From an uncultured archaeon (GTDB lineage Archaea > Iainarchaeota > Iainarchaeia > Iainarchaeales > 1-14-0-10-31-34): DNA of 64,000 bases. The stretch is from assembly GCA_964608675.1 (NCBI GenBank), contig CAZSOZ010000001.1, positions 96,001 to 160,000 of the forward strand, written 5' to 3'. The notes beneath the pieces are model-generated. The model saw only the letters and a list, made by a program, of their open reading frames with translations. It was not told the origin of the DNA and did no database searches. The translations under genes and the position numbers were made by a program. Within the stretch, counting starts at the first letter, position 1, and each line of letters begins with the position of its first letter. Shown here one piece after another: positions 1 through 64,000 of the stretch.

Positions 1-435
1 AAGCTTGTCAGACAAAATTTTATTTAATTCAACAGAAACATTCAAAGGAGCAGAAGCCATAACGCTTTCCTGAATAAAAGAAAGTTCTCTTGAAGGATTT
101 ACAGCAGAAAAAGCATTTGTTTTTTTTCCTGCCTGAATTAAAGTTTCCCTCATTCCAATTATTTTGTCAGAAGAAAAACCAAACCATGCCTGCGGTTCAT
201 CAAAAAACTCTATTTCAGAAGAAAGAAAAGGAGCAGACAAAGGAGCAACAGAAACTTTTGGATAATTATTCCAAGAAACAAATAATCCTGGAGGAGAACT
301 TCCTTCAAAAGAATTATTTTTTATTCCTGAAAGAGTTTTTGTTTTACGGTTGTGCCTTTCAAGAACTTTACAGGAAGACAAACCGCACAAAAGCCTGCCT
401 TTGCAGTGAACGCATTCAATTCCATTAACTTTCAT
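1..435 (-). CDS. nreA: DNA repair protein NreA (Nre family), 5' part; runs off the window edge
   Basis: Not in the ORF track. Manual translation from ATG at 435: MKVNGIECVHCKGRLLCGLSSCKVLER...FEGSSPPGLFVSWNNYPKVSVAPL, matching the Nre N-terminal CxxCKG..LCG...C zinc motif and GSSPP.FV...YPKV motif. Confidence 0.85.
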   Translation of the reverse strand, partial: MKVNGIECVHCKGRLLCGLSSCKVLERHNRKTKTLSGIKNNSFEGSSPPGLFVSWNNYPKVSVAPLSAPFLSSEIEFFDEPQAWFGFSSDKIIGMRETLIQAGKKTNAFSAVNPSRELSFIQESVMASAPLNVSVELNKILSDKL

Positions 436-488
436 ACAAAAAAAAAGAAAAAAAAGGATTAAAATAAGTTTGAAAGAAAAAGTTTTTT

Positions 489-1127
489 ATGCAAAAAAAA
501 GCAGTAATAATTTGTAATGGAAGCATTAACACAAAATTTATTTATTCAGCAGTAGAAGAAAACGATTATTTGATTGCAGTTGACGGAGGAGCAAACAAGC
601 TTGCAAAAACCAATTTTGTTCCGGACTTAATTATAGGAGACATGGATTCAATTTCAAAAAACACAGAAAAAAAATTCAAAAAAATATACAAACAAAAATT
701 TCCAAAAGAAAAAGATTTCATTGACTTAGAGCTGGCATTAAAATACTGCATTAAAAAAAAATTCAAAGAAATAACTATTTTAGGAGCAATAGGCACAAGA
801 GCAGATATGACATTAACAAACATTTTTGTTTTAACACAAATACCAAAAAAAATCAATGCAAAAATAATCCACGAAAACCAGGAAATATATTTAATTCCAA
901 AAAAAAAGTTTTTTGTTCAGGGAATTCCTGGAGAAAAAATTTCTTTGTTTCCAATAAAAGAAGACATCAAAGGATTAACATTAAAAGGCTTTAAATATGA
1001 AGTGAAAAACTTTGATTTAAAATTCGGCTTAGGAATCGGTTTAAGCAACCATTTAAAAAACAAAAAAGCTTCAATTACGACAAAAGACGGATTATTGCTT
1101 TGCGTTCATTTCAGGAAATGGTTTTGA
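489..1127 (+). CDS. thiN: Thiamine diphosphokinase
   Basis: IAVDGGAN, PDLIIGDMDSI, EKDFIDLELAL, GAIGTRAD motifs; adjacent to thiamine ABC transporter. Confidence 0.92.
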   Translation: MQKKAVIICNGSINTKFIYSAVEENDYLIAVDGGANKLAKTNFVPDLIIGDMDSISKNTEKKFKKIYKQKFPKEKDFIDLELALKYCIKKKFKEITILGAIGTRADMTLTNIFVLTQIPKKINAKIIHENQEIYLIPKKKFFVQGIPGEKISLFPIKEDIKGLTLKGFKYEVKNFDLKFGLGIGLSNHLKNKKASITTKDGLLLCVHFRKWF

Positions 1128-1167
1128 ATTTAAACCTTCTAGTTCTGTTTTTTTATCAGGTGGTCTA

Positions 1168-2184
1168 ATGAAAAATAAAATTCTTTTATTTACTGCATTA
1201 ATTTCAGTTTTGTTTTTGTTTGGATGCACACAACAAAAAACAGACAACATGCTTATAGTGTATACTTATGATTCAATGATTTCAGAATACGGTTTAGGGC
1301 CAAAAATAATTCCAAAATTTGAAGAAGAATGCAACTGCAAAATTAAAATGGTTTCAAAAGGAGACGCAGGACAGCTTTTAAGTACAATAGTATTAGAAAA
1401 AGACAACCCAAAAGCAGATGTTGTATTAGGATTAGACAACAGTTTAATTCACAAAGCAGTAAACGAAAACGTGCTGGAAAAATTTACTCCAAAAAACAAA
1501 CACGTAATAAAAGAAGGAATTGAATTCCATGAAAAAATTTATCTGACTCCATACGATTACGGTTTTATTGCATTCATGTATGACTCAAAAAAAATTGACG
1601 TTGAATTAAACAGTTTTGATTCATTGCTTGACTCCAGCCTTGAAAACAAAATAATAATAGAAAATCCAAGAACTTCTTCTCCCGGACTGGCACTGCTTTT
1701 ATGGACAATAAAAGTTTACGGCGACCCTGAATACAAAGATTACTGGCAGGAATTAAAGCCAAACATTCTGGTTGTAACTGATGGCTGGGACGAAGCAGCA
1801 GGATTATTCAGGGCAGGAGAAGCACCAGTTTACTTGAGTTATGCCACTTCTCCACCATACTACGTTGAATTTGAAGACACAAAAAATTTTCTTGCAGCAG
1901 AATTTAAAGAAGGACATTACATGCAGATAGAAGGAATGGGAATAATAAAAGGAACAAAAAACAGGAAACTAGCAGAAAAATTCATTGAATTCATGCTAAC
2001 AGAAGAAACACAAAAAGAAATTCCTTTCACTCAATTCATGTTTCCTGCAAACAAAAATGTTGAACTTCCAAAAGCATTTGAATACGCGGTAATGCCTGAC
2101 AAAAAACTTGAATTGAATCCAAAATTAGTTGAAGAAAAACAAGAGGAATGGATTTCAGAATGGGAAAAAATAATGACTTCCTAG
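1168..2184 (+). CDS. thiB: Thiamine ABC transporter substrate-binding lipoprotein
   Basis: Lipobox LFGC; VYTYDS, GLGP.I...FE, ADVVLGLDN, PRTSSPGL, LSYATSP.Y motifs. Confidence 0.9.
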   Translation: MKNKILLFTALISVLFLFGCTQQKTDNMLIVYTYDSMISEYGLGPKIIPKFEEECNCKIKMVSKGDAGQLLSTIVLEKDNPKADVVLGLDNSLIHKAVNENVLEKFTPKNKHVIKEGIEFHEKIYLTPYDYGFIAFMYDSKKIDVELNSFDSLLDSSLENKIIIENPRTSSPGLALLLWTIKVYGDPEYKDYWQELKPNILVVTDGWDEAAGLFRAGEAPVYLSYATSPPYYVEFEDTKNFLAAEFKEGHYMQIEGMGIIKGTKNRKLAEKFIEFMLTEETQKEIPFTQFMFPANKNVELPKAFEYAVMPDKKLELNPKLVEEKQEEWISEWEKIMTS

Positions 2185-3749
2185 CATTAAAAATTTTATT
2201 GCTTGGATTTTTTTTCTTTTTCTTTTTTTTTCCTTTAGCAAACATTTTTTTCAGGTTTCTTTCAGGAACAAATTTTTTTTATTTAATTAATGCTCTGGCT
2301 TCAAACAAAACATTAATCTGGAATTCATTTTATCAGGCAGGAGTTTCAACTGCATTGTGTTTGCTGATAGGAATTCCTTCCGCGTTTGTGGTTGCAAGAA
2401 GAAATTTTTTTGGAAAAAAAATTATAAAAGCATTAAGTTTGATTCCGTTTGTTTTTCCTTCAATTTTAGTTGTAATTTCCTTTGTAATAGTTTTTGGAAA
2501 CAACGGCTGGATAAATTTTTTCTTAAAAAATTTTTTGGGATTCAAAGAACACTTTCAGTTTTTGTATGGTTTTACAGGAATCATTTTAGCTCACACGTTT
2601 TATAATTTTCCTTTAGTTATGAGGTTTGTTTCAAGTGCATGGGAAAAACTTGACGGAACAATGAAAGAATCAGCAAAAAGTTTAGGGGCAAACAAACTGC
2701 AGGTTTTTTGGAATATTACGTTAAGGCAGTTAATGCCTTCAATTGCTGCTTCTGCTTCGCTTGTATTCATTTACTGTTTTATGAGTTTTGCAATAATAAT
2801 AACTTTAGGAGGAATTCAATTCTCTACCTTGGAAGTAGAAATTTACCGGCAGATAACAAGAAACATTAATTTTTCTCTTGCATCCTTTCTTGCATTATTT
2901 CAATTTATTGTATTGAGTTTAATTGGATTAATTTATTTTTATTCGTCAAAAAAATTTGAAATAAAAGAAAAAGGCGTATTAGAAAAACCAAAAAAAATTT
3001 CATTAATTGAAACAGGGTTTCTTCTTATTATTATAAGCTTTATTGTTCTGCCAATAATTGCATTAATTGCTTTTGCTTTCTTTAATCCAAACACAGGAGA
3101 ATTTTCCTTGAATGCATTCCAAAAAATATTTTTTTACGGATATGAAAGTTTGCTGGGAACAAACGCAATAACTTCAATTGCATACAGTTTAATTATTGCA
3201 TTCATTGCATCAATTGTTTCTTCATTAATTGGATTAACTGCTTCTTTAAAGCAGACAAGAATTCCAATAATTAATGTTTTTGTAGGTTCATCCATTGCAG
3301 TTTCAACAATAACTCTTGCTTTTGGTTATTTGCTGGGATTCGGTTCAGGAAACCTTATAATTATTGCTTTGGGCCATTCGCTTCTTGCATTTCCTTTTTC
3401 ATTCCGTGTATTAAACAACGCATTAAACAAAATAGACGAAGAAAGCATTGAATCAGCAAAAAGTTTAGGAGCCAGCGAAATAGAAGTCTTCAAAAAAATA
3501 CAGTTTCCAAGAATAAAAAATGCATTAATTGTTTCAATTGCATTCTGTTTTGCTGTTTCATTAGGCGAATTAGGTTTTGTTTTGGTTTTATATGACGGAA
3601 TTTATGCTACCATGCCTGTATATATTTTCAGGCTTCTGTCAACATTTGATTTAGCTGCAGCTTCAGCCATGGGATTAATTTTAATTTTAATTTCATTTAC
3701 TGCATTTTATGCAATAGAAATATTTTCAAAAAACGAGCAGGTGCTTTAA
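2148..3749 (+). CDS. thiP: Thiamine ABC transporter permease (two ABC TM domains)
   Basis: Hydrophobic; two ESAKSLGA (EAA) loops; AHTFYNFPL; operon context. Confidence 0.85.
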   Translation: MDFRMGKNNDFLALKILLLGFFFFFFFFPLANIFFRFLSGTNFFYLINALASNKTLIWNSFYQAGVSTALCLLIGIPSAFVVARRNFFGKKIIKALSLIPFVFPSILVVISFVIVFGNNGWINFFLKNFLGFKEHFQFLYGFTGIILAHTFYNFPLVMRFVSSAWEKLDGTMKESAKSLGANKLQVFWNITLRQLMPSIAASASLVFIYCFMSFAIIITLGGIQFSTLEVEIYRQITRNINFSLASFLALFQFIVLSLIGLIYFYSSKKFEIKEKGVLEKPKKISLIETGFLLIIISFIVLPIIALIAFAFFNPNTGEFSLNAFQKIFFYGYESLLGTNAITSIAYSLIIAFIASIVSSLIGLTASLKQTRIPIINVFVGSSIAVSTITLAFGYLLGFGSGNLIIIALGHSLLAFPFSFRVLNNALNKIDEESIESAKSLGASEIEVFKKIQFPRIKNALIVSIAFCFAVSLGELGFVLVLYDGIYATMPVYIFRLLSTFDLAAASAMGLILILISFTAFYAIEIFSKNEQVL

Positions 3750-4591
3750 TGAAAATAAAAATAAAAGAACTCAAAAAAAAATTTCCTGAACTGAAAATAA
3801 GTTTTTCTCTTGAAATTGCATCAGGAAGCTTTACTTCAATTGTCGGACCCAGCGGAAGCGGAAAAACCACTTTGCTTAAATTAATTGCAGGGCTTCTTGA
3901 AACAGAAAAAGGAATAATTTTTTTCGGAGAAAAAAACGTGACTGAATTGCCAACAGAAAAAAGAAACATTGGATTAGTGTTTCAGTCAGATGCATTGTTT
4001 TCTCATTTAAATGTATTTGATAATATTGGGTTTGGATTAAAAATGAGAAAAAAAAGCAGGCAGGAAATTCAAGAAAAAGTTTTAAAGGCCCTGAAATTAG
4101 TACATTTAAAGGGATTTGAAAAAAGAAAAGTAAACAATTTAAGCGGAGGAGAAAAAAGAAGAACTGCAATAGCAAGAGCAATTGCATTTGAACCTGACCT
4201 GCTATTATTAGATGAACCATTAAGCGGACTGGATGCAAAACTAAAAGAAAAAATGAAAGTGTTTTTGAAGGAATTAAACAAAAAAACCGGCTTAACTACA
4301 ATAATGGTGACTCACGATATTGATGAAGCATTTTTTTTAAGCGACAAAATTGTTGTAATAAACCAGGGAAAAAAAGAACAAGAAGACACTCCTGAAAACA
4401 TTTTTTTGAATCCAAAAAATTCTTTTGTAAAAAACTTTGTTTCTGATTACATTTTGATTGAAGGAAAACAAAAAACTGTTAATAGAAGAAAAATGATTCA
4501 AGGAAAATTTTTGCTGCCGGTTAAAGAAAAACAAAAAGGAAGAGCTTTCATCAACTTCAAAAAAACAAACTACAAGTTTTTTGATAGTTAA
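3749..4591 (+). CDS. thiQ: ABC transporter ATP-binding subunit (thiamine)
   Basis: Walker A GPSGSGKT, LSGGE signature, LLLDEP; operon context. Confidence 0.8.
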   Translation: MKIKIKELKKKFPELKISFSLEIASGSFTSIVGPSGSGKTTLLKLIAGLLETEKGIIFFGEKNVTELPTEKRNIGLVFQSDALFSHLNVFDNIGFGLKMRKKSRQEIQEKVLKALKLVHLKGFEKRKVNNLSGGEKRRTAIARAIAFEPDLLLLDEPLSGLDAKLKEKMKVFLKELNKKTGLTTIMVTHDIDEAFFLSDKIVVINQGKKEQEDTPENIFLNPKNSFVKNFVSDYILIEGKQKTVNRRKMIQGKFLLPVKEKQKGRAFINFKKTNYKFFDS

Positions 4592-4625
4592 ACATTTAAA
4601 AAAGCTTCAATAGAGTAATTTATTC

Positions 4626-6533
4626 ATGGCCGAAATAGAATTAATTTTGCCGGATGAATCCAAATTAAAAGTAAAAAAAGGCATTAAAGGAATTGATGCA
4701 GCAAAAAAAATAGGAAAAAAACTGGCAAAAGACGCTTTAGCAGTAAAAGTAAACGGAGAATTAAAGCCGTTAGAATCTGAAATACAAGAAAACTCTTCTT
4801 TTAATGTAATTACAAAGAATTCAAAAGAAGGACTGGAAGTTTTAAGGCATTCTGCTTCACATGTACTGGCAGAAGCAGTAAAAGAATTATGGCCAAACAC
4901 AAAACTTGGAATAGGCCCTGCAATAGAAGACGGATTTTATTATGATTTCTTTAAAAAAGAACCTTTTACTCCAGAAGACCTAAAAAAAATAGAAGAAAAA
5001 ATGAAAGAAATAATCAAAAAAAACAAAGAATTCAAAGAAAAAGAAATGAAAAAAGAAGAAGCATTAAAGTTTTTTTCACAAAAAGGAGAAAAATTTAAAG
5101 TAGAATTAATCAGAGAACTTGAAGGAAGGATTTCATTTTATGAATCAGGAAAATTCATTGATTTATGCAAAGGCCCCCACATAAAAAAAACCGGAGAAAT
5201 AAAAGCATTCAAATTACTGAGTACAGGCGGAGCATACTGGAAAGGAAGCGAAGAAAACGAAATGCTTCAAAGAATTTACGGAACAGCATTCTTTTCACAA
5301 AAAGAATTAGATGAATTCCTGAAAAAAAAAGAAGAAGCAGAAAAAAGAGACCATAGAAAAATAGGAAAACAACTGGATTTGTTTTCAATTAATGAAACCG
5401 TTGGAAGCGGATTTATTTTATGGCATCCGAAAGGAACAGCATTAAGAAACGCAGTAATGAAATTTGATGAAAAAGAACACCTGAAAAGAGGATACGAATT
5501 TGTAACAACCCCTCATATATTCAAAGGAGAAACATGGGATATTTCAGGGCATTCAGGCTACTACAAAGAAAACATGTATTTTCTGGAAATAGACAAACAA
5601 AAATATGGAATAAAGCCAATGAATTGCCCTGCACACATAATGATATACAAAAACAACCAGCATTCTTACAGAGAACTTCCAATAAAATACTTTGAATTCG
5701 GAACAGTTTATAGATACGAAAAATCAGGAGTATTAGGAGGCCTATTCAGAGTAAGAGGGTTCACTCAAGATGACGCACACATTTTCTGTACTCCGGAACA
5801 ATTACAGGAAGAAATAAAAAAAGTAATTGAATTCTGCTTGTTTGTATTCAAGACATTTGGATTCAAAGATATTGCAGTCAAGCTGTCAACAAAACCAGAC
5901 AAAGCAATAGGAAATGAAGAACAATGGAAAAAAGCAGAAGAAGCATTAAAAAAAGCCTTAAATGAAACACAATTAAAATACGAATTAGATGAAGGCGAAG
6001 GAGTTTTTTACGGGCCAAAAATTGATTTCAAAGTAAAAGATTCAATTAAAAGAGAATGGCAGTTAAGCACAATTCAAGTGGACTTTAATTTGCCTGAAAG
6101 ATTTGATGCAGTGTACATAGGAGAAGACTCAAAAAAACACAGAACTATAATGATTCATCGCGCAATTTTTGGTTCACTGGAAAGATTTATTGGAATACTA
6201 ATAGAACACTTTGAAGGAAAATTTCCTTTATGGTTAAGTCCAGTACAGTTTAAAGTTCTGGCAGTAGGAGAAAAATTCGAAGACTATGCCAAAGAAATAA
6301 ACAAAAAATTACAGGAAAACAAATTCAGAACTGAATTAGATTTGAGAGCAGAAACAGTTTCATACAAAATAAGAGAGGGACAACTCCAAAAAATCCCATA
6401 CATAATTGTAGTCGGAGAAAGAGAAAAAGAAAAAAGAACAATAACAGCAAGAGACAGAGAAGGAAAACAAAAAACTGTTTCTTTAGATGAATTCATTCAA
6501 GAAAAAAAAGAAGAAATACAAGAAAAAAAATAG
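4626..6533 (+). CDS. thrS: Threonine--tRNA ligase, bacterial-type (TGS + SAD editing domain)
   Basis: RHSASHVLA, DLCKGPH, KPMNCP, RVRGFTQDDAH, HRAIFGSLERF motifs. Confidence 0.97.
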   Translation: MAEIELILPDESKLKVKKGIKGIDAAKKIGKKLAKDALAVKVNGELKPLESEIQENSSFNVITKNSKEGLEVLRHSASHVLAEAVKELWPNTKLGIGPAIEDGFYYDFFKKEPFTPEDLKKIEEKMKEIIKKNKEFKEKEMKKEEALKFFSQKGEKFKVELIRELEGRISFYESGKFIDLCKGPHIKKTGEIKAFKLLSTGGAYWKGSEENEMLQRIYGTAFFSQKELDEFLKKKEEAEKRDHRKIGKQLDLFSINETVGSGFILWHPKGTALRNAVMKFDEKEHLKRGYEFVTTPHIFKGETWDISGHSGYYKENMYFLEIDKQKYGIKPMNCPAHIMIYKNNQHSYRELPIKYFEFGTVYRYEKSGVLGGLFRVRGFTQDDAHIFCTPEQLQEEIKKVIEFCLFVFKTFGFKDIAVKLSTKPDKAIGNEEQWKKAEEALKKALNETQLKYELDEGEGVFYGPKIDFKVKDSIKREWQLSTIQVDFNLPERFDAVYIGEDSKKHRTIMIHRAIFGSLERFIGILIEHFEGKFPLWLSPVQFKVLAVGEKFEDYAKEINKKLQENKFRTELDLRAETVSYKIREGQLQKIPYIIVVGEREKEKRTITARDREGKQKTVSLDEFIQEKKEEIQEKK

Positions 6534-6597
6534 CTTCTAATTTTATTTTTTTTAGTTAAATTTAAATAATCTAAAGCGGTTTTGTTATAGGAGAAAC

Positions 6598-8316
6598 ATG
6601 GCAGACTACTTAAAAGATTTAGTTAAAAAAGCTAAACGAATTAAAACTGAAGGAGACGCAGTTAAACCTAAAGAAAAAAAATCAGAAATAAACGAAAAGG
6701 AAATAAGAAAAAAACTTCTTTTAAATAAAGAAAAAAAAGGAAAAAAACTTGAAGAAGAACTTAGAAAAAAAGTTCCACAAAAAATAAAAGAAAAAGAAAT
6801 AAAAGAAGAACAAGAAACAAAAGAACAAGAAAAAGAAAGACAAGTTTCATCAGTAGAAAAAGAACTTGAATCAATGGAAAAAAAAGAAATTGATTCATAC
6901 GGAGACGTAAAAGTATACGCGGTTCCGGGCAAAATTCTTCCGTATTATGTTATTCCTGTAACCAAACCCACTTTAGGTGAAAGAACAATAATCAATACAA
7001 TAAAAGAAGCAGCAACAAGATTAATTTCAATTGCCCCTTATAGAATAAGAGACCCTGAACAAAGAAGAACTGTCTACAAACAGAGAATAATTGAAATACT
7101 CCGAGCATCAAACGAATTAAACATTCCTGAAAGAAGATTTGATTTTTATGCTGAATCAGTTGTAAGAGAAATGGTAGGATACGGTTTAATTGATCCTTTA
7201 ATCAGAGACGACCAATTAGAAGAAATAATGGTAATCGGCTCAAAAAAACCTGTTTATATTTTTCACAGAAAACACGAAATGATGATGACAAACATTGAAT
7301 TTTTTTCCGACGGAGAAATAGTGGATTTAATTAACAGGATTGCAAGAGAAGTCGGAAGAAGAGTAGATATTTCAGCTCCGTTACTGGATGCAAGATTAGC
7401 AGACGGTTCAAGAGTTAATGCAACAATTCCTCCTGCATCAATTTCAGGTTCAAGTTTAACAATCAGAAAATTCCGGGCAGACCCTTATTCAATAATTGAT
7501 TTAATAAAATATGAAACCTTTGACGTGGAAAGCGCTGCATTCATGTGGTTATGCGTAGAAGGATTAGGAGTAAAACCTGCAAACATTTTAATTACAGGAG
7601 GAACCGGAAGCGGAAAAACAACTACTTTGAATGTACTTGCGTCATTTATACCTGAAAGAGAAAGAATAGTAACAATAGAAGACACAGCAGAATTAAATCT
7701 TCCTTTAGAGCATTTAATTAGTTTAGAGTCAAGGCCTCCGGGATTAGAAGGAACCGGAGAAATAACTTTGGATATTTTAACAAAAAATTCTTTAAGAATG
7801 CGTCCGGACAGAGTAATAGTAGGAGAAGTAAGACACGATGAAGCATTCACTTTATTTACAGCAATGAACACAGGCCACGACGGATGCCTGGGAACAATCC
7901 ATGCTAATTCACCGCAGGAAACACTTGTAAGGGTTACAAGCCCGCCAATGAATGTTCCTGAAGTAATGCTTTCAGGACTGGATTTAATTGTAGTAGAACA
8001 CAGAATTCACGATAAAAAAAAGGGAACAATAAGAAGAATAACAGAAATAGCAGAAGTAACAGGGGTATTAGAAGACAAAACATCAACTCAAACATTATTT
8101 GAAAGAGATGCAATAAAAGACAGATTAATTAAAAGCGACGCAGAAAGCATTTACCTGAAAACTTTAATGAAATTTACAGGATACAACGCAAAACAAATTG
8201 AAAAAGAATTAAAAGACAGAGAAAAAATTTTAAGAAAACTCCTGGAAAAAGAAATCCATGACATGAAAGAAGTAACAGAAGCAATGAGAGAATTCTTGAA
8301 CAAAAGAAGTGATTAA
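6598..8316 (+). CDS. Type IV pilus assembly ATPase (CpaF/TadA/VirB11 family)
   Basis: GGTGSGKTT, TIEDTAEL, LRMRPDRVIVGEVR, AMNTGHDG..GTIHA. Confidence 0.93.
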   Translation: MADYLKDLVKKAKRIKTEGDAVKPKEKKSEINEKEIRKKLLLNKEKKGKKLEEELRKKVPQKIKEKEIKEEQETKEQEKERQVSSVEKELESMEKKEIDSYGDVKVYAVPGKILPYYVIPVTKPTLGERTIINTIKEAATRLISIAPYRIRDPEQRRTVYKQRIIEILRASNELNIPERRFDFYAESVVREMVGYGLIDPLIRDDQLEEIMVIGSKKPVYIFHRKHEMMMTNIEFFSDGEIVDLINRIAREVGRRVDISAPLLDARLADGSRVNATIPPASISGSSLTIRKFRADPYSIIDLIKYETFDVESAAFMWLCVEGLGVKPANILITGGTGSGKTTTLNVLASFIPERERIVTIEDTAELNLPLEHLISLESRPPGLEGTGEITLDILTKNSLRMRPDRVIVGEVRHDEAFTLFTAMNTGHDGCLGTIHANSPQETLVRVTSPPMNVPEVMLSGLDLIVVEHRIHDKKKGTIRRITEIAEVTGVLEDKTSTQTLFERDAIKDRLIKSDAESIYLKTLMKFTGYNAKQIEKELKDREKILRKLLEKEIHDMKEVTEAMREFLNKRSD

Positions 8317-8318
8317 AC

Positions 8319-9476
8319 ATGGCAAAAAAAATAGACAAACTCAGAAAAATAATTGAAGAAAAAAAAGAAAAAGAAGACCAAAAAAAACAAACAGTAGACA
8401 TGGATGAAGTAGAAAAAATCGTTGAAAGAATGAAAAGGCGTTATTCAGAAGAAGGAAGAGAAATGGAAGAAGTCGGAGGACGCCTAAAAGAACTAAGAGG
8501 AATAATTGCAGAAGGAAAACAAAAAGAATTAGAAGTACAAACAATAGAAGACCTCAAAGTATTCAGGTCTCCGATGGTAAGACAACTTGGAAAATTTTAT
8601 CTTGCATTAAAAGGAATAACCAAGCCAATCGAATCACTAATAAGCAGACTGCCTCAAGTAAAACAATTGAGTTTTTATTTATACAGTGCAAACATGAATA
8701 TTTCAGCAAAACAATTCCTTGCAATAATTACTTCAATTGCATTAATTGTTTTTGTTGTATCAGGAGTTCTTCTTACAACCATAGTATTCATGTTTTTTTC
8801 TGAAGCTCCTTTATTAAGCAAAAGCCTTCTGATACTTCTTGTAAGCTTAATGTTTACTTTTATGACAGTAATAATAGGTTTTTTGGTTCCAAGAAGAAAA
8901 GCAATGACAAGAGGAGACGAAGTATCAAAAGAACTTCCTTTTGCATTAAGGCACATGGCAACAGAATTAAAATCAGGTTTAGGGTTATACAGAACAATTC
9001 AAACAATTGCTTTAGCAGATTACGGAGCATTAAGCGAAGAATTCTCCAGAACAATAAATGAAATAGAAGAAGGAACAGACACAAAACTTGCATTAAGGCA
9101 TTTAGCTTTAAGAACTCAATCCAAAGCATTAAGAAATGCATTAATTCACGTGATAAGAGCATTGAGAACCGGAGGAAACCTTTCAATTATAATGAACGAC
9201 ATAGCAGACGATGTATCATTTGCATTAAGAATGAAAATAAAAGATTTCTCGCAAAAAATGAATTTCTTTGCAACAATCTTTATTTACATGGCAATAGTTA
9301 TTCCAGTATTTATTTCAATTTTAGGAGGCATAAGAATTACTCCAATTCAGTCAGGAAGCGTATTTGAATCACTTCCTTTAGATACTCCGGTTTTAATGGC
9401 ATTCTTTTTAGTTTTTATGCCCATGTTATTGGTTTACTTGATTATATTTATTTCAATGAGTCAGCCGAAGGTGTAA
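8319..9476 (+). CDS. Pilus platform membrane protein (T2SS-F/TadB-like)
   Basis: ELPFALRHMATELKSGL, DYGALSEEF, RTGGNLS motifs; TM segments; follows the ATPase. Confidence 0.88.
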   Translation: MAKKIDKLRKIIEEKKEKEDQKKQTVDMDEVEKIVERMKRRYSEEGREMEEVGGRLKELRGIIAEGKQKELEVQTIEDLKVFRSPMVRQLGKFYLALKGITKPIESLISRLPQVKQLSFYLYSANMNISAKQFLAIITSIALIVFVVSGVLLTTIVFMFFSEAPLLSKSLLILLVSLMFTFMTVIIGFLVPRRKAMTRGDEVSKELPFALRHMATELKSGLGLYRTIQTIALADYGALSEEFSRTINEIEEGTDTKLALRHLALRTQSKALRNALIHVIRALRTGGNLSIIMNDIADDVSFALRMKIKDFSQKMNFFATIFIYMAIVIPVFISILGGIRITPIQSGSVFESLPLDTPVLMAFFLVFMPMLLVYLIIFISMSQPKV

Positions 9477-9480
9477 TGAA

Positions 9481-10500
9481 ATGACAAGAGTAAGATTATA
9501 TCAAAAAATTGGTTTCTTAAAGAAATCAAAATTCATGAAAAAATACGAAAAATACTTGAATGAAATAAACCTAAAAGTTGACCCTTTATTATGGATGACT
9601 TTATCATTTTTAATTGCATTAATTGCAGGAATTCTTGTTTACCTGCTTCTTGGTTTTCTTTCCCCTCCAACAGATCCAGCACTGGTTGCATTAGGAGAAC
9701 AAAATCCGCCGTTAACTGAATCAATGATAATCATGGTTTTTGTCAGTTTTTTTGTGGTAATAGATTTAATGATTGGATATCCATACATTAAAGGAATAAG
9801 CAGAATAAATAAAATAGAAGAAGAACTTCCTGAAGCATTAAAGCAAATGGCCGACATACTCAAAGCAGGAGGAACATACGAATATGCATTAAGGGAAATC
9901 AGCCACGCAGACTTTGGACCGTTAACTCCAGAACTAGAAAACGTTCTAAGAAAATTAGAAGAAGGAGAAAACTTTGCAGACTCGCTTTCAACTTTATCAT
10001 ACAACATTGATTCAAGACTAGTTAAAAGAAGTGTTACAATAATAATTGATTCAGTAAAAGCAGGAGCAGGTTTAGCAGACATTTTAGATGAAATAGCAGA
10101 AGACATAAGAGACACAAACAGAATCAACCACGAAAGAAGAAGCCAGACATTAATGCAGGTATTGTTTATGGTAACAGCAGGAGCAATAGTCACTCCATTT
10201 ATTTTTGGTTTAATTTCAACAATAGTGGATTTTTTGATTACTTCTTCTTCACAGCTGGCAACACTTCCAACTGAAGTAAAACTAGAAGCAGTTGACTCAA
10301 AATTCCTTTTATTGTATTTGCTTCAAATTTATGTTTTCATTGAAGTTGTAGCATCAAGTGTAATGATTTCTTTAATGAGAGAAGGAAACAAAAACAAAAG
10401 TATTATATATCTGCCAATACTTTTATTTATCGGTTATGTTGTTTACTTCCTATCAAACATTATTTCAAAAGGATTAATTTCCGGAATCGGAGGATTATAA
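9481..10500 (+). CDS. Pilus platform membrane protein (T2SS-F/TadC-like)
   Basis: IEEELPEALKQMADILKAG, DFGPLTPE, GAGLADIL; TM segments. Confidence 0.88.
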   Translation: MTRVRLYQKIGFLKKSKFMKKYEKYLNEINLKVDPLLWMTLSFLIALIAGILVYLLLGFLSPPTDPALVALGEQNPPLTESMIIMVFVSFFVVIDLMIGYPYIKGISRINKIEEELPEALKQMADILKAGGTYEYALREISHADFGPLTPELENVLRKLEEGENFADSLSTLSYNIDSRLVKRSVTIIIDSVKAGAGLADILDEIAEDIRDTNRINHERRSQTLMQVLFMVTAGAIVTPFIFGLISTIVDFLITSSSQLATLPTEVKLEAVDSKFLLLYLLQIYVFIEVVASSVMISLMREGNKNKSIIYLPILLFIGYVVYFLSNIISKGLISGIGGL

Positions 10501-10501
10501 A

Positions 10502-10642
10502 ATGGAAAACAAAGCTCAGACTTCAATTGAAACACTTTTAATAATTGCAACAGCCGTAGTAATAGCAGTAGTCGTAGGAGCATTCCTAAAAGGACTTGTA
10601 TCAGGTCCAATAGCACACAAAACAAACGAATTAGCAAACTAA
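10502..10642 (+). CDS. Mini-pilin 1, class III signal peptide (46 aa)
   Basis: Not in the ORF track. MENKA|QTSIETLLIIATAVVIAVVVGAFLKGLVSGPIAHKTNELAN; Q+1/E+5 motif plus hydrophobic helix. Confidence 0.85.
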   Translation: MENKAQTSIETLLIIATAVVIAVVVGAFLKGLVSGPIAHKTNELAN

Positions 10643-10723
10643 AAAGAAAATATTTATAAATAAAAGTTGAGTTATTACATACAATAAATTTTTATTTAAA
10701 AAAGAAAAAGGAGGGAAAAATAA
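10643..10723 (+). promoter_or_regulatory. Putative archaeal promoter and strong RBS for mini-pilin 2
   Basis: Purine-rich run followed by TATTTATAAA at about 10651-10660; GGAGG at 10710-10714 before the ATG at 10724. Confidence 0.5.
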
Positions 10724-10891
10724 ATGGACAACAAAGCACAAGGAGCATTAGAATACCTGTTATTAATCGGAGGAGCAGTATTAATTGCTGCAGTCGTAAT
10801 TGTTATCCTAACAGGATTAGCAGGAAACAACCCAACACACGCTCAAAACTACTACCACCAAAAATACAACGATCTGGCACATGCAGTTTAA
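10724..10891 (+). CDS. Mini-pilin 2, class III signal peptide (55 aa); candidate major pilin
   Basis: Not in the ORF track. MDNKA|QGALEYLLLIGGAVLIAAVVIVILTGLAGNNPTHAQNYYHQKYNDLAHAV; GGAGG RBS. Confidence 0.9.
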   Translation: MDNKAQGALEYLLLIGGAVLIAAVVIVILTGLAGNNPTHAQNYYHQKYNDLAHAV

Positions 10892-10906
10892 TTAAAAGTG
10901 TTCTTT

Positions 10907-11071
10907 ATGGACAACAAAGCACAGTCATCACTGGAATACCTCCTGCTTATTGCAGGGGTTGTTCTGGTTGCAGCAATAGTAATAATAACGCTGATTACCG
11001 CAATTAGCACTCCAGAACATTCACAAAGCATTTATCACAATAAATACAATGATTTATCTCATACAGTATAA
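10907..11071 (+). CDS. Mini-pilin 3, class III signal peptide (54 aa); paralog of pilin 2
   Basis: Not in the ORF track. MDNKA|QSSLEYLLLIAGVVLVAAIVIITLITAISTPEHSQSIYHNKYNDLSHTV. Confidence 0.9.
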   Translation: MDNKAQSSLEYLLLIAGVVLVAAIVIITLITAISTPEHSQSIYHNKYNDLSHTV

Positions 11072-11087
11072 AAAAAAATGATTTTTT

Positions 11088-11243
11088 ATGGATAATAAAG
11101 CACAAGGAGCATTAGAATACCTGCTGATTATTGCAGGAGCAGTAATAGTTGCTGCAATAGTTATAGTTGTAATGACTGACGTGACAAAACCAGTGGCAAA
11201 CAAAACAACATGCACTTTGCATAACTGGCTGAACAGTTTATAA
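11088..11243 (+). CDS. Mini-pilin 4, class III signal peptide (51 aa)
   Basis: Not in the ORF track. MDNKA|QGALEYLLIIAGAVIVAAIVIVVMTDVTKPVANKTTCTLHNWLNSL. Confidence 0.9.
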   Translation: MDNKAQGALEYLLIIAGAVIVAAIVIVVMTDVTKPVANKTTCTLHNWLNSL

Positions 11244-11252
11244 GTGATTTAA

Positions 11253-11423
11253 ATGGAAGAAAAAGCACAAGTTTCAATTGAATATCTTTTAAGCGTGCTT
11301 TTCAGCATTGTGTTGGTAATGGCGGCAGCAATACTACTTGATACTTTAAGGGCTTTAGCACAGACATCAAAAGCAACAGTGTTAAGAGTAAGAGAACAAA
11401 CAATCGAAACCCTTATAGAGTGA
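11253..11423 (+). CDS. Mini-pilin 5, class III signal peptide (56 aa)
   Basis: Not in the ORF track. MEEKA|QVSIEYLLSVLFSIVLVMAAAILLDTLRALAQTSKATVLRVREQTIETLIE. Confidence 0.87.
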   Translation: MEEKAQVSIEYLLSVLFSIVLVMAAAILLDTLRALAQTSKATVLRVREQTIETLIE

Positions 11424-11435
11424 GGGAAAAAAAAA

Positions 11436-12578
11436 ATGAATCCTTTTATTTTTTCTTATTTTTTTGTTTCACTAATCATACTTTTAGTTGGCTCTTACAC
11501 TGATTTAAAAGAAAGAATGATTTCAAACAAACTGACTTACGGAGGAATAATAATAGGAATTTTAATTCATTTAATTGAATCAATTTATTTAAATGATTAT
11601 TTTATTGCTGGAACCGCAATTGGAATTACAATTGCAACATTTGTTTTTTCGTGGGGTTTATGGAAAATAGGAGTATGGGCAGGAGGAGACGTAAAACTAT
11701 TTACGGCTTTAGCTGCATTAAATCCATTCAATTTAGGTTTCATAAGAGACTTAATTGGTTTGCAAAATTCACTGCTTGCATCAATTGCTGTTCCAATTTT
11801 TCCGTTAACTCTGTTTGTTTTCAGTATTTTTTCAATGCTTCCATACGGAATGCTGTTAAGCATTAATGCATTAAAAGAAAAAAAAGAACTAAGAAAAGAA
11901 TTAATGCATGAATTAAAAGAAAAATTATTTCAGGCAATAAAATTAGTTGCATTAATTACAGGATTAAATTTTGTTTTAATTAATGTTTTTGGAATTTCAA
12001 ACGGAATACTGTTATTTGTATTAATAATTGTTTTGCTGATTGCTTCAGCAAAACTTAACTGGAAAATCAGAACAATAATAATTATTGTTTTGTTTGGTTA
12101 TGCAGTTTACAGTGACTTTAGTAATGCAATTAAAAACTTTTTAATTGGAACAACAAGCCTTTACGCAATATATGTTTTACTAAAAATGTTTTCTTTCAGC
12201 AGAACGCATGTATTAAAGAAAAAAATTAATGTAAATGAATTAGAAGAAGGAATGATTCCTGCAGTATCTTTATATGAAGTACAAGGAAAAATAATTCAAA
12301 AAAAACCTTTAAGCATGGCAAACATTATTAAGTACGTTAGAGATAATAATTTAGAAGCATTAATGCAGGGATTTCAGCCAAAAGGAAAAGAAATTATTTC
12401 AACAAAAAAAGCCGCAGGAATAGAAAAAAAAGAAATACAAAAAATAAAAAAATTAGCAGAAGAAAACAAAATTCCAAAAGAAATAGAAATAAAATTAACT
12501 GCGCCAATGATTCCTGCAGTATTAATAGGGTATTTGCTTGTTAATTTGACAGGAGATTTAATTTGGAATTTACTATGA
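11436..12578 (+). CDS. Prepilin peptidase, A24 family (long EppA-like form)
   Basis: Catalytic Asp motifs YTDLKER.I.N and WAGGDVKL; extra TM segments; C-terminal ELEEGMI and PMIPAVL. Confidence 0.9.
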   Translation: MNPFIFSYFFVSLIILLVGSYTDLKERMISNKLTYGGIIIGILIHLIESIYLNDYFIAGTAIGITIATFVFSWGLWKIGVWAGGDVKLFTALAALNPFNLGFIRDLIGLQNSLLASIAVPIFPLTLFVFSIFSMLPYGMLLSINALKEKKELRKELMHELKEKLFQAIKLVALITGLNFVLINVFGISNGILLFVLIIVLLIASAKLNWKIRTIIIIVLFGYAVYSDFSNAIKNFLIGTTSLYAIYVLLKMFSFSRTHVLKKKINVNELEEGMIPAVSLYEVQGKIIQKKPLSMANIIKYVRDNNLEALMQGFQPKGKEIISTKKAAGIEKKEIQKIKKLAEENKIPKEIEIKLTAPMIPAVLIGYLLVNLTGDLIWNLL

Positions 12579-13072
12579 AAAAAGGACAAACTTCAATTGA
12601 ATTCATGCTTTTAATAGTAATAAGTCTGCTTTACATTCAAACAGTAATCAGCCCAAACGTAAACGAATCATTATTAAGCGTAAGTGATACAGCAAGAATA
12701 GGGGAAGCAAGGCTTGCAACAGAAAAACTGGCTAATGCAATAAACTATGTTGCTGCATCAAACTCTGAAAGCAAAACAACCGTAAACTTGTTTATTCCGG
12801 ACAGAACAATAATTTCGTGCGATGAATCCAACAGAAGAATAAGCTATCAAACTATTATTGACGGAAACATTGCAAAATGCGGAATAATTGACGGAGATCC
12901 TTCAAACTGTGAAAAAGACTTTGAATTAAATCCCAAAATAAACTTAAACTGCCTTACTCCACCGTTTAATGCTTCAGACCAAATTGACTCAAATTATGTT
13001 TCCAATCCAGTAACATTATATATTGAAAGAGATTCAACAGGAAACGTAATAATATTCGGCAACATAAGCTAA
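12575..13072 (+). CDS. Minor pilin-like protein, class III signal peptide
   Basis: MKKG|QTSIEFMLLIVI; ATGA overlap with the peptidase stop; Cys-containing globular part. Confidence 0.8.
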   Translation: MKKGQTSIEFMLLIVISLLYIQTVISPNVNESLLSVSDTARIGEARLATEKLANAINYVAASNSESKTTVNLFIPDRTIISCDESNRRISYQTIIDGNIAKCGIIDGDPSNCEKDFELNPKINLNCLTPPFNASDQIDSNYVSNPVTLYIERDSTGNVIIFGNIS

Positions 13073-13087
13073 AAAAAGTGATTAAAA

Positions 13088-13459
13088 ATGAAAAAAGGCC
13101 AGTCAAGTTTTGAAGTATTAATGGTTACTTTAGCAGTAATAGTTACTTCCACTTTTATTTTAGGCGGATTTTTTGATTTAGGAGATCAAACATTTGCTTT
13201 AGCAATGCTGAAAGCAAACATAATGGAAGAATTAGACCAAAACAATAATTTTTATGTACTAAAAAAAATTTATTACGAGCAGGCAGACGAACACACAATA
13301 GTATTTGATGTAATTATAGTAGATGATACAATACAACAGAATCCAATCTGCTGGATGGACTTAAATTCATCCGCCAACAAAATAATAAACCAAACAAAAT
13401 ACACTGACTTAACAATTTATGTTGCCTGCGAACCAACAAAAAAACAAGTTTATCCGTGA
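13088..13459 (+). CDS. Minor pilin-like protein, class III signal peptide
   Basis: MKKG|QSSFEVLMVTLAVIV. Confidence 0.8.
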   Translation: MKKGQSSFEVLMVTLAVIVTSTFILGGFFDLGDQTFALAMLKANIMEELDQNNNFYVLKKIYYEQADEHTIVFDVIIVDDTIQQNPICWMDLNSSANKIINQTKYTDLTIYVACEPTKKQVYP

Positions 13460-13466
13460 AAAAAAA

Positions 13467-14033
13467 ATGATTTCAGAATTCCTAAAAAAAAATTTAAATG
13501 AATTCAATTATGGAAACTTTATAGTAAAAAAAATTCATGCAAGCCTCATTTTAATGGTTTTAGCAGGCTTTCTTTTTTATGCAACAGAATTCAAAACAAT
13601 ACTTTTTCTGGAAATAATTTTTTCCTTAATTTTTTTTCATACATTGTTAATTGAAGCAAAAAAAAAGTTTCAAAAAGACTTCAAATACTTTCTGACATTA
13701 TATGGTTTATTTTATTTGGTTGTGCAGGCAATGTGGTTAAACAACTTTATTGTTCCAAAAGAAAACAGAATGGACGCAGGTTTTTTTTTAATTTTTATTT
13801 TGATTGCAATTGCAGTCGGGTTTAGTTTGCTGTTAAAAAAGAAAACCGTTAAAGCAAAAGTTTTGAGTTCAAACGGAAAAATAACTGTAATTGAAACAGA
13901 ATTTGATTTAAAAAGTTTTACTAAAGGAGGAAAACACATAATAAAAACAAAAGAAAAATTCAATGAAGGACAGGAAATAAAAATAAAAATAAACAAAAAC
14001 TTTTTTGGAAAAAAAATTCAAGTAATTCGTTGA
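13467..14033 (+). CDS. Membrane protein, DUF2101-like (pilus-locus associated)
   Basis: Four TM helices plus a C-terminal beta-rich segment (VIETEFDLKSFTKGG); family assigned from recalled resemblance only. Confidence 0.5.
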   Translation: MISEFLKKNLNEFNYGNFIVKKIHASLILMVLAGFLFYATEFKTILFLEIIFSLIFFHTLLIEAKKKFQKDFKYFLTLYGLFYLVVQAMWLNNFIVPKENRMDAGFFLIFILIAIAVGFSLLLKKKTVKAKVLSSNGKITVIETEFDLKSFTKGGKHIIKTKEKFNEGQEIKIKINKNFFGKKIQVIR

Positions 14034-14079
14034 TAAACGAACAAAAAAACTTATTTAATTGATTTAAAGCACTATTTGA

Positions 14080-15249
14080 ATGGATTTGCTGTTTCTGGTT
14101 TTATCAGGATGCATTGCAGGAATATTCACTGGATTAATTCCAGGAATACACATGAACACTGTTGCAGTTTCGCTTGTATATTTTTTGCCTGAAAACACTG
14201 ATTTAATTTACTTTATTATTGCAATGAGCGTCATGCATACTTTCATAGATTTCATTCCATCAATTTTGTTTGGAGCCCCTGAAGAAGAAAATTTTCTTTC
14301 AATTTTGCCGGGACACAAAATGCTTTTAGAAGGAAACGGATTAAACGCAATAAAAATAACTGCATTAGGAGGATTAATAGGAGGCATTTTGTCAGTTATG
14401 TTTTCATTTATTTTTGTTTCCTTACTTGAAAAAATTAAATGGATTATTCCAAAAATAATTCCGTCAATTCTGGTTCTGGCTTTATTGTTAATGGTTTCAG
14501 AAGAAAAAAAATGGAAAAACACATTGCTTATTGTAGTTCTTTCAGGAACACTAGGATTTCTTGTATTAAACGATTATTTTTTTGTAAGAGAACCTTTGTT
14601 TGTTTTAGTTACCGGCTTTTTTGCTTTTCCCTTAGTAATTAATTCTATTTTAAACAAAACACGAATTCCTGAACAAAAAAAAGAAAAATTCAATTTTTCT
14701 TTTCAGGAAATAAAAGGAAGTTTAATGAGTGTTTTAGGAGGAAGCCTTATTTCATTGATTCCTGGAATAGGGCCAAGCATTTCTGCTTTTATTTTAAGCA
14801 AATTCTCTAAATTGAATTCAAAGGCTTTTCTTGCATTGCTTGGAGGAATAAATACAACAAATATTATTTTTTCTTTTTTTGTTTTGATTTCAATTGGAAA
14901 AACCAGAAGCGGTTCAGCAGTAGCAGTAAAACAATTAGGAAACATTAATGAAAGCCAATTGTTTTTAGTCTGCGGAATTATTTTGATTTCATTAATTCTT
15001 GCTTCAGTTTCTGCTGTACTTTTATCTGAATTTTTAATTAAAAAAATCCAGAAAATAAATTACACAAAAATTAACTTGATTGTTTTAATGTTTCTTTTGA
15101 TTTTAGTTTTTTTATTCAGCGGAATAAACGGATTAATTTTATCAGGAATTTCAACAGGAATCGGATTACTGGCAGTAAAAAAAGAAATCAAAAAAAGCTC
15201 CTGCATGAGCTTTTTGATTTTTCCTGTATTAGGGCATTACTTGGCATGA
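14080..15249 (+). CDS. TctA-family (archaeal DUF112) membrane protein
   Basis: GIFTGLIPGIH.N, HTFIDFIPSI.FGAP, LPGH..LLEG.G, second repeat LIPGIGPS, GKTRSG. Confidence 0.85.
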   Translation: MDLLFLVLSGCIAGIFTGLIPGIHMNTVAVSLVYFLPENTDLIYFIIAMSVMHTFIDFIPSILFGAPEEENFLSILPGHKMLLEGNGLNAIKITALGGLIGGILSVMFSFIFVSLLEKIKWIIPKIIPSILVLALLLMVSEEKKWKNTLLIVVLSGTLGFLVLNDYFFVREPLFVLVTGFFAFPLVINSILNKTRIPEQKKEKFNFSFQEIKGSLMSVLGGSLISLIPGIGPSISAFILSKFSKLNSKAFLALLGGINTTNIIFSFFVLISIGKTRSGSAVAVKQLGNINESQLFLVCGIILISLILASVSAVLLSEFLIKKIQKINYTKINLIVLMFLLILVFLFSGINGLILSGISTGIGLLAVKKEIKKSSCMSFLIFPVLGHYLA

Positions 15250-16970
15250 TTAATTTTAAAAATTTCTAATTCTTTATCATAAATTAATTCAGAACACTGG
15301 CCATTCACTAAACTTTCCCGCAAAACAGGACGAAAATTTCCCAAATAACGAGAATATCCTTCTTCAATATAAAAATGAAAATATACAACATAATCTATTT
15401 TATTTTCCTTCAAAAAATCACAGGGGTTTCCTTCAAAAGCAACATGCCAAGTATAATCATACAAAATTGCTTCTTCAAATCTTGACGATAATGCCCCTCC
15501 ATCAACAAACCACACAATTATATCTGAATTATCCTTAATTTTTTCTGTTCCTGCAAAAGAATGTTCATTTACAAAAGTAGCGTGGAATACCCCTAAAACA
15601 GGGATCACTGAAAATAAAAGCAACAAAATAAAAACAATAATAACAAAAAATGAAAGCAATTTGTTTTTTAATAAAAGAATTTTTTTCAGCTGAATCCCCG
15701 AAAAAATACAAATAAGAGAATAGATTGGAATAAAATATCTAGGAAAACCAGTTAAATTAGGTTGAGCGCCATTAATAAAAATTACAAACAAAAATAAAGA
15801 TGCAGAAATAAAAAATAACATCAAAAAATTAAGTTCTTTTTTATCCCTCCATAACAATCCAATAAAAAAAAGAAAAGGAATAAAAAAAAGATAATAATTG
15901 TGATAAAAAAAATGAAACAAAACATTAAAAACTGAAACAATATTTAAAAAAATTTTTGAAAATAAATCCTGAGAAATAAACTGTCCGTAACCCCCTACAC
16001 TAGAATCATCAAAATTTAGTTCAAAATGTAAAACAAAAAAAACACAAGAAACTAAGACAAAAAAAACTCCAAATGTTAACGCTGCTTTAAAATCTTTTTT
16101 ATAAAACAAAAATAATAATAATCCAATAAAAAAAATCGCTCCTGTAAATTTAGTTAAAAACATTAAACCTGAAAAAAAACCCGCCAGACTTATAAAAAAC
16201 AAATGTTTATTTTTAAAATAATTTAAGATAAAAAAAACAGATCCTAAAAAAAACAAGGACAAAAAATTTTCAACAGTAAAAAAAGAAATAAAAAAAAGCA
16301 CTAAAGGAGTTAAAGCATAAATAGCCATTGAAAAAAATTCTGGGTAGCCTATGCTTTTAACAATAAAAAAAATCAGAAATAAAGATAAAACTAATGAAAA
16401 AAAAGAAACAAACCAAAAAAAGTTTCCTTCCAAAAAATATTTAGTTACTCCAACAAAAGATTCAAATAATAAAGGAAATTGATTGCTTCTAACCTGATAA
16501 ATATTATGAGTTTCTTTAAAAAAAGTTTTTTTTCCATTATCTGCTATATCATTTATTATTGGCAAATGGTATGTTTCGTCGTCATGAACTAACGATTTAT
16601 TGACTTGAATAAAAAAAGCTGCTAAAACTAAGAAAAAAATCAAAAGAAACAAAATCAAAAATTCAAAGAAATGAAATTTTCCAGATTTAAAGCCTTTAAA
16701 TTTAATTTTTTTAAATGAATCAAAAAAGCATCTAATTTTATTTTTTTTAAAAACAAAAAAAACAATCAAAGCAAGCAAAGCATAAAAATAAATGAATTCT
16801 TTTAAAATACCAAAAAAAGAAACAACAACATAAAACAAAAAAGAAGTAATTGAAAGAGACAAAAAAACACTTAAAACAGCCTTCTCCAAGCCAGAAAAAT
16901 ACTTATCTGCAACCAAATAACCAGGAACAATCAAAACAACAATAAAAGCAATTAATTCAAACAAAAACAT
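15237..16970 (-). CDS. Multi-pass GT-C-type membrane glycosyltransferase (ArnT/PMT-like)
   Basis: About 13 TM segments; HDDETYHLP loop, LTKF.G, PRYFIP; sits beside a GT cluster. Confidence 0.65.
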   Translation of the reverse strand: MFLFELIAFIVVLIVPGYLVADKYFSGLEKAVLSVFLSLSITSFLFYVVVSFFGILKEFIYFYALLALIVFFVFKKNKIRCFFDSFKKIKFKGFKSGKFHFFEFLILFLLIFFLVLAAFFIQVNKSLVHDDETYHLPIINDIADNGKKTFFKETHNIYQVRSNQFPLLFESFVGVTKYFLEGNFFWFVSFFSLVLSLFLIFFIVKSIGYPEFFSMAIYALTPLVLFFISFFTVENFLSLFFLGSVFFILNYFKNKHLFFISLAGFFSGLMFLTKFTGAIFFIGLLLFLFYKKDFKAALTFGVFFVLVSCVFFVLHFELNFDDSSVGGYGQFISQDLFSKIFLNIVSVFNVLFHFFYHNYYLFFIPFLFFIGLLWRDKKELNFLMLFFISASLFLFVIFINGAQPNLTGFPRYFIPIYSLICIFSGIQLKKILLLKNKLLSFFVIIVFILLLLFSVIPVLGVFHATFVNEHSFAGTEKIKDNSDIIVWFVDGGALSSRFEEAILYDYTWHVAFEGNPCDFLKENKIDYVVYFHFYIEEGYSRYLGNFRPVLRESLVNGQCSELIYDKELEIFKINHAK

Positions 16971-17023
16971 CACTAGTTTTTTATTTAACTAATGTATAAT
17001 TATATCTGTTTAACTTAAAAATA

Positions 17024-17908
17024 ATGAGGGGAAAAAAAATAATTCTAATAACAATTCCTGCATTCAACGAAGAAAAAACAATTGCTTTAGTCATAAAAGA
17101 AGCAAAACAATACTTGAAAAACGAAAACTATAAAATTCTTGTTTTAGATGACGGAAGTAAAGATAAAACAGCTGAAACTGCATTAAAAGAAGGAGCAATA
17201 GTTGTATCTCATCCAAAGAATTTTGGTTTGGCTGAAACATTCAAAAGCGAAATGAAAGAGGCTGAAAAATTAAAGCCTGAAATGATTATTCATTTAGATG
17301 CAGATGCACAATATGATTTGAAGGAAATTCCTTTAATGATAAAAGAAATACGGAATGGAACTGATTTAGTTTTAGCCAGCAGATTCAAAGGAAAAATAGA
17401 AGAAATGCCCTCTTTAAAAAAATTTGGAAACAAGGCGTTTTCCAAAGTTATTTCAAATATTACCGGCCAAAAAATAACTGATGCACAAACAGGATTCAGG
17501 GCATTTAATTTAAAGACCGCAGAACTGGATGTCAGAGCAAACTACACTTATACTCAGGAACAGATTATCAGGGCAATAAAAGAAAAACTTGTTGTAAAAG
17601 AAATTCCCTGTGTTTTCAGGAAGAGGGAAGATGGAAAAAGCAGGTTAATGAAAAACCCTTTTGATTATGCATTAAAAGCATGGCTTAATTTGTTCAGGGT
17701 TTACAGGGATTACGCCCCATTAAAATTTTTTGGGTTAATTGGCGGAGGATTATTTGCATTAGGCTTTTTGTTTGGCTTGTGGCTGGTTTTCCTGCATTTG
17801 ACTTCAGGAATTGAAGGACACATTGCTTTAATGATTTTAACAATGATTTTGATTGTAACTGGATTACAGATTGTTTTGTTTGGTTTTCTGGCTGATATGA
17901 AAAAGTGA
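17024..17908 (+). CDS. Glycosyltransferase family 2 (dolichol-P sugar synthase-like)
   Basis: IPAFNEE, VLDDGSKD, LDADAQY, DAQTGFRA; two C-terminal TM helices. Confidence 0.9.
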   Translation: MRGKKIILITIPAFNEEKTIALVIKEAKQYLKNENYKILVLDDGSKDKTAETALKEGAIVVSHPKNFGLAETFKSEMKEAEKLKPEMIIHLDADAQYDLKEIPLMIKEIRNGTDLVLASRFKGKIEEMPSLKKFGNKAFSKVISNITGQKITDAQTGFRAFNLKTAELDVRANYTYTQEQIIRAIKEKLVVKEIPCVFRKREDGKSRLMKNPFDYALKAWLNLFRVYRDYAPLKFFGLIGGGLFALGFLFGLWLVFLHLTSGIEGHIALMILTMILIVTGLQIVLFGFLADMKK

Positions 17909-17913
17909 ATTAA

Positions 17914-19026
17914 ATGAAGATAGTGTTAATTGGACCGACTTATCCTTATGCGGGGGGAATCTCTCATTTTAACACAATACTTGCAAAAGAACTGGAAAAA
18001 CGAAATGAAGTGAAAGTTTTTTCTTATTACAAAAGGTATCCTCACTTTTTGTATCCTGCAAAAGAACAAGAAGACAAAAAAAGTACAATGAAAATTGAAG
18101 TGCACGCTGAAAGAACTTTAAGCATGATTAACCCTTTTTCTTGGATTAATACTGCATTAAAAATAAGAAGATTTAATCCAGAAAAAATAGTTTTTCATTT
18201 TGTTACGCCTTTTACTTCAATAATGTTTTCAATAATGTCCTTTATTTCAAAATTCAAGAGAAAAACAAAAACGGTTTTAATTTGCCATAATTTAAAGCCA
18301 CATGAAAAAAGTTTTTTTGACAAAATATTGACAAAAATAATATTTTCCAATACAAATGAATTTATAACCCATTCAAATGAGGATTTTAACGAATTAAAAA
18401 AAAAGTTTAAAAACAGGAAAGTTGTAAAAGGATTTGCCCCGGCATTAAACTTTTTTAACTTTAAAACGTTTTCAAAAAATGAATCAAAAAAAATTCTTAA
18501 ATTAAATAAAAAAACAATTTTGTTTTTTGGTTATGTAAGAAAATATAAGGGATTAGATCTTTTACTGGATTCTTTGCCTTTTGTATTAAAACAAATTGAC
18601 TTAGAATTGGTTATTGCCGGCCAGTTCTGTAAAAATAAAAAGGTTTATTTGGAAAAAATTAAAGAACTTGAAATTGAAAAAAATGTTAAAATTTTTGATG
18701 AATACCTTCCAAATGAAAAAGTAGGTTTGTTTTTTTCTGCATCTGATGTTATATTGATGCCATACAAAAGCTTAAGCAACAGCGCAATACTCCAGATTGC
18801 ATTATCTTTTAATAAACCGGTTATTGGAACAAAAGTTGGGGCACTAAAAGAAGTCATAAAGAATAATATTAATGGTTTGTTCACAGAAAATTCAAAAGAA
18901 AGCATTGCAAAGGCAATAATAAAATTTTATGAAGAAAAAAAAGAAAAAGAATTTTCAGAGAACATGAAAAAAATTAAGGAAAATTTTTCTTGGGAAAAGT
19001 ATACAGGGTTGTTAGCAAATGAGTAA
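17914..19026 (+). CDS. Glycosyltransferase family 4
   Basis: GPTYPY.GGI, LFFGYVRKYKGLD, LMPY...SNSA, PVIGT.VG. Confidence 0.9.
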   Translation: MKIVLIGPTYPYAGGISHFNTILAKELEKRNEVKVFSYYKRYPHFLYPAKEQEDKKSTMKIEVHAERTLSMINPFSWINTALKIRRFNPEKIVFHFVTPFTSIMFSIMSFISKFKRKTKTVLICHNLKPHEKSFFDKILTKIIFSNTNEFITHSNEDFNELKKKFKNRKVVKGFAPALNFFNFKTFSKNESKKILKLNKKTILFFGYVRKYKGLDLLLDSLPFVLKQIDLELVIAGQFCKNKKVYLEKIKELEIEKNVKIFDEYLPNEKVGLFFSASDVILMPYKSLSNSAILQIALSFNKPVIGTKVGALKEVIKNNINGLFTENSKESIAKAIIKFYEEKKEKEFSENMKKIKENFSWEKYTGLLANE

Positions 19027-19951
19027 ATTATTAAATCTGATAAAAAACCAAATATCCAACCCGATAAAAATAATTTTGTTAAAGAGAAAAAAGAAAAACG
19101 ACGGATATTATTATGCCGGAGTTCAGGGAAATAAGATGGCTCTTGATTTAAATGATAAGGGGTTATGCAGAGAAGTTGCATTAACAGGAGTTCATGAGCC
19201 AAAATCAACTGAATATATAAAAAAAATAGTTAAACCAGGAATGACTATTATTGACGTTGGAGCAAATATAGGGTATTATGCTTTAATCGAAGCAAAAGCC
19301 GGTGCAAAAGTTTTTGCCATTGAACCAAGTGAAAAGAATTTTGAGATGCTAAAAAAAAATATTGAAATAAATGAATTACAACAAAAAATAAGTGTTTCTA
19401 AACTGGCAATTTCAGATAAAGAAGGAGAAGAAAAATTTTATTTGGTCGGGGCATACAACAGAAACTCATTAATTCCTTCAGGGAATAACTCAATAAATGT
19501 AAAAACAATCAGTTTGGATTATTACTTCAAAAAAGAGAAAATCAAAAAAGCAGATTTAATCAGGATGGATATTGAAGGGGCTGAACTTAAAGCACTTAAT
19601 GGAATGAAAAACATTTTAAGTAAAAATCCCCCTAAACATTTATTTATTGAATTACACCCAGTTCAGCTTGCAGAAAATAACTGTTCAATCAAAAAAGTTA
19701 TTGAACTAATTTATTCATATGGATATACAATAAAAATAGCAATTTATGAGTCTGATCCAACTTCAATTAAATTTAGTTCAGTAAAAGAAATTTTCAACAA
19801 GGCATTAGCTTCAAAAGAATTTTTTAAGACAATTTTCACTGCAATTAGAAGCACAAAATTAGAAAAAAATTATTATAATAAAGAGGGTTTGGCAAATAAT
19901 CCTTTTTTTAATTCTAATGCAGTGGAAGTCTTTTTTGAGTTGGATAAATGA
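19019..19951 (+). CDS. FkbM-family SAM methyltransferase
   Basis: IDVGANIGYY, FAIEP, RMDIEGAE, IELHP. Confidence 0.9.
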   Translation: MSKLLNLIKNQISNPIKIILLKRKKKNDGYYYAGVQGNKMALDLNDKGLCREVALTGVHEPKSTEYIKKIVKPGMTIIDVGANIGYYALIEAKAGAKVFAIEPSEKNFEMLKKNIEINELQQKISVSKLAISDKEGEEKFYLVGAYNRNSLIPSGNNSINVKTISLDYYFKKEKIKKADLIRMDIEGAELKALNGMKNILSKNPPKHLFIELHPVQLAENNCSIKKVIELIYSYGYTIKIAIYESDPTSIKFSSVKEIFNKALASKEFFKTIFTAIRSTKLEKNYYNKEGLANNPFFNSNAVEVFFELDK

Positions 19952-20847
19952 ACAAAAAAGAAATAGTTTTGAAAACCGCAGTAAGCATTCTGATTATAGT
20001 TCTAATAGTTTATTTTGTCGGGTTGGAAGAAATTAAGGACGGCATTACAAAAACAAAAATTGAATATTTACTTTTAGTATCAGGGTTCTTTCTTTTATCA
20101 ATGTTTATTACAACACTGGCAATATTGCCTTTAATAAAAACAAAAAATACCTACAAAATATTCAAATTCAGAACAATAAGCTGGTCTGCTGGATTGTTTC
20201 TCCCAAGCAAAATAGGGGAAATAGTATTTCCTTTAATGCTGAAAAAAGAAGGGATCGAAACAAAACAAGCAATTGCAATATTTTTTATAGACAGATTTGT
20301 TTCTTTTTCAATTATGGGAATAATTGCTTTTTTAGGGCTAATTAAATTTTTTGAAATTAAATTTAATTTTACATATTTAATTATATTTTTTATTGCTTTT
20401 CTGATTTTACTAATATCTAAAAACAAAATTAAAATAATTCAAAAAACTCAGCCATTAATCAAACAGACAGAAGACTACTTAAAAAGAGAAAAAAGAGCAA
20501 TTCTTATTAATTATGTTTTTTCTTTACTTAATTTTATTCTTATGTTTTTAGTTATAAAAACTCTTTTTCTTTCCTTAAATCAAGAAGTTAGCTTAATTGA
20601 TATCGCATTAATTTCTTGTATTACCTTAATAATAGGGGTTATTCCTTTCACAATTAATGGTTTAGGATTAAGACAAGGCGCAATGATTTTTTTATATTCT
20701 TTAGTCGGGGTTAAACCAGAATACACAATTTTAGTTGCATTTGTCTTTTTTGTTTGTTCTTATGGATTAGGAGCAATATTTTTGGCTTTATACTGGAGCG
20801 AATTCAGTTTTATTCTGAAAAGGAAAAGTGATAAAGAAAATGATTAA
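19948..20847 (+). CDS. Lysylphosphatidylglycerol synthase TM / UPF0104 flippase-like protein
   Basis: LPSKIGE, IDRF, PFTINGLGLRQG motifs; about 8 TM segments. Confidence 0.85.
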   Translation: MNKKEIVLKTAVSILIIVLIVYFVGLEEIKDGITKTKIEYLLLVSGFFLLSMFITTLAILPLIKTKNTYKIFKFRTISWSAGLFLPSKIGEIVFPLMLKKEGIETKQAIAIFFIDRFVSFSIMGIIAFLGLIKFFEIKFNFTYLIIFFIAFLILLISKNKIKIIQKTQPLIKQTEDYLKREKRAILINYVFSLLNFILMFLVIKTLFLSLNQEVSLIDIALISCITLIIGVIPFTINGLGLRQGAMIFLYSLVGVKPEYTILVAFVFFVCSYGLGAIFLALYWSEFSFILKRKSDKEND

Positions 20848-21205
20848 AATAAAAGAAATTGTTTTGGAATCAATAATGCTTGCCTCAAAAAAAGTTTATC
20901 CAAACGAATTTATTTCAATGCTTGGAACAAACAAAAAAAAAGAAATAAATGAATTAGTAGTGTTTCCTGCAGTATTTGGAAAAAATTTTTCTTCAATCAG
21001 ATTTGATTTAATTCCGTTTGATTCAAGCATAATAGGAACAGTTCATTCACATCCAACTCCAAACAACAATCCATCCCAAGAAGACATAAAAGTTTTTGAA
21101 GCAACAGGAAAAATACACTTAATAATTAGTTGGCCGTTTAATTTAAATACAATAAAAGCATTCAATCAAAACGGAAAAGAAATAGGATTTGAGGTAATTA
21201 AATGA
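20840..21205 (+). CDS. JAMM/MPN (Mov34) metalloprotease
   Basis: YPNE...GTVHSHPTPNNNPSQEDI (E, HxH-x7-S-x2-D). Confidence 0.9.
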   Translation: MIKIKEIVLESIMLASKKVYPNEFISMLGTNKKKEINELVVFPAVFGKNFSSIRFDLIPFDSSIIGTVHSHPTPNNNPSQEDIKVFEATGKIHLIISWPFNLNTIKAFNQNGKEIGFEVIK

Positions 21206-22698
21206 AAAGTCCTTTGGCATTAATTATAATGGATGGATGGGGATTAAGTAAAAAAAAAGAAGGAAATGCTATTTACTTGGCTGAACCAAAAAATTATCTG
21301 AAATACTGGAAAGAGTTTCCTCACACAAAATTAAAGTGTTCAGGAAAAAATGTTGGTTTGCCAAAAGGAAGCCAAGGCAATTCAGAAGTAGGGCATTTGC
21401 ATATAGGTGCAGGAAGAATTGTATTACAGCCCTTAATGATGATAAACCAAGCAATAAAAGACAAAAGCTTTTATGAAAATAAAGTTTTGGTTAAGGCAAT
21501 AAAAAAAGCAAAAAAAGAAAACAAAAAAGTTCATTTAATGGGATTGCTTTCAGACGAAGGAGTTCATGCAACAACAAAACATTTGTATGCTTTGCTGAAA
21601 ATGACAAAAAAAATGAATGCAAAAAAAGTTTTTGTTCATGCATTTTTAGACGGACGAGATGTACCGGAAAAAAGTGCAGAGAAATATTTAAAAGAGTTAG
21701 AAAAAAAAATTCAAGAAATTGGAGCAGGAAAAATTGCTTCAATGATTGGAAGATATTATGCAATGGACCGAGACAACAACTGGAACAGAACAAAAAAAGC
21801 AGTAGAGTTGTTGGTTAAAGGAAAAGGAATAAAAGAAAAAAATGCTTTAAAAGGAATTGAAAACTCATACAAAAGAGGAGATAAAACAGACTATTATGTT
21901 AAGCCCATAATTTTAAATGAAAAAGGTCTGATAGAAAAAGAAGACACAATTATATTCTTTAATTTCCGCTCAGACAGAAGCAGGCAATTAACAAGATGTT
22001 TTACTGAAAGAAAGTTTGGGGCGCCAAAAGTAAATTTTGTGTGTATGACAAAATACGACAAAAAAATTAAGGCTCCAACTGCATTTGAACAAACAAAAGT
22101 TAAAAACAATTTAGGAAAAGTTTTAGCAGAAAATGGATTAAAGCAGTTAAGAATAGCAGAAACAGAAAAATATGCTCATGTGACTTTCTTTTTTAACAGC
22201 CAAATAGAAAAACCAAACAAAAGAGAAGAAAGAATTATGGTTAATTCTCCTAAAGTACCTTCATATGACTTGAAACCGGAAATGAGTGCAATTGAAGTCA
22301 AAAAAAAAGTTTTAAAAGAAATAAAAAAAGACAAATTTGATATTATTATAATTAATTTTGCTAACCCTGATTTAGTTGGGCATTCAGGAAAAATAAATGC
22401 AGTGATAAAAGCAATAAAAACAGTTGATGAATGTGTAGGGGAAATAACTCAACTGATTTTAAAAAAAAATGGAAAAACATTAATTACAGCAGACCATGGA
22501 AATGCAGAACAAATGATTTACAAAAACAAAGAAGTATGTCCTGCACATACAACAAACAAAGTTCCGTTTATTCTGGTTTCAAAAAAAGAAAAAAAACTCA
22601 GAAAACAAGGAGAATTAATTGATATTGCTCCAACAATACTGAAAATACTTAAAATAAAAAAACCCAAAGAAATGACAGGAAAAAATTTAATCAAATAA
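21202..22698 (+). CDS. gpmI: 2,3-bisphosphoglycerate-independent phosphoglycerate mutase (bacterial-type)
   Basis: IMDGWG, GNSEVGH, LDGRDV, GRYYAMDRD, ETEKYAHVT, NPDLVGHSG, ADHGN. Confidence 0.96.
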   Translation: MKSPLALIIMDGWGLSKKKEGNAIYLAEPKNYLKYWKEFPHTKLKCSGKNVGLPKGSQGNSEVGHLHIGAGRIVLQPLMMINQAIKDKSFYENKVLVKAIKKAKKENKKVHLMGLLSDEGVHATTKHLYALLKMTKKMNAKKVFVHAFLDGRDVPEKSAEKYLKELEKKIQEIGAGKIASMIGRYYAMDRDNNWNRTKKAVELLVKGKGIKEKNALKGIENSYKRGDKTDYYVKPIILNEKGLIEKEDTIIFFNFRSDRSRQLTRCFTERKFGAPKVNFVCMTKYDKKIKAPTAFEQTKVKNNLGKVLAENGLKQLRIAETEKYAHVTFFFNSQIEKPNKREERIMVNSPKVPSYDLKPEMSAIEVKKKVLKEIKKDKFDIIIINFANPDLVGHSGKINAVIKAIKTVDECVGEITQLILKKNGKTLITADHGNAEQMIYKNKEVCPAHTTNKVPFILVSKKEKKLRKQGELIDIAPTILKILKIKKPKEMTGKNLIK

Positions 22699-22743
22699 TT
22701 AAATCCAAAAGACTTAAATATTCTTAAACTATATTTTTATTTG

Positions 22744-23196
22744 ATGCAAAAAGGACAAATAAGTCTGGATTTAATGTTTACAGTAATAGTAGTAATTCTG
22801 CTTGCACAAGTCTTTACAAGCTTTAGCCAAGAATTAATGCAAAGCGAAAGAACAACAGGAATAAGAGCCCAAGAACAAAATATTGCAAACGATTTAATTG
22901 AATTAATGAACCAAACAAAAATGTTTGACGAAAATCAGGACAGCAACTTTAATGTAAATTACAGGATTCCATTCATAATTGACCCCCAAAAAAGAGGAAA
23001 ACAAGACTGCAACGTAATAATTCACAGGAATTTAAATCCAAAAACATACATAAAAATAAGCTATCAAACAAACGACTTAAATGAAGTCACCGTGCAAAAA
23101 GACATAAACTTTAATTTTTTGGATACCAGTGAATTAAATTATTTATGCGGAGAAGTAATTCAAGCAGACAAACAAACATGGGGAGAAAAAACATGA
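22744..23196 (+). CDS. Pilin-like protein, class III signal peptide
   Basis: MQKG|QISLDLMFTVIVVILL. Confidence 0.75.
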   Translation: MQKGQISLDLMFTVIVVILLAQVFTSFSQELMQSERTTGIRAQEQNIANDLIELMNQTKMFDENQDSNFNVNYRIPFIIDPQKRGKQDCNVIIHRNLNPKTYIKISYQTNDLNEVTVQKDINFNFLDTSELNYLCGEVIQADKQTWGEKT

Positions 23197-23852
23197 AAAA
23201 AGGACAAATAATTTCATTGGATTTCATTATATCATTAGTGTTAATTGTAATGGCAATAGGATTAGTACTGCAATTAAGTGAAATAGAAAACTATAATTTC
23301 AAAGACAAAAAATTAAAAGACGACGTGCAAATCATGGGAAAAACTGCCTCCAATCTTTTAGTTAACAGCCCAAAAACTGTATGCGAATTAGTTGATGCAA
23401 GAGACCAAAACAAAATAATTTCATACATAAGCAATTGTTTGCCGGACTTCAATTTTGCTGTGCCATACAATGAATGCGGAGGAAGTGCAACAGCATGCAA
23501 GACATGGGACAAATATGGAGCAAACCACAGGACATTCAAGCCAATATTAAAAGAATTCTTAGGGCTTCCGGAAGAATACTCGTGTTATATTAAAATAAAA
23601 GGAGGAAAAGTTAATCCAGATGAAAATGCAAGTTTGCTGTCAGACTGCGAGATTTCTCCTCCTGCCCTAGCAAAAAACGTTTATGCAATAGACTTGAATG
23701 TAATGATTCACAACAAAGTAAACGGTTCAAGCGGAAAAACATTAACTGTAGACAAAAACGAATTTGAATACTGCACAATTTACGGTTCTCATGAAGATTA
23801 CTGTCATATGTATCCTGCAGTAATAAAATTTATGGTGTGGAAAAATGAATAA
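23193..23852 (+). CDS. Pilin-like protein, class III signal peptide, Cys-rich
   Basis: MKKG|QIISLDFIISLVLIV; 8 Cys; ATGA coupling to the previous gene. Confidence 0.75.
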   Translation: MKKGQIISLDFIISLVLIVMAIGLVLQLSEIENYNFKDKKLKDDVQIMGKTASNLLVNSPKTVCELVDARDQNKIISYISNCLPDFNFAVPYNECGGSATACKTWDKYGANHRTFKPILKEFLGLPEEYSCYIKIKGGKVNPDENASLLSDCEISPPALAKNVYAIDLNVMIHNKVNGSSGKTLTVDKNEFEYCTIYGSHEDYCHMYPAVIKFMVWKNE

Positions 23853-24183
23853 AGGATTTATTTTCAGCACAGATGCAATGATTGCATTAGCAACAGTAAT
23901 GATTGCTTCATTAATACTTACTTTTCCTTATTCAATAGAAGAAGGAAGTGAAGCAAATCTTTCTTTTTTAAAACAAGAATTATCAGGACAAGCAATAGTA
24001 GCATACTATCAGGGAAAAACAGCGGAAGAAATAGGATTAAGAAGCAGTAATTCAGATTTCAATAATTTTGATTACGCAGAATGCTTTACTTTATACGACT
24101 ATAATTATGAATACAGCGAAATATACGGAAAAGGAAAATTAGAAGAAAAAAAATACTGCATGGGAAAAAGGAGTTTAAGATGA
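23845..24183 (+). CDS. Pilin-like protein, class III signal peptide
   Basis: MNKG|FIFSTDAMIALATV. Confidence 0.7.
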   Translation: MNKGFIFSTDAMIALATVMIASLILTFPYSIEEGSEANLSFLKQELSGQAIVAYYQGKTAEEIGLRSSNSDFNNFDYAECFTLYDYNYEYSEIYGKGKLEEKKYCMGKRSLR

Positions 24184-24779
24184 AAGGATTTTACAGTGTA
24201 ATAATAGGATTAATAGTTTTGCTGATTTTATCTACAGCTTTATTCAGTGTAAGTTCGTTTAACAAAAGCCAGTCATTGATTCCTCAAAAAGAAAGCTTTA
24301 ATTATACAATAAAAGAATGGCAGAATGCAAGAAGAATGCTTGACAAAGCAACTTCAGATGCAATAATAGACACAGCGTTTTCAGCAGACTGCCTTACAAT
24401 AGATGCAGGAACCGCAGAAAAATTCAATGACGCAAACATTTTAGTTTACGACTACAATACAATTGCATCAATGAACGCAGACTGCATAATAAAAAATTTA
24501 AACAGCAGCACAATACTAATCCAAAAAACAGTCGACCATGCAGTTCATTCAGTCGGAGAAAGAAATGTTTTTGACATAAACATAGGAATGACATTAAAAT
24601 GCATGCATCAAATAGAAATAGGAATTGATTTAAACTCTCTTGCTTCATACGACAAAAACATTTTGTTTGAAAAAACAGTTGACGCAAACTTTAATTCTTC
24701 AACAAATGACTGCAATGTATTTGTAATAGACAAGCAGTCAGGATTAATGGATGTAAATTATTTTGTTTCAATGTCCTAA
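24180..24779 (+). CDS. Pilin-like or secreted protein
   Basis: MKG|FYSVIIGLIVLL; translationally coupled to the upstream pilin-like genes. Confidence 0.6.
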   Translation: MKGFYSVIIGLIVLLILSTALFSVSSFNKSQSLIPQKESFNYTIKEWQNARRMLDKATSDAIIDTAFSADCLTIDAGTAEKFNDANILVYDYNTIASMNADCIIKNLNSSTILIQKTVDHAVHSVGERNVFDINIGMTLKCMHQIEIGIDLNSLASYDKNILFEKTVDANFNSSTNDCNVFVIDKQSGLMDVNYFVSMS

Positions 24780-26170
24780 AAAAATTTTGAAATATGCTTT
24801 GAAACTCCCGACCCATACTGCAAGGCTTTTTTTTTCTTTAAAGCAATTTCTTCAGGAAGACCTAAATCCAAAGCAAGCTTTCTTAAAATTCTTTTCCTCA
24901 AAAAATCATCAGAAGAAAAAATTTTCTGATTAACAGGAATCCTCATAGAAGTGCATACAAGATTTTTATCTAAAAAAGGAAGCCTGTGCTCTAAATTAAA
25001 ATGCATAGAAACAAGATCTTCACGGTAAAGGTTTCTGCTCCACAAATTAAAAATTGAATGCCAGATTTCACTCTGAACTTTATTCAAAGGAACCTTGGAA
25101 TAAGAATGATAGCCTCCAAAAATTTCATCAGAACCTTGCCCTGAAAAAATTACCTGAAAACCTTTTTTATGTACTAATTCACAAACTGCGTATTCAGGAA
25201 CAGTCAACTGCAACTGCATTTCATCAAAAAAAGAAAGCAAAGAAAGAGACTTCAAAGAAAGATGCATTAATTCATCTTTTTCAATGACTCTAGTATGAAG
25301 CTTTAAATCAAGTTTTTCTGCGGCTTTAACAGCAGAAACCAAATCATGAGAATCCTGCATTCCAACAGAAAACAATTCTGTTTCAGGAACAACAGAAGAA
25401 ACAGCTTTTGCAATAACACTTGAATCAACTCCTCCGGAAAAAAGAATTCCTGTTTTCTTAACATTCCTTGAACGCAAAAAAACTGAATCAAAAAAAGATT
25501 TCTTTAAATCAAAAAAAGAAGCCTTTTGAGAACAATTTTTTTTAAATAAATCAAAAGAAAAAATTTTTTTTATTTGAATTCCGTTTTCAGACAAAATCAA
25601 AAGGCTTCCGGGAAGCAAAGGCAAAGGAAAATTAATGTTCATTTTCTTTAAAGGTTTTGGTTCAGAAGCAAACGCAATAAAAGAATCGTTTTCTCCAAAC
25701 CAAACAGGTTTTATTCCCAAAATGTCTCTGAAAACAAAAATTTTTTTATTAAAAGTAAAAGCAACAGCATATTCGCCGTTTGCTTTACTCATAAAATTTT
25801 TAATTGCTTTTTCCGGAGAACTTTTTTTTAGTTTGCTTTCAAAAAATTCTTTTACAAAAATTGTATCTGATTCTGATTCAGAAAACTCAAAAAAATTATA
25901 TATTTCTCCATTAAAAACAAGAGAATTTTTTTGGAATTCAACCGGCTGAGGATGACAGCCGTTAATTGGCATCAAAGAATGAGCTATTCCAAACGAACCC
26001 TTAAGAAAATTCTTTCTTAAAGAAGAAAGAGTTTTTGCATGAACAGTTTTTCCGTTAACTGAAAGCCCAAAAAATTTGTTTCCACGGTGCCTTAAATCAA
26101 ACAATAATTCCATTAAATAATCAAAAACGTTTTCTTTTTTTTTTGAAATGACTCCTGAAATAGAACACAT
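24776..26170 (-). CDS. asnB: Asparagine synthetase B family (glutamine-hydrolysing)
   Basis: N-terminal Cys (MCSI), HRG, FNGEIYN, RDILGIKP, FSGGVDSS, SGQGSDEIFGGY, RLPFLD. Confidence 0.85.
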   Translation of the reverse strand: MCSISGVISKKKENVFDYLMELLFDLRHRGNKFFGLSVNGKTVHAKTLSSLRKNFLKGSFGIAHSLMPINGCHPQPVEFQKNSLVFNGEIYNFFEFSESESDTIFVKEFFESKLKKSSPEKAIKNFMSKANGEYAVAFTFNKKIFVFRDILGIKPVWFGENDSFIAFASEPKPLKKMNINFPLPLLPGSLLILSENGIQIKKIFSFDLFKKNCSQKASFFDLKKSFFDSVFLRSRNVKKTGILFSGGVDSSVIAKAVSSVVPETELFSVGMQDSHDLVSAVKAAEKLDLKLHTRVIEKDELMHLSLKSLSLLSFFDEMQLQLTVPEYAVCELVHKKGFQVIFSGQGSDEIFGGYHSYSKVPLNKVQSEIWHSIFNLWSRNLYREDLVSMHFNLEHRLPFLDKNLVCTSMRIPVNQKIFSSDDFLRKRILRKLALDLGLPEEIALKKKKALQYGSGVSKHISKFF

Positions 26171-26269
26171 AATATAAAAAAGCTGAAAAAAAGAATTAAA
26201 AAAAGGTGTTTAGGAAAAAAACTAACAAAATAAAAAACAAATTAAAAAAGTCGGTGAAAAGAATCTTTT

Positions 26270-26482
26270 ATGAAAGAAAAAACAAGATTGTTGTTTGCTT
26301 TAACTGCAATTTTTGTTATAGCAATGATAATCATTGCATTTGGAAGCTTTCTGGAAGAAACACCAAAAGACAAAATTGCGCCAAACACAACTTCAATTAA
26401 AATACCAAAAGAAAAAATGGGCAGTCTTTCACTTCAAAAAGAAGGAAACCAAAACGAATTCATAGAAGACAAACTAAAGTGA
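26270..26482 (+). CDS. Small single-TM hypothetical protein
   Basis: One hydrophobic helix; GGTGA-like RBS upstream. Confidence 0.5.
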   Translation: MKEKTRLLFALTAIFVIAMIIIAFGSFLEETPKDKIAPNTTSIKIPKEKMGSLSLQKEGNQNEFIEDKLK

Positions 26483-28243
26483 ATAATAATACTCTCCTTT
26501 TAGCTTTTGCTCTTTGTCTTTAATTGAATTCAGTTTGTTTGCTCTGGGCCGGCCTGTTTCAGGATCCCGTCTGAAAGAAACATTCATTTCCTTCAAGAAA
26601 AAATTCATGCCTGAATGCATTTCCTGAGGCGAAAAAGCTTTTCCTTCAACAGAAGTGGTTCCCTGAAAAACAATTAATCTGTCAGAAATGTAATCAATAA
26701 ACAAAACATCATGATCTACAATCAAAGCAGTTTTTCCTTTCTTTTCAATAATGCTTCTTATGGCATCAGCAATCTTTAATCTGTCTTCAACATCAACAAA
26801 AGCAGACGGTTCATCCAAAAGATAAAGCCCTGCTTCCCTGCTTAAACAAAAAGCAACCGCGATTTTTTGGAGTTCTCCTCCGCTTAAATTCTTTAAATTT
26901 GAATCCATTAAAGAATCCAAAGAAAACTTTTTTTTGAATTCAGAATTAAATGTTTCTTTGTTTATTTCAGGCAAAGAAAACAATTCCCTTACAGTCTTGT
27001 TTTCTGTTTTCAACTGCTGGGGTTTAAATGAAATCTTTAAATTTAAATCAAGTTCTGTGTTGTCGGGCTTAATTTTTCCTGCAAGAATTTTAACAAAAGT
27101 TGTTTTTCCTAAAGCATTTCCTCCGACTATGCCTATTACTTCTCCCTGCCGTAAACTTCCTGCTTCACTTTTCAAGCTAAAACCAGAAAACTTTTTTTCA
27201 ATTGAAGGATACTCAAAAAAAACAGTTGTTTTTCTGCTTTTAGCAGGAGGCTTTACTTCAAAACTTAATTCTTTGTCTCTAAACCTTATGTTTTCATCTT
27301 TAAGATAACCGTTCAAAAACTCGTTTATTCCATTTTTAGAGCTTTTAACTGAACTGACAACACCATAAATTCCAGGAGAACCATAAAAAATGTTAATGTA
27401 GTCGCTTAAATAATCCAAAACAGCCAAATCGTGTTCTACAAGCATAACGCTTTTATTTGATTCAGCAACAAAATTAACTGCTTTAGCCATTTTCAGTCTT
27501 TGCTTTATATCTAAAAAAGAAGAAGGCTCGTCAAAAAAATAGTAGTCGGCTTTCTTTAATATTGCTGCAGCCACAGCAAGCCTTTGAAGTTCTCCTCCTG
27601 AAAGATTTTTTATTTCCTTTGAAAGAATAGGAGTTAATTCAAGCAAATCAATTAATTCATTCAAAGCATTTCTTTCATCAATTTTTTTCAGTAAATCAAT
27701 TACTTTGCCTTTAACTTTTTTTGGAATCAATTCAATTCTTTGCGGTTTAAAAGAAAGAACTGGGTTTTTTTTAATTGAATTAAAAAAATTCATTAATTCT
27801 TTTCCTTTGAATTTCTGAATCACTTTTTGCATTGAAGGTTTTTCTTCAAGGCTTCCTAAATTAGGAGTTAATTCATGAGACAAAATTTTTAAGACCGTTG
27901 ATTTTCCTATTGCATTTTTTCCAATTAAGCCTGCAACCGAAGACTTTATAGGAACAGGCAAATTATATAAACGAAAACCGTTTTTTGAATACTGATGAAT
28001 AGGTTCATCTAATTCAGATGGCTTGTTTATAATTGAAATTGCATTAAAAGGACATTTCATTGCACAAATCTGACAGCCAATACACAATTCTTCAGAAATT
28101 TCCGGTAAATTGGATTCATTTTCAGTAATACATTCCTTGTTTGTTCTGTTCACAGGACAAACCCTAATACACAAAAAATTTCCGCATTCCTGAGGATGAC
28201 ATTTATCATAATCAATTACAGCAATTCTTTTCTTTAAAGCCAT
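26474..28243 (-). CDS. Ribosome recycling ATPase ABCE1 (Rli1)
   Basis: Start at MALKKRIAV; two Fe-S cluster motifs, two ABC domains, C-terminal RRDPETGRPRANK. Confidence 0.96.
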   Translation of the reverse strand: MALKKRIAVIDYDKCHPQECGNFLCIRVCPVNRTNKECITENESNLPEISEELCIGCQICAMKCPFNAISIINKPSELDEPIHQYSKNGFRLYNLPVPIKSSVAGLIGKNAIGKSTVLKILSHELTPNLGSLEEKPSMQKVIQKFKGKELMNFFNSIKKNPVLSFKPQRIELIPKKVKGKVIDLLKKIDERNALNELIDLLELTPILSKEIKNLSGGELQRLAVAAAILKKADYYFFDEPSSFLDIKQRLKMAKAVNFVAESNKSVMLVEHDLAVLDYLSDYINIFYGSPGIYGVVSSVKSSKNGINEFLNGYLKDENIRFRDKELSFEVKPPAKSRKTTVFFEYPSIEKKFSGFSLKSEAGSLRQGEVIGIVGGNALGKTTFVKILAGKIKPDNTELDLNLKISFKPQQLKTENKTVRELFSLPEINKETFNSEFKKKFSLDSLMDSNLKNLSGGELQKIAVAFCLSREAGLYLLDEPSAFVDVEDRLKIADAIRSIIEKKGKTALIVDHDVLFIDYISDRLIVFQGTTSVEGKAFSPQEMHSGMNFFLKEMNVSFRRDPETGRPRANKLNSIKDKEQKLKGEYYYSL

Positions 28244-28295
28244 AATAAGAATAGAATTGAAAAGAATTAAAAAGAATTTTAAGTAAAAATCTTTA

Positions 28296-29333
28296 ATGAA
28301 AAAATTAAAGATAGATAAAAAAAACAATGTAATTGAATTGATTCCAGAAAACATTGATGATTTATGGTATTTAGAAAGAATACTTGAAAAAGGCGATTTA
28401 GTCAGCGGAAGCTCTGAAAGAAAAATAAAATCAGAAGAAGGAAGAAAAGCACAAAAAATAGTTATTTGGACAGAAATAGAAGCAGAAAAAATAGAATTTC
28501 ATGAAAACTACCAAAATTTAAGGGTTTCAGGGCCAATGAAAGCAATGAAACCAGAAGAATTTTTTGAATCAGACGCCTTCCATTCACTTGAATTTGGATT
28601 AAAAGACAAAATAAAAATTAAAAAAAAGAAAATAAAAGAATATCAAATAAACACCATAGAAAAAGCAGTGAAAAATTCAGGAAGAAATCAAATGCTTTTA
28701 ATAGTAATGGATGACGAAGAAGCAACAATAGCAGAAGCAAGCGAAAAAGGAATAAAAACAAAAACAGTAATAAAATCAGGAAAACAAGGAAAACGATTCA
28801 AACAAGAAAAAGGAAAAGAAAACAAATACTTTGAAGAAATAACCCAAAAAATTCAATCAGAAAAAAAAGAAAAAATAATTATTGCAGGTCCAGGATTCAC
28901 AAAAAACGAATACAAAAAGTTTCTGGAAAACAAAAACATTAAATTCAACGCAATATTTGAATCCATTAATTCAGTTGGAAAAACAGGATTAAATGAATTA
29001 ATAAAAAAAGGAATAATAGAAAAAATTCTTCATGAAAGCATGCTCATAAAAGAAAACAAAAAAATGGAAGAAATAATAAAAGAAGCAGGAAAAAAAAATT
29101 CTTTAATTGAATACGGAGAAAAAGAAATAAAAAAACACGCAGAAAAAGGCACAATAGAAGAATTAATTATATCAGACAAAAAATTTTTTCAAGAAAGAGA
29201 AAAAACACAGGAAATTATAGAAAAAGTAGAAGAATTCAAAGGAAAAATAATGATTTTTTCATCAGAACACGAAGCAGGAGAATACTTGAACGGCTTCGGA
29301 GGAATAATAGCAATACTCAGATTCAGAGAATAA
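28296..29333 (+). CDS. pelA: Pelota (ribosome rescue factor)
   Basis: PENIDDLWYL..I..GDLV, LRVSG, AGPGF, HEAGE.L.GFGGI.AILRF. Confidence 0.93.
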   Translation: MKKLKIDKKNNVIELIPENIDDLWYLERILEKGDLVSGSSERKIKSEEGRKAQKIVIWTEIEAEKIEFHENYQNLRVSGPMKAMKPEEFFESDAFHSLEFGLKDKIKIKKKKIKEYQINTIEKAVKNSGRNQMLLIVMDDEEATIAEASEKGIKTKTVIKSGKQGKRFKQEKGKENKYFEEITQKIQSEKKEKIIIAGPGFTKNEYKKFLENKNIKFNAIFESINSVGKTGLNELIKKGIIEKILHESMLIKENKKMEEIIKEAGKKNSLIEYGEKEIKKHAEKGTIEELIISDKKFFQEREKTQEIIEKVEEFKGKIMIFSSEHEAGEYLNGFGGIIAILRFRE

Positions 29334-29385
29334 AAAAAAAAGCAAAATTATAAAAGCAAAGAACACATAATCATTACGTGATTAA

Positions 29386-29766
29386 ATGGTTCTGCCAATA
29401 AGCGAACTGCATTTCTTACTGCTGACTATTTCAATGCTTTTAATGGTTATATCCTCTTACTGGATATGGAAAACTAAAAGAAGTTTTACAGAAGGAAGCC
29501 TGAACAAATTCATTAAATGGCTTTCATCAGCAGTGTTCATTCTTGCAGTCAATTTTGTAATTCACTTTTTTCTTCAGACAACAGGATTCATAAAAGGAGA
29601 ATTCCTTTATTATACATGCTATTCATTCTTTATACTTTCAGCATTTTGTTTTGCAAGAGCCTCAATGTATTTGGATGAATTATACAAAGAAAGCGATTTC
29701 ATGAGTTTAGTTAAAGAAAAAATGCAGAACCAGACAGAAGAATTCTTTGAAGAGGCAAAAATATGA
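29386..29766 (+). CDS. Hypothetical 3-TM membrane protein
   Basis: Three hydrophobic helices; ATGA coupling to the next gene. Confidence 0.6.
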   Translation: MVLPISELHFLLLTISMLLMVISSYWIWKTKRSFTEGSLNKFIKWLSSAVFILAVNFVIHFFLQTTGFIKGEFLYYTCYSFFILSAFCFARASMYLDELYKESDFMSLVKEKMQNQTEEFFEEAKI

Positions 29767-30458
29767 GTTCATTAATTTTCAGTGTAATAATAGACTTATT
29801 TATAGTAATAATAAGCATTCTTCTCATAAAAAAAATAAAGCCAAACAAAGGCAATCTGCTTAATCTTGCTTTTGGAACATTCTGGGCAGGAGTAGCAGGA
29901 ATATACTTTTTTGTTGCATTAACAGACATAAGCGGAATATTTAATTCAGTTTATTTTTCAAAACTTTTTTTTATGCTGGCAGTAATTCTTGCAGCAGTTC
30001 CATTTACAGCACTTTCATTATTTTTAAGTGCAACTACATTAAAAGGAAAAATAGTTTGGATTCTGCCTGCAGTTTCCATTTTAACCGGACTGCTCTACGT
30101 TTATTTTGTGGCAAGCTCTACATTATACGGTCCTTTAATTGAATGGACCCTCAAATACAACATCCTAAAACCAGAAGCAATTGCAATGGCACAATATTCA
30201 GCATACTTTGCTTTTATTTTAATTGCTTTGCTTTCACTGCTGGCATTTAAAGCAAGAAAAACAAGTACTTTTATTCAGTTTAATTCAGTTGCAGTTTCAA
30301 TAGGCTTTTTTTTTATTGGAGGCTATCTTGACCTGCTTGGAACTCAAGGAATAGAAACCGTATTAATGAGAGGACTAATAGTCATCGGAGCATTAATAGG
30401 CTACATTGGATTTAATCCAGGAATAAAATTAATAAAAATTGCACACAAAATAAGCTAG
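29763..30458 (+). CDS. Hypothetical 7-TM membrane protein
   Basis: About seven hydrophobic helices; no soluble domain. Confidence 0.6.
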   Translation: MSSLIFSVIIDLFIVIISILLIKKIKPNKGNLLNLAFGTFWAGVAGIYFFVALTDISGIFNSVYFSKLFFMLAVILAAVPFTALSLFLSATTLKGKIVWILPAVSILTGLLYVYFVASSTLYGPLIEWTLKYNILKPEAIAMAQYSAYFAFILIALLSLLAFKARKTSTFIQFNSVAVSIGFFFIGGYLDLLGTQGIETVLMRGLIVIGALIGYIGFNPGIKLIKIAHKIS

Positions 30459-30817
30459 TCTTTTAAAAGAAATTCAAACCATTCAATTTTCTTGTTTAAA
30501 ATCAATTGTTTTATTTTTTTCTGCTTTTGAGACAAAGAAGACTTATTTGACTTAAATTCACAGAAAACAATTTTATCTTCACAAAAAACTATTCCATCAA
30601 TAGGATTGCCCAAAAACCTGAAATCAGATGAATCAAAAGGAAAACCAGAAGAAAAAGGAATCCATTGTTCAGTTAATTTTCCATATTTAACGCTCTGAGA
30701 TTTCTTCAAAAAATGTAATTCAGTTAATTCTTCTTTCAGGTTTTCATATCTTGAATAAAAAAAATAAATTAAAACAAAAGAAACCAAAAGCAAAACAAAC
30801 AAAAACAATTCAATCAT
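30455..30817 (-). CDS. Membrane-anchored Holliday-junction-resolvase-like endonuclease (Endonuc_Holl)
   Basis: N-terminal TM; G...EQW.PF, DFRFLGNPIDGIVF, FCEFKS (PD-(D/E)xK). Confidence 0.85.
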   Translation of the reverse strand: MIELFLFVLLLVSFVLIYFFYSRYENLKEELTELHFLKKSQSVKYGKLTEQWIPFSSGFPFDSSDFRFLGNPIDGIVFCEDKIVFCEFKSNKSSLSQKQKKIKQLILNKKIEWFEFLLKD

Positions 30818-30857
30818 TTAAACCAAAACAAACTAGAAAGAAAGAAAATAAAAAACA

Positions 30858-32414
30858 TTAAGAAAGTTTCTTAGAAACAAAAAATCCATCATTTTTATAG
30901 CCTAAATTCCAGTAATACTCTCTTGCGCCAACTCCTGAAATAACAATCATTTTATTGAAATTGTTTTCTAAAGCGATTTCTTCTGCTTTATTCAATAAAA
31001 TTTTTCCAAAACCTTTATGCTGGAATTCTCTGCCTAAAGGAGGAACCTTTAAAGGCAGGGCTTTAGAATAAACATGGAGTTCCCGGATTAAAGCAGTTTT
31101 GTTTGTTATTTCTTTTCTGAAAGGCTTAAAAGGAAAACGCATTCTGCAAAAACCAAACAAAGAATTCTTTGATTCAAGAGAAATAAAAAATTCTGTTCCG
31201 TTTGAAGCAGAATACTCTTCAATTAAAATTTTTGGTTTTCCGGATGATTCAGGGTTTCTTCCTGCTTCCCTGCATCTAATACAGGAACACTTCCAGCCAT
31301 GTTTTTTCATTTCCTTTTCAATTAACTGCCTTAAATTAGTGTGTTTTACTCCTGCAGAAACAACAGTGGAAGGAATATCCCTTTGAATCCTCATAATTCT
31401 AGTGTATTTAGGAACAAAACATTTCATTTTAGCAATCAACTTTGCTGCTTTTTTAGTTGAATAAGGACTGAATTCATTTTTTTTCCACAAATCATATAAT
31501 TCAGTTCCCTTAATTACAATGCACGGATAAATTTTCAGCATGTCAGGCTTGAAATCAGAATCAGAAAAAATTTTCTTAAAAACCTTTAAGTCTTCTTTAG
31601 GAGAAGAAAAAGGAAGCCCCGGCATTAAATGATAAGCAAACTTAAAAGAAGAATCCCTTAACAAAGAAGTTGCATTAACTACATCTTCAACAGAATGATT
31701 CCTGTGAATTTTTTCGTAAATTTTTTGATTCAAAGTCTGAACACCCAGTTCGACTCTTGTTCCCCCAAAAGAAAGCATTCTGTTAATTTCCTTTTTTCCA
31801 CAGAAATCAGGACGAGTTTCAAAAGTAATTCCAATAAACCTGTTTTCAGCAAACTGAGCTTTCTCTATTGCTTTATTCAAAGAAAAAGATTTAGAATCAT
31901 TAACTGCATTAAAACAATCCAGCATAAATTTTTTTTGATAAGACAAAGGAGCAGCAGGAAAAGTTCCCCCCATAACAATTAATTCAATTTTCTGAGTTGA
32001 ATGCCCTGTGTTTTTTAACTGCTGAATTCTGTTTTTAATCTGCTTAACTGCATCAAAATCATTTGCAATAGCCCGCATAGTGCTTGGTTCCCTGCCAGTA
32101 TAACTTTTAGGAGTCTCAGAATCCACCAAAGAACCAGGGCAATAAATGCATTTTCCAGGACACGGAAAAGGCTTAGGCATAATTGCAACAGAAACAATTC
32201 CAGAAATTGAACGAGAAGGCTTAATTGAAAGCAATTCAATTAAATTTTTATTTTTCTTTTCAGCAAAAAACAAAATATCAGGATCAGAAGGAAAATGACT
32301 TAATTTGTATTTTTTTGCAAGCTTTAATTTAAATGAATGCAGTTCCTCCTTTGAAGAAATCCTGCCAGACAAAATTAAACCAATAATTTCTTTTGAAAAC
32401 TCTTTAACAGACAT
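30858..32414 (-). CDS. elp3: tRNA uridine(34) acetyltransferase Elp3
   Basis: CPGKCIYCP, PKSYTGREP, ETRPD, RIQRDIP, CIRCRE, RELHVY, QHKGFG, ISGVGAREYY. Confidence 0.95.
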   Translation of the reverse strand: MSVKEFSKEIIGLILSGRISSKEELHSFKLKLAKKYKLSHFPSDPDILFFAEKKNKNLIELLSIKPSRSISGIVSVAIMPKPFPCPGKCIYCPGSLVDSETPKSYTGREPSTMRAIANDFDAVKQIKNRIQQLKNTGHSTQKIELIVMGGTFPAAPLSYQKKFMLDCFNAVNDSKSFSLNKAIEKAQFAENRFIGITFETRPDFCGKKEINRMLSFGGTRVELGVQTLNQKIYEKIHRNHSVEDVVNATSLLRDSSFKFAYHLMPGLPFSSPKEDLKVFKKIFSDSDFKPDMLKIYPCIVIKGTELYDLWKKNEFSPYSTKKAAKLIAKMKCFVPKYTRIMRIQRDIPSTVVSAGVKHTNLRQLIEKEMKKHGWKCSCIRCREAGRNPESSGKPKILIEEYSASNGTEFFISLESKNSLFGFCRMRFPFKPFRKEITNKTALIRELHVYSKALPLKVPPLGREFQHKGFGKILLNKAEEIALENNFNKMIVISGVGAREYYWNLGYKNDGFFVSKKLS

Positions 32415-32423
32415 AAACTTTCT

Positions 32424-33194
32424 TTATAATTCATTCAAAAAGAATCCAATAAAAGACTCAATTAAATAAAAAGGAAACAAACTTGGAGTAAAAAAAGGGA
32501 ATCCATACAAAGAAGCCGAATACTTGCTGGACAAAGAAGATTCAACAGAAAGAACAGAAAGAAATTCTTTTTTTTCGTCAGAAAAAAGAGATTCAAAAGA
32601 AAACGTGAACTGCCTTTTGCCGTAATGCTTTGGATAAACAAAAACAGATTCCTTTAAAACAGATTTAGGTTCAACAATAAAAGTTTTTGATTCAAACCAA
32701 TAAGAAGGAAGATTAGAAAAAACAAGAATTTTTTGCTGTCCAATTGATTCATTTGAAAAAACCAAAAAATATTCAGCGGGAAAATTAACCTGCGTTTGGT
32801 TCTGTAAATTAGAAATATTAACAGACCACAAATCATTCTGCACGTTAACCAAAACATCAAAAGACTCTGCTTCCATTGAAACAGAATTAAAAGCAGAAAA
32901 AGAAATCTTTTTTGTTCCAAAAGAAGCATTTTCAGGAACCGTTAAAACAACAGAAATGTTTTTTCCCTGAAAAACAGATTCTTCAGCCCAAGAACTGAAT
33001 TGTCCTTCAACAGAAACCGAATCAAATCTTTCATCAAAAACAATTAATTCAAAAGACTGCCCAGGAGAAATTCTGCCTAATTCAATTGAATTTCCAAGAT
33101 ATTCTGCTTCAACAGGAAAAACAACCTTTAAAGCAGAACCAAAAGAAAGAAACAAAACAAAAACAAAAAAAACCAAAAAAAACTTATTAAACAT
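32424..33194 (-). CDS. Hypothetical secreted or surface protein
   Basis: Signal peptide, beta-rich body, hydrophobic C-terminus. Confidence 0.6.
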   Translation of the reverse strand: MFNKFFLVFFVFVLFLSFGSALKVVFPVEAEYLGNSIELGRISPGQSFELIVFDERFDSVSVEGQFSSWAEESVFQGKNISVVLTVPENASFGTKKISFSAFNSVSMEAESFDVLVNVQNDLWSVNISNLQNQTQVNFPAEYFLVFSNESIGQQKILVFSNLPSYWFESKTFIVEPKSVLKESVFVYPKHYGKRQFTFSFESLFSDEKKEFLSVLSVESSLSSKYSASLYGFPFFTPSLFPFYLIESFIGFFLNEL

Positions 33195-33241
33195 AATTCC
33201 CCAATTAATACTTATTCTGAAAGAAATAAAAAGGTATATTT

Positions 33242-33883
33242 ATGAAAATACTTGCTTTAAGCGATATTCACGGAAACATAAACAACTTAAAAGAAATCTT
33301 AAAAAAAGCAGAAAAACAAGAAATTGAATTAATTTTAATTACAGGAGACCTAACTAATTTTGGAGGAGCAAAAGAAACAAAAAAAGCATTAAAAGAAATA
33401 CAAAAATTAAACAAAAAAATTTTTGCTTTGCCCGGCAACCTTGACAAAAAAGAAGTAAACGAATTCCTAAAAAAAGAAAGTGTTTCTTTGCACGCAAAAA
33501 AAGAAAGATTCAAAAAATTTGTTTTTATTGGATTCGGAGGCGCAGTGAATTCAATTGGAGAAACAGTTTTCACAGAAAAAAAAATAAAAGAAAAATTAAC
33601 TGAATTAATTAAAAACGAAAAAAAAGTTTTCTTGTTAACACATTCTCCTCCAAAAAATTCTTTGTTAGATAAAACAGACACAGGAAAAAACATTGGTTCA
33701 GAAGCAGTAAAAGAAATAATAAAAGAATTCAATCCGTTATTCAGTGTTTCAGGACACTGCCACGAAAGCTTTGGAAAAGAAACAATAAAAGAAACTTTTT
33801 GTGTTAACGCAGGAGCAGTAAAAGACGGAAGAACAACAATAATTGACACAGAAAAAAAAGAAACAAAAGTGCTGGAAATATGA
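33242..33883 (+). CDS. Metallophosphoesterase (calcineurin-like)
   Basis: SDIHG, GDL, PGNLD, THSPP, GHCHE. Confidence 0.9.
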   Translation: MKILALSDIHGNINNLKEILKKAEKQEIELILITGDLTNFGGAKETKKALKEIQKLNKKIFALPGNLDKKEVNEFLKKESVSLHAKKERFKKFVFIGFGGAVNSIGETVFTEKKIKEKLTELIKNEKKVFLLTHSPPKNSLLDKTDTGKNIGSEAVKEIIKEFNPLFSVSGHCHESFGKETIKETFCVNAGAVKDGRTTIIDTEKKETKVLEI

Positions 33884-34473
33884 ACAAAGCAGAAACAAGA
33901 TTTAAAATGGTAAAAGAAAGACACAAAAAAAGCTTTCTTAAAGCAGTCAAAGAAAAAAAAGCCGACAAACAAATGATTCCTTTATGCATGAACATTTCAA
34001 AAACAAAAAAATATTTTACTTCAAGCAGTTGTGCAGGAAGAATACTTTTGCTTGAAGTAAACAAACAAGGAAGCAAAAAAAAAGCAGCGTTTCATGCAAA
34101 ATGGCACAAAAAAATAAAACTAAAAGAATTAATAAAAGAAATAAAAAAAACACAAAAAGAAGAAGAATTATGGTTTAAACTGGATCCATTCATTCTTCAT
34201 ATAGGAACAAACTCTTTAGAAAACGCAAAAAAAATCCTTCAAATATGCAGAAAAACAGGTATAAGAAGAGCAGGAATAATGACAGCAGAAGAAGGAAAAT
34301 TCATAATAGAATTAATTGGAACACAATCAATGAGTTTTCCGGCAAAAATAAAAAACAAAATCCTGCTTGAAAAAGAATACTTTAAAATTACATTAAACAA
34401 AGCAAACAAAAAACTTGAAAAAAATTATGAACAACTCAAAAAACTGGAAAAAAACTTAAAAAAATTAAAGTGA
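33880..34473 (+). CDS. taw3: tRNA-wyosine methyltransferase Taw3/TYW3
   Basis: DKQMIPL, YFTSSSCAGRI, KWH, PFILH motifs. Confidence 0.85.
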   Translation: MNKAETRFKMVKERHKKSFLKAVKEKKADKQMIPLCMNISKTKKYFTSSSCAGRILLLEVNKQGSKKKAAFHAKWHKKIKLKELIKEIKKTQKEEELWFKLDPFILHIGTNSLENAKKILQICRKTGIRRAGIMTAEEGKFIIELIGTQSMSFPAKIKNKILLEKEYFKITLNKANKKLEKNYEQLKKLEKNLKKLK

Positions 34474-34477
34474 TTAA

Positions 34478-35002
34478 ATGAACAAAAGAATCTTTTTTTC
34501 ATTAAATTTTACTCCAGAAATAAAAAAAGAAATAACAAAAAAATACAAAAAAAAACTAAAAGAAACAAAAATAAAAGAAACAAAAGAAAAAAACATTCAT
34601 ATCACCCTCTTGTTTTTAGGTTATTTTGACAAAGAAAAAATAAAAGAAATAATTGAATTAATCAAAGAAATAAAAGCAAAAAAAATGAAAATCAGAATAA
34701 AAGGAATAGACAGCTTTAATTCAAGAATTATTTTTCTTAAAACAACCGAAGAAAAAAAAATAACAGAACTCCATAAAAAAATCTCAGAAAAACTGGGGAT
34801 AAAAGAAAAAAAATTCAAAGTGCATGCAACAATTGCAAGAAACAAAAAAATGAACAAACAAGAATTTGAAAAAACAATAAAAGAACTAAAAAAAATTGAA
34901 TTCAAAAAAGAAACAGAAATAAAAAGCTTTGAATTAATGGAATCAATTTTAACAGAAAACGGGCCTGAATACAAAAAAATTTTTTCTTTCAAATTATTAT
35001 AA
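34478..35002 (+). CDS. thpR: RNA 2',3'-cyclic phosphodiesterase (2H family)
   Basis: HITLLFLG and HATIAR motifs; ES.L...GP.Y. Confidence 0.9.
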   Translation: MNKRIFFSLNFTPEIKKEITKKYKKKLKETKIKETKEKNIHITLLFLGYFDKEKIKEIIELIKEIKAKKMKIRIKGIDSFNSRIIFLKTTEEKKITELHKKISEKLGIKEKKFKVHATIARNKKMNKQEFEKTIKELKKIEFKKETEIKSFELMESILTENGPEYKKIFSFKLL

Positions 35003-36616
35003 TTCCTCTGAAACCTGTTCTAATACTTCAGTAGGATTATAATAATATTTTTGAACTATTTCCTCAACAGTTTTATTTGAATGAATTCCACTTAAAGTCA
35101 TCCATTCAATAATTCTTTCCCTTATTTTAATTTCTTTCATTACATTCTTTTTTGTTTTAGCTGTAGCATCAGCAAGCTTTTCAATTATGTGTGAAGGAGT
35201 AGACGTTCTCTGAATTAAATCATCTTCCTTTTTCCAGATAAACAAATCTCCAAGCAAAGTCTGGTCATCCATTCTGCTTACTTCACTTAATTGAACAACC
35301 CTTCGAATTATTCCTTTTCCAGGAGCGTGCATTCTGTACTGAACCAAAATTAAGTCAAGCAAAGGAAGCATTATGTCAGGAACATTCATAGGAGAACTCT
35401 TTAATCTTGTAAGCAATTCTTTTCCGCTGTTAGAATGAACTGTTCCCATGCAACCTGAATGACCAGTGTCCATTGCAGTAAACAAAGTTTGAGCTTCAGG
35501 ACCCCTGACTTCCCCCAAAATAAGCCTGTCAGGACGCATTCTCAAAGCATTCTTTAAAAGGTCATCCATAGAAAGTTCGGGCACGCCGGAAATAGGAGGC
35601 CTGGCTTCCATTTGAATCCAGTTTTTTCTGCCTCCTAAATGAATTTCAGGAGTATCCTCAATAGTAATAATTCTGTCTTCTTTTCTGACAAAAACAGACA
35701 AAGCACTCAAAGTAGAAGTTTTTCCTGTCCCGCTTCCCCCTGTAACAATTAAATTCATGGGTTCAATTCCAAAGCCTTCCACCATAGTCCACAAAAAAGC
35801 AGCTAAATCAGAAGTCATTGTACCATTATTAATTAAATTAATTATACTCAAAGGAGTTCTTGAAAATTTTCTTACAGTAAGGCTTGGACCAAAAGGAGTA
35901 GCATAAGGAGAAGTAGCATTAGCCCTGGAGCCGTCAGGAAGCCTTGCATCCAATAAAGGAAGAGAGTCATTCAATTCCCTGTTAACAGTCCTTGCAATCC
36001 TGTATAAAAGTTTTGGAAGAAAACCATCTTTTTTAATCATAATATTTGTTTCACACATTGCATATTTTCTGTGAAAAACAAAAACAGGGCGTTCATAGCC
36101 GTTAACCATAATTTCTTCAAGCCAGTCATCCTTAATCAAAGGAGAAATAAAACCATAACCAATAGTTTTATTCAAAACATAATGAGTTAATTCTTCAGGA
36201 TGAACAATAAACTCCAAATGCTTTTTAGTTAAAGCCAAAAAAGATTTTTGAATTAATTCAAAATCCTTTGAATCAGGAAGAGAATGAAGCAAATTAAGTT
36301 TTTCAATTTCATGAATTACCTCAGAATTCAATTCATTCAAAAAAGCTTTAGGCAAACCAAGCTTAGAAGAAAGCTCCGGCATTGAAGCCTTCCTTAAAAT
36401 AACGTTCTGAAGAACACTTCCAAACAACTTTTCTTTATCAGACAAAACCGGCTTTTTAATAAAATAATAATAATTAGGGTAATCCTCAAAAATTTCAACT
36501 GAATTATATTCTTCAACAAGATTCAAATCCTTTTTCCTGACTGTAAGATGCTCTTCTTCCTCTTTCTTTAATTCTTTTTTTGATTCAGTTAAATCTAATT
36601 CCTCAATTTTGCCCAT
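34997..36616 (-). CDS. Second CpaF/VirB11-family pilus ATPase
   Basis: GGSGTGKTS, TIEDTPE, LRMRPDRLILGEVR, AMDTGH; paralog of 6598..8316. Confidence 0.9.
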   Translation of the reverse strand: MGKIEELDLTESKKELKKEEEEHLTVRKKDLNLVEEYNSVEIFEDYPNYYYFIKKPVLSDKEKLFGSVLQNVILRKASMPELSSKLGLPKAFLNELNSEVIHEIEKLNLLHSLPDSKDFELIQKSFLALTKKHLEFIVHPEELTHYVLNKTIGYGFISPLIKDDWLEEIMVNGYERPVFVFHRKYAMCETNIMIKKDGFLPKLLYRIARTVNRELNDSLPLLDARLPDGSRANATSPYATPFGPSLTVRKFSRTPLSIINLINNGTMTSDLAAFLWTMVEGFGIEPMNLIVTGGSGTGKTSTLSALSVFVRKEDRIITIEDTPEIHLGGRKNWIQMEARPPISGVPELSMDDLLKNALRMRPDRLILGEVRGPEAQTLFTAMDTGHSGCMGTVHSNSGKELLTRLKSSPMNVPDIMLPLLDLILVQYRMHAPGKGIIRRVVQLSEVSRMDDQTLLGDLFIWKKEDDLIQRTSTPSHIIEKLADATAKTKKNVMKEIKIRERIIEWMTLSGIHSNKTVEEIVQKYYYNPTEVLEQVSEEL

Positions 36617-36666
36617 AAAAACCCCAAATAATAGCAACTATATTAAATAAATAAACATAATATTTA

Positions 36667-38043
36667 ATGGTTTGCATGGAAAAGAAAAACAAAAAAATAC
36701 AGAAAATAAAAAAAAAAGTTTTGAAAGAAATTACTCCTGAAAAAGAAGAAATAGAAAAAGAAAAAAAAACCGCAAAAAAAATAATACAAAAAATAAACAA
36801 ATACAAAGGAAAACACATACAGGCAATTTTAGCTGGCTCGCTTTCAAGAAATACTCACTTAAAAGGAGACAAAGACATAGATATATTTATTTTATTCGAC
36901 AAAAAAATAGACAGAAAAGAATTTATCAAAGAAGGGCTAAAAATTGCAAAAAAGATTTCAGGAAAAAACTGGGAAATAGATTATGGAGAACACCCCTATG
37001 TTAAAACAGAAATAGAAGGAAACAAAATAGAATTAATTCCTTCATACAAAATTGAATCAACAAAAGAAATGCTTTCATCAGTTGACAGAACTCCCTTTCA
37101 CACAAACTTTGTGCAAGAAAAAATAAAAGAAAAACAAAGAAATGAAGTGCGTTTATTAAAAAAATTTCTGAAAGGAATTAACTGTTACGGAGCAGAACTA
37201 AAAACACAAGGGTTTTCAGGATATTTAACAGAATTATTGATTTTAAAATACCAGACATTTGAAAACACATTAAAAAAAGCAAGCAATTGGAGAGAGAAAA
37301 AAGTTTTAAGTTTAACACAAAAATTCACAAAAAAAGAAGAAGAAAAACTTAAAAAAAAATTCAACGAACCATTAATTTTTTTGGATCCAACAGATGACAG
37401 AAGGAATACTGCAGCAGCAGTATCAAAAGAAACATTTGAAAAATTCAAAAAAAAAGCAAAACAATTTGAAAAAAAACCTTCAATTCGATTCTTTTTTCCA
37501 AAACCAATTAAAATTATTTCAAAAACAGAATTCAAAAAAAAAATTAGAAAAAGAAATATTATTCTAATAGAAACACCTTATGAAAAAATCCACGAAGATG
37601 TTACTTTTGGGCAGTTGAGGAATTTTTTGAAAAAATTGAAAAAAGAACTGAAAAAAAATGATTTCACTTTTTTGAAAGGAAAATTTTGGTCAGATGAAAA
37701 AAAAAGAATGATTATGCTAATTGAAGTAAAAGAAAAAAAACTTGAAAAAGAAAAACTGGTTAAAGGGCCTCCTGCAAAAATGAAAGAGCACGTAAAAAAA
37801 TTCAAGGAAAAACATGGAAGGAAAGCAAAAAAGATTGGAAGGCATTATCATGCAAAAATTAAACGGCCTCACAGAAAAGCAGAAACCGTTGTAAAAGAAT
37901 TCATTAAAAAACAGATTAAAGTTAACTCAAATAAGTTTTTAGTTAAGCAAATGAAAAAAAAACATTCAGTTTATCAGGGAAAAAACTTAGAAAAACTGTA
38001 CAAAGGAAACGTAAAAGAATTTTTATCAAAATATTTGAACTGA
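36667..38043 (+). CDS. cca: CCA-adding enzyme, archaeal class I
   Basis: GSLSRNTHLKGDKDIDIF, YGEHPY, SVDRTPFHT, GFSGYLTELL, DPTD..RN.AAA. Confidence 0.95.
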   Translation: MVCMEKKNKKIQKIKKKVLKEITPEKEEIEKEKKTAKKIIQKINKYKGKHIQAILAGSLSRNTHLKGDKDIDIFILFDKKIDRKEFIKEGLKIAKKISGKNWEIDYGEHPYVKTEIEGNKIELIPSYKIESTKEMLSSVDRTPFHTNFVQEKIKEKQRNEVRLLKKFLKGINCYGAELKTQGFSGYLTELLILKYQTFENTLKKASNWREKKVLSLTQKFTKKEEEKLKKKFNEPLIFLDPTDDRRNTAAAVSKETFEKFKKKAKQFEKKPSIRFFFPKPIKIISKTEFKKKIRKRNIILIETPYEKIHEDVTFGQLRNFLKKLKKELKKNDFTFLKGKFWSDEKKRMIMLIEVKEKKLEKEKLVKGPPAKMKEHVKKFKEKHGRKAKKIGRHYHAKIKRPHRKAETVVKEFIKKQIKVNSNKFLVKQMKKKHSVYQGKNLEKLYKGNVKEFLSKYLN

Positions 38044-38052
38044 AACCTGCAA

Positions 38053-38126
38053 CGAGCTCGGAGGGATTCGAACCCCCAACCTGTCCGTCCGAAGCGGACT
38101 GCGCTATCCGGTTGCGCCACGAGCCC
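38053..38126 (-). tRNA. tRNA-Arg(TCG)
   Basis: GGGCTCG/CGAGCTC acceptor stem, GTCCG-CT-TCG-GA-CGGAC anticodon arm, TTCGAAT T-loop; CCA not encoded. Confidence 0.95.
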
Positions 38127-38214
38127 AAGGTTTTAAAAGAATACTACATAAATAATATAATAGCTGATTATATAAATTTAAAGTAAAAAAAAAAGAATTA
38201 TAGAGGTATTAAAG

Positions 38215-38370
38215 ATGAAAGTATGCAGTTCATGCAACAAAGAAGTAAACTTTGATTTCACTGAATTTCCATGCCCAAAATGCGGAAAAACAAAAATAAT
38301 TAGATGCGATCACTGCAAAACAACAACAAAAGAATACAAATGCAGTGAATGCAGTTTTATCGGACCATAG
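38215..38370 (+). CDS. Small zinc-ribbon protein, DUF1610/HVO_2753-like (51 aa)
   Basis: Not in the ORF track. MKVCSSC...FPCPKCG...RCDHC...YKCSECSFIGP; four CxxC; usual position upstream of EF-1beta. Confidence 0.9.
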   Translation: MKVCSSCNKEVNFDFTEFPCPKCGKTKIIRCDHCKTTTKEYKCSECSFIGP

Positions 38371-38380
38371 GTGAAAAAAA

Positions 38381-38650
38381 ATGGGAAAAATGATTTTAAT
38401 TTATAAAATATCTCCTGAAGGACCTGAAGAAACAGACAGCGTAGAAAAAGAAATAGAAGAAAAAATAAAAGGATTAGGAGAATTAAAAGATAAAAAAAGA
38501 AAGCCGATAGCATTCGGATTAGAAGCAATAGAAATAGCAATAGTAACAGAAGCAAAAGGCACAGAAGGCATAACAGAAGAAATAGAAAACAAATTAAAAG
38601 AAATCAAAGGCGTAAGTTCAGTTGAAAACATTGGAATGAACCTTCTCTAA
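38381..38650 (+). CDS. ef1b: Translation elongation factor aEF-1beta
   Basis: KISPEGPE, PIAFGL motif, 89 aa. Confidence 0.92.
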   Translation: MGKMILIYKISPEGPEETDSVEKEIEEKIKGLGELKDKKRKPIAFGLEAIEIAIVTEAKGTEGITEEIENKLKEIKGVSSVENIGMNLL

Positions 38651-38748
38651 TTTTCAATATAAAAAAATAAAACAATATCTTATACATAATTATTTTTGGG
38701 CTGATTCTTTTTTTAAAAAGCTCTGGGCATAATTTGATTTGAACAAAA

Positions 38749-41136
38749 ATGATTAAAAAAATCAGGCTAAAAAACTGGAAAAGCCACAAAAACACAGAAT
38801 TTGAATTCAGAAAAGGAACAAATGTTTTAACTGGAATAATAGGCGCAGGAAAAAGCTCAGTAGTAGAAGCATTATGCTATTCGTTATTTGGAACATATCC
38901 TGCCTTAAATTCCAAATCAGTCAGCTTAAACGAAATAATAATGAACAAGCCAAACCAAATGGACTACGCAAAAACCGAATTAGAATTTGATTACAAAGGA
39001 AAAAACTATTTAATTGAAAGAACTGTTTTTCTGGGAAAAAACTCGAATCAAGCAAAATTATTCAGAGAAGGAACACTTATTGCAGGACCAAAACCAAAAG
39101 ACGTAAACGAAAAAATACAGGAAACCATAGAAATGAATTATGATTTATTTTCAAGAGCCGTTTATTCAGAGCAAAACCAAATTGATTTCTTTCTTAAATT
39201 AAGTCCATCAGAAAGAAAAAAAAAGTTTGATGAAATACTGGATTTAGAAAAATACGAAAAAGCAAGAAAAACAAATATTTCAGTAATGAATACCATAAAA
39301 AGAGCAGTCCAAGAAAAAAAAGAAACAATAAAAAGGAATTCTGAATCAATAAACGAAACAGAATTAAAACAATTAAAAAATAAAAAAGAAAAAAAAGAAA
39401 AAGAGAACCAAGAATTAAAAGAAAAAAAAGAAACAACGAAAAAAGAACTGGAAGAAAACATTGAAGAACTTGAAAAACTTTCAGAAAAAGAAAAAAAATT
39501 CACGAAATTAAACGAACAAAAAATTAAAACAGAATCAAAAATCTTTGAAGCAGAAAAAAAACTAAAAGAAGAAAAAATTGAATTAAAAGAAGGAGAAAAA
39601 GAAAAAAAAGAATTCGAATTAACCGAATTAAAAAAAGAAAAAAAGGAAATGGAAGAAAAAAGAAAAAAAGTTTCTGAAATACAGGTCAAATTAAACACAA
39701 AAAAAGAAAGAAAAAAACTTTTAGAAAAAGAAGCAGAAAAACAAAAAAAAATGTTTCCGGAAGGAATTGAAACAAAAGAAAAAATAAAAACAGAAAAAGA
39801 AAAAAAAGAATTCGAATTAAAAGAAACCACAGAAAAAATAAAAGAAACAGAAAATTTAATTGAAAAAACAGAAAAAAATTTTATGGAAATCAAAGAAGGG
39901 CTTCTGTTTAACAAAAAAAGAATCAAAGAACTTGAAGAAAACATAAAAAAATTAAGCAGAATTGAATCAGGATGCCCTGTCTGCTCAACAAAATTAAGCA
40001 AAGAAAAAAAAATAGAAATAATTAATTCCTGCGAAAAAGAAACAGAAAAACTTGAAATAATCAACAAAGGACTGGAACAAGAAACAAAAAAAAGCAATGA
40101 AGACAAAAACGAATTAAAAAAAGAAAAAAAAGAATTCGAATTAAAAGAAAAAAAAATTGAAGAAAAAATCAAAGAAATTGAAAGCCTGTCAGAAATTCTG
40201 AACGAATTAAACAAAAACCTTGAAAAAATAAATGAATTAAAAGAAGAAACAGAAAAACTTGAAAAAACAGCAGAAGAAAAAGAAACAGAGATAAGCCCTG
40301 AAAAAACAGAAAAAATTGAAACAAAAATAAAAAAAACAGAAAAAATAATTGAACTATTGAAAAACGCAGAAGAATTAAATGAATGGAAAAAAGAACTAAA
40401 AAAAATAATTCAAGAAAAAAACGAACTTAACTATAAAGAAAATTCTTTCAGCGAAAAAAAAGAAGAAACAACAAAACAAAAATCCTTAATTGAATCAATA
40501 CAGAAACAGACAGAAATGAATTCAGAGTTAATTGAAAGCATTAAAGAAAACATTCAAAAAATAGAAAAAGAAAAAAAAAGAATAAAAGAAGCAGAAAAAG
40601 AAGTTGAAAAAAACGAAGAAATGCTTACAAAACTTGCTTTGTTCAGCAATGCATTAAATGAAACCCAGTCAGAATTAAGAAAAGAAATGATTAACACTAT
40701 AAATGATGCAATGGCAGATGTCTGGAGCAGAATTTATCCTTACGGAGACTTTACTTCAGCCAAAATGATAATAGAAAAAGGAAATTATGAAATAAAAGTA
40801 AAAGAAAAAAACGGGAAATGGACAAGAGTTGAAGGAATTCTCTCAGGAGGAGAAAGAAGCGCGGCAGCAATCTGCATAAGAGTTGCATTTTCTCTTGTGT
40901 TAACTCAAAATTTAAGCTGGCTAATCTTAGATGAACCAACACACAATTTGGACAAAAACGCAGTAAAAGAATTAAGTGCAATGATGAAAAATCATTTGCC
41001 GAATTTAGTTGAACAAATTTTTGTTATAACTCACGACCCTGAAATGGAAAAAGCAGCCTCAGGAGAATGCTATGAAATAGAAAGAAACAAAGAAAACGAA
41101 GGAAGCTCTATTCCAAAGACAACAGAAACAAACTAA
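38749..41136 (+). CDS. rad50: Rad50-like SMC ATPase
   Basis: GIIGAGKSS, coiled coil with CPVC zinc hook, LSGGE, LILDEP, ITHD. Confidence 0.88.
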   Translation: MIKKIRLKNWKSHKNTEFEFRKGTNVLTGIIGAGKSSVVEALCYSLFGTYPALNSKSVSLNEIIMNKPNQMDYAKTELEFDYKGKNYLIERTVFLGKNSNQAKLFREGTLIAGPKPKDVNEKIQETIEMNYDLFSRAVYSEQNQIDFFLKLSPSERKKKFDEILDLEKYEKARKTNISVMNTIKRAVQEKKETIKRNSESINETELKQLKNKKEKKEKENQELKEKKETTKKELEENIEELEKLSEKEKKFTKLNEQKIKTESKIFEAEKKLKEEKIELKEGEKEKKEFELTELKKEKKEMEEKRKKVSEIQVKLNTKKERKKLLEKEAEKQKKMFPEGIETKEKIKTEKEKKEFELKETTEKIKETENLIEKTEKNFMEIKEGLLFNKKRIKELEENIKKLSRIESGCPVCSTKLSKEKKIEIINSCEKETEKLEIINKGLEQETKKSNEDKNELKKEKKEFELKEKKIEEKIKEIESLSEILNELNKNLEKINELKEETEKLEKTAEEKETEISPEKTEKIETKIKKTEKIIELLKNAEELNEWKKELKKIIQEKNELNYKENSFSEKKEETTKQKSLIESIQKQTEMNSELIESIKENIQKIEKEKKRIKEAEKEVEKNEEMLTKLALFSNALNETQSELRKEMINTINDAMADVWSRIYPYGDFTSAKMIIEKGNYEIKVKEKNGKWTRVEGILSGGERSAAAICIRVAFSLVLTQNLSWLILDEPTHNLDKNAVKELSAMMKNHLPNLVEQIFVITHDPEMEKAASGECYEIERNKENEGSSIPKTTETN

Positions 41137-41139
41137 ATC

Positions 41140-41325
41140 TTATTCCTTTGAAGACATTCTTCTGGCAATATAGCCTGCAACAAGATTTCTTATTTTTTTT
41201 GATAAACCAAGATTCATTGAATTAATGATTTCCTTGTTTTTATCAAAATCCTTTGAAAAAGGCTTGTCTTCTTTTATTAAAATTTCTGCTTTTGATTTAA
41301 CGCCTTTCGGCACAGATTTACCCAT
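41140..41325 (-). CDS. rps17e: 30S ribosomal protein S17e
   Basis: FSKDFDKNK, SKKIRNLVAGYI. Confidence 0.93.
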   Translation of the reverse strand: MGKSVPKGVKSKAEILIKEDKPFSKDFDKNKEIINSMNLGLSKKIRNLVAGYIARRMSSKE

Positions 41326-41340
41326 TAAATCACCTAAACA

Positions 41341-41547
41341 TTAAGGATTAACCCTTGTTATTTCTCCTGAAGGAGATTTTCTTAAAACAGCCAGCGGAAT
41401 CTTTTTTTCAACAAGCTCTTTTTTTGCTACATCAAGCATAGACTGCCCTTTCTCTGTTTTAACCAAAGGAGGCGCCCCCAAAGATAGCTGAAAAGATCTT
41501 GCGCTAACCAATCTTGTTATTTCAAATCTAGTTAAAATGTTGTCCAT
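41341..41547 (-). CDS. rpoK: RNA polymerase subunit Rpo6/K
   Basis: LTRFEITRLVSARSFQLSLGAPPL...A.KEL...KIPL. Confidence 0.92.
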   Translation of the reverse strand: MDNILTRFEITRLVSARSFQLSLGAPPLVKTEKGQSMLDVAKKELVEKKIPLAVLRKSPSGEITRVNP

Positions 41548-41648
41548 AAAAATCACCACTCAAAAAAAAAATAAATTAAATCATAAAATAAGCGGATTAA
41601 TACATAATAACGTGCGTGAAAAGACTTAAAAAAGCAACCGTTAAGCAT

Positions 41649-43124
41649 TCAAGAAATAATTAATTCAGGAAGCGGAAGATTTTCTTTTCTGGAAAACTCA
41701 GAAAGAATCTCCAAAGGATTGCGTGAATCCAATAAAACAGCATTCTTTCTAATATAAGATTTAGATGAATTTAAAATAGAAAAACTTGAAAATCTGCTTA
41801 AAACAGAAGAAAAAACACAGGAAACTGCTTCAGAAAAAATTGAATCAAAAAAAGCAGAAGAAAAAGAAGTTAAATGAAAAGGAACAGAAGAAAAAATTAA
41901 TTTAAGAACTGAAGCAAATTCAGAAAAAAACAGGAAATCAAGATTGTTTTCCAAAAAAAGCTTGAATGCAATTTTGTTTTCTTTAATTGATTTTTTTTCC
42001 ATTTCTTCAAGTAAATTATTAAAAAATAAAAGCCTGTTGTTTAATTCATTTAATTCTCTGGAAAAAAAGTTTTCTTTTTTTGTGCAAAACCAGTTCAAAG
42101 AATGATCAGACAAAAAAACAGCTTTTTCTTCTGAAAAAAGAGTTAACGCATCATCAAAAGGAACCCTTAAAACATCGTTTCTGAAAAAAGGCCCTAAAGG
42201 AATTGATTTAAGCTTCCATTCCTTCATTCTTTTAATTCTCTTTTCTTCTCCTGAAGCACAGGAATGAAAAAAAGAAGAAAATTTTTTGCTGGAAGACTCA
42301 AAATAAACAGCATCCTGAACAAACTTTATTTCAATCAAAGAAGAAGGAAGAATATTCCTTTGATTCAAATCAGAAGGAACACAACAATTACAGTTAACTG
42401 AATCAAAACCTAAATTATAAAAAGGAAAAGAAAACAAAACAGGCCAAACAGAAGAAAAATTGATTTCCTTTAATTCACTAAAATAATTTTTTTCAGAAAA
42501 ACCTGAATCAAATTTCTGCTTTTTTTTCAGAAAAGCAAAATTGTTTCTGAATAAAACTGCTTCAATAAAAGAATCCAAAATAAAAGGAGTCGATTTAGGA
42601 AGAACAGTTAAATTAACACACAAAATATTTGAAAGAATAATTTTATTCATAAATTCTTTTGTGTTCTGCTTTGAAAAAGAAAGCATTTCAGAAACATTTT
42701 CCTTCAAAGAACCGCAGGCAAAATTAAAACTTACATCAGGGACTCCATCAAGGTTTTTCTTTTTAATTTTATCATCAATTTTAAATTCATCAAAAAAACT
42801 CCAGTTTTTTGAAAGCAAAAACTGTCTTTCAGGAGAAAGCAGAATACACTTTTTACTGCACAACAAATTTATTTCCTCTAAAAGAGACAAATCAGAAGAA
42901 AAAACTTTTAATCCATTAACTACTTTTTCTGATTTCAGTTTATTTTGTTTAAAAAAATTCTGCAAAGAACCAGAAATAAGAGAATTATGAATTAAAATAA
43001 ACGGAATAAAAGAAAAAGAAAAACTCTTTCTTCCAACAGAAGAAGAAAATTCAACGCTAACCCTTTTTTTGTTTTGAATGTACTCTGCATTGGATAAATA
43101 AAAGGTATTGGAAGTTAAAGGCAT
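41649..43124 (-). CDS. Hypothetical protein resembling a degenerate, inactive family-B DNA polymerase
   Basis: INFSSVWP...YNLGFDSVNCNCC resembles PolB motif A; WFCTKKENFFSREL; collinear order of further PolB-like segments; no catalytic Asp. Confidence 0.6.
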   Translation of the reverse strand: MPLTSNTFYLSNAEYIQNKKRVSVEFSSSVGRKSFSFSFIPFILIHNSLISGSLQNFFKQNKLKSEKVVNGLKVFSSDLSLLEEINLLCSKKCILLSPERQFLLSKNWSFFDEFKIDDKIKKKNLDGVPDVSFNFACGSLKENVSEMLSFSKQNTKEFMNKIILSNILCVNLTVLPKSTPFILDSFIEAVLFRNNFAFLKKKQKFDSGFSEKNYFSELKEINFSSVWPVLFSFPFYNLGFDSVNCNCCVPSDLNQRNILPSSLIEIKFVQDAVYFESSSKKFSSFFHSCASGEEKRIKRMKEWKLKSIPLGPFFRNDVLRVPFDDALTLFSEEKAVFLSDHSLNWFCTKKENFFSRELNELNNRLLFFNNLLEEMEKKSIKENKIAFKLFLENNLDFLFFSEFASVLKLIFSSVPFHLTSFSSAFFDSIFSEAVSCVFSSVLSRFSSFSILNSSKSYIRKNAVLLDSRNPLEILSEFSRKENLPLPELIIS

Positions 43125-43261
43125 AAATGAAAAAAACTTTCAGGTATTTAAAAAGAAAAACCAAACCCCTTTCTGCCGATGAAAAAAGAAAAAATATATA
43201 CTAAATATATACAAATTATAATTCAGTATATATTTATTAATGTGTGTGGAGTTGTATTAGT

Positions 43262-43513
43262 ATGGCTTCAAAAATAGGAGTATTAATTAATTTTTCAAAA
43301 AAAGACATTCAGGAAATAGACAAACTCGTTAAAAACGGTTTTTATTCTTCAAGAACTGAAGCAGTAAGAGATTCCGTAAGACAAAGAATTCAGGAATTAA
43401 GCGGTAAAACTAAAAAAGGCTTGAGTTATGACAAAGACGACAAACTCGAAAAAGCATTAGAAGAATACATTAACGATGACCCGTCAACGAGGCTGAAAAA
43501 ACTGGGGTTTTGA
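43262..43513 (+). CDS. Ribbon-helix-helix (CopG-like) protein, antitoxin-like
   Basis: IDKLVKNGFYSSRTEAVRDSVR. Confidence 0.8.
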   Translation: MASKIGVLINFSKKDIQEIDKLVKNGFYSSRTEAVRDSVRQRIQELSGKTKKGLSYDKDDKLEKALEEYINDDPSTRLKKLGF

Positions 43514-43681
43514 TTAGTTAGGCTTTTTATAGTCAGTAAAACATATTTTTTAGACGGCAAAACTTTTTATTACGGAAAAAGAATTTCTACGAGAAATCAA
43601 AAAAAATTCCCGGAACAGGATGCGAAAAAATTAACTAAAGAAGTTTTTGGAAGATTTTGGGAAAAAAGAAAAAAAGTTTAA
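43514..43681 (+). pseudogene. Possible truncated PIN/VapC toxin remnant
   Basis: 55 open codons without ATG after the RHH stop; KTYFLDGKTFYYG resembles the first PIN strand. Confidence 0.3.
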
Positions 43682-45216
43682 AGAAATTGCTTTGCCTCGT
43701 TTTGCCTTTCATCTGAATTTGACTCAAATTCTTCTGCAGAATCTTCAAGAGATTTTTCGTGAATTGACTCCTGTGAAAGCCTTTTTCTAACTTTAAAAAA
43801 CAAAGGAAAGCCTGTTGCTTCTCCTAAAATTAATGCTTCCCCAACTCTTAACACTGTAATCATTTCCAATGAACGGGAATCCATTCCTTCAGAACTTTCT
43901 CCAATATGCTTTAAGTCATAAGGATTAGTAATCCGCAAAATAATATGAGTATTACACTGGCTTAAAACTGTAGTGCTTAATTGAATCGGCCTCTGAGAAA
44001 TCAAACACAAAGAAGACCCAAATTTTCTTCCTTCCCTTGCAATTGTTTCAAGAATACTTCTTGCTATTGCACTCTCTTTTGAAACTTTTTCAGGAATAAA
44101 CTGGTGGGCTTCCTCTAAAACTAAAAGAAAAGGAGGAATGCTTTTCTGTCTTCTCAGAAAAAAAAGCTTGTTTGCAAAATAATTCACAATAATCTGCTTT
44201 TTTTTAAGGTTAATTATATCTGATAAATCCACTACAGTCATTTTTCCGGATTCAACTAAATCCTCTAAAGAAGGAGAATCAGTTTCAGAAAACAAATTCA
44301 AAGAATCAAGTTCAACAAACCATGAATTCAAAGCTTTTTCAGTTGAATCCTTTACTTCTTCATCTTTTGCTAATTCAATTCTCAAATCATTCAAAGAATA
44401 AGGTCCCAAACCTTCTCTCATTTTCTGTTGAAGTTTTCCTATAACCCTGTTTAAATCCCTTTTTTGAGGCGCACTTAAACCAGGCAAAATAGAAGAAAAC
44501 ATTCCTGAAGAAAGTCTTGAAACCCCTATTTTAATGTTTCTTGCTTTCACTAATTTTGTTTTAAAACTATAATCTTTGTGTTCTTTTTTTATTGCTGGTT
44601 CAGAAAAAGAAGTGTATTCTCCGTGTACATCCAAAACAATGACTGCAAGTCTTCCCTGCTCTTTTTTTCGGTTTAATAATTCTTCAAGTAAAACAGAAAC
44701 AAAATAACTTTTTCCTGCCCCTGACATTGCAAGAACCGCTAAATGCTTTTGAAGCATTCTAGTTAAATTAATTTTTACTTCAGTGTCATGATATTCAACT
44801 TTTCCAAGACTTAAACCATTTTGTTCATCAAAGTTAAAAAATTTTTTCAAATTTGATTCAGAAGCAGTTCTTACTTTTGTTCCTGGAGAAGGAGGAAAAG
44901 TAGAACGCTTTGCAAGAGTTTCAGTGAAAACCCCCAAAGGCTTGGTTTCCCCTACAAGAAATTCCCATTCACTTGAAGGAAACTGGTCATTAAGGCTTAC
45001 TCCATTAGATTCAAATTCCTTAACTGAATCCGCTCTCTCAAAATAACGATTTGTTTTCACTACATTGTTAACCAAAGCAATAAGGGTTCCTTCAGAGTAA
45101 TCCATTTCCACAAACTGCCCTCTATGAATCGGCAAATCAGAATTAACAACAAAATCCACTTTTGAAGGATTAGGCGAATCAGGCCTTGAAATAACTGTTC
45201 CTAGTTCTTTTTCCAT
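43678..45216 (-). CDS. herA: HerA helicase
   Basis: N-terminal HAS barrel, KHLAVLAMSGAGKSY, DVHGEY, EEAHQF, AREGRKFG, SQRP. Confidence 0.92.
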   Translation of the reverse strand: MEKELGTVISRPDSPNPSKVDFVVNSDLPIHRGQFVEMDYSEGTLIALVNNVVKTNRYFERADSVKEFESNGVSLNDQFPSSEWEFLVGETKPLGVFTETLAKRSTFPPSPGTKVRTASESNLKKFFNFDEQNGLSLGKVEYHDTEVKINLTRMLQKHLAVLAMSGAGKSYFVSVLLEELLNRKKEQGRLAVIVLDVHGEYTSFSEPAIKKEHKDYSFKTKLVKARNIKIGVSRLSSGMFSSILPGLSAPQKRDLNRVIGKLQQKMREGLGPYSLNDLRIELAKDEEVKDSTEKALNSWFVELDSLNLFSETDSPSLEDLVESGKMTVVDLSDIINLKKKQIIVNYFANKLFFLRRQKSIPPFLLVLEEAHQFIPEKVSKESAIARSILETIAREGRKFGSSLCLISQRPIQLSTTVLSQCNTHIILRITNPYDLKHIGESSEGMDSRSLEMITVLRVGEALILGEATGFPLFFKVRKRLSQESIHEKSLEDSAEEFESNSDERQNEAKQFL

Positions 45217-45270
45217 AAATTAAAAAGGTTTAAAAGATATTTAAAAGTTTTCAGTGCAAAATGCCGGTGA

Positions 45271-46002
45271 TTATTTTTTTGCAATAACTTTATTTAATTC
45301 CTTCAAAGAAGAAATAACTGCATCCACAGGAATTTTTTTTTCTTTAAATTTTCTTTTTCTGTCAATTAAAATTGTTTTAAGTCCCGCCCGCTTTGCGCCT
45401 TTCATGTCAGTTCTATAGCTGTCTCCAACCATTACTGCTTCCTCAGGCTTTAATTTAAGTTTCTTCAACGGAACAAAAAAAATTTTTGGATTAGGCTTTA
45501 ATAAACCAACAGAACAAGAAAGCATTACTTCGTCAAAATATTTTTCTAATTTGAATTCCCCTGAATTAACAAGAGACTGAATTCCAAAGTTCTCGCAATT
45601 GGAAATTAAAACAGTCTTAAATTTTTTTCTGGTTTCAGACAAAACAGTTTTTGTTTCAGGATAAAGCTTGTTGTTTTTTAAGGCAAGATTCCATAAAAAA
45701 TCAAGGTCTCCTAAAATAATTTCTCCAGACATAATAGAAAAATAATTCAAAAGCCTTGAATTAAGGTTTGCAAGACTACTGAAGTTTTCAAGCATAATTG
45801 CTTTCTCACATTCCTGCAAAAACTGAGAATGTGTTAATTCATTCAAACCCAAACGAATTTGCATTTCCCTAAAAACATCCTTTTTGATATCAGTAAAAGC
45901 AAGAGTATTCCAAAAATCAAAAAAAACTGCTTTCACTTTCAGCTTCTTTTTTCTGCTTTTCACATCTTTTTTTTCTTTTATGGTTGATTTCTTTTTTTTC
46001 AT
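45271..46002 (-). CDS. HAD-superfamily hydrolase
   Basis: FDFWNTL, ISN, KPNPKIF, VGDSYRTDM.GA. Confidence 0.88.
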   Translation of the reverse strand: MKKKKSTIKEKKDVKSRKKKLKVKAVFFDFWNTLAFTDIKKDVFREMQIRLGLNELTHSQFLQECEKAIMLENFSSLANLNSRLLNYFSIMSGEIILGDLDFLWNLALKNNKLYPETKTVLSETRKKFKTVLISNCENFGIQSLVNSGEFKLEKYFDEVMLSCSVGLLKPNPKIFFVPLKKLKLKPEEAVMVGDSYRTDMKGAKRAGLKTILIDRKRKFKEKKIPVDAVISSLKELNKVIAKK

Positions 46003-46073
46003 AGAAAAAAAGAAAAGAAGAAAAAAGATTTAATTAGAACGGACAAGAATTTCTTCTTAAAATAAAAAATTAG

Positions 46074-46388
46074 TCAAGCTTTTAGTTTTGAAATTCTCTT
46101 ATCCAATTCACTGTATAACACAGTTTTCTTTTCTTTGCTTAACTTAAACAATTTTTTGGTTACGGCTTTTTCAGTGATTGTAAAAATATAATTTGTTTTA
46201 ATGACACTGTCTTTTATCGCCCCTTCTTTTTCAGTTAAAGAAATTCCTTTAATATCTAAATTACTTGTAATTCCTGCAACAACAAAATTAGTAAACTCTT
46301 CAAACAAGATTACTGCAGGTCTTTTTTTTGTTTCAAAAGAATCCAAAAACTGGACTTGAGCTAAAACAACATCTCCTGATTTAAGCAT
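46074..46388 (-). CDS. PemK/MazF family toxin
   Basis: Start at MLKSGDVVL; F.D....KKRPAVI, AGITS. Confidence 0.88.
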   Translation of the reverse strand: MLKSGDVVLAQVQFLDSFETKKRPAVILFEEFTNFVVAGITSNLDIKGISLTEKEGAIKDSVIKTNYIFTITEKAVTKKLFKLSKEKKTVLYSELDKRISKLKA

Positions 46389-46602
46389 TCTCCCAATCCT
46401 CATCTTCCTCGTTATCCCATAATTCAGCCATCTTTTCCTGTTGAATTCTATGCAAATATTCATCATACTGTTTTCTATGAAGATTATAGGCTTTAAGCAG
46501 ATTGCCAATCAGCTCAGAATAAGTTTGTCTTGAATATTTTTTGGATTTTTTCAGTTTTTTTACAATATCTTTTTCTAATTGAATCGTAGTAACTTCAGAC
46601 AT
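46381..46602 (-). CDS. Putative antitoxin (RHH-like, acidic C-terminus)
   Basis: TTIQL....KKL..K.Y..QTY.E.I; C-terminal LWDNEEDEDW; overlaps the toxin start. Confidence 0.8.
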   Translation of the reverse strand: MSEVTTIQLEKDIVKKLKKSKKYSRQTYSELIGNLLKAYNLHRKQYDEYLHRIQQEKMAELWDNEEDEDWENA

Positions 46603-46659
46603 ATAATTCACTATAGTTAACATACAGCAAACTATATAAAATAATTTGGTTTTTAAGAA

Positions 46660-47757
46660 TTAAAAAGGTCTTGAATTTCTTCTTAAAGCAAGAAAAGCAT
46701 TATCTCTTCCAAGTTTGTCCTGAATTTTGTTGAACAAAATTTCAATTTCATTCGGTTTTAATCTGGCTCTTAAATCAGCTTCAATCAAAACGCTTGGATA
46801 AGCATACTCTTTATGCAGAGAAGACAAAGAAAGCAGAACAGACGCAATTTCGTTTGCGTCTTTGGATAAATTTTTTCCGTTATGCAAAAATTCAATACGT
46901 AAAGGCCTGTCAAGCAAAGAAGGCTTTAAATAAAAAGCCTTGATTTTTGAAGCCCATTCTACTTTAAAATCATTTAAAATAGGGTGCTCTTTAATTGAAG
47001 AAGAATAATTAAAACAAAAACTTCTCTGATTTTTTGCAAGCAAATAATCCAACAGACTTGAATCAAAAAAGAAATCCAAAACACTTGGTTCAATTAACTT
47101 ATTTTTATTCACAACTTCTTTTTGAAGAATGCTTCTGAATCTTGAACCCCTTGAATCCTCTACTGTTGCAATCAAATTACAGGAATTTTGTTCTGCTGAC
47201 TCATACAAAGACTGAAACAATTCAATTAATTTTGAATAAGCAGAATACAGCTGGGAATCTTTTTTTGTTTCAGCATACTGAGGGATAATGCTTCCATCAA
47301 TCAAACAATAATCAGGATTAAATTCTTCAATAACTTTTTTTGAATTAGAAATTTCTTCTTCCAGCCTTAAAAAAGATTTATTGCATTCAAATTCATCATT
47401 TTCCAATACATTTGATGAAATAAAAGGCTTTGGAAAAGCAGTGGGAGAAGGAAAATAATCTGCTTTTTCCAGTTTGTTTTTTTTATAAGAAAAAATTGCT
47501 GAAACAGTTTTAACTAAAATAATGTCGATTGAATGCATGCGTTTTCCAACAAACCCTGAATCAGTTCCTGCAATTTTACAGTTTAATTCTGCTGGAAAAA
47601 CATTAAAACAAAATTTTTCTTCAAGCAGTTCACTTGAATTAAATTCCATTAAATTTTGTTTTTTTAACTGAAGAAGTTTTTCTGCAACAACCTTTTTTTT
47701 TACTTCGCTTCCCTTTATTTTTCCCACTGCATCATTGATTAAAGAATTTATGTTCAT
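46660..47757 (-). CDS. nurA: NurA nuclease
   Basis: IAGTDSG, LIDGS, PLRIEF, YPSVLIEAD..A; near herA. Confidence 0.9.
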   Translation of the reverse strand: MNINSLINDAVGKIKGSEVKKKVVAEKLLQLKKQNLMEFNSSELLEEKFCFNVFPAELNCKIAGTDSGFVGKRMHSIDIILVKTVSAIFSYKKNKLEKADYFPSPTAFPKPFISSNVLENDEFECNKSFLRLEEEISNSKKVIEEFNPDYCLIDGSIIPQYAETKKDSQLYSAYSKLIELFQSLYESAEQNSCNLIATVEDSRGSRFRSILQKEVVNKNKLIEPSVLDFFFDSSLLDYLLAKNQRSFCFNYSSSIKEHPILNDFKVEWASKIKAFYLKPSLLDRPLRIEFLHNGKNLSKDANEIASVLLSLSSLHKEYAYPSVLIEADLRARLKPNEIEILFNKIQDKLGRDNAFLALRRNSRPF

Positions 47758-47912
47758 ACAAAAAAATAGTTTTTGAACCTTTAAAAAGGTTCTTAAAGAA
47801 AACTGCAGGTGAAAAAAAATAAAAACTGTTTAAACCAAAAAAAAAGTTATGAAGAAAAAAACAGTAGGATTAATAAAGTTGTATGGCTTTCTTTTTTTTG
47901 AGGAGATGCAAA

Positions 47913-48230
47913 ATGAAAGCAGTAATTGAAATCAAAGAATTAAAACAAGACTGGAATCCTCCATTCCAAAAAAAAACAGAAACAAGAGAAATGGAATTAG
48001 AAGAAGGACAAAAATTTGAATCAAACGGAAACGGAGGAAACGCTTTCAGGCTGATTCAAATAGGAAAAGAAAGAATTCTGGTTGAATACGATATAGGATA
48101 CACAAACAAAGGACACGTTCATCCAACCAACAGACAACTATGGATAGAAAAAGGCGAAAGCCAGAGTTTCAGCGAATTATGGGGAAGTAATGGAACAACA
48201 AAAACAATAACCCTAAAAAATTTAATTTGA
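47913..48230 (+). CDS. Hypothetical protein
   Basis: AGGAG RBS; clean ORF with host-like codon use. Confidence 0.6.
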   Translation: MKAVIEIKELKQDWNPPFQKKTETREMELEEGQKFESNGNGGNAFRLIQIGKERILVEYDIGYTNKGHVHPTNRQLWIEKGESQSFSELWGSNGTTKTITLKNLI

Positions 48231-48240
48231 GGTGAAAAAA

Positions 48241-48432
48241 ATGGGATGCGGATGCTGTGAAGAAACAGAAGAAACAGAACACAAACATGAACACTGCGGA
48301 AAAGAAATGGAATGCAAAGACAACAAATACTTTTGTGTTGAATGCGGTTTTGAAGAAGAATGCGACTGCGGAGACAACAAAACAAGCAAAGAAACAGAAG
48401 AAACAAAAGATGATTCAGATTCTGAAGAATAA
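48241..48432 (+). CDS. Small Cys/His/acidic metal-binding protein
   Basis: GAGGTGA RBS; MGCGCC...HKHEHCGKEMEC...FCVECG...CDC. Confidence 0.7.
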   Translation: MGCGCCEETEETEHKHEHCGKEMECKDNKYFCVECGFEEECDCGDNKTSKETEETKDDSDSEE

Positions 48433-48448
48433 AAAAAACTGGTTGAAA

Positions 48449-48799
48449 ATGGAATTCAAACAAGCAATAGTAATCAGAACTGATTTAAAAATGGGAAAAG
48501 GCAAAACCGCAGTTCAATCAAGCCATGCTTCAATTGAAGCAATGGAAAAAACAAAAATAAAGCGCCCTGACTGGGTTAAAGAATGGAAACAAACAGGAAT
48601 GCAAAAAATTGTATTAAAAGTTAATTCAGAAAAAGAATTACTTGAATTATTTGAATTAACCAAAAAAGAAATTCCATCAGCTTTAATCAGGGATGCAGGA
48701 AGAACACAAATTCCTTCAGGAACCAAAACCTGTATCGGGGTAGGCCCTGCACCAGAAGAACTAATAAACAAATATACAAAAAAACTGAAACTACTTTAA
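48449..48799 (+). CDS. pth2: Peptidyl-tRNA hydrolase Pth2
   Basis: KQAIVIRTDLKMGKGK.A.Q..HA, KIVLKV, DAGRTQI..GT.T. Confidence 0.95.
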   Translation: MEFKQAIVIRTDLKMGKGKTAVQSSHASIEAMEKTKIKRPDWVKEWKQTGMQKIVLKVNSEKELLELFELTKKEIPSALIRDAGRTQIPSGTKTCIGVGPAPEELINKYTKKLKLL

Positions 48800-48804
48800 A
48801 TTAT

Positions 48805-49686
48805 TCATTTTTTAGTTTTAAAAAAATTAATAATAGTCCTTAATCTGGATAAAAAACTCTTTTGAATTGGAAGTTTTTTTTTCTGCAAAAAACTTATTAT
48901 TTCTTCATTAGAGATTTTTGCTTCAATAAAATTAGCTGCAATAAGAGAATAAACAAACGATTTTCTTCTTTTTCCATACAATTCATTTAATTTATTAAAC
49001 AATTCAACAGAAAAAACACATTCAGCTTTCAAACTACTTTCATCAACTTTTTTTTCAGAAAAATAAAAATCCGCTAAAACTTTATTTGATTCCATAAAAA
49101 AATCTTGTTTTTTTTCCGTTTTTTTATTTCTTTTGTTTTTTTTATTTTTTGTTTTGCCTGCTTTTTGAATTCCATTTAATTTCCCTGATTTTTTTTTGCT
49201 TTTTTGCGCTCTCAGTTTTGTATTTAATTGCAGGATTTGAAGTTTTGCCTGCTCTTCTGCTTTGCGGGATTTGAGTTTTTTTGATTTAAGTTTCATTCGC
49301 TTTTTTTTTGGGCCGTAAATTTGATTCAAAGCATTTTCCACGGTTTCAGGACGAGAAAATTTATCTGATTGAACTCTATGAGAAAAATGAAAAGTTGGTT
49401 TTTTTTTAAAATCTAAATCAGCAGACTGTGTAGCCTGCTGGATTTTTTTATTACTGCCTTTTTTTGAAAAATTTTTTCCTTCAATTGAATTCCGCAAAAG
49501 CATTTCTTTTACCAGTTCGCGGGAAAAATTTGTCTGACTGCATATTTCATCTACAGACAATCCTTTTCTTTTTAAATTTACTACTTTTCTTTTTATGCTT
49601 TTTAAAATCTTTGAAGGCACAGCTCCTGCAGTCAAAGAAGAAGGAAATTTTTTCGGTCTTCCTGCTCTTTTTTTCTTTGCCGGCAT
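48805..49686 (-). CDS. Highly basic hypothetical protein with HTH-like segment
   Basis: KKKRAGRPKK; KGLSVDEICSQTNFSRELV. Confidence 0.55.
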   Translation of the reverse strand: MPAKKKRAGRPKKFPSSLTAGAVPSKILKSIKRKVVNLKRKGLSVDEICSQTNFSRELVKEMLLRNSIEGKNFSKKGSNKKIQQATQSADLDFKKKPTFHFSHRVQSDKFSRPETVENALNQIYGPKKKRMKLKSKKLKSRKAEEQAKLQILQLNTKLRAQKSKKKSGKLNGIQKAGKTKNKKNKRNKKTEKKQDFFMESNKVLADFYFSEKKVDESSLKAECVFSVELFNKLNELYGKRRKSFVYSLIAANFIEAKISNEEIISFLQKKKLPIQKSFLSRLRTIINFFKTKK

Positions 49687-49759
49687 AAAAAAAAATCAAC
49701 TCTTTGCTTTTAAATAAGTAAATAGAATTATTTAAAGATTGCGTCACTTTTTTATTTGA

Positions 49760-50515
49760 ATGAAAATGAAAAAAGGTTTTTTTGACAGAGTTTATTCAAT
49801 AATAGAAAATTCAGATGTATTAATTGAAGTAGTTGACAGCAGGTTTCCAGAAAAAACAAGAAACAAAAAAATTGAAAACTTTATTAAAAGAAAAGGAAAA
49901 GAACTGATTTTAATTTTAAATAAATCAGACTTGATTTCAAAAAGAAATGCAGATAAAACAAAAAAAGAAATACAAAAAGAGTTTCCCTGCGTGTTTGTTT
50001 CCTCAACTGAAAAAAAAGGAACTTCAAGACTAAGAGAACTAATTTCAATTAAAATCAAAGGAAAAGGAAACACAATAGGATTAATTGGCTATCCAAACAC
50101 AGGGAAAAGTTCAATAATAAATGTTTTAAGCGGAAAAAAAATAAAGACTTCAATTACTGCAGGATTCACAAGAGGACAACAAATAATTAATGCAGGAAAA
50201 TTCAAGTTAATTGATTCTCCTGGAGTAATTCCATACGAAGAAAGAAACGAAAACGAACTAGTTTTAATTGGAGCAAAAAACCCGTCAAAATTAAAGTACC
50301 CGGAAGACGCAGCACTAAAATTAATTGAAATGCTTAAAGAAAAAAACCCAAAAGAACTGGAAAAACTTGGAGCACAAGAAAAAAAGGATTCAGAAAAAAT
50401 ACTTGAAGAAATTGCATTAAAAAGAAAAAGATTAATGAAAAAAGGCCTGCCTGACATTAATTCAGTTTCAAGGCAATTACTGCTAGAATTCCAAAAAGGA
50501 AAAATCAAAATATGA
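49760..50515 (+). CDS. Circularly permuted GTPase, YlqF/RbgA family
   Basis: EVVDSRFP, NKSD before GYPNTGKSS and DSPG. Confidence 0.92.
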   Translation: MKMKKGFFDRVYSIIENSDVLIEVVDSRFPEKTRNKKIENFIKRKGKELILILNKSDLISKRNADKTKKEIQKEFPCVFVSSTEKKGTSRLRELISIKIKGKGNTIGLIGYPNTGKSSIINVLSGKKIKTSITAGFTRGQQIINAGKFKLIDSPGVIPYEERNENELVLIGAKNPSKLKYPEDAALKLIEMLKEKNPKELEKLGAQEKKDSEKILEEIALKRKRLMKKGLPDINSVSRQLLLEFQKGKIKI

Positions 50516-50581
50516 AAATTGAAATCTTTTTAAATAAGTTTGAACTTAATTTAAACAACAACCTTTGGAGGGAAAAAATAA

Positions 50582-51289
50582 ATGAACAAAAAAATGCTTT
50601 TTGGCTTAATTATTTTGGTTTTGGCTTTATCTCTTGCAGGATGCAGTGAACCTGTTCCTGACAACAACACAAATAAAAACCAGAACCAAAACCAAGATCA
50701 GGCTTCAAATGAATCAATTCAAGCAATCCTTGCAAAAGCTTCCGGTGTAAAAAACATTGAATACGAAATTGAAATGATTTTAAATGGAACTCCTTTGCCT
50801 GCACAACTAAAAATCTATGAAAAAGGAGAAAAATACAGAATGGAAACAAGTTTTATGGAACAAAGCCAGACAGGAATTTACGACGGACAACACGCATACA
50901 CTTATGATTCAGCAACAGACACATATTATTTAATGGAAGACGACGAACAAACAGGAAGCAAACCCATTGATTTTTCTGATATGTCAATCCAGGCATCAAA
51001 TGATGCTTCAATGAAAGAACTCGGAAAAGAAGAAGTCAGCGGACTAAAAACAAGAATAATAGAATTCAGTTATACTGCGCCAGAAGAAGAACCAACAAAA
51101 ACAAAAGCATGGATTTCAGAAAAATACGGAATACCAGTAAAATTTGAAGCAACAACAGGAACAGGCGAAAACGAAATGAAATCAGTAATGATTTTAAAAA
51201 ACATTAAAATTGGAACAGTAAAAGATTCTTTATTTGAAGTTCCGCAAGACAAAGTAAAATCATACGATGAAATGTGGAACACAGAATAA
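50582..51289 (+). CDS. Lipoprotein, LolA/DUF4412-like fold
   Basis: Lipobox LAGC; K.RME, LGKE.V.G, WI....GIPVK, DSLFEVP. Confidence 0.7.
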   Translation: MNKKMLFGLIILVLALSLAGCSEPVPDNNTNKNQNQNQDQASNESIQAILAKASGVKNIEYEIEMILNGTPLPAQLKIYEKGEKYRMETSFMEQSQTGIYDGQHAYTYDSATDTYYLMEDDEQTGSKPIDFSDMSIQASNDASMKELGKEEVSGLKTRIIEFSYTAPEEEPTKTKAWISEKYGIPVKFEATTGTGENEMKSVMILKNIKIGTVKDSLFEVPQDKVKSYDEMWNTE

Positions 51290-51315
51290 AATCTTCTCTT
51301 TTTTTTCTTTTTTTT

Positions 51316-51876
51316 TTACATTGTAAGTTTTTCTGTTTTTCTTTTATCTTTAATTAACTTAAAAATTAATTCCTGTGTTTCTTCAGGAAAAGGAACTCCA
51401 GGCATTGAACCCTCAGAACCCATTCTGTTTCCATAAGTGATTTGGCCTGCAAAACTCTGAATAAACAGTCCGCCGATTCCAAAAATACTTTCCCAAAAAG
51501 TTCTGGTAATAATTACATCAGAGATTCTTTCAAAAGGAATTGAATTAATTTTATAGCCAATTAAACCTGTTTTAATTATTACTCTGCTGTTTGTAAACCA
51601 GTAATCCTGTTTGCTGTACTTCAATAAAGCAAAAACAACAGAAATTCCCAAAATAATTAAAGCAATAAAAAAAACAATCAAAAAAACTTCAGGAAACCCC
51701 CCGCCAGATAAAACAGCAAAAGAAAAAGGAACCAAAAAAAACAAGGCAACAAACAAAAAGCCGGTTAAACCTGAAGCAATCCACATGTTTCTTAATCCAA
51801 GCAAAGGTTTCATATATTTAATTATTCTTTCTTTTTCGCCTAAACGAAAAAAACTCTTATAGTTTCCTTCATCCAT
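51316..51876 (-). CDS. Membrane protein with bacterial PH (bPH_2) domain
   Basis: Two TM; Y.FTNSRVIIKTGL, IPFERISDV, IFGIG.L.I. Confidence 0.82.
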   Translation of the reverse strand: MDEGNYKSFFRLGEKERIIKYMKPLLGLRNMWIASGLTGFLFVALFFLVPFSFAVLSGGGFPEVFLIVFFIALIILGISVVFALLKYSKQDYWFTNSRVIIKTGLIGYKINSIPFERISDVIITRTFWESIFGIGGLFIQSFAGQITYGNRMGSEGSMPGVPFPEETQELIFKLIKDKRKTEKLTM

Positions 51877-51971
51877 AGAATAATATTGTTTTTTAAGATT
51901 ATTAAATTTTTGTTTTTTTTTGTTTTTTTTAGTTCAAAATATTTATTAATGTAAAGAACGTTTTATTATTC

Positions 51972-52469
51972 ATGGCAAAAACAAAGTTGAAAGGAACCGA
52001 AACAAGCATAATTGAAATAATAGAAAAAATGGTAAGAGAAGGAAGACCCCAAAAAGAAATACTTAAAGAACTGAAAAGCCTTGGAATAAAAGAAGAACAA
52101 GCCAAAAAACTGCTTCTTTTAGGAGAAGCAGACACTTTTGCTTTGCTTAAAAAAGAAATACAAAAAATAGTAAAAGAAGACATGAAAAAAGAAGAAGAAT
52201 TATTTAGAAAACTAATTGTAGAAATAGTCAAAGAAGAAGAACAAAAAGTTGAAGACCACTTAACCCAAAAAATAGATGAATTAAAACAAGCGCTGAACGA
52301 AAAAGTAAAAGAATCAGAAAAAGAAGGAAAAAAACAGGAAAAAATGAAAGAATTAATGAAATTATTAAGTCATCCTCAAACTACTCACGGCATAAAATTT
52401 GATTTTGAATCAGAAAAATTAAAAAAAGAAAAAAAGAAAGAAAAAGGAATAAAAGAAGTAAAATTGTGA
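51972..52469 (+). CDS. Hypothetical coiled-coil protein, soluble paralog
   Basis: N-terminal domain shared with 52476..53165. Confidence 0.7.
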   Translation: MAKTKLKGTETSIIEIIEKMVREGRPQKEILKELKSLGIKEEQAKKLLLLGEADTFALLKKEIQKIVKEDMKKEEELFRKLIVEIVKEEEQKVEDHLTQKIDELKQALNEKVKESEKEGKKQEKMKELMKLLSHPQTTHGIKFDFESEKLKKEKKKEKGIKEVKL

Positions 52470-52475
52470 TAAAAA

Positions 52476-53165
52476 ATGAAAGCAAAAGAAGCAAGCATAA
52501 TTGAAACAATTTCAAAAATGGTAAGAGAAGGAAAAAACGAAAAAAAAATCATTCAAGAACTAAAAGTATTAGGCATAAACGAAGAACAATCAAAAAAATT
52601 ACTGCTTTTAGCAGAAGCAGACACCTTTGATTTGCTTAAATCAGAAATAAAAAAAATTGTAAGACAAGATTTAGCAGCAGAAGAACCATGGATAAAAAAA
52701 TTCATAAAAACAGAAGTAGAATTAGAAGAAAAAAGAGTTTCACAGGATTTAATGAGAGAAATGAGTTCAGATTTAGATTCATACAAACAAAGAACAAACA
52801 AATCAATGGAAGACTTCAAAGACATGATTTTAAGCAAAATGAATGTATTTCAAACAAAAATTAATTCAAACATAATGGCATTAACAGGGGTAATAAGCAA
52901 ACTAAAAGATTCAACAGTAAAAATAGACGAAAAAGTGGACATGGCTCAACTTGATTTAACTGAATTAAGATTAAAAGGAACAGCAAAAAAATTACAGTTA
53001 TTAAGATTTACATTAATTGGCGCAGGAATAATCTTTGGTTTCCTTGCATTCTACTATGCTTTTATGAACACTCAATTCGGAATAGCAGACACAAACACAA
53101 TAGGAATCTTTTTTGGAATGATAATAACAGCATTAGCTTTGCTTTTTATGGCATCCAAAACCTAA
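52476..53165 (+). CDS. Hypothetical coiled-coil protein with two C-terminal TM helices
   Basis: N-terminal domain shared with 51972..52469. Confidence 0.7.
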   Translation: MKAKEASIIETISKMVREGKNEKKIIQELKVLGINEEQSKKLLLLAEADTFDLLKSEIKKIVRQDLAAEEPWIKKFIKTEVELEEKRVSQDLMREMSSDLDSYKQRTNKSMEDFKDMILSKMNVFQTKINSNIMALTGVISKLKDSTVKIDEKVDMAQLDLTELRLKGTAKKLQLLRFTLIGAGIIFGFLAFYYAFMNTQFGIADTNTIGIFFGMIITALALLFMASKT

Positions 53166-53181
53166 AAACAAAAAAAAAGAT

Positions 53182-53325
53182 TTACTCAAAAACTTGGTTT
53201 TTTATTTTATGGTATTCTTCAAGATTATTTTTAGCGTTCTCTAACAAAATTTTGTTTCTAATTCCTTTTTCTTTGCTTGCAAGAAAATCAATCTGAATTA
53301 AAATTTCTTCCATTACAACTCTCAT
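53182..53325 (-). CDS. Small hypothetical protein
   Basis: Short ORF filling the gap after hjc; start codon uncertain. Confidence 0.35.
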   Translation of the reverse strand: MRVVMEEILIQIDFLASKEKGIRNKILLENAKNNLEEYHKIKNQVFE

Positions 53326-53384
53326 CAAAAACCACTCTTTATTCAGTAAAGTTAAGTAAAAAAAAGGTTTTAAATGCATCTATT

Positions 53385-53792
53385 TTATTCTTTTAAAACA
53401 GCCTGCTTTCCTAAAATAACACTTAAATTCTGGCTTTTCTTAAAAGCATTTTTTAAGCTTATAGCATAAGATTTGCCTTTCTTTTCAAAATGCTCCGGCC
53501 TCAAAAAAAGCCATCCTTTTTTAGGGATTTTCCAGGCAACAAACACATCTGTTCCAGAAATTTCCCCCCATTTAATTAATTCACTCATTTGAAGCAAAGA
53601 AATATTCAAGTAATTGGCTTTCCATGCCTTGCATTCAAATGAAATCCTTTTCTCAGGGCTTAAAGCAACAATATCAGGAGAAGGCAGAATAGTTGCACCA
53701 GAACCAGCAATACGAACACAGCCAAAACCACTTTCATACACTAATTTAAGCAATTCTCTTTCGGCATTAGCCCCCTTATTATACCTAGCCAT
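53385..53792 (-). CDS. hjc: Holliday junction resolvase Hjc
   Basis: KGANAEREL, GF..VRIAGSG, PDIVA, FECK. Confidence 0.93.
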   Translation of the reverse strand: MARYNKGANAERELLKLVYESGFGCVRIAGSGATILPSPDIVALSPEKRISFECKAWKANYLNISLLQMSELIKWGEISGTDVFVAWKIPKKGWLFLRPEHFEKKGKSYAISLKNAFKKSQNLSVILGKQAVLKE

Positions 53793-53904
53793 GACTGAAA
53801 ACCTCTTTTACATAATATTTATATGCATTTGTTTTATTAAATATTTAACAGAATTAGAGTTTTTAAATAAATTAAATTTATCACAAAAAAAAATTATGTT
53901 TTGA

Positions 53905-54177
53905 ATGAAAGAAACAATCAAAGTCCATATAAAACCTGACTCAAAAAAATTTGAGGTCTTAGGATTTAATAAATGGACTGACTGTCTTGAAATAAAAATA
54001 AAAGAAAAGGCAGAAAAAAACAAAGCCAACCAAGAGTTGGAAAAAAATTTGCAAAAAATATTCAAAACAAAAATAAAAATAATTAAAGGAAAAAAATCCA
54101 AAAATAAAAAAATTTTAATTGAAAACAAAACAAAAAAAGAAATCAAAAAAATAATTTACAAAAAAAAAAAACTCTGA
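53905..54177 (+). CDS. UPF0235/DUF167 protein
   Basis: VHIKP.S, KANQEL, IIKG.KS..K. Confidence 0.82.
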   Translation: MKETIKVHIKPDSKKFEVLGFNKWTDCLEIKIKEKAEKNKANQELEKNLQKIFKTKIKIIKGKKSKNKKILIENKTKKEIKKIIYKKKKL

Positions 54178-54259
54178 TTCTGGCTTTTCTTAAAAAAAAA
54201 AAGAAAAAGCACAATTGCCAAAAAAAAAGGCATCAAAAAAAAAACAGAAGGTGTACTTA

Positions 54260-55567
54260 ATGGGAAAAACATACATAAACGTAGTTAAATACAACATTAA
54301 AGCAATCTTTGAAATACAAGGATTAGTAGACAAACACGACATAATAGGAGCAATCTTTGGACAAAGCGAAGGATTAATCGGAGAAGACCTTGACTTAAGA
54401 GAACTCCAAAAAAACGGAAAAATAGGAAGAATAGACATTTTTCCAGAACCAAAAGAAGGAAAAACAATCGGAACCGTTTTAGTTCCCTCTTCTTTGGACA
54501 TGGTTCAAACTTCAATTCTGGCAGCAGCAATTGAATCAATAGAAAAAGTAGGTCCATATGAATCAAAATTCAATGTAAAACAAATAGAAGACACAAGAAC
54601 AAACAAAAGAAACGAAATAAAAAACAGAGCAAAAGAATTACTGGGAAAATTCCTAAAAGACAGCACTGCTTCAAACGAAATAGCCGACGAAATAAGAGAA
54701 GCAACAAGAATTTCAGGAATAAAAAACTGGGGTCCAGAAGCACTTCCAGCAGGACCAGAAATAGAAAAAGAAGAAGAAATTATAATAGTAGAAGGAAGAG
54801 CAGACGTACTAAATTTGCTGAGAAACAACATAAAAAACGTAATTGGAATGAATGGTTCAAAAATACCTCACTCAATTATAGGATTATGCAACAGAAAAAA
54901 TACTACTTTGTTCACTGACGGAGACAGAGGAGGAGAATTAATTCAAAGACAATTAATGCAGACTGCAAAAATAGATTACGTTGCAAGAGCTCCGGACGGA
55001 AAAGAAGTAGAAGAACTTTCAAAAAAAGAAATAACAATGGCTTTAAGAAAAAAAATTTCTGCAGGAGACATTCAAAAAAAATACAGTCAAACATCTTTCA
55101 GGCCGAGAACAGAATTCACTCCAAGAGAAAGATTCCAAAGAATTTCACAAAGAAGCCCGCGACCAAACCAAAGAACTTATTCAAAACCATACAGACAAAC
55201 AGGAACTTATTCAAGACAAAGACCATTCCAGCAAAGAGAAAGCTACTTTAAAGAAAATCCTTCTCCAATTCTAACAGTTCCCCCAACACAAGAAGAAAAA
55301 ACAAGATTTGAAAAACACATGAAAACAGTAAAAGGAAAAATGGAAGCAGTAATTCTTGACTCACAAGGAAAAGAAATAAAAAAAACCAAAATAAGAGAAT
55401 TAATTCCAGCACTAAAAAAACAAAAAGAAATTGAATCAATAGTATTAGACGGAATAATCACAAAAAGGCTTTTAGACGAAGCAAAAAAACATTCAGCGAA
55501 ATACATAATAGGAATAAAAAAAGGAAAAATAGAAGAAACCCCAGAAATTAAAACACTGGTAATGTAA
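54260..55567 (+). CDS. dnaG: Archaeal DnaG (TOPRIM; exosome-associated)
   Basis: DIIGAIFGQSEGL, LRELQK.GKIGRI, VEGRADV, DGDRGG, DGIIT. Confidence 0.95.
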   Translation: MGKTYINVVKYNIKAIFEIQGLVDKHDIIGAIFGQSEGLIGEDLDLRELQKNGKIGRIDIFPEPKEGKTIGTVLVPSSLDMVQTSILAAAIESIEKVGPYESKFNVKQIEDTRTNKRNEIKNRAKELLGKFLKDSTASNEIADEIREATRISGIKNWGPEALPAGPEIEKEEEIIIVEGRADVLNLLRNNIKNVIGMNGSKIPHSIIGLCNRKNTTLFTDGDRGGELIQRQLMQTAKIDYVARAPDGKEVEELSKKEITMALRKKISAGDIQKKYSQTSFRPRTEFTPRERFQRISQRSPRPNQRTYSKPYRQTGTYSRQRPFQQRESYFKENPSPILTVPPTQEEKTRFEKHMKTVKGKMEAVILDSQGKEIKKTKIRELIPALKKQKEIESIVLDGIITKRLLDEAKKHSAKYIIGIKKGKIEETPEIKTLVM

Positions 55568-55662
55568 CTGCACAGTTCCGGCTGTGCAGTACGAGCAAGA
55601 CATAAAGCCGTACTAGCGCCACTTTATATGGCGCACGCATGCCAGCTGGGCGTGACAGCTGG
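55567..55662. ncRNA. Candidate structured RNA (four GC-rich hairpins) between dnaG and tRNA-Val
   Basis: ACTGCACAG/CTGTGCAGT, AGTACG/CGTACT, GCGCCA/TGGCGC and CCAGCTG/CAGCTGG inverted repeats in about 95 nt. Confidence 0.45.
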
Positions 55663-55732
55663 GCCTGTGGTCTATTGGTATGACGCCACGCTTACAACGT
55701 GGAGACAGGCGGTCCGATTCCGCCCAGGCCCA
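55661..55732 (+). tRNA. tRNA-Val(TAC)
   Basis: GGGCCTG/CAGGCCC acceptor stem, CCACG-CT-TAC-AA-CGTGG; T-loop TCCGATT is atypical. Confidence 0.92.
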
Positions 55733-55801
55733 AAGCTTTTGCGAAACAATTAAATACAACTGATTCTTTTTTATTAACAGAAACATCAGGAGGTAATTAT
55801 T

Positions 55802-56065
55802 TTGGAAAACAAAAACAGAGCAATGCTTTTCTTTGGAGTAATGTTTTTTGTATTAATTTTAGTGACTTTTTATGGAGTAAACCAAGCAAACGGAGCAGCA
55901 ACAAAAGCACTTGAATTACAGCAAAAACAAATGAATACATCAAAACAATGTTCAAACAACTGTGATGCATTAGCAGAAGCAGGACAATTAAACTGTGAAT
56001 GGATTGAATGCCACGAAAGATGCCAAGTTGGAAAACCAGAACCATACTGCAAAGAATTAATATAG
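55802..56065 (+). CDS. Small membrane-anchored Cys-rich protein
   Basis: GGAGGT RBS, TTG start, one TM, six Cys. Confidence 0.65.
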   Translation: MENKNRAMLFFGVMFFVLILVTFYGVNQANGAATKALELQQKQMNTSKQCSNNCDALAEAGQLNCEWIECHERCQVGKPEPYCKELI

Positions 56066-56074
56066 GAACAAATT

Positions 56075-56242
56075 ATGAAATGCCTTAAATGCGGAACCCC
56101 TATGCTTCACCAGAGGGACGAAAAAAAAGGAAAAGAATTAATTGAAGTATGGCAGTGTCCCTCCTGTTCAAAAATTTCCCTTGAACCAAGCCAAAGCAAA
56201 TGGGTTAAATTCAATGAAGAAACAAACGTTTTTGAAGAATAA
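56075..56242 (+). CDS. Small zinc-ribbon protein (55 aa)
   Basis: Not in the ORF track. MKCLKCGTPM...VWQCPSCSKI. Confidence 0.75.
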   Translation: MKCLKCGTPMLHQRDEKKGKELIEVWQCPSCSKISLEPSQSKWVKFNEETNVFEE

Positions 56243-56277
56243 TTAAAAAGTGTTTCCCTCTACTTTTTTTTAGTTAA

Positions 56278-56433
56278 GCGACCGTGGTTTAGTGGTAGAA
56301 TAGGAGCTTGCCAAAAACCTTTTTTAGAAAAAAAGCTTTACCAAAAAAGGTTTTCACTTCGTGAAAACTTATTTTTTAATTAGTAAAGGTTTGTTATTAG
56401 CTTCGGACTCGGGTTCAATTCCCGGCGGTCGCA
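56278..56433 (+). tRNA. tRNA-Gly(GCC) with an 85-nt intron at 37/38 (56314-56398)
   Basis: Exons join to give GGAGC-TT-GCC-AA-GCTTC; GCGACCG/CGGTCGC acceptor stem; intron closed by AAACCTTT/AAAGGTTT next to a relaxed bulge-helix-bulge. Confidence 0.92.
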
Positions 56434-56653
56434 TTACGCGGTTTCAGCCGCGTGAAACAATGCAGGGCTTTCAGCACAGCTTATCGCGCTTCCATGTAAC
56501 GAAAAACAATCAATCCCCTGCTCTGCAACAAGCTATAAGTTTGTAAAAAGATTTAATAATTTTTTACTGCAAGAATATTTTAGTTAAACTGTTTATGGCA
56601 GCAGGATTGAACAAAGTGAAGTCGTGCACGTGTGTAAACTGCACGAATAGTTT

Positions 56654-56724
56654 GCGTCCATAGTCTAGTGGTATGACGCGAGCCTTCCAAGCTCGATGTC
56701 CGGGTTCGATTCCCGGTGGGCGCA
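56654..56724 (+). tRNA. tRNA-Gly(TCC)
   Basis: GCGTCCA/TGGGCGC acceptor stem, CGAGC-CT-TCC-AA-GCTCG, TTCGATT T-loop. Confidence 0.95.
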
Positions 56725-56758
56725 CTTTTTATTTTCTTTTTAATCTAATTTTAATGAA

Positions 56759-57637
56759 ATGAAAAAGAAAAACAAAAACCTAATTAAAGAAATTGCTTTA
56801 GAGAGAATGTACAGATTAATGGATTTAGCAATTGAAGAATGGAAAAAACACTCTGAAAGAAGCTTGGATTACTTAAAGTTAATGAAAAAAATAGGTTCAA
56901 GGAACAAAGTAAGAATTCCAATTGAGTTAAAGGAATTATACTGCAAGAAATGCATGAGTTTGTTGCTGGAAGGAAAAGACAAGGAAATCAGAGTCAAAAA
57001 CAAGAAAATTTTGATTAAATGCAAAAAATGCGGAAAAATCAAAGAAATTAAAGGAAAACAAAAAAAAGAAAAAATTGTTTTAGGAATTACAGGAAGAATT
57101 GGAACAGGAAAAACAACTGTATTAAATGAATTAAAAAAAAAAGGCTTCAAAACACTTAATGCAGACAAAATAGCAAAAAAAGAATTAGAAAAAAAAAGAG
57201 AAAAAATAAAAGAAAAATTTGGACAAGAAGTTGTTGAAAAAAAAGGAGTCCAACACAAAAAACTGGCTAAACTGGTTTTCAACAACAAAAAAAAATTAAA
57301 AGAATTAAACGAATTAATTCATCCGCTTGTAAGAAAAAAAATTGAAGAAGAACTAAAAGGAAGAAAATTTGTTGCAGTGGAAATTCCTTTGCTGTTTGAA
57401 ACAAGAATGCAAAACTTATGCGACAAGGTTTTGGTTGTGACAGCAAAAAAAGAAAAAATAATTCAAAGAAACAAAAAAATGAACAAAAAAGAAATAGAAA
57501 AAAGAATGAAAAATCAAATGAATTCAAAAGAAAAAAAAAGGAAAGCAGATTTTGTGCTGGAAAACAACGGAAATTTAAAGGAATTGCAGGAAAAAATAAA
57601 TGAATTAATAAAAAAAATTGAAAATGAATTAAAATAA
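56759..57637 (+). CDS. coaE: Fusion: RNase P subunit Rpp21 (N-terminal) + dephospho-CoA kinase (C-terminal)
   Basis: IALERMYRL...YCKKC...KCKKCG (Rpp21), then GITGRIGTGKTT, L..LVF....L..LN.LIHP.V, EIPLLFE, ADFVLENNG (CoaE). Confidence 0.85.
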   Translation: MKKKNKNLIKEIALERMYRLMDLAIEEWKKHSERSLDYLKLMKKIGSRNKVRIPIELKELYCKKCMSLLLEGKDKEIRVKNKKILIKCKKCGKIKEIKGKQKKEKIVLGITGRIGTGKTTVLNELKKKGFKTLNADKIAKKELEKKREKIKEKFGQEVVEKKGVQHKKLAKLVFNNKKKLKELNELIHPLVRKKIEEELKGRKFVAVEIPLLFETRMQNLCDKVLVVTAKKEKIIQRNKKMNKKEIEKRMKNQMNSKEKKRKADFVLENNGNLKELQEKINELIKKIENELK

Positions 57638-57684
57638 AAAACTTAAAGGAGTTCAAACAAAAAATAAATGAAAAAGGTTATTTT

Positions 57685-58161
57685 ATGAAAACAGGAGTTT
57701 ATGCAGGAAGCTTTGACCCAATCACTTTTGGACATATAGACATAATTGAACGGGCTGAAAAATTATTTGATGAAATCATTCTGCTGGTAGCAGAAAACAA
57801 AAAAAAACAAGCATTGTTTTCTCTTTCAGAAAGAAAAGAAATGCTTGAAGAACTATTTAAAGAAAAAAAACACATTAAAGTAGAAGTTTTAAGCGGACTG
57901 CTTGCAGAATACATGAAAGAAAAAAAACTGCATTTCATTATAAGAGGATTAAGAGCAATAAGCGATTTTGATTATGAATTCCAGCATTCAACAATAAACA
58001 AAGAACTAAACAAAGAAATCGAAACAGTTTTTTTGATGACCGACAGAAAATACTTTTATTTAAGTTCAGGCATGGTCAAAGAAATAATCAAACTAAAAGG
58101 AAACACAAAACAATTCATGCCAAAAATAATTGAAAGAAAATTAAAAGAAAAACTTAAATAA
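57685..58161 (+). CDS. coaD: Phosphopantetheine adenylyltransferase, bacterial-type
   Basis: YAGSFDPITFGHIDIIER, IRGLRAISDFDYE, YLSS..VKE. Confidence 0.95.
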   Translation: MKTGVYAGSFDPITFGHIDIIERAEKLFDEIILLVAENKKKQALFSLSERKEMLEELFKEKKHIKVEVLSGLLAEYMKEKKLHFIIRGLRAISDFDYEFQHSTINKELNKEIETVFLMTDRKYFYLSSGMVKEIIKLKGNTKQFMPKIIERKLKEKLK

Positions 58162-58248
58162 AACCTGATTTTAAAAAAAAAACGAAAAATATATATACCT
58201 CTAAAAAGATTATTAGATTATTCTTTAATAAAAGAGGTGAAAAAAAAA

Positions 58249-58533
58249 ATGAAAAAAACAATAATAACAATCCTCATAATAAGCATAATAACCCTAACAG
58301 GCTGCACAGAAACAGGAAAAGCAATAAACACCGAAGACACAACAACCCTAGAACCCGACCAACCAACAAACGCATCAGCAACAGCAAAATGCCTCAACGG
58401 CACAACAGTAACCTGCACAGGAACTGCCTGCTATGCAAAAGATGCGTCCCAGAACGATGATGGAACATTTACAGACGGGCTCTGCGGGTGTGGTCTCGAG
58501 CAAACTAAATGCCCGACTCCAGTAGCAAAATAA
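58249..58533 (+). CDS. Small Cys-rich lipoprotein
   Basis: GAGGTGA RBS, lipobox LTGC, six Cys in the C-terminal domain. Confidence 0.75.
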   Translation: MKKTIITILIISIITLTGCTETGKAINTEDTTTLEPDQPTNASATAKCLNGTTVTCTGTACYAKDASQNDDGTFTDGLCGCGLEQTKCPTPVAK

Positions 58534-58634
58534 AAAAAGAAAAAATATCCAACAAAAAAGAGGAAAAAAACTTTAACCCTCTTTTCCTTTTTCTTTTCAA
58601 TAACATTAAATTACTTTTTTCTTATAATTGTTGA

Positions 58635-59081
58635 ATGCCTGCAATAAAAAATAAAACCAAAAAAAGAAAAAACATTTCATTTGGAAAAAAAGTTCTTTCA
58701 AACAGAATGGCCAAAACAAACAGACAAAAAAATATTCCAACAATTGTTTTTTGCTGCGAGGCAGGAGGCTCAAGCGGAGTAATAGCAAGGTCTCTTCAAA
58801 GGGAACTGGAAAAAAAAGGAATCAAAAAGTTTAGAATAAAAAATGCAGGGCTTTACAATGAATCAGCAGACAGAATTTTAAGCCAAGCTGATTTGGTTGT
58901 TTCGCCTGTTTCACTTAAGGCGCTAATGAAAAATAAAAGCATACCTGAAAAAATAAAAAAAATTTTAAGAAAAAAAAAGTTAATAGAAGAAAATATTTCT
59001 GTGCTGACTGACACAGGAAAAATAAACCGGCAGTTCCTTGAAAAAGCAGAGAAAAAGCTGAAGGAAAAAAACCTGAATTGA
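58635..59081 (+). CDS. PTS EIIB / LMW-phosphatase-like fold protein
   Basis: IVFCCEAGGSSG P-loop-like motif, ADLVVS. Confidence 0.5.
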   Translation: MPAIKNKTKKRKNISFGKKVLSNRMAKTNRQKNIPTIVFCCEAGGSSGVIARSLQRELEKKGIKKFRIKNAGLYNESADRILSQADLVVSPVSLKALMKNKSIPEKIKKILRKKKLIEENISVLTDTGKINRQFLEKAEKKLKEKNLN

Positions 59082-59202
59082 TGACCGGAAGATAAGTATA
59101 AAAAGGTTGTTTTTGATAAAATAATAAGAGAAAAAAACCTCAAATTCTCTAATACTTAATATTACGCTTTTTTGTGTTATTTAAGACATGGAGGCAGTTT
59201 TA

Positions 59203-59763
59203 ATGGTTTCAGTGTACGATGTGCCGGGAACAGAATTAATTAAAGAAATAGCAAAAGAATTAAAAGAAAACAAAAACATAATTCAGCCTGAATACGTGGA
59301 TTACGTTAAAACAGGAGCCCACAAAGAAAGAGCTCCACAAGAAGACGGCTGGTATTATACAAGAATGGCTTCAATTCTAAGAAGAATTTTTTTAGACGGA
59401 CCGATTGGAACAGAATCCCTAAGAACATATTATGGAGGCAAAAAAAACAGAGGAGTAAGACCAAACAAAAAAATTAAAGCAGGAGGAAAAATAATAAGAG
59501 ACTGCCTGCAGGCGTTAGAAAAAGAAGGCTTAATAAAAAAAGAAAAAAAAGGAAGAATTACAACAAGCAAAGGAACTGCTTTCTTAAAACAAGCTTCAAA
59601 AAAAACAGAAGAAAACCTTAAAACAAACCCAAAAACAAGAAAAAAAAGAAATTTAACTCTAGCAAAAGAAAAAGGTTCACAAGAACCAAAAGAAAAAAAG
59701 AAAAAAGAAAAGAAAGGGAAAGAAAATGAACCCAGAGGAGATAAAGCAAAAAAAAATAAATGA
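59203..59763 (+). CDS. rps19e: 30S ribosomal protein S19e
   Basis: VKTGAHKERAP..WYY.R.ASILR, YGG.K.RG; Lys-rich tail. Confidence 0.95.
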   Translation: MVSVYDVPGTELIKEIAKELKENKNIIQPEYVDYVKTGAHKERAPQEDGWYYTRMASILRRIFLDGPIGTESLRTYYGGKKNRGVRPNKKIKAGGKIIRDCLQALEKEGLIKKEKKGRITTSKGTAFLKQASKKTEENLKTNPKTRKKRNLTLAKEKGSQEPKEKKKKEKKGKENEPRGDKAKKNK

Positions 59764-60043
59764 ATTAAAAGAAAAATATTCGCATCAAATGGAAGAACAA
59801 AACAGGAGGACCGACTTAGAAAACCAGATTGAATCTGCATTAAAGCTTGTTTTAACAGAAAACGCAAAAACAAGGCTTTATAATGTAAAACTGGTTAACC
59901 GGGAACTATATTTAAAAACAGCACAAAATCTTATTTATTTATATAAATCAGGTCAAATAAACGAAAAAATCGGAGACATCCAGCTGAAAAACCTGCTTGA
60001 AAAACTTTCTGCAAAAAGAGAAATAAATATTAAGAGAAAATAA
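59726..60043 (+). CDS. PDCD5-like DNA-binding protein
   Basis: LT..AK.RL.NVKLV, G.I...I....LK.LL, I.IKRK; usual position after rps19e. Confidence 0.88.
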   Translation: MNPEEIKQKKINELKEKYSHQMEEQNRRTDLENQIESALKLVLTENAKTRLYNVKLVNRELYLKTAQNLIYLYKSGQINEKIGDIQLKNLLEKLSAKREINIKRK

Positions 60044-60055
60044 AGGTGAAGAAAA

Positions 60056-60244
60056 ATGGCAAGACACAAAAAAAAAGAAAAAAAAGATTTTCTGATTTCT
60101 GAAAGAAAAAAAATAGGAGCAGGAATCAGCAACGCCCCAGTATGGATTGTCCAAAAAAAAGGAGAAAGAATCTGGAACACCAAACAAAAAAGGCACTGGA
60201 AAAACGTTGATTTAGGAAAATTATACAAAAAAAAGAAAGAATAA
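60056..60244 (+). CDS. rpl39e: 50S ribosomal protein L39e
   Basis: APVWIVQK...KRHW; synteny. Confidence 0.82.
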   Translation: MARHKKKEKKDFLISERKKIGAGISNAPVWIVQKKGERIWNTKQKRHWKNVDLGKLYKKKKE

Positions 60245-60257
60245 AAGGTGAAATTAA

Positions 60258-60746
60258 ATGGCAACAGATGTTTATACAATTCCTTTGAAAAAAACAATAA
60301 ACAATAAACCAAGAAGAGGGAGAGCAAAAAAAGCCATAAGAGCTGTAAAAAACTTTTTAAAAAAACACAGAAGATTAAATGAAGAAAATATTGCTGTTTC
60401 AAAAGAAGTAAATGAAAAAATATGGGAAAACGGAATGCAGGGAATACCCCGAAAAATTGAAGTTCAATTAAAAGAAATAGAAGGAAAAACTTTTGTTTTT
60501 CTTAAAGAAGGAAAAGAATTAAAGGAAAAAGAAAAAGAAATAAAAGAAAAAAAGAAAGAAGAAAAAAAAGCAAAAGAAGAAAAAGAAAAGCAAACTGAAG
60601 AAGAAAAAAAAGCAAAAGAAGAAAAAGAAAAGCAAACTGAAGAAGAAAAAAAAGCAGAAGAAGAAAAAAAAAGAAAATTAGAAGAAAAAAGGCAGAAAGA
60701 AAAAGACGCACAAAAAATTGAAATAAAAAGAAAAACAAAAGAGTAA
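60258..60746 (+). CDS. rpl31e: 50S ribosomal protein L31e with K/E-rich extension
   Basis: YTIPL, RAKKAI..VK.FL.KH, VNE.IW..G...PRKI.V. Confidence 0.92.
   Translation: MATDVYTIPLKKTINNKPRRGRAKKAIRAVKNFLKKHRRLNEENIAVSKEVNEKIWENGMQGIPRKIEVQLKEIEGKTFVFLKEGKELKEKEKEIKEKKKEEKKAKEEKEKQTEEEKKAKEEKEKQTEEEKKAEEEKKRKLEEKRQKEKDAQKIEIKRKTKE
60558..60656 (+). repeat. 42-nt tandem repeat (about 2.4 copies) within the rpl31e tail
   Basis: 60558-60599 identical to 60600-60641; encodes EEKKAKEEKEKQTE. Confidence 0.9.
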
Positions 60747-60752
60747 AATAAA

Positions 60753-61415
60753 ATGAGAATAGAAAAAAGCCAGCTTAAAGGAAGCCCTTTTATAGGAGTA
60801 TTTTGCTCTATTACAGAAGAACACGCTTTGCTTCCAATTTACATGGAAAAAAAAGAAGTAAAAAAAATAGAAGAATTCTTTGAAGTAAAAACCATTCAAA
60901 CAAGCATTGCAGGAAGCTCATTAATTGGAAGCATGGTAAAAGGAAACAGTACCGGCTTTATTGTTCCTGAAAACGCAAAAGAAAAAGAAATAAAATTACT
61001 GGAACAAAACGGAATAAAAACCAAAAAAATTAAAGGATTGACTGCTTTAGGAAACCTCATTGCATTAAATGACTTTGGAGGAATAGCAAGCCCTTTAATT
61101 TCAAAAAAAAATTTTGAAGAAATAAAAAAATTTTTTGGAATTCCCTTAAAACAAAAGACTATAGCAACCAGCGAAGTAGCAGGCTCCTGCATGGTTGCAA
61201 CCAACAAAGGATTCATACTGCACCCTGAAACAAATGAAAAAGAATTAAAAGAAATTGAATCAATACTTAAAGTGCAGGGAACACCAACAACAGCAAATTA
61301 TGGAGACCCTTTTGTTGCAAACGATGTTCTTGCAAACTCAAAAGGAGCTTTAATAGGAGAATACACTTCAAATGCAGAAATGTTAATGATAGATGAAGGA
61401 TTAAAAGGAGATTAA
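60753..61415 (+). CDS. eif6: Translation initiation factor 6
   Basis: [14 protein letters not shown]....GNS.G, GNLI..ND.G, VGS-like/ATNKG..HP, TAN.G. Confidence 0.94.
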
Positions 61416-61417
61416 AA

Positions 61418-61603
61418 ATGGAAAAAAACTTTGAAGTACAGGGAAAAATAAAAAACAAGACAACAAACAAAAAATTCACAAAAAAAATTAGTTCATTAAA
61501 TGAAAATACAGCAATAGAAAAAGTAATGAGTTTATTCGGCTCAAAAAACAAAATTAAAAGAAGAAACATAGAAATAAATGAAGTTAAAGAGGTGAAAGAA
61601 TAA
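61418..61603 (+). CDS. rplX: 50S ribosomal protein L18Ae/LX
   Basis: F.V.G, FTK.I, A.EK..S.FGSK.KIKR..I.I. Confidence 0.9.
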
Positions 61604-62046
61604 TGGCAGAAAAAACCGTGAACTTAAACGGAAAACAAATTGTTGATGCAATCACACAAGAAAAAAAAAGGCTGGAACACGTTCAAAGAAGCATTAATTC
61701 AGTTGAAAACCTTTTACAGGAAATCTTTTTTGCAAAAGAAAGCGTTAAAGCAATACAAAAAGCAAAAAAAGGAGAAAAAGCAATAATTACTTTAGGAGCA
61801 GGCATTTTTCTTGACATGAAAGTAGACGAAAACACAAAAGTGAAAAGAAGCGTTGCAGGAAACATTTTAATTGAAAACAAAACAGAAAAAGCTTTAGAAG
61901 AATTAGAAAAACAAGAAAAAGAAGTAAGAGAAAAACTTGAAACATTAAACAAACAACAGCAGTCAATTTATGCAAACATGAATACATTAAGCAGAATAAT
62001 AACAGAAGCACAAAAAGCAAGACAAGGAGAACAAAAACCACAATAA
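61603..62046 (+). CDS. pfdA: Prefoldin alpha subunit
   Basis: Coiled coil / beta-hairpins (LGAGIF, VAGNILIE); synteny. Confidence 0.88.
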   Translation: MAEKTVNLNGKQIVDAITQEKKRLEHVQRSINSVENLLQEIFFAKESVKAIQKAKKGEKAIITLGAGIFLDMKVDENTKVKRSVAGNILIENKTEKALEELEKQEKEVREKLETLNKQQQSIYANMNTLSRIITEAQKARQGEQKPQ

Positions 62047-62055
62047 TTGATTGAA

Positions 62056-63456
62056 ATGTTCGGATTTTTAAAAAAGAAAATTGATTCATTTACAGAAAAA
62101 GTAAAAGGAAAAATAGAAAAAAAAGAAGAAGAAAAAGTAATAGAAGAACAAAAACCAGTAGATGAACCAAAAAAACAAGTTCTTGAAAGAATTGAAGAAC
62201 AGGAACAAGAAAAAAGAAAAGAAGAACATCTGATTGCTCCTGAAGAAAAAAAAATAGAAGAAGATTTAAGCGAAGAAGAAAAAGAAGTTTTACAGGAAAT
62301 AAAAGAAGAAGAAAAAGAAAAAGAACTGGAAAAAAAAACAAAAAAACCAAAACAAAAAGAAGAAGCAGTAAAAGAATTCAAAAAAGAAGCAGAAGAAAAA
62401 ATCAAACAAGAAACCAAAAAAAAAGTCTTTGAAGAAAGAAAAGAAAAACAATTCGAAGAACAATTAGAAAAAAAACTTGAAAAAGAAACACGCACACCTG
62501 AACCAAAAAAAATTCTGCAAGAAAAACCTGAATTCAAAGACAAATCTGATTTAATTAAAGAAAGAGAACTGAAAGCAAAAGTTTCTCTTACTACAGGACT
62601 AAAAAAATTTTTTACAGGAAAAATAAAAATAGAAGAAAAAGACGTAAAAAATTTTTTGGAAGAATTTGAATTAGCTTTAATGGAAGCCGACGTAGAACAA
62701 AACACTGCAGGAAAAATAATTGAAGAAATAAAAAAAACGCTTATTGGAAAAGAAATTGACGGAAAAAATTTAACTGAATCACTAAAAAAAGAAATTGCAT
62801 TAATTATTGAAAAATTAATTAAAATTCCAGAAATAGACTTAGAAAAAAAAATGCATGAAAAAAAACCATTAGTTATTTTGTTTTTGGGTCCGAACGGAGC
62901 AGGAAAAACCACTTCAATTGCAAAAATTGCTTTCAGGTTCAAGAAAAAAGGAAAAACTGTTGTTTTGGCTGCAGCAGACACTTTTCGTGCAGCATCAATT
63001 GAACAAATAGAAAAACATTCACAAAAATTAGGCGTAAAACTTGTAAAGCATAAATATGGAAGCGATCCTGCAGCAGTTGCATTTGATGCAAGAAAATCAG
63101 CAGAAGCCAAAGGAATAGACTTGGTTTTAATTGATTCAGCTGGAAGACAGGAAACAAACACTAATTTAATGAATGAATTAAAAAAAATTGACAGAGTTGT
63201 TCAGCCTGACTTAAAATTGTTTGTAGGAGAAGCAATGGCAGGCAACAGTTTGTTTGAACAAGCAAAAGAATTCAAAGAAAAAATCGGTTTTGACGGGTTT
63301 ATTTTAACTAAAATTGACACTGACGCAAAAGGCGGGACAGCAATCTCTCTTATTTCAGGTTTACAGAAGCCGGTTGTTTTTGTCGGAACCGGACAAAGCT
63401 ATGAACAATTAGTTGAATTTACTCCAAAATTCATTACAGAAAGAATAATTAAATAA
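62056..63456 (+). CDS. ftsY: SRP receptor FtsY
   Basis: Acidic N-domain; GPNGAGKTT, DTFRAA, DSAGR, TKID.DAKGG. Confidence 0.96.
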   Translation: MFGFLKKKIDSFTEKVKGKIEKKEEEKVIEEQKPVDEPKKQVLERIEEQEQEKRKEEHLIAPEEKKIEEDLSEEEKEVLQEIKEEEKEKELEKKTKKPKQKEEAVKEFKKEAEEKIKQETKKKVFEERKEKQFEEQLEKKLEKETRTPEPKKILQEKPEFKDKSDLIKERELKAKVSLTTGLKKFFTGKIKIEEKDVKNFLEEFELALMEADVEQNTAGKIIEEIKKTLIGKEIDGKNLTESLKKEIALIIEKLIKIPEIDLEKKMHEKKPLVILFLGPNGAGKTTSIAKIAFRFKKKGKTVVLAAADTFRAASIEQIEKHSQKLGVKLVKHKYGSDPAAVAFDARKSAEAKGIDLVLIDSAGRQETNTNLMNELKKIDRVVQPDLKLFVGEAMAGNSLFEQAKEFKEKIGFDGFILTKIDTDAKGGTAISLISGLQKPVVFVGTGQSYEQLVEFTPKFITERIIK

Positions 63457-63518
63457 CTGCTGATTCCAAATACTATTAATTGTTTTCTTTACAAAAATCT
63501 TATTTTAAGAGTGATAAA

Positions 63519-64000
63519 ATGAGTTTAGGAGAAAAGCTTAGAGATGCAATGGAAAAAATCAGGAATTCCAGTAGACTGGATAAAGACACAGTTAAAGAAG
63601 TAACAAAAGAAATTCAAAGAGCTTTAATTTCATCTGACGTTCAAATTGAAATGGTTTTAAAATTAACTAAAAGAATTGAAGAAACAGCATTCAAAGACCT
63701 TCCAAAAGGAATAAACAGAAGGGAATTCATAACCAAAAACACTTATGATATTCTGGCAGAAGCTTTAGGAGGAGGAAAAAAACTGGAAAAAACTCCTGAA
63801 AAAATTTTAATGGTAGGATTGTTTGGGGCAGGAAAAACAACCACCACAGGAAAACTCGCAAAATATTATTCAAAGAGAGGAAAAAAAGTAGGAGTAATTT
63901 GTGCTGATACATTTAGGCCTGCAGCATTCGATCAATTAAAACAAGTGGCAGAAAAAATTGAAGTTCCTTTTTTTGGAATTGAAGGAGAAAAAAATGCTGC
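63519..64000 (+). CDS. srp54: SRP54, 5' part; runs off the window edge
   Basis: Not in the ORF track. MSLGEKLRDAMEKI...EIQRALISSDV...GLFGAGKTTT.GKLA...ADTFRPAAFDQL. Confidence 0.95.
   Translation, partial: MSLGEKLRDAMEKIRNSSRLDKDTVKEVTKEIQRALISSDVQIEMVLKLTKRIEETAFKDLPKGINRREFITKNTYDILAEALGGGKKLEKTPEKILMVGLFGAGKTTTTGKLAKYYSKRGKKVGVICADTFRPAAFDQLKQVAEKIEVPFFGIEGEKNA

Follow-up and report, generated by a model that had tools for sequence, protein, structure and literature searches.

Does an archaeal RNase P subunit share one polypeptide with an enzyme of coenzyme A synthesis and, if so, does the joining carry a function of its own? The question is raised by an open reading frame in a 64,000-nucleotide stretch of DNA from an uncultured archaeon of the Iainarchaeota (contig CAZSOZ010000001.1, positions 96,001 to 160,000; hereafter the window), which the initial annotation described as an in-frame fusion of the RNase P subunit Rpp21 with a bacterial-type dephospho-CoA kinase, CoaE. 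The fusion proved real. It is probably a genuine family-level fusion producing one bifunctional polypeptide that serves as the sole Rpp21 and the sole dephospho-CoA kinase (DPCK) of its host, with the two activities mechanistically independent. Neither an Rpp21-CoaE architecture nor any natural fusion of an RNase P protein subunit with a metabolic enzyme was found in print, and the words 'fusion', 'fused' and 'kinase' are absent from the main text of a survey of archaeal RNase P proteins (PMC4919917). Rpp21-CoaE is a new domain architecture.

One open reading frame encodes Rpp21 and CoaE

The fusion gene and its parts occupy the following positions of the window:

56759..57637, + strand: rpp21::coaE fusion open reading frame, 292 amino acids, ATG start, stop codon within the coordinates
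56759..57031, + strand: Rpp21 (Rpr2) domain, residues 1-91, PF04032; N-terminal helices (residues 3-49) followed by a four-cysteine zinc ribbon
57032..57076, + strand: junction, residues 92-106 (GKIKEIKGKQKKEKI), lysine-rich, of native Rpp21 tail length, containing an A8 run
57077..57634, + strand: CoaE (dephospho-CoA kinase) domain, residues 107-292, from TIGR00152, profile matches to DPCKs of the Protein Data Bank (PDB) and Foldseek

The N-terminal part matches the Pfam family Rpr2 (PF04032) over residues 16-92 with 46.9 bits (gathering cut-off 29.3), covering positions 1-90 of the 90-position model, and matches the PDB profile of 6k0a chain G with an E value of 1.9e-17. Both expected CxxC pairs are present, C62/C65 (56942, 56951) and C88/C91 (57020, 57029), and none of the four cysteines varies among the 18 fused sequences. 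The NCBIfam Rpp21 equivalog NF003045 has a cut-off of 162 bits, below which fall the whole fusion (49.7), the Rpp21 domain alone (53.9) and all five stand-alone Rpp21 proteins scored from the same order (45.4-82.4 bits); NF003045 is a naming threshold and does not separate Rpp21 members in this lineage.

The C-terminal part matches PF01121 over residues 107-275 with 139.7 bits (cut-off 27) and the dephospho-CoA kinase equivalog TIGR00152 with 157.7 bits (cut-off 65.55) over model positions 1-187 of 188. Profile matches to DPCKs in the PDB reach E values down to 3e-38, against only 4.2e-6 for 3h0k. The Walker A P-loop, GRIGTGKT, is intact at residues 112-119 (57092-57115), as had been claimed. 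In residue alignments, Asp136 (codon 57164-57166) corresponds to the second Asp of 'DAD' in 1jjv and to the matching Asp in 1uf9, 2grj, 4ttp and 2if2; this conserved Asp after strand 2, part of the DAD motif in solved DPCKs, has a catalytic role. By sequence, both domains of the fusion are complete.

Distribution of the fusion

A search for the same architecture in other genomes found it unbroken in eight of the nine species genomes of the window's family, the window's own genome included, and in four genera. The orthologues in the seven further family genomes are full length and share 45-72% identity with the fusion; in the ninth genome (G001, 81% complete), neither half was found with the fusion query. 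The clade is one family of 'Candidatus Iainarchaeum'-type DPANN archaea, in which the fusion appears to be fixed. It was found in none of the 193 other genomes in a 201-genome sample of the phylum. Among 1.84 billion representative proteins, only four clusters at 50% identity have the fusion architecture, and PF04032 and PF01121 occur together in 18 cluster representatives (ncbi, jgi, ena and logan sources). Public records name the fused proteins only 'dephospho-CoA kinase'; automatic annotation thereby hides the sole Rpp21, and the clade would seem to be without one.

Long open frames in G134, G086, G026 and G020 were considered as other CoaE fusions and rejected as ordinary coaE genes in which a Met immediately precedes strand 1. 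The apparent long matches at L056 and L062 are stand-alone rpp21 genes.

Gene content of the host genome

The host genome (94% complete) contains one Rpr2 match, scoring 50.7 bits in the genome-wide search, and one CoaE match, both of which are the fusion gene; a check for a second rpp21 found none. The other components of an RNA-based RNase P are present: an RNase P RNA at G000:C2:25148-25472 (RF00373, 101.3 bits, model positions 1-288, including the S-domain), Rpp29 (PF01868, 61.4 bits), Pop5 (PF01900, 68.7 bits) and Rpp30 (PF01876, 47.2 bits).

Most archaea use the TK1697/DUF359 kinase, unrelated to bacterial CoaE, according to PMC6650551. The host genome has no match to DUF359, and PF01121 is found in ten of ten bacterial but none of four archaeal control genomes; the kinase is therefore called bacterial-type. 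A CoaB domain is also without a match in the host genome, and the missing CoaB and archaeal DPCK together suggest that a late CoA precursor may be salvaged. Besides coaD, two further PF01467 proteins are encoded, resembling NadD and a generic cytidylyltransferase.

Gene neighbourhood and origin of the fusion

Around the fusion gene, the window holds the following features:

56654..56725, + strand: tRNA-Gly(UCC), found by ARAGORN; RF00005, 70.4 bits; ends 33 bases before the fusion ATG
57685..58161, + strand: coaD, bacterial-type phosphopantetheine adenylyltransferase, 158 amino acids; TIGR01510, 190.9 bits against 103.3
58237..59081, + strand: two extra genes in the coaD-rps19e interval, a 98-residue Cys-rich protein without a Pfam family and a 148-residue PTS_IIB-like protein
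59188..61415, + strand: array of rps19e, a dsDNA-binding protein (PF01984), rpl39e, rpl31e and eIF6, the probable ancestral neighbours of rpp21 on its 3' side; Pfam S19e and dsDNA_bind

The coaD gene was correctly placed after the fusion by the initial annotation; it starts 47 bases 3' of it, and coaD adjoins the fusion in six of the seven other fused loci (seven of eight with the window). The two extra genes are seen in the window's genome only among the fused loci examined (tblastn negative in L030-L036). The names rpl39e, rpl31e and eIF6 derive from reading the open reading frames, and tblastn supports these genes as conserved neighbours only. With that reading, tblastn finds the array from S19e to eIF6 kept in all seven fused loci and in 9 of 13 stand-alone rpp21 loci.

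In 9 of 13 loci from other families, an rpp21 that stands alone precedes this array, with nothing between them or with a variable gene, which is yhbY in two loci. Archaeal RPP21 has been described directly before yhbY, with ribosomal protein genes next in some genomes (PMC4919917). In the host genome yhbY was not found by tblastn with the G022 protein as query (best E value 3.1). In other families of the same order, coaE stands alone at a different site of the genome, and coaD follows it in 9 of 11 loci. Because the related families have stand-alone rpp21 before rps19e and the cassette elsewhere, we infer that the resident bacterial-type coaE-coaD cassette of the order was inserted right after rpp21 and ahead of the rps19e operon, in the slot where some relatives carry yhbY. 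Loss of the rpp21 stop and of the coaE start would then have let the native Lys-rich tail of Rpp21 run into the first β-strand of CoaE. The earlier suggestion that a bacterial coaE-coaD cassette landed on the 3' end of rpp21 thus holds for the bacterial type and for the position, but the event does not resemble a fresh landing from a bacterium, as the cassette is resident and unfused elsewhere in the order.

A quick IQ-TREE phylogeny covered 98 CoaE sequences: 16 fused domains, 11 stand-alone CoaEs of the order and 71 other matches of at most 260 residues (four longer matches were left out, as were P0010, P0015 and P0017). The fused domains group together in a single clade with an SH-aLRT support of 94. 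The stand-alone CoaEs of the order are scattered among unlabelled sequences, and 41 of the 95 inner branches are open. The tree names no donor or direction, and it does not discriminate between an origin from the resident cassette and a second transfer.

Structure models and pairing with Rpp29

The AlphaFold2 model of the fusion has a pLDDT of 84.5 and a pTM of 0.60, and does not define how the two domains are placed relative to each other. Foldseek aligns the Rpp21 part of the model with 2zae chain B (TM score 0.83, RMSD 1.8 over 95 columns), 1x0t (0.82) and 6k0a chain G (0.69), and the CoaE part with 2grj chain A (TM score 0.86), 4ttp (0.81) and 1uf9 chain A (0.78).

The predicted complex of the fusion with Rpp29 scored 0.83 in three runs, against 0.12 for the best control, a score that expresses likeness to solved complexes rather than binding. 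Of solved complexes, 116 of 157 reach the mark applied to it, as do 2 of 215 mismatched pairs; these counts are approximate, since our own alignments were used. The runs had at least 92% of contacts in common, and the partner pLDDT was 85 or higher. The predicted interface comprises fusion residues 5-57 and includes no CoaE residue. Like complexes have been solved (2zae, 2ki7 and 6k0a), and the high score of the Rpp29 model may thus reflect the predictor's memory of them.

Function of the fusion protein

The open reading frame predicts one full-length product. Its N-terminal 91 residues would be the only Rpp21 of the cell, with helices that pair with Rpp29 and serve the RNA-based RNase P, and its C-terminal 186 residues the only dephospho-CoA kinase, converting dephospho-CoA, supplied by the product of the adjacent coaD, to CoA. 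Most likely, the fusion joins two unrelated housekeeping jobs, and the two activities are mechanistically independent. Since each half is the only copy, neither could be lost or expressed alone, and the fusion would be retained for that reason. The present evidence favours this reading, that of a neutral fusion locked in place. What the sequences show directly is the architecture and its conservation, the single-copy status, the intact motifs, purifying selection and synteny; that both halves are active, that they work independently and how the fusion came about are inferred.

A holoenzyme of RNase P that carries an active kinase and makes use of the pairing, either because RNase P responds to nucleotide or CoA state sensed by the kinase domain or because the conserved A-run of the junction sets the ratio of free Rpp21 to Rpp21-kinase, is unlikely. 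Should the two halves prove to be coupled in function, tRNA processing would be tied to cofactor metabolism in a new way. On the coupling idea, the kinase has a reason to be on RNase P: it might make tRNA maturation depend on the CoA or ATP status of the cell, or modify a nucleotide linked to RNA, for instance a dephospho-CoA cap. Four genera have retained the fusion with a short linker of nearly constant length (13-15 residues), the CoaE domain is left free by the predicted Rpp29 interface, and G006 (99% complete) retains the fusion although no TIGR01510 coaD was found there, only one generic cytidylyltransferase, so that by gene content its kinase is without the usual upstream pathway partner. 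These points are consistent with coupling, but retention is equally accounted for by the single-copy status of each half. The fusion was seen in one family only, whereas families of the same order use separate, unlinked genes, and the proximity of coaD at nearly all fused loci points to ordinary CoA synthesis. CoaE also has unrelated fusion partners elsewhere, namely Fpg (P0034), PPAT (2f6r) and the longer form 6n39. In dephospho-CoA-capped RNA, the 3'-OH of the adenosine, which is the target of CoaE, is occupied by the first phosphodiester bond, so the cap adenosine offers no free 3'-OH. The link between a dephospho-CoA cap and RNase P that had been put forward as a speculative alternative found no support in this analysis and is chemically awkward. 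Coupling in any of these forms is considered improbable.

The junction and the number of products

Between the second CxxC pair and the P-loop of the window's gene there is no stop codon and no in-frame ATG, as had been noted, nor an in-frame GTG or TTG. The junction spacing is identical in seven fused loci and amounts to 13 residues in G007; stand-alone Rpp21 proteins of related families have tails of 8-20 residues after the last Cys. The junction nucleotides vary among the fused genomes, and the frame is preserved in all of them.

The A8 homopolymer of the window's junction (57060-57067) is relevant to a second alternative, in which the gene additionally gives rise to an unfused Rpp21 of native size, an unfused CoaE, or both, through slippage on the A-run, internal initiation or proteolysis. 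Slippery A-runs generate two products in bacterial dnaX and in an archaeal fucosidase gene. An A7-A8 run is found at the junction in seven of the eight fused genes, including two GC-richer genes that contain no more than 2 and 4 runs of this kind altogether, and removal of one A at this run brings a stop after 3-6 codons in six of seven genes, giving a product of 104-108 residues. The V107 codon is GTG in three of seven fused loci, and in G007 the codon just ahead of that position is an in-frame TTG. Against these observations, the run is expected anyway because the sequence is Lys-rich: when synonymous codons were resampled with each gene's own usage, a run of at least seven A occurred at the junction with probabilities of 0.76, 0.94, 0.83, 0.72, 0.66 and 0.32 in the six genes covered (G004 and G007 are without a figure). 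Selection for the junction A-run was accordingly rejected, its frequency being no higher than lysine codons yield. The G007 junction has no A7-A8 run, the window's gene has 12 runs of at least seven A overall, which makes slippage unspecific to the junction, and no start codon at the junction is conserved. Production of a second, shorter protein is thus improbable, and the single full-length product remains the preferred reading.

Conservation of the kinase half

Could the kinase half instead be a decaying or non-catalytic passenger that is not removable without damage to rpp21? The Walker A motif of G007 reads GKN in place of GK[ST], so that catalysis there could be impaired, G006 is without coaD, and the CoaE part evolves at a higher rate, with 39-47% identity between genera where the Rpp21 part has 50-62%. 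Nonetheless, G112, G117, K118, D136, H188 and P189 are invariant across the 18 fused sequences, the TIGR00152 scores of the window's protein and of G006 (123.7 bits) are both well over the cut-off, and no second DPCK of either type was found in the host genome. Across ten within-genus pairs, dN/dS ranges from 0.05 to 0.20 in the Rpp21 part and from 0.14 to 0.39 in the CoaE part, values that are rough at a dS of 0.6-3.6. Both halves are under purifying selection, and a passenger kinase is very unlikely.

Sequence support across the junction

The initial annotation had called for an assembly indel at the junction homopolymers to be excluded and for read support at 57040-57080. A search for sequencing runs listed three DNA runs from one study and no RNA run, and the DNA runs were used as assembled Logan contigs only. 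Direct read support is thin. Run X2 comes from another sample of that study; one of its contigs, 234 bases long, is identical to 56862-57095 without any difference or gap and stops 28 bases beyond the A8 run, just short of the bridging threshold of 31 bases. From the probable source run, X1, no contig piece spans the junction (57045-57075 masked as repeat). Most of the aligned contig pieces were short A-rich chance matches with loose ends, and the 'joints' with sides of 20-27 letters that stem from them were discarded. That the two genes are joined falsely, through an indel of sequencing or assembly in the A8 run, is next to impossible: a homopolymer does lie at the junction and the contigs of the source sample were cut there by the repeat mask, but the frame is intact in seven other assemblies (different records) with differing junction nucleotides, a separate coaE would have no start codon, and the second-sample contig is identical across 56862-57095.

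Comparison with known systems

The fusion can be compared with the known forms of each of its halves. Archaeal Rpp21 (RNP4), as in P. horikoshii PH1601 (1x0t and 2zae) and M. jannaschii (6k0a chain G), shares with the fusion the two N-terminal helices and the four-Cys zinc ribbon, and the predicted contact of the fusion with Rpp29 is likewise made through the N-terminal helices. The rpp21 of related genomes likewise sits before the rps19e array. Stand-alone Rpp21 ends 8-20 residues past the last Cys, whereas the fusion adds a 186-residue C-terminal kinase domain; that Rpp21 apparently tolerates a C-terminal cargo of this size is of use for tagging and structural work on archaeal RNase P. The fusion is also a clean, datable synapomorphy of one Iainarchaeum family.

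Bacterial CoaE (T. thermophilus 1uf9, T. maritima 2grj and H. influenzae 1jjv) has in common with the kinase half the family, the fold, the P-loop, the (D)AD Asp, the HP and PLL motifs and the pairing with coaD. In contrast to the bacterial enzymes, the fused kinase lacks a separate start codon, is predicted to be made as the C-terminal half of the RNase P subunit to which it is joined, and resides in an archaeal host, which adds to the picture of DPANN archaea that run the last CoA steps with bacterial-type enzymes. TK1334, TK2192 and UPF0200/SSO1041 (3h0k) are P-loop kinases distantly like CoaE; the fusion matches true DPCKs far better and passes TIGR00152. TK1334 and TK2192, archaeal proteins homologous to the bacterial DPCK, are reported to lack this activity (PMC6650551).

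CoaE is a module of two-part polypeptides in other organisms as well. In the eukaryotic CoA synthase PPAT-DPCK (2f6r) it is likewise one module of a two-function polypeptide, with an enzyme of the CoA pathway as its partner. Mycobacterial CoaE carries an extra C-terminal domain (6n39, 415 residues) that is chaperone-like, and in Acholeplasma Fpg-CoaE (P0034) the partner is a DNA glycosylase. Unlike these three, the fusion described here joins CoaE to a subunit of a ribonucleoprotein enzyme.

Architecture of the fused gene

The rpp21::coaE fusion and its flanking features in the window are as follows.

56759..57637, + strand: rpp21::coaE fusion, one ORF of 292 aa that begins with ATG
Residues 16-92 of the fusion, + strand: Rpr2/Rpp21 domain (Pfam, 46.9 bits; cut-off 29.3)
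Residues 107-275 of the fusion, + strand: CoaE domain (Pfam, 139.7 bits; cut-off 27)
57685..58161, + strand: bacterial-type coaD, the next gene after the fusion (TIGR01510, 190.9 bits; cut-off 103.3)
Ending 33 bases upstream of the fusion ORF, + strand: tRNA-Gly(UCC), given for context
58237-59081, + strand: two extra genes between coaD and rps19e, not found in 7/7 other fused loci (tblastn)

The initial annotation described a complete Rpp21 with both CxxC pairs joined to a CoaE with an intact P-loop, and both descriptions hold. The Rpr2 match is accompanied by the zinc-ribbon cysteines C62, C65, C88 and C91, and the protein scores 157.7 bits against the NCBIfam dephospho-CoA kinase equivalog TIGR00152 (cut-off 65.55), with the Walker A motif GRIGTGKT at residues 112-119. 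The Rpp21 part falls below the NCBIfam 162-bit cut-off, as do five stand-alone Rpp21 proteins of the order. Fifteen residues (GKIKEIKGKQKKEKI) lead from the last Cys to the first kinase strand, and a scan of this junction found neither a stop codon nor ATG, GTG or TTG in frame, in agreement with the reported lack of a stop or separate ATG. The fused orthologue of G007, another genome of the family (L036 4521-5411), has a 13-residue linker with an in-frame TTG just ahead of strand 1, and its Walker A motif has GKN, not GK[ST].

Slippage on the A-run of the junction could yield two products from the gene: a run of A7-A8 occurs there in 7/8 fused genes and the +1 frame after it meets an early stop in 6/7. 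The odds of this are low, however, as codon resampling of six genes gave such a run from Lys-rich sequence alone with a probability of 0.32-0.94. The preferred reading is that the product would be one bifunctional protein, its halves working independently.

Function of the two halves

Judging from sequence and structure prediction, each half appears to be functional. A single Rpr2 match and a single CoaE match occur in the window's genome (1.2 Mb, 94% complete), each of them in the fusion gene, and thus a check for a second rpp21 found none in this genome. The other components of an RNA-based RNase P are encoded there too: an RNase P RNA (RF00373, 101.3 bits, full model covered) and the Rpp29, Pop5 and Rpp30 genes, the Rpp29 gene being flanked by SUI1 and S17 genes (neighbours named by reading ORFs, not by family search). 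Neither an archaeal DUF359-type kinase nor a CoaB (DFP) domain was found in this 94% complete genome. Of its two further cytidylyltransferase-like genes, one resembles NadD and the other a generic enzyme.

An alignment of 18 fused proteins shows no variation at the four Cys, G112, G117, K118, D136, H188 and P189, and D136 lines up with the Asp that solved kinases conserve. Compared with solved structures, the family profile matches dephospho-CoA kinases (E 3e-38) and Rpp21 chains (1.9e-17). The AlphaFold model (pLDDT 84.5, pTM 0.60) resembles both folds, with TM up to 0.86 to kinases and 0.83 to 2zae_B. Over 10 within-genus pairs, Nei-Gojobori dN/dS ranges from 0.05 to 0.20 in the Rpp21 part and from 0.14 to 0.39 in the CoaE part, values that are rough because dS is high.

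When the full fusion was modelled in complex with the Rpp29 of the same genome, the score was 0.83 in three runs vs 0.12 for the best control, with a contact agreement of at least 92%, a partner pLDDT of at least 85 and the interface confined to residues 5-57 of the fusion. Of 157 solved complexes 116 reach the mark for such predictions, as do 2 of 215 mismatched pairs; these counts hold only roughly here because our own alignments were used. Since Rpp21-Rpp29 complexes are already solved, the prediction speaks for likeness, not binding.

The Rpp21 half would act in RNase P, and the CoaE half, together with CoaD, would make CoA from a salvaged late precursor. In the available text of PMC6650551, the usual archaeal kinase is an unrelated TK1697-type enzyme that is missing from some DPANN lineages; the bacterial-type coaE-coaD pair fills this gap across the order. 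G006, a 99% complete genome of the family (L035, L096), retains the fusion directly ahead of rps19e with a kinase part of 123.7 bits; a search throughout this genome found no TIGR01510 coaD and one generic cytidylyltransferase only, and the kinase there is therefore without its usual upstream enzyme. Nothing argues for a mechanistic link between RNase P and CoA, once speculated to run through a dephospho-CoA cap, because sister families keep rpp21 and coaE apart, the adjacent coaD points to CoA synthesis, CoaE joins unrelated partners elsewhere, and such a cap has no free 3'-OH available to the kinase.

Distribution of the fusion

The same architecture was found in seven other genomes of the family. 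Among 41 related genomes searched, a full-length, stop-free fusion is present in four congeneric genomes at 66-72% identity and, at 45-48%, in three further genera of the family. Family-wide it occurs in 8/9 genomes, the window's included; in the ninth (G001, 81% complete) neither half was matched with the fusion query. An assembly indel in the A8 run (57060-57067), as initially suspected, is excluded: the frame is unbroken in the seven other genomes despite differing junction codons (GAG AAG CCG GAA AAA AAG CTG in G008), G007 has no long A-run there, and both Pfam domains occur together in 18 cluster representatives from independent sources. Direct read support is thin and comes from one 234-base Logan contig of a second sample, with 0 differences over 56862-57095, and extends to 28 bases past the A8 run, where the contig ends.

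In the other families of the order (32 genomes) the Rpp21 and CoaE parts match at separate sites, and among 201 genomes sampled evenly from the phylum, those of the window's family alone give full-length matches. In other families, four open frames of suspicious length proved to be ordinary coaE genes. A HMMER search of 1.84 billion representative proteins returned four representatives matching across both domains, after which the score falls from 213 to 138 bits; every later match begins at about residue 100. Fusion-bearing public records are labelled 'Candidatus Iainarchaeum', 'Micrarchaeota' or 'archaeon' MAGs, and the protein's sole name in them is 'dephospho-CoA kinase'. One MAG of the family, G002, carries two distinct copies (C2 and C36; L031, L053) with 66% and 68% identity to that of the window, the second on a 3.7-kb contig ending inside the gene; the bin may combine two strains, its stated contamination being 3%.

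Neighbourhood and origin

Genes for S19e, a dsDNA-binding protein, L39e, L31e and eIF6 follow the fusion in 7/7 other fused loci, with coaD between the fusion and this array in 6/7. In 9/13 loci of other families a stand-alone rpp21 precedes this array in the same orientation, and the gap is empty or holds a variable gene, which is yhbY in two loci of two related families. These loci agree with the archaeal order rpp21-yhbY followed by ribosomal protein genes described in the available text of PMC4919917. No yhbY (CRS1_YhbY) homologue was found in the window's genome by tblastn with the protein of a related genome, G022 (best E 3.1).

Stand-alone Rpp21 proteins end 8-20 residues beyond the last Cys, and the fusion linker is accordingly just the native Rpp21 tail. 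Stand-alone coaE of the order starts 1-3 residues ahead of strand 1, distant from rpp21, and is followed by coaD in 9/11 loci. The CoaE domains of the fusions group in one clade (SH-aLRT 94), the deeper branches being without resolution. On sequence comparison, the simplest history would be that the resident coaE-coaD cassette inserted behind rpp21 a single time, in the family's ancestor, and that loss of the rpp21 stop codon and coaE start codon gave the continuous frame. The proposed landing of a bacterial coaE-coaD cassette on the 3' end of rpp21 thus stands as to the type and position of the pair; the cassette itself would be one already resident in the order.

Since tblastn found the genes at 58237-59081 in no other fused locus, they are a recent gain of the window's genome at this same site, later than the fusion. 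One product is Cys-rich, 98 aa long and hydrophobic at its N-terminus, and belongs to no Pfam family; the other is a 148-aa PTS_IIB-like protein. An L31e-like ORF at 60258-60746 (+) has a long Lys/Glu-rich C-terminal extension whose translation contains an internal direct repeat (…EEKKAKEEKEKQTEEEKKA… twice); orthologues in several loci align over the first ~85 residues only. Upstream, at 56278-56433 (+), an Rfam tRNA match (45.1 bits) whose anticodon region carries 87 inserted bases, and on which ARAGORN is silent, is probably an intron-bearing tRNA.

The fusion is probably neutral, locked in place by the lack of another copy of either half. By title and abstract, the literature searched yielded no Rpp21-dephospho-CoA kinase combination and no natural Rpp21 fusion, in line with the initial statement that no described Rpp21-CoaE fusion was known to its author. 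The Rpp21 and CoaE domains are each well known; what is new is the architecture that combines them, which is confined to one family.
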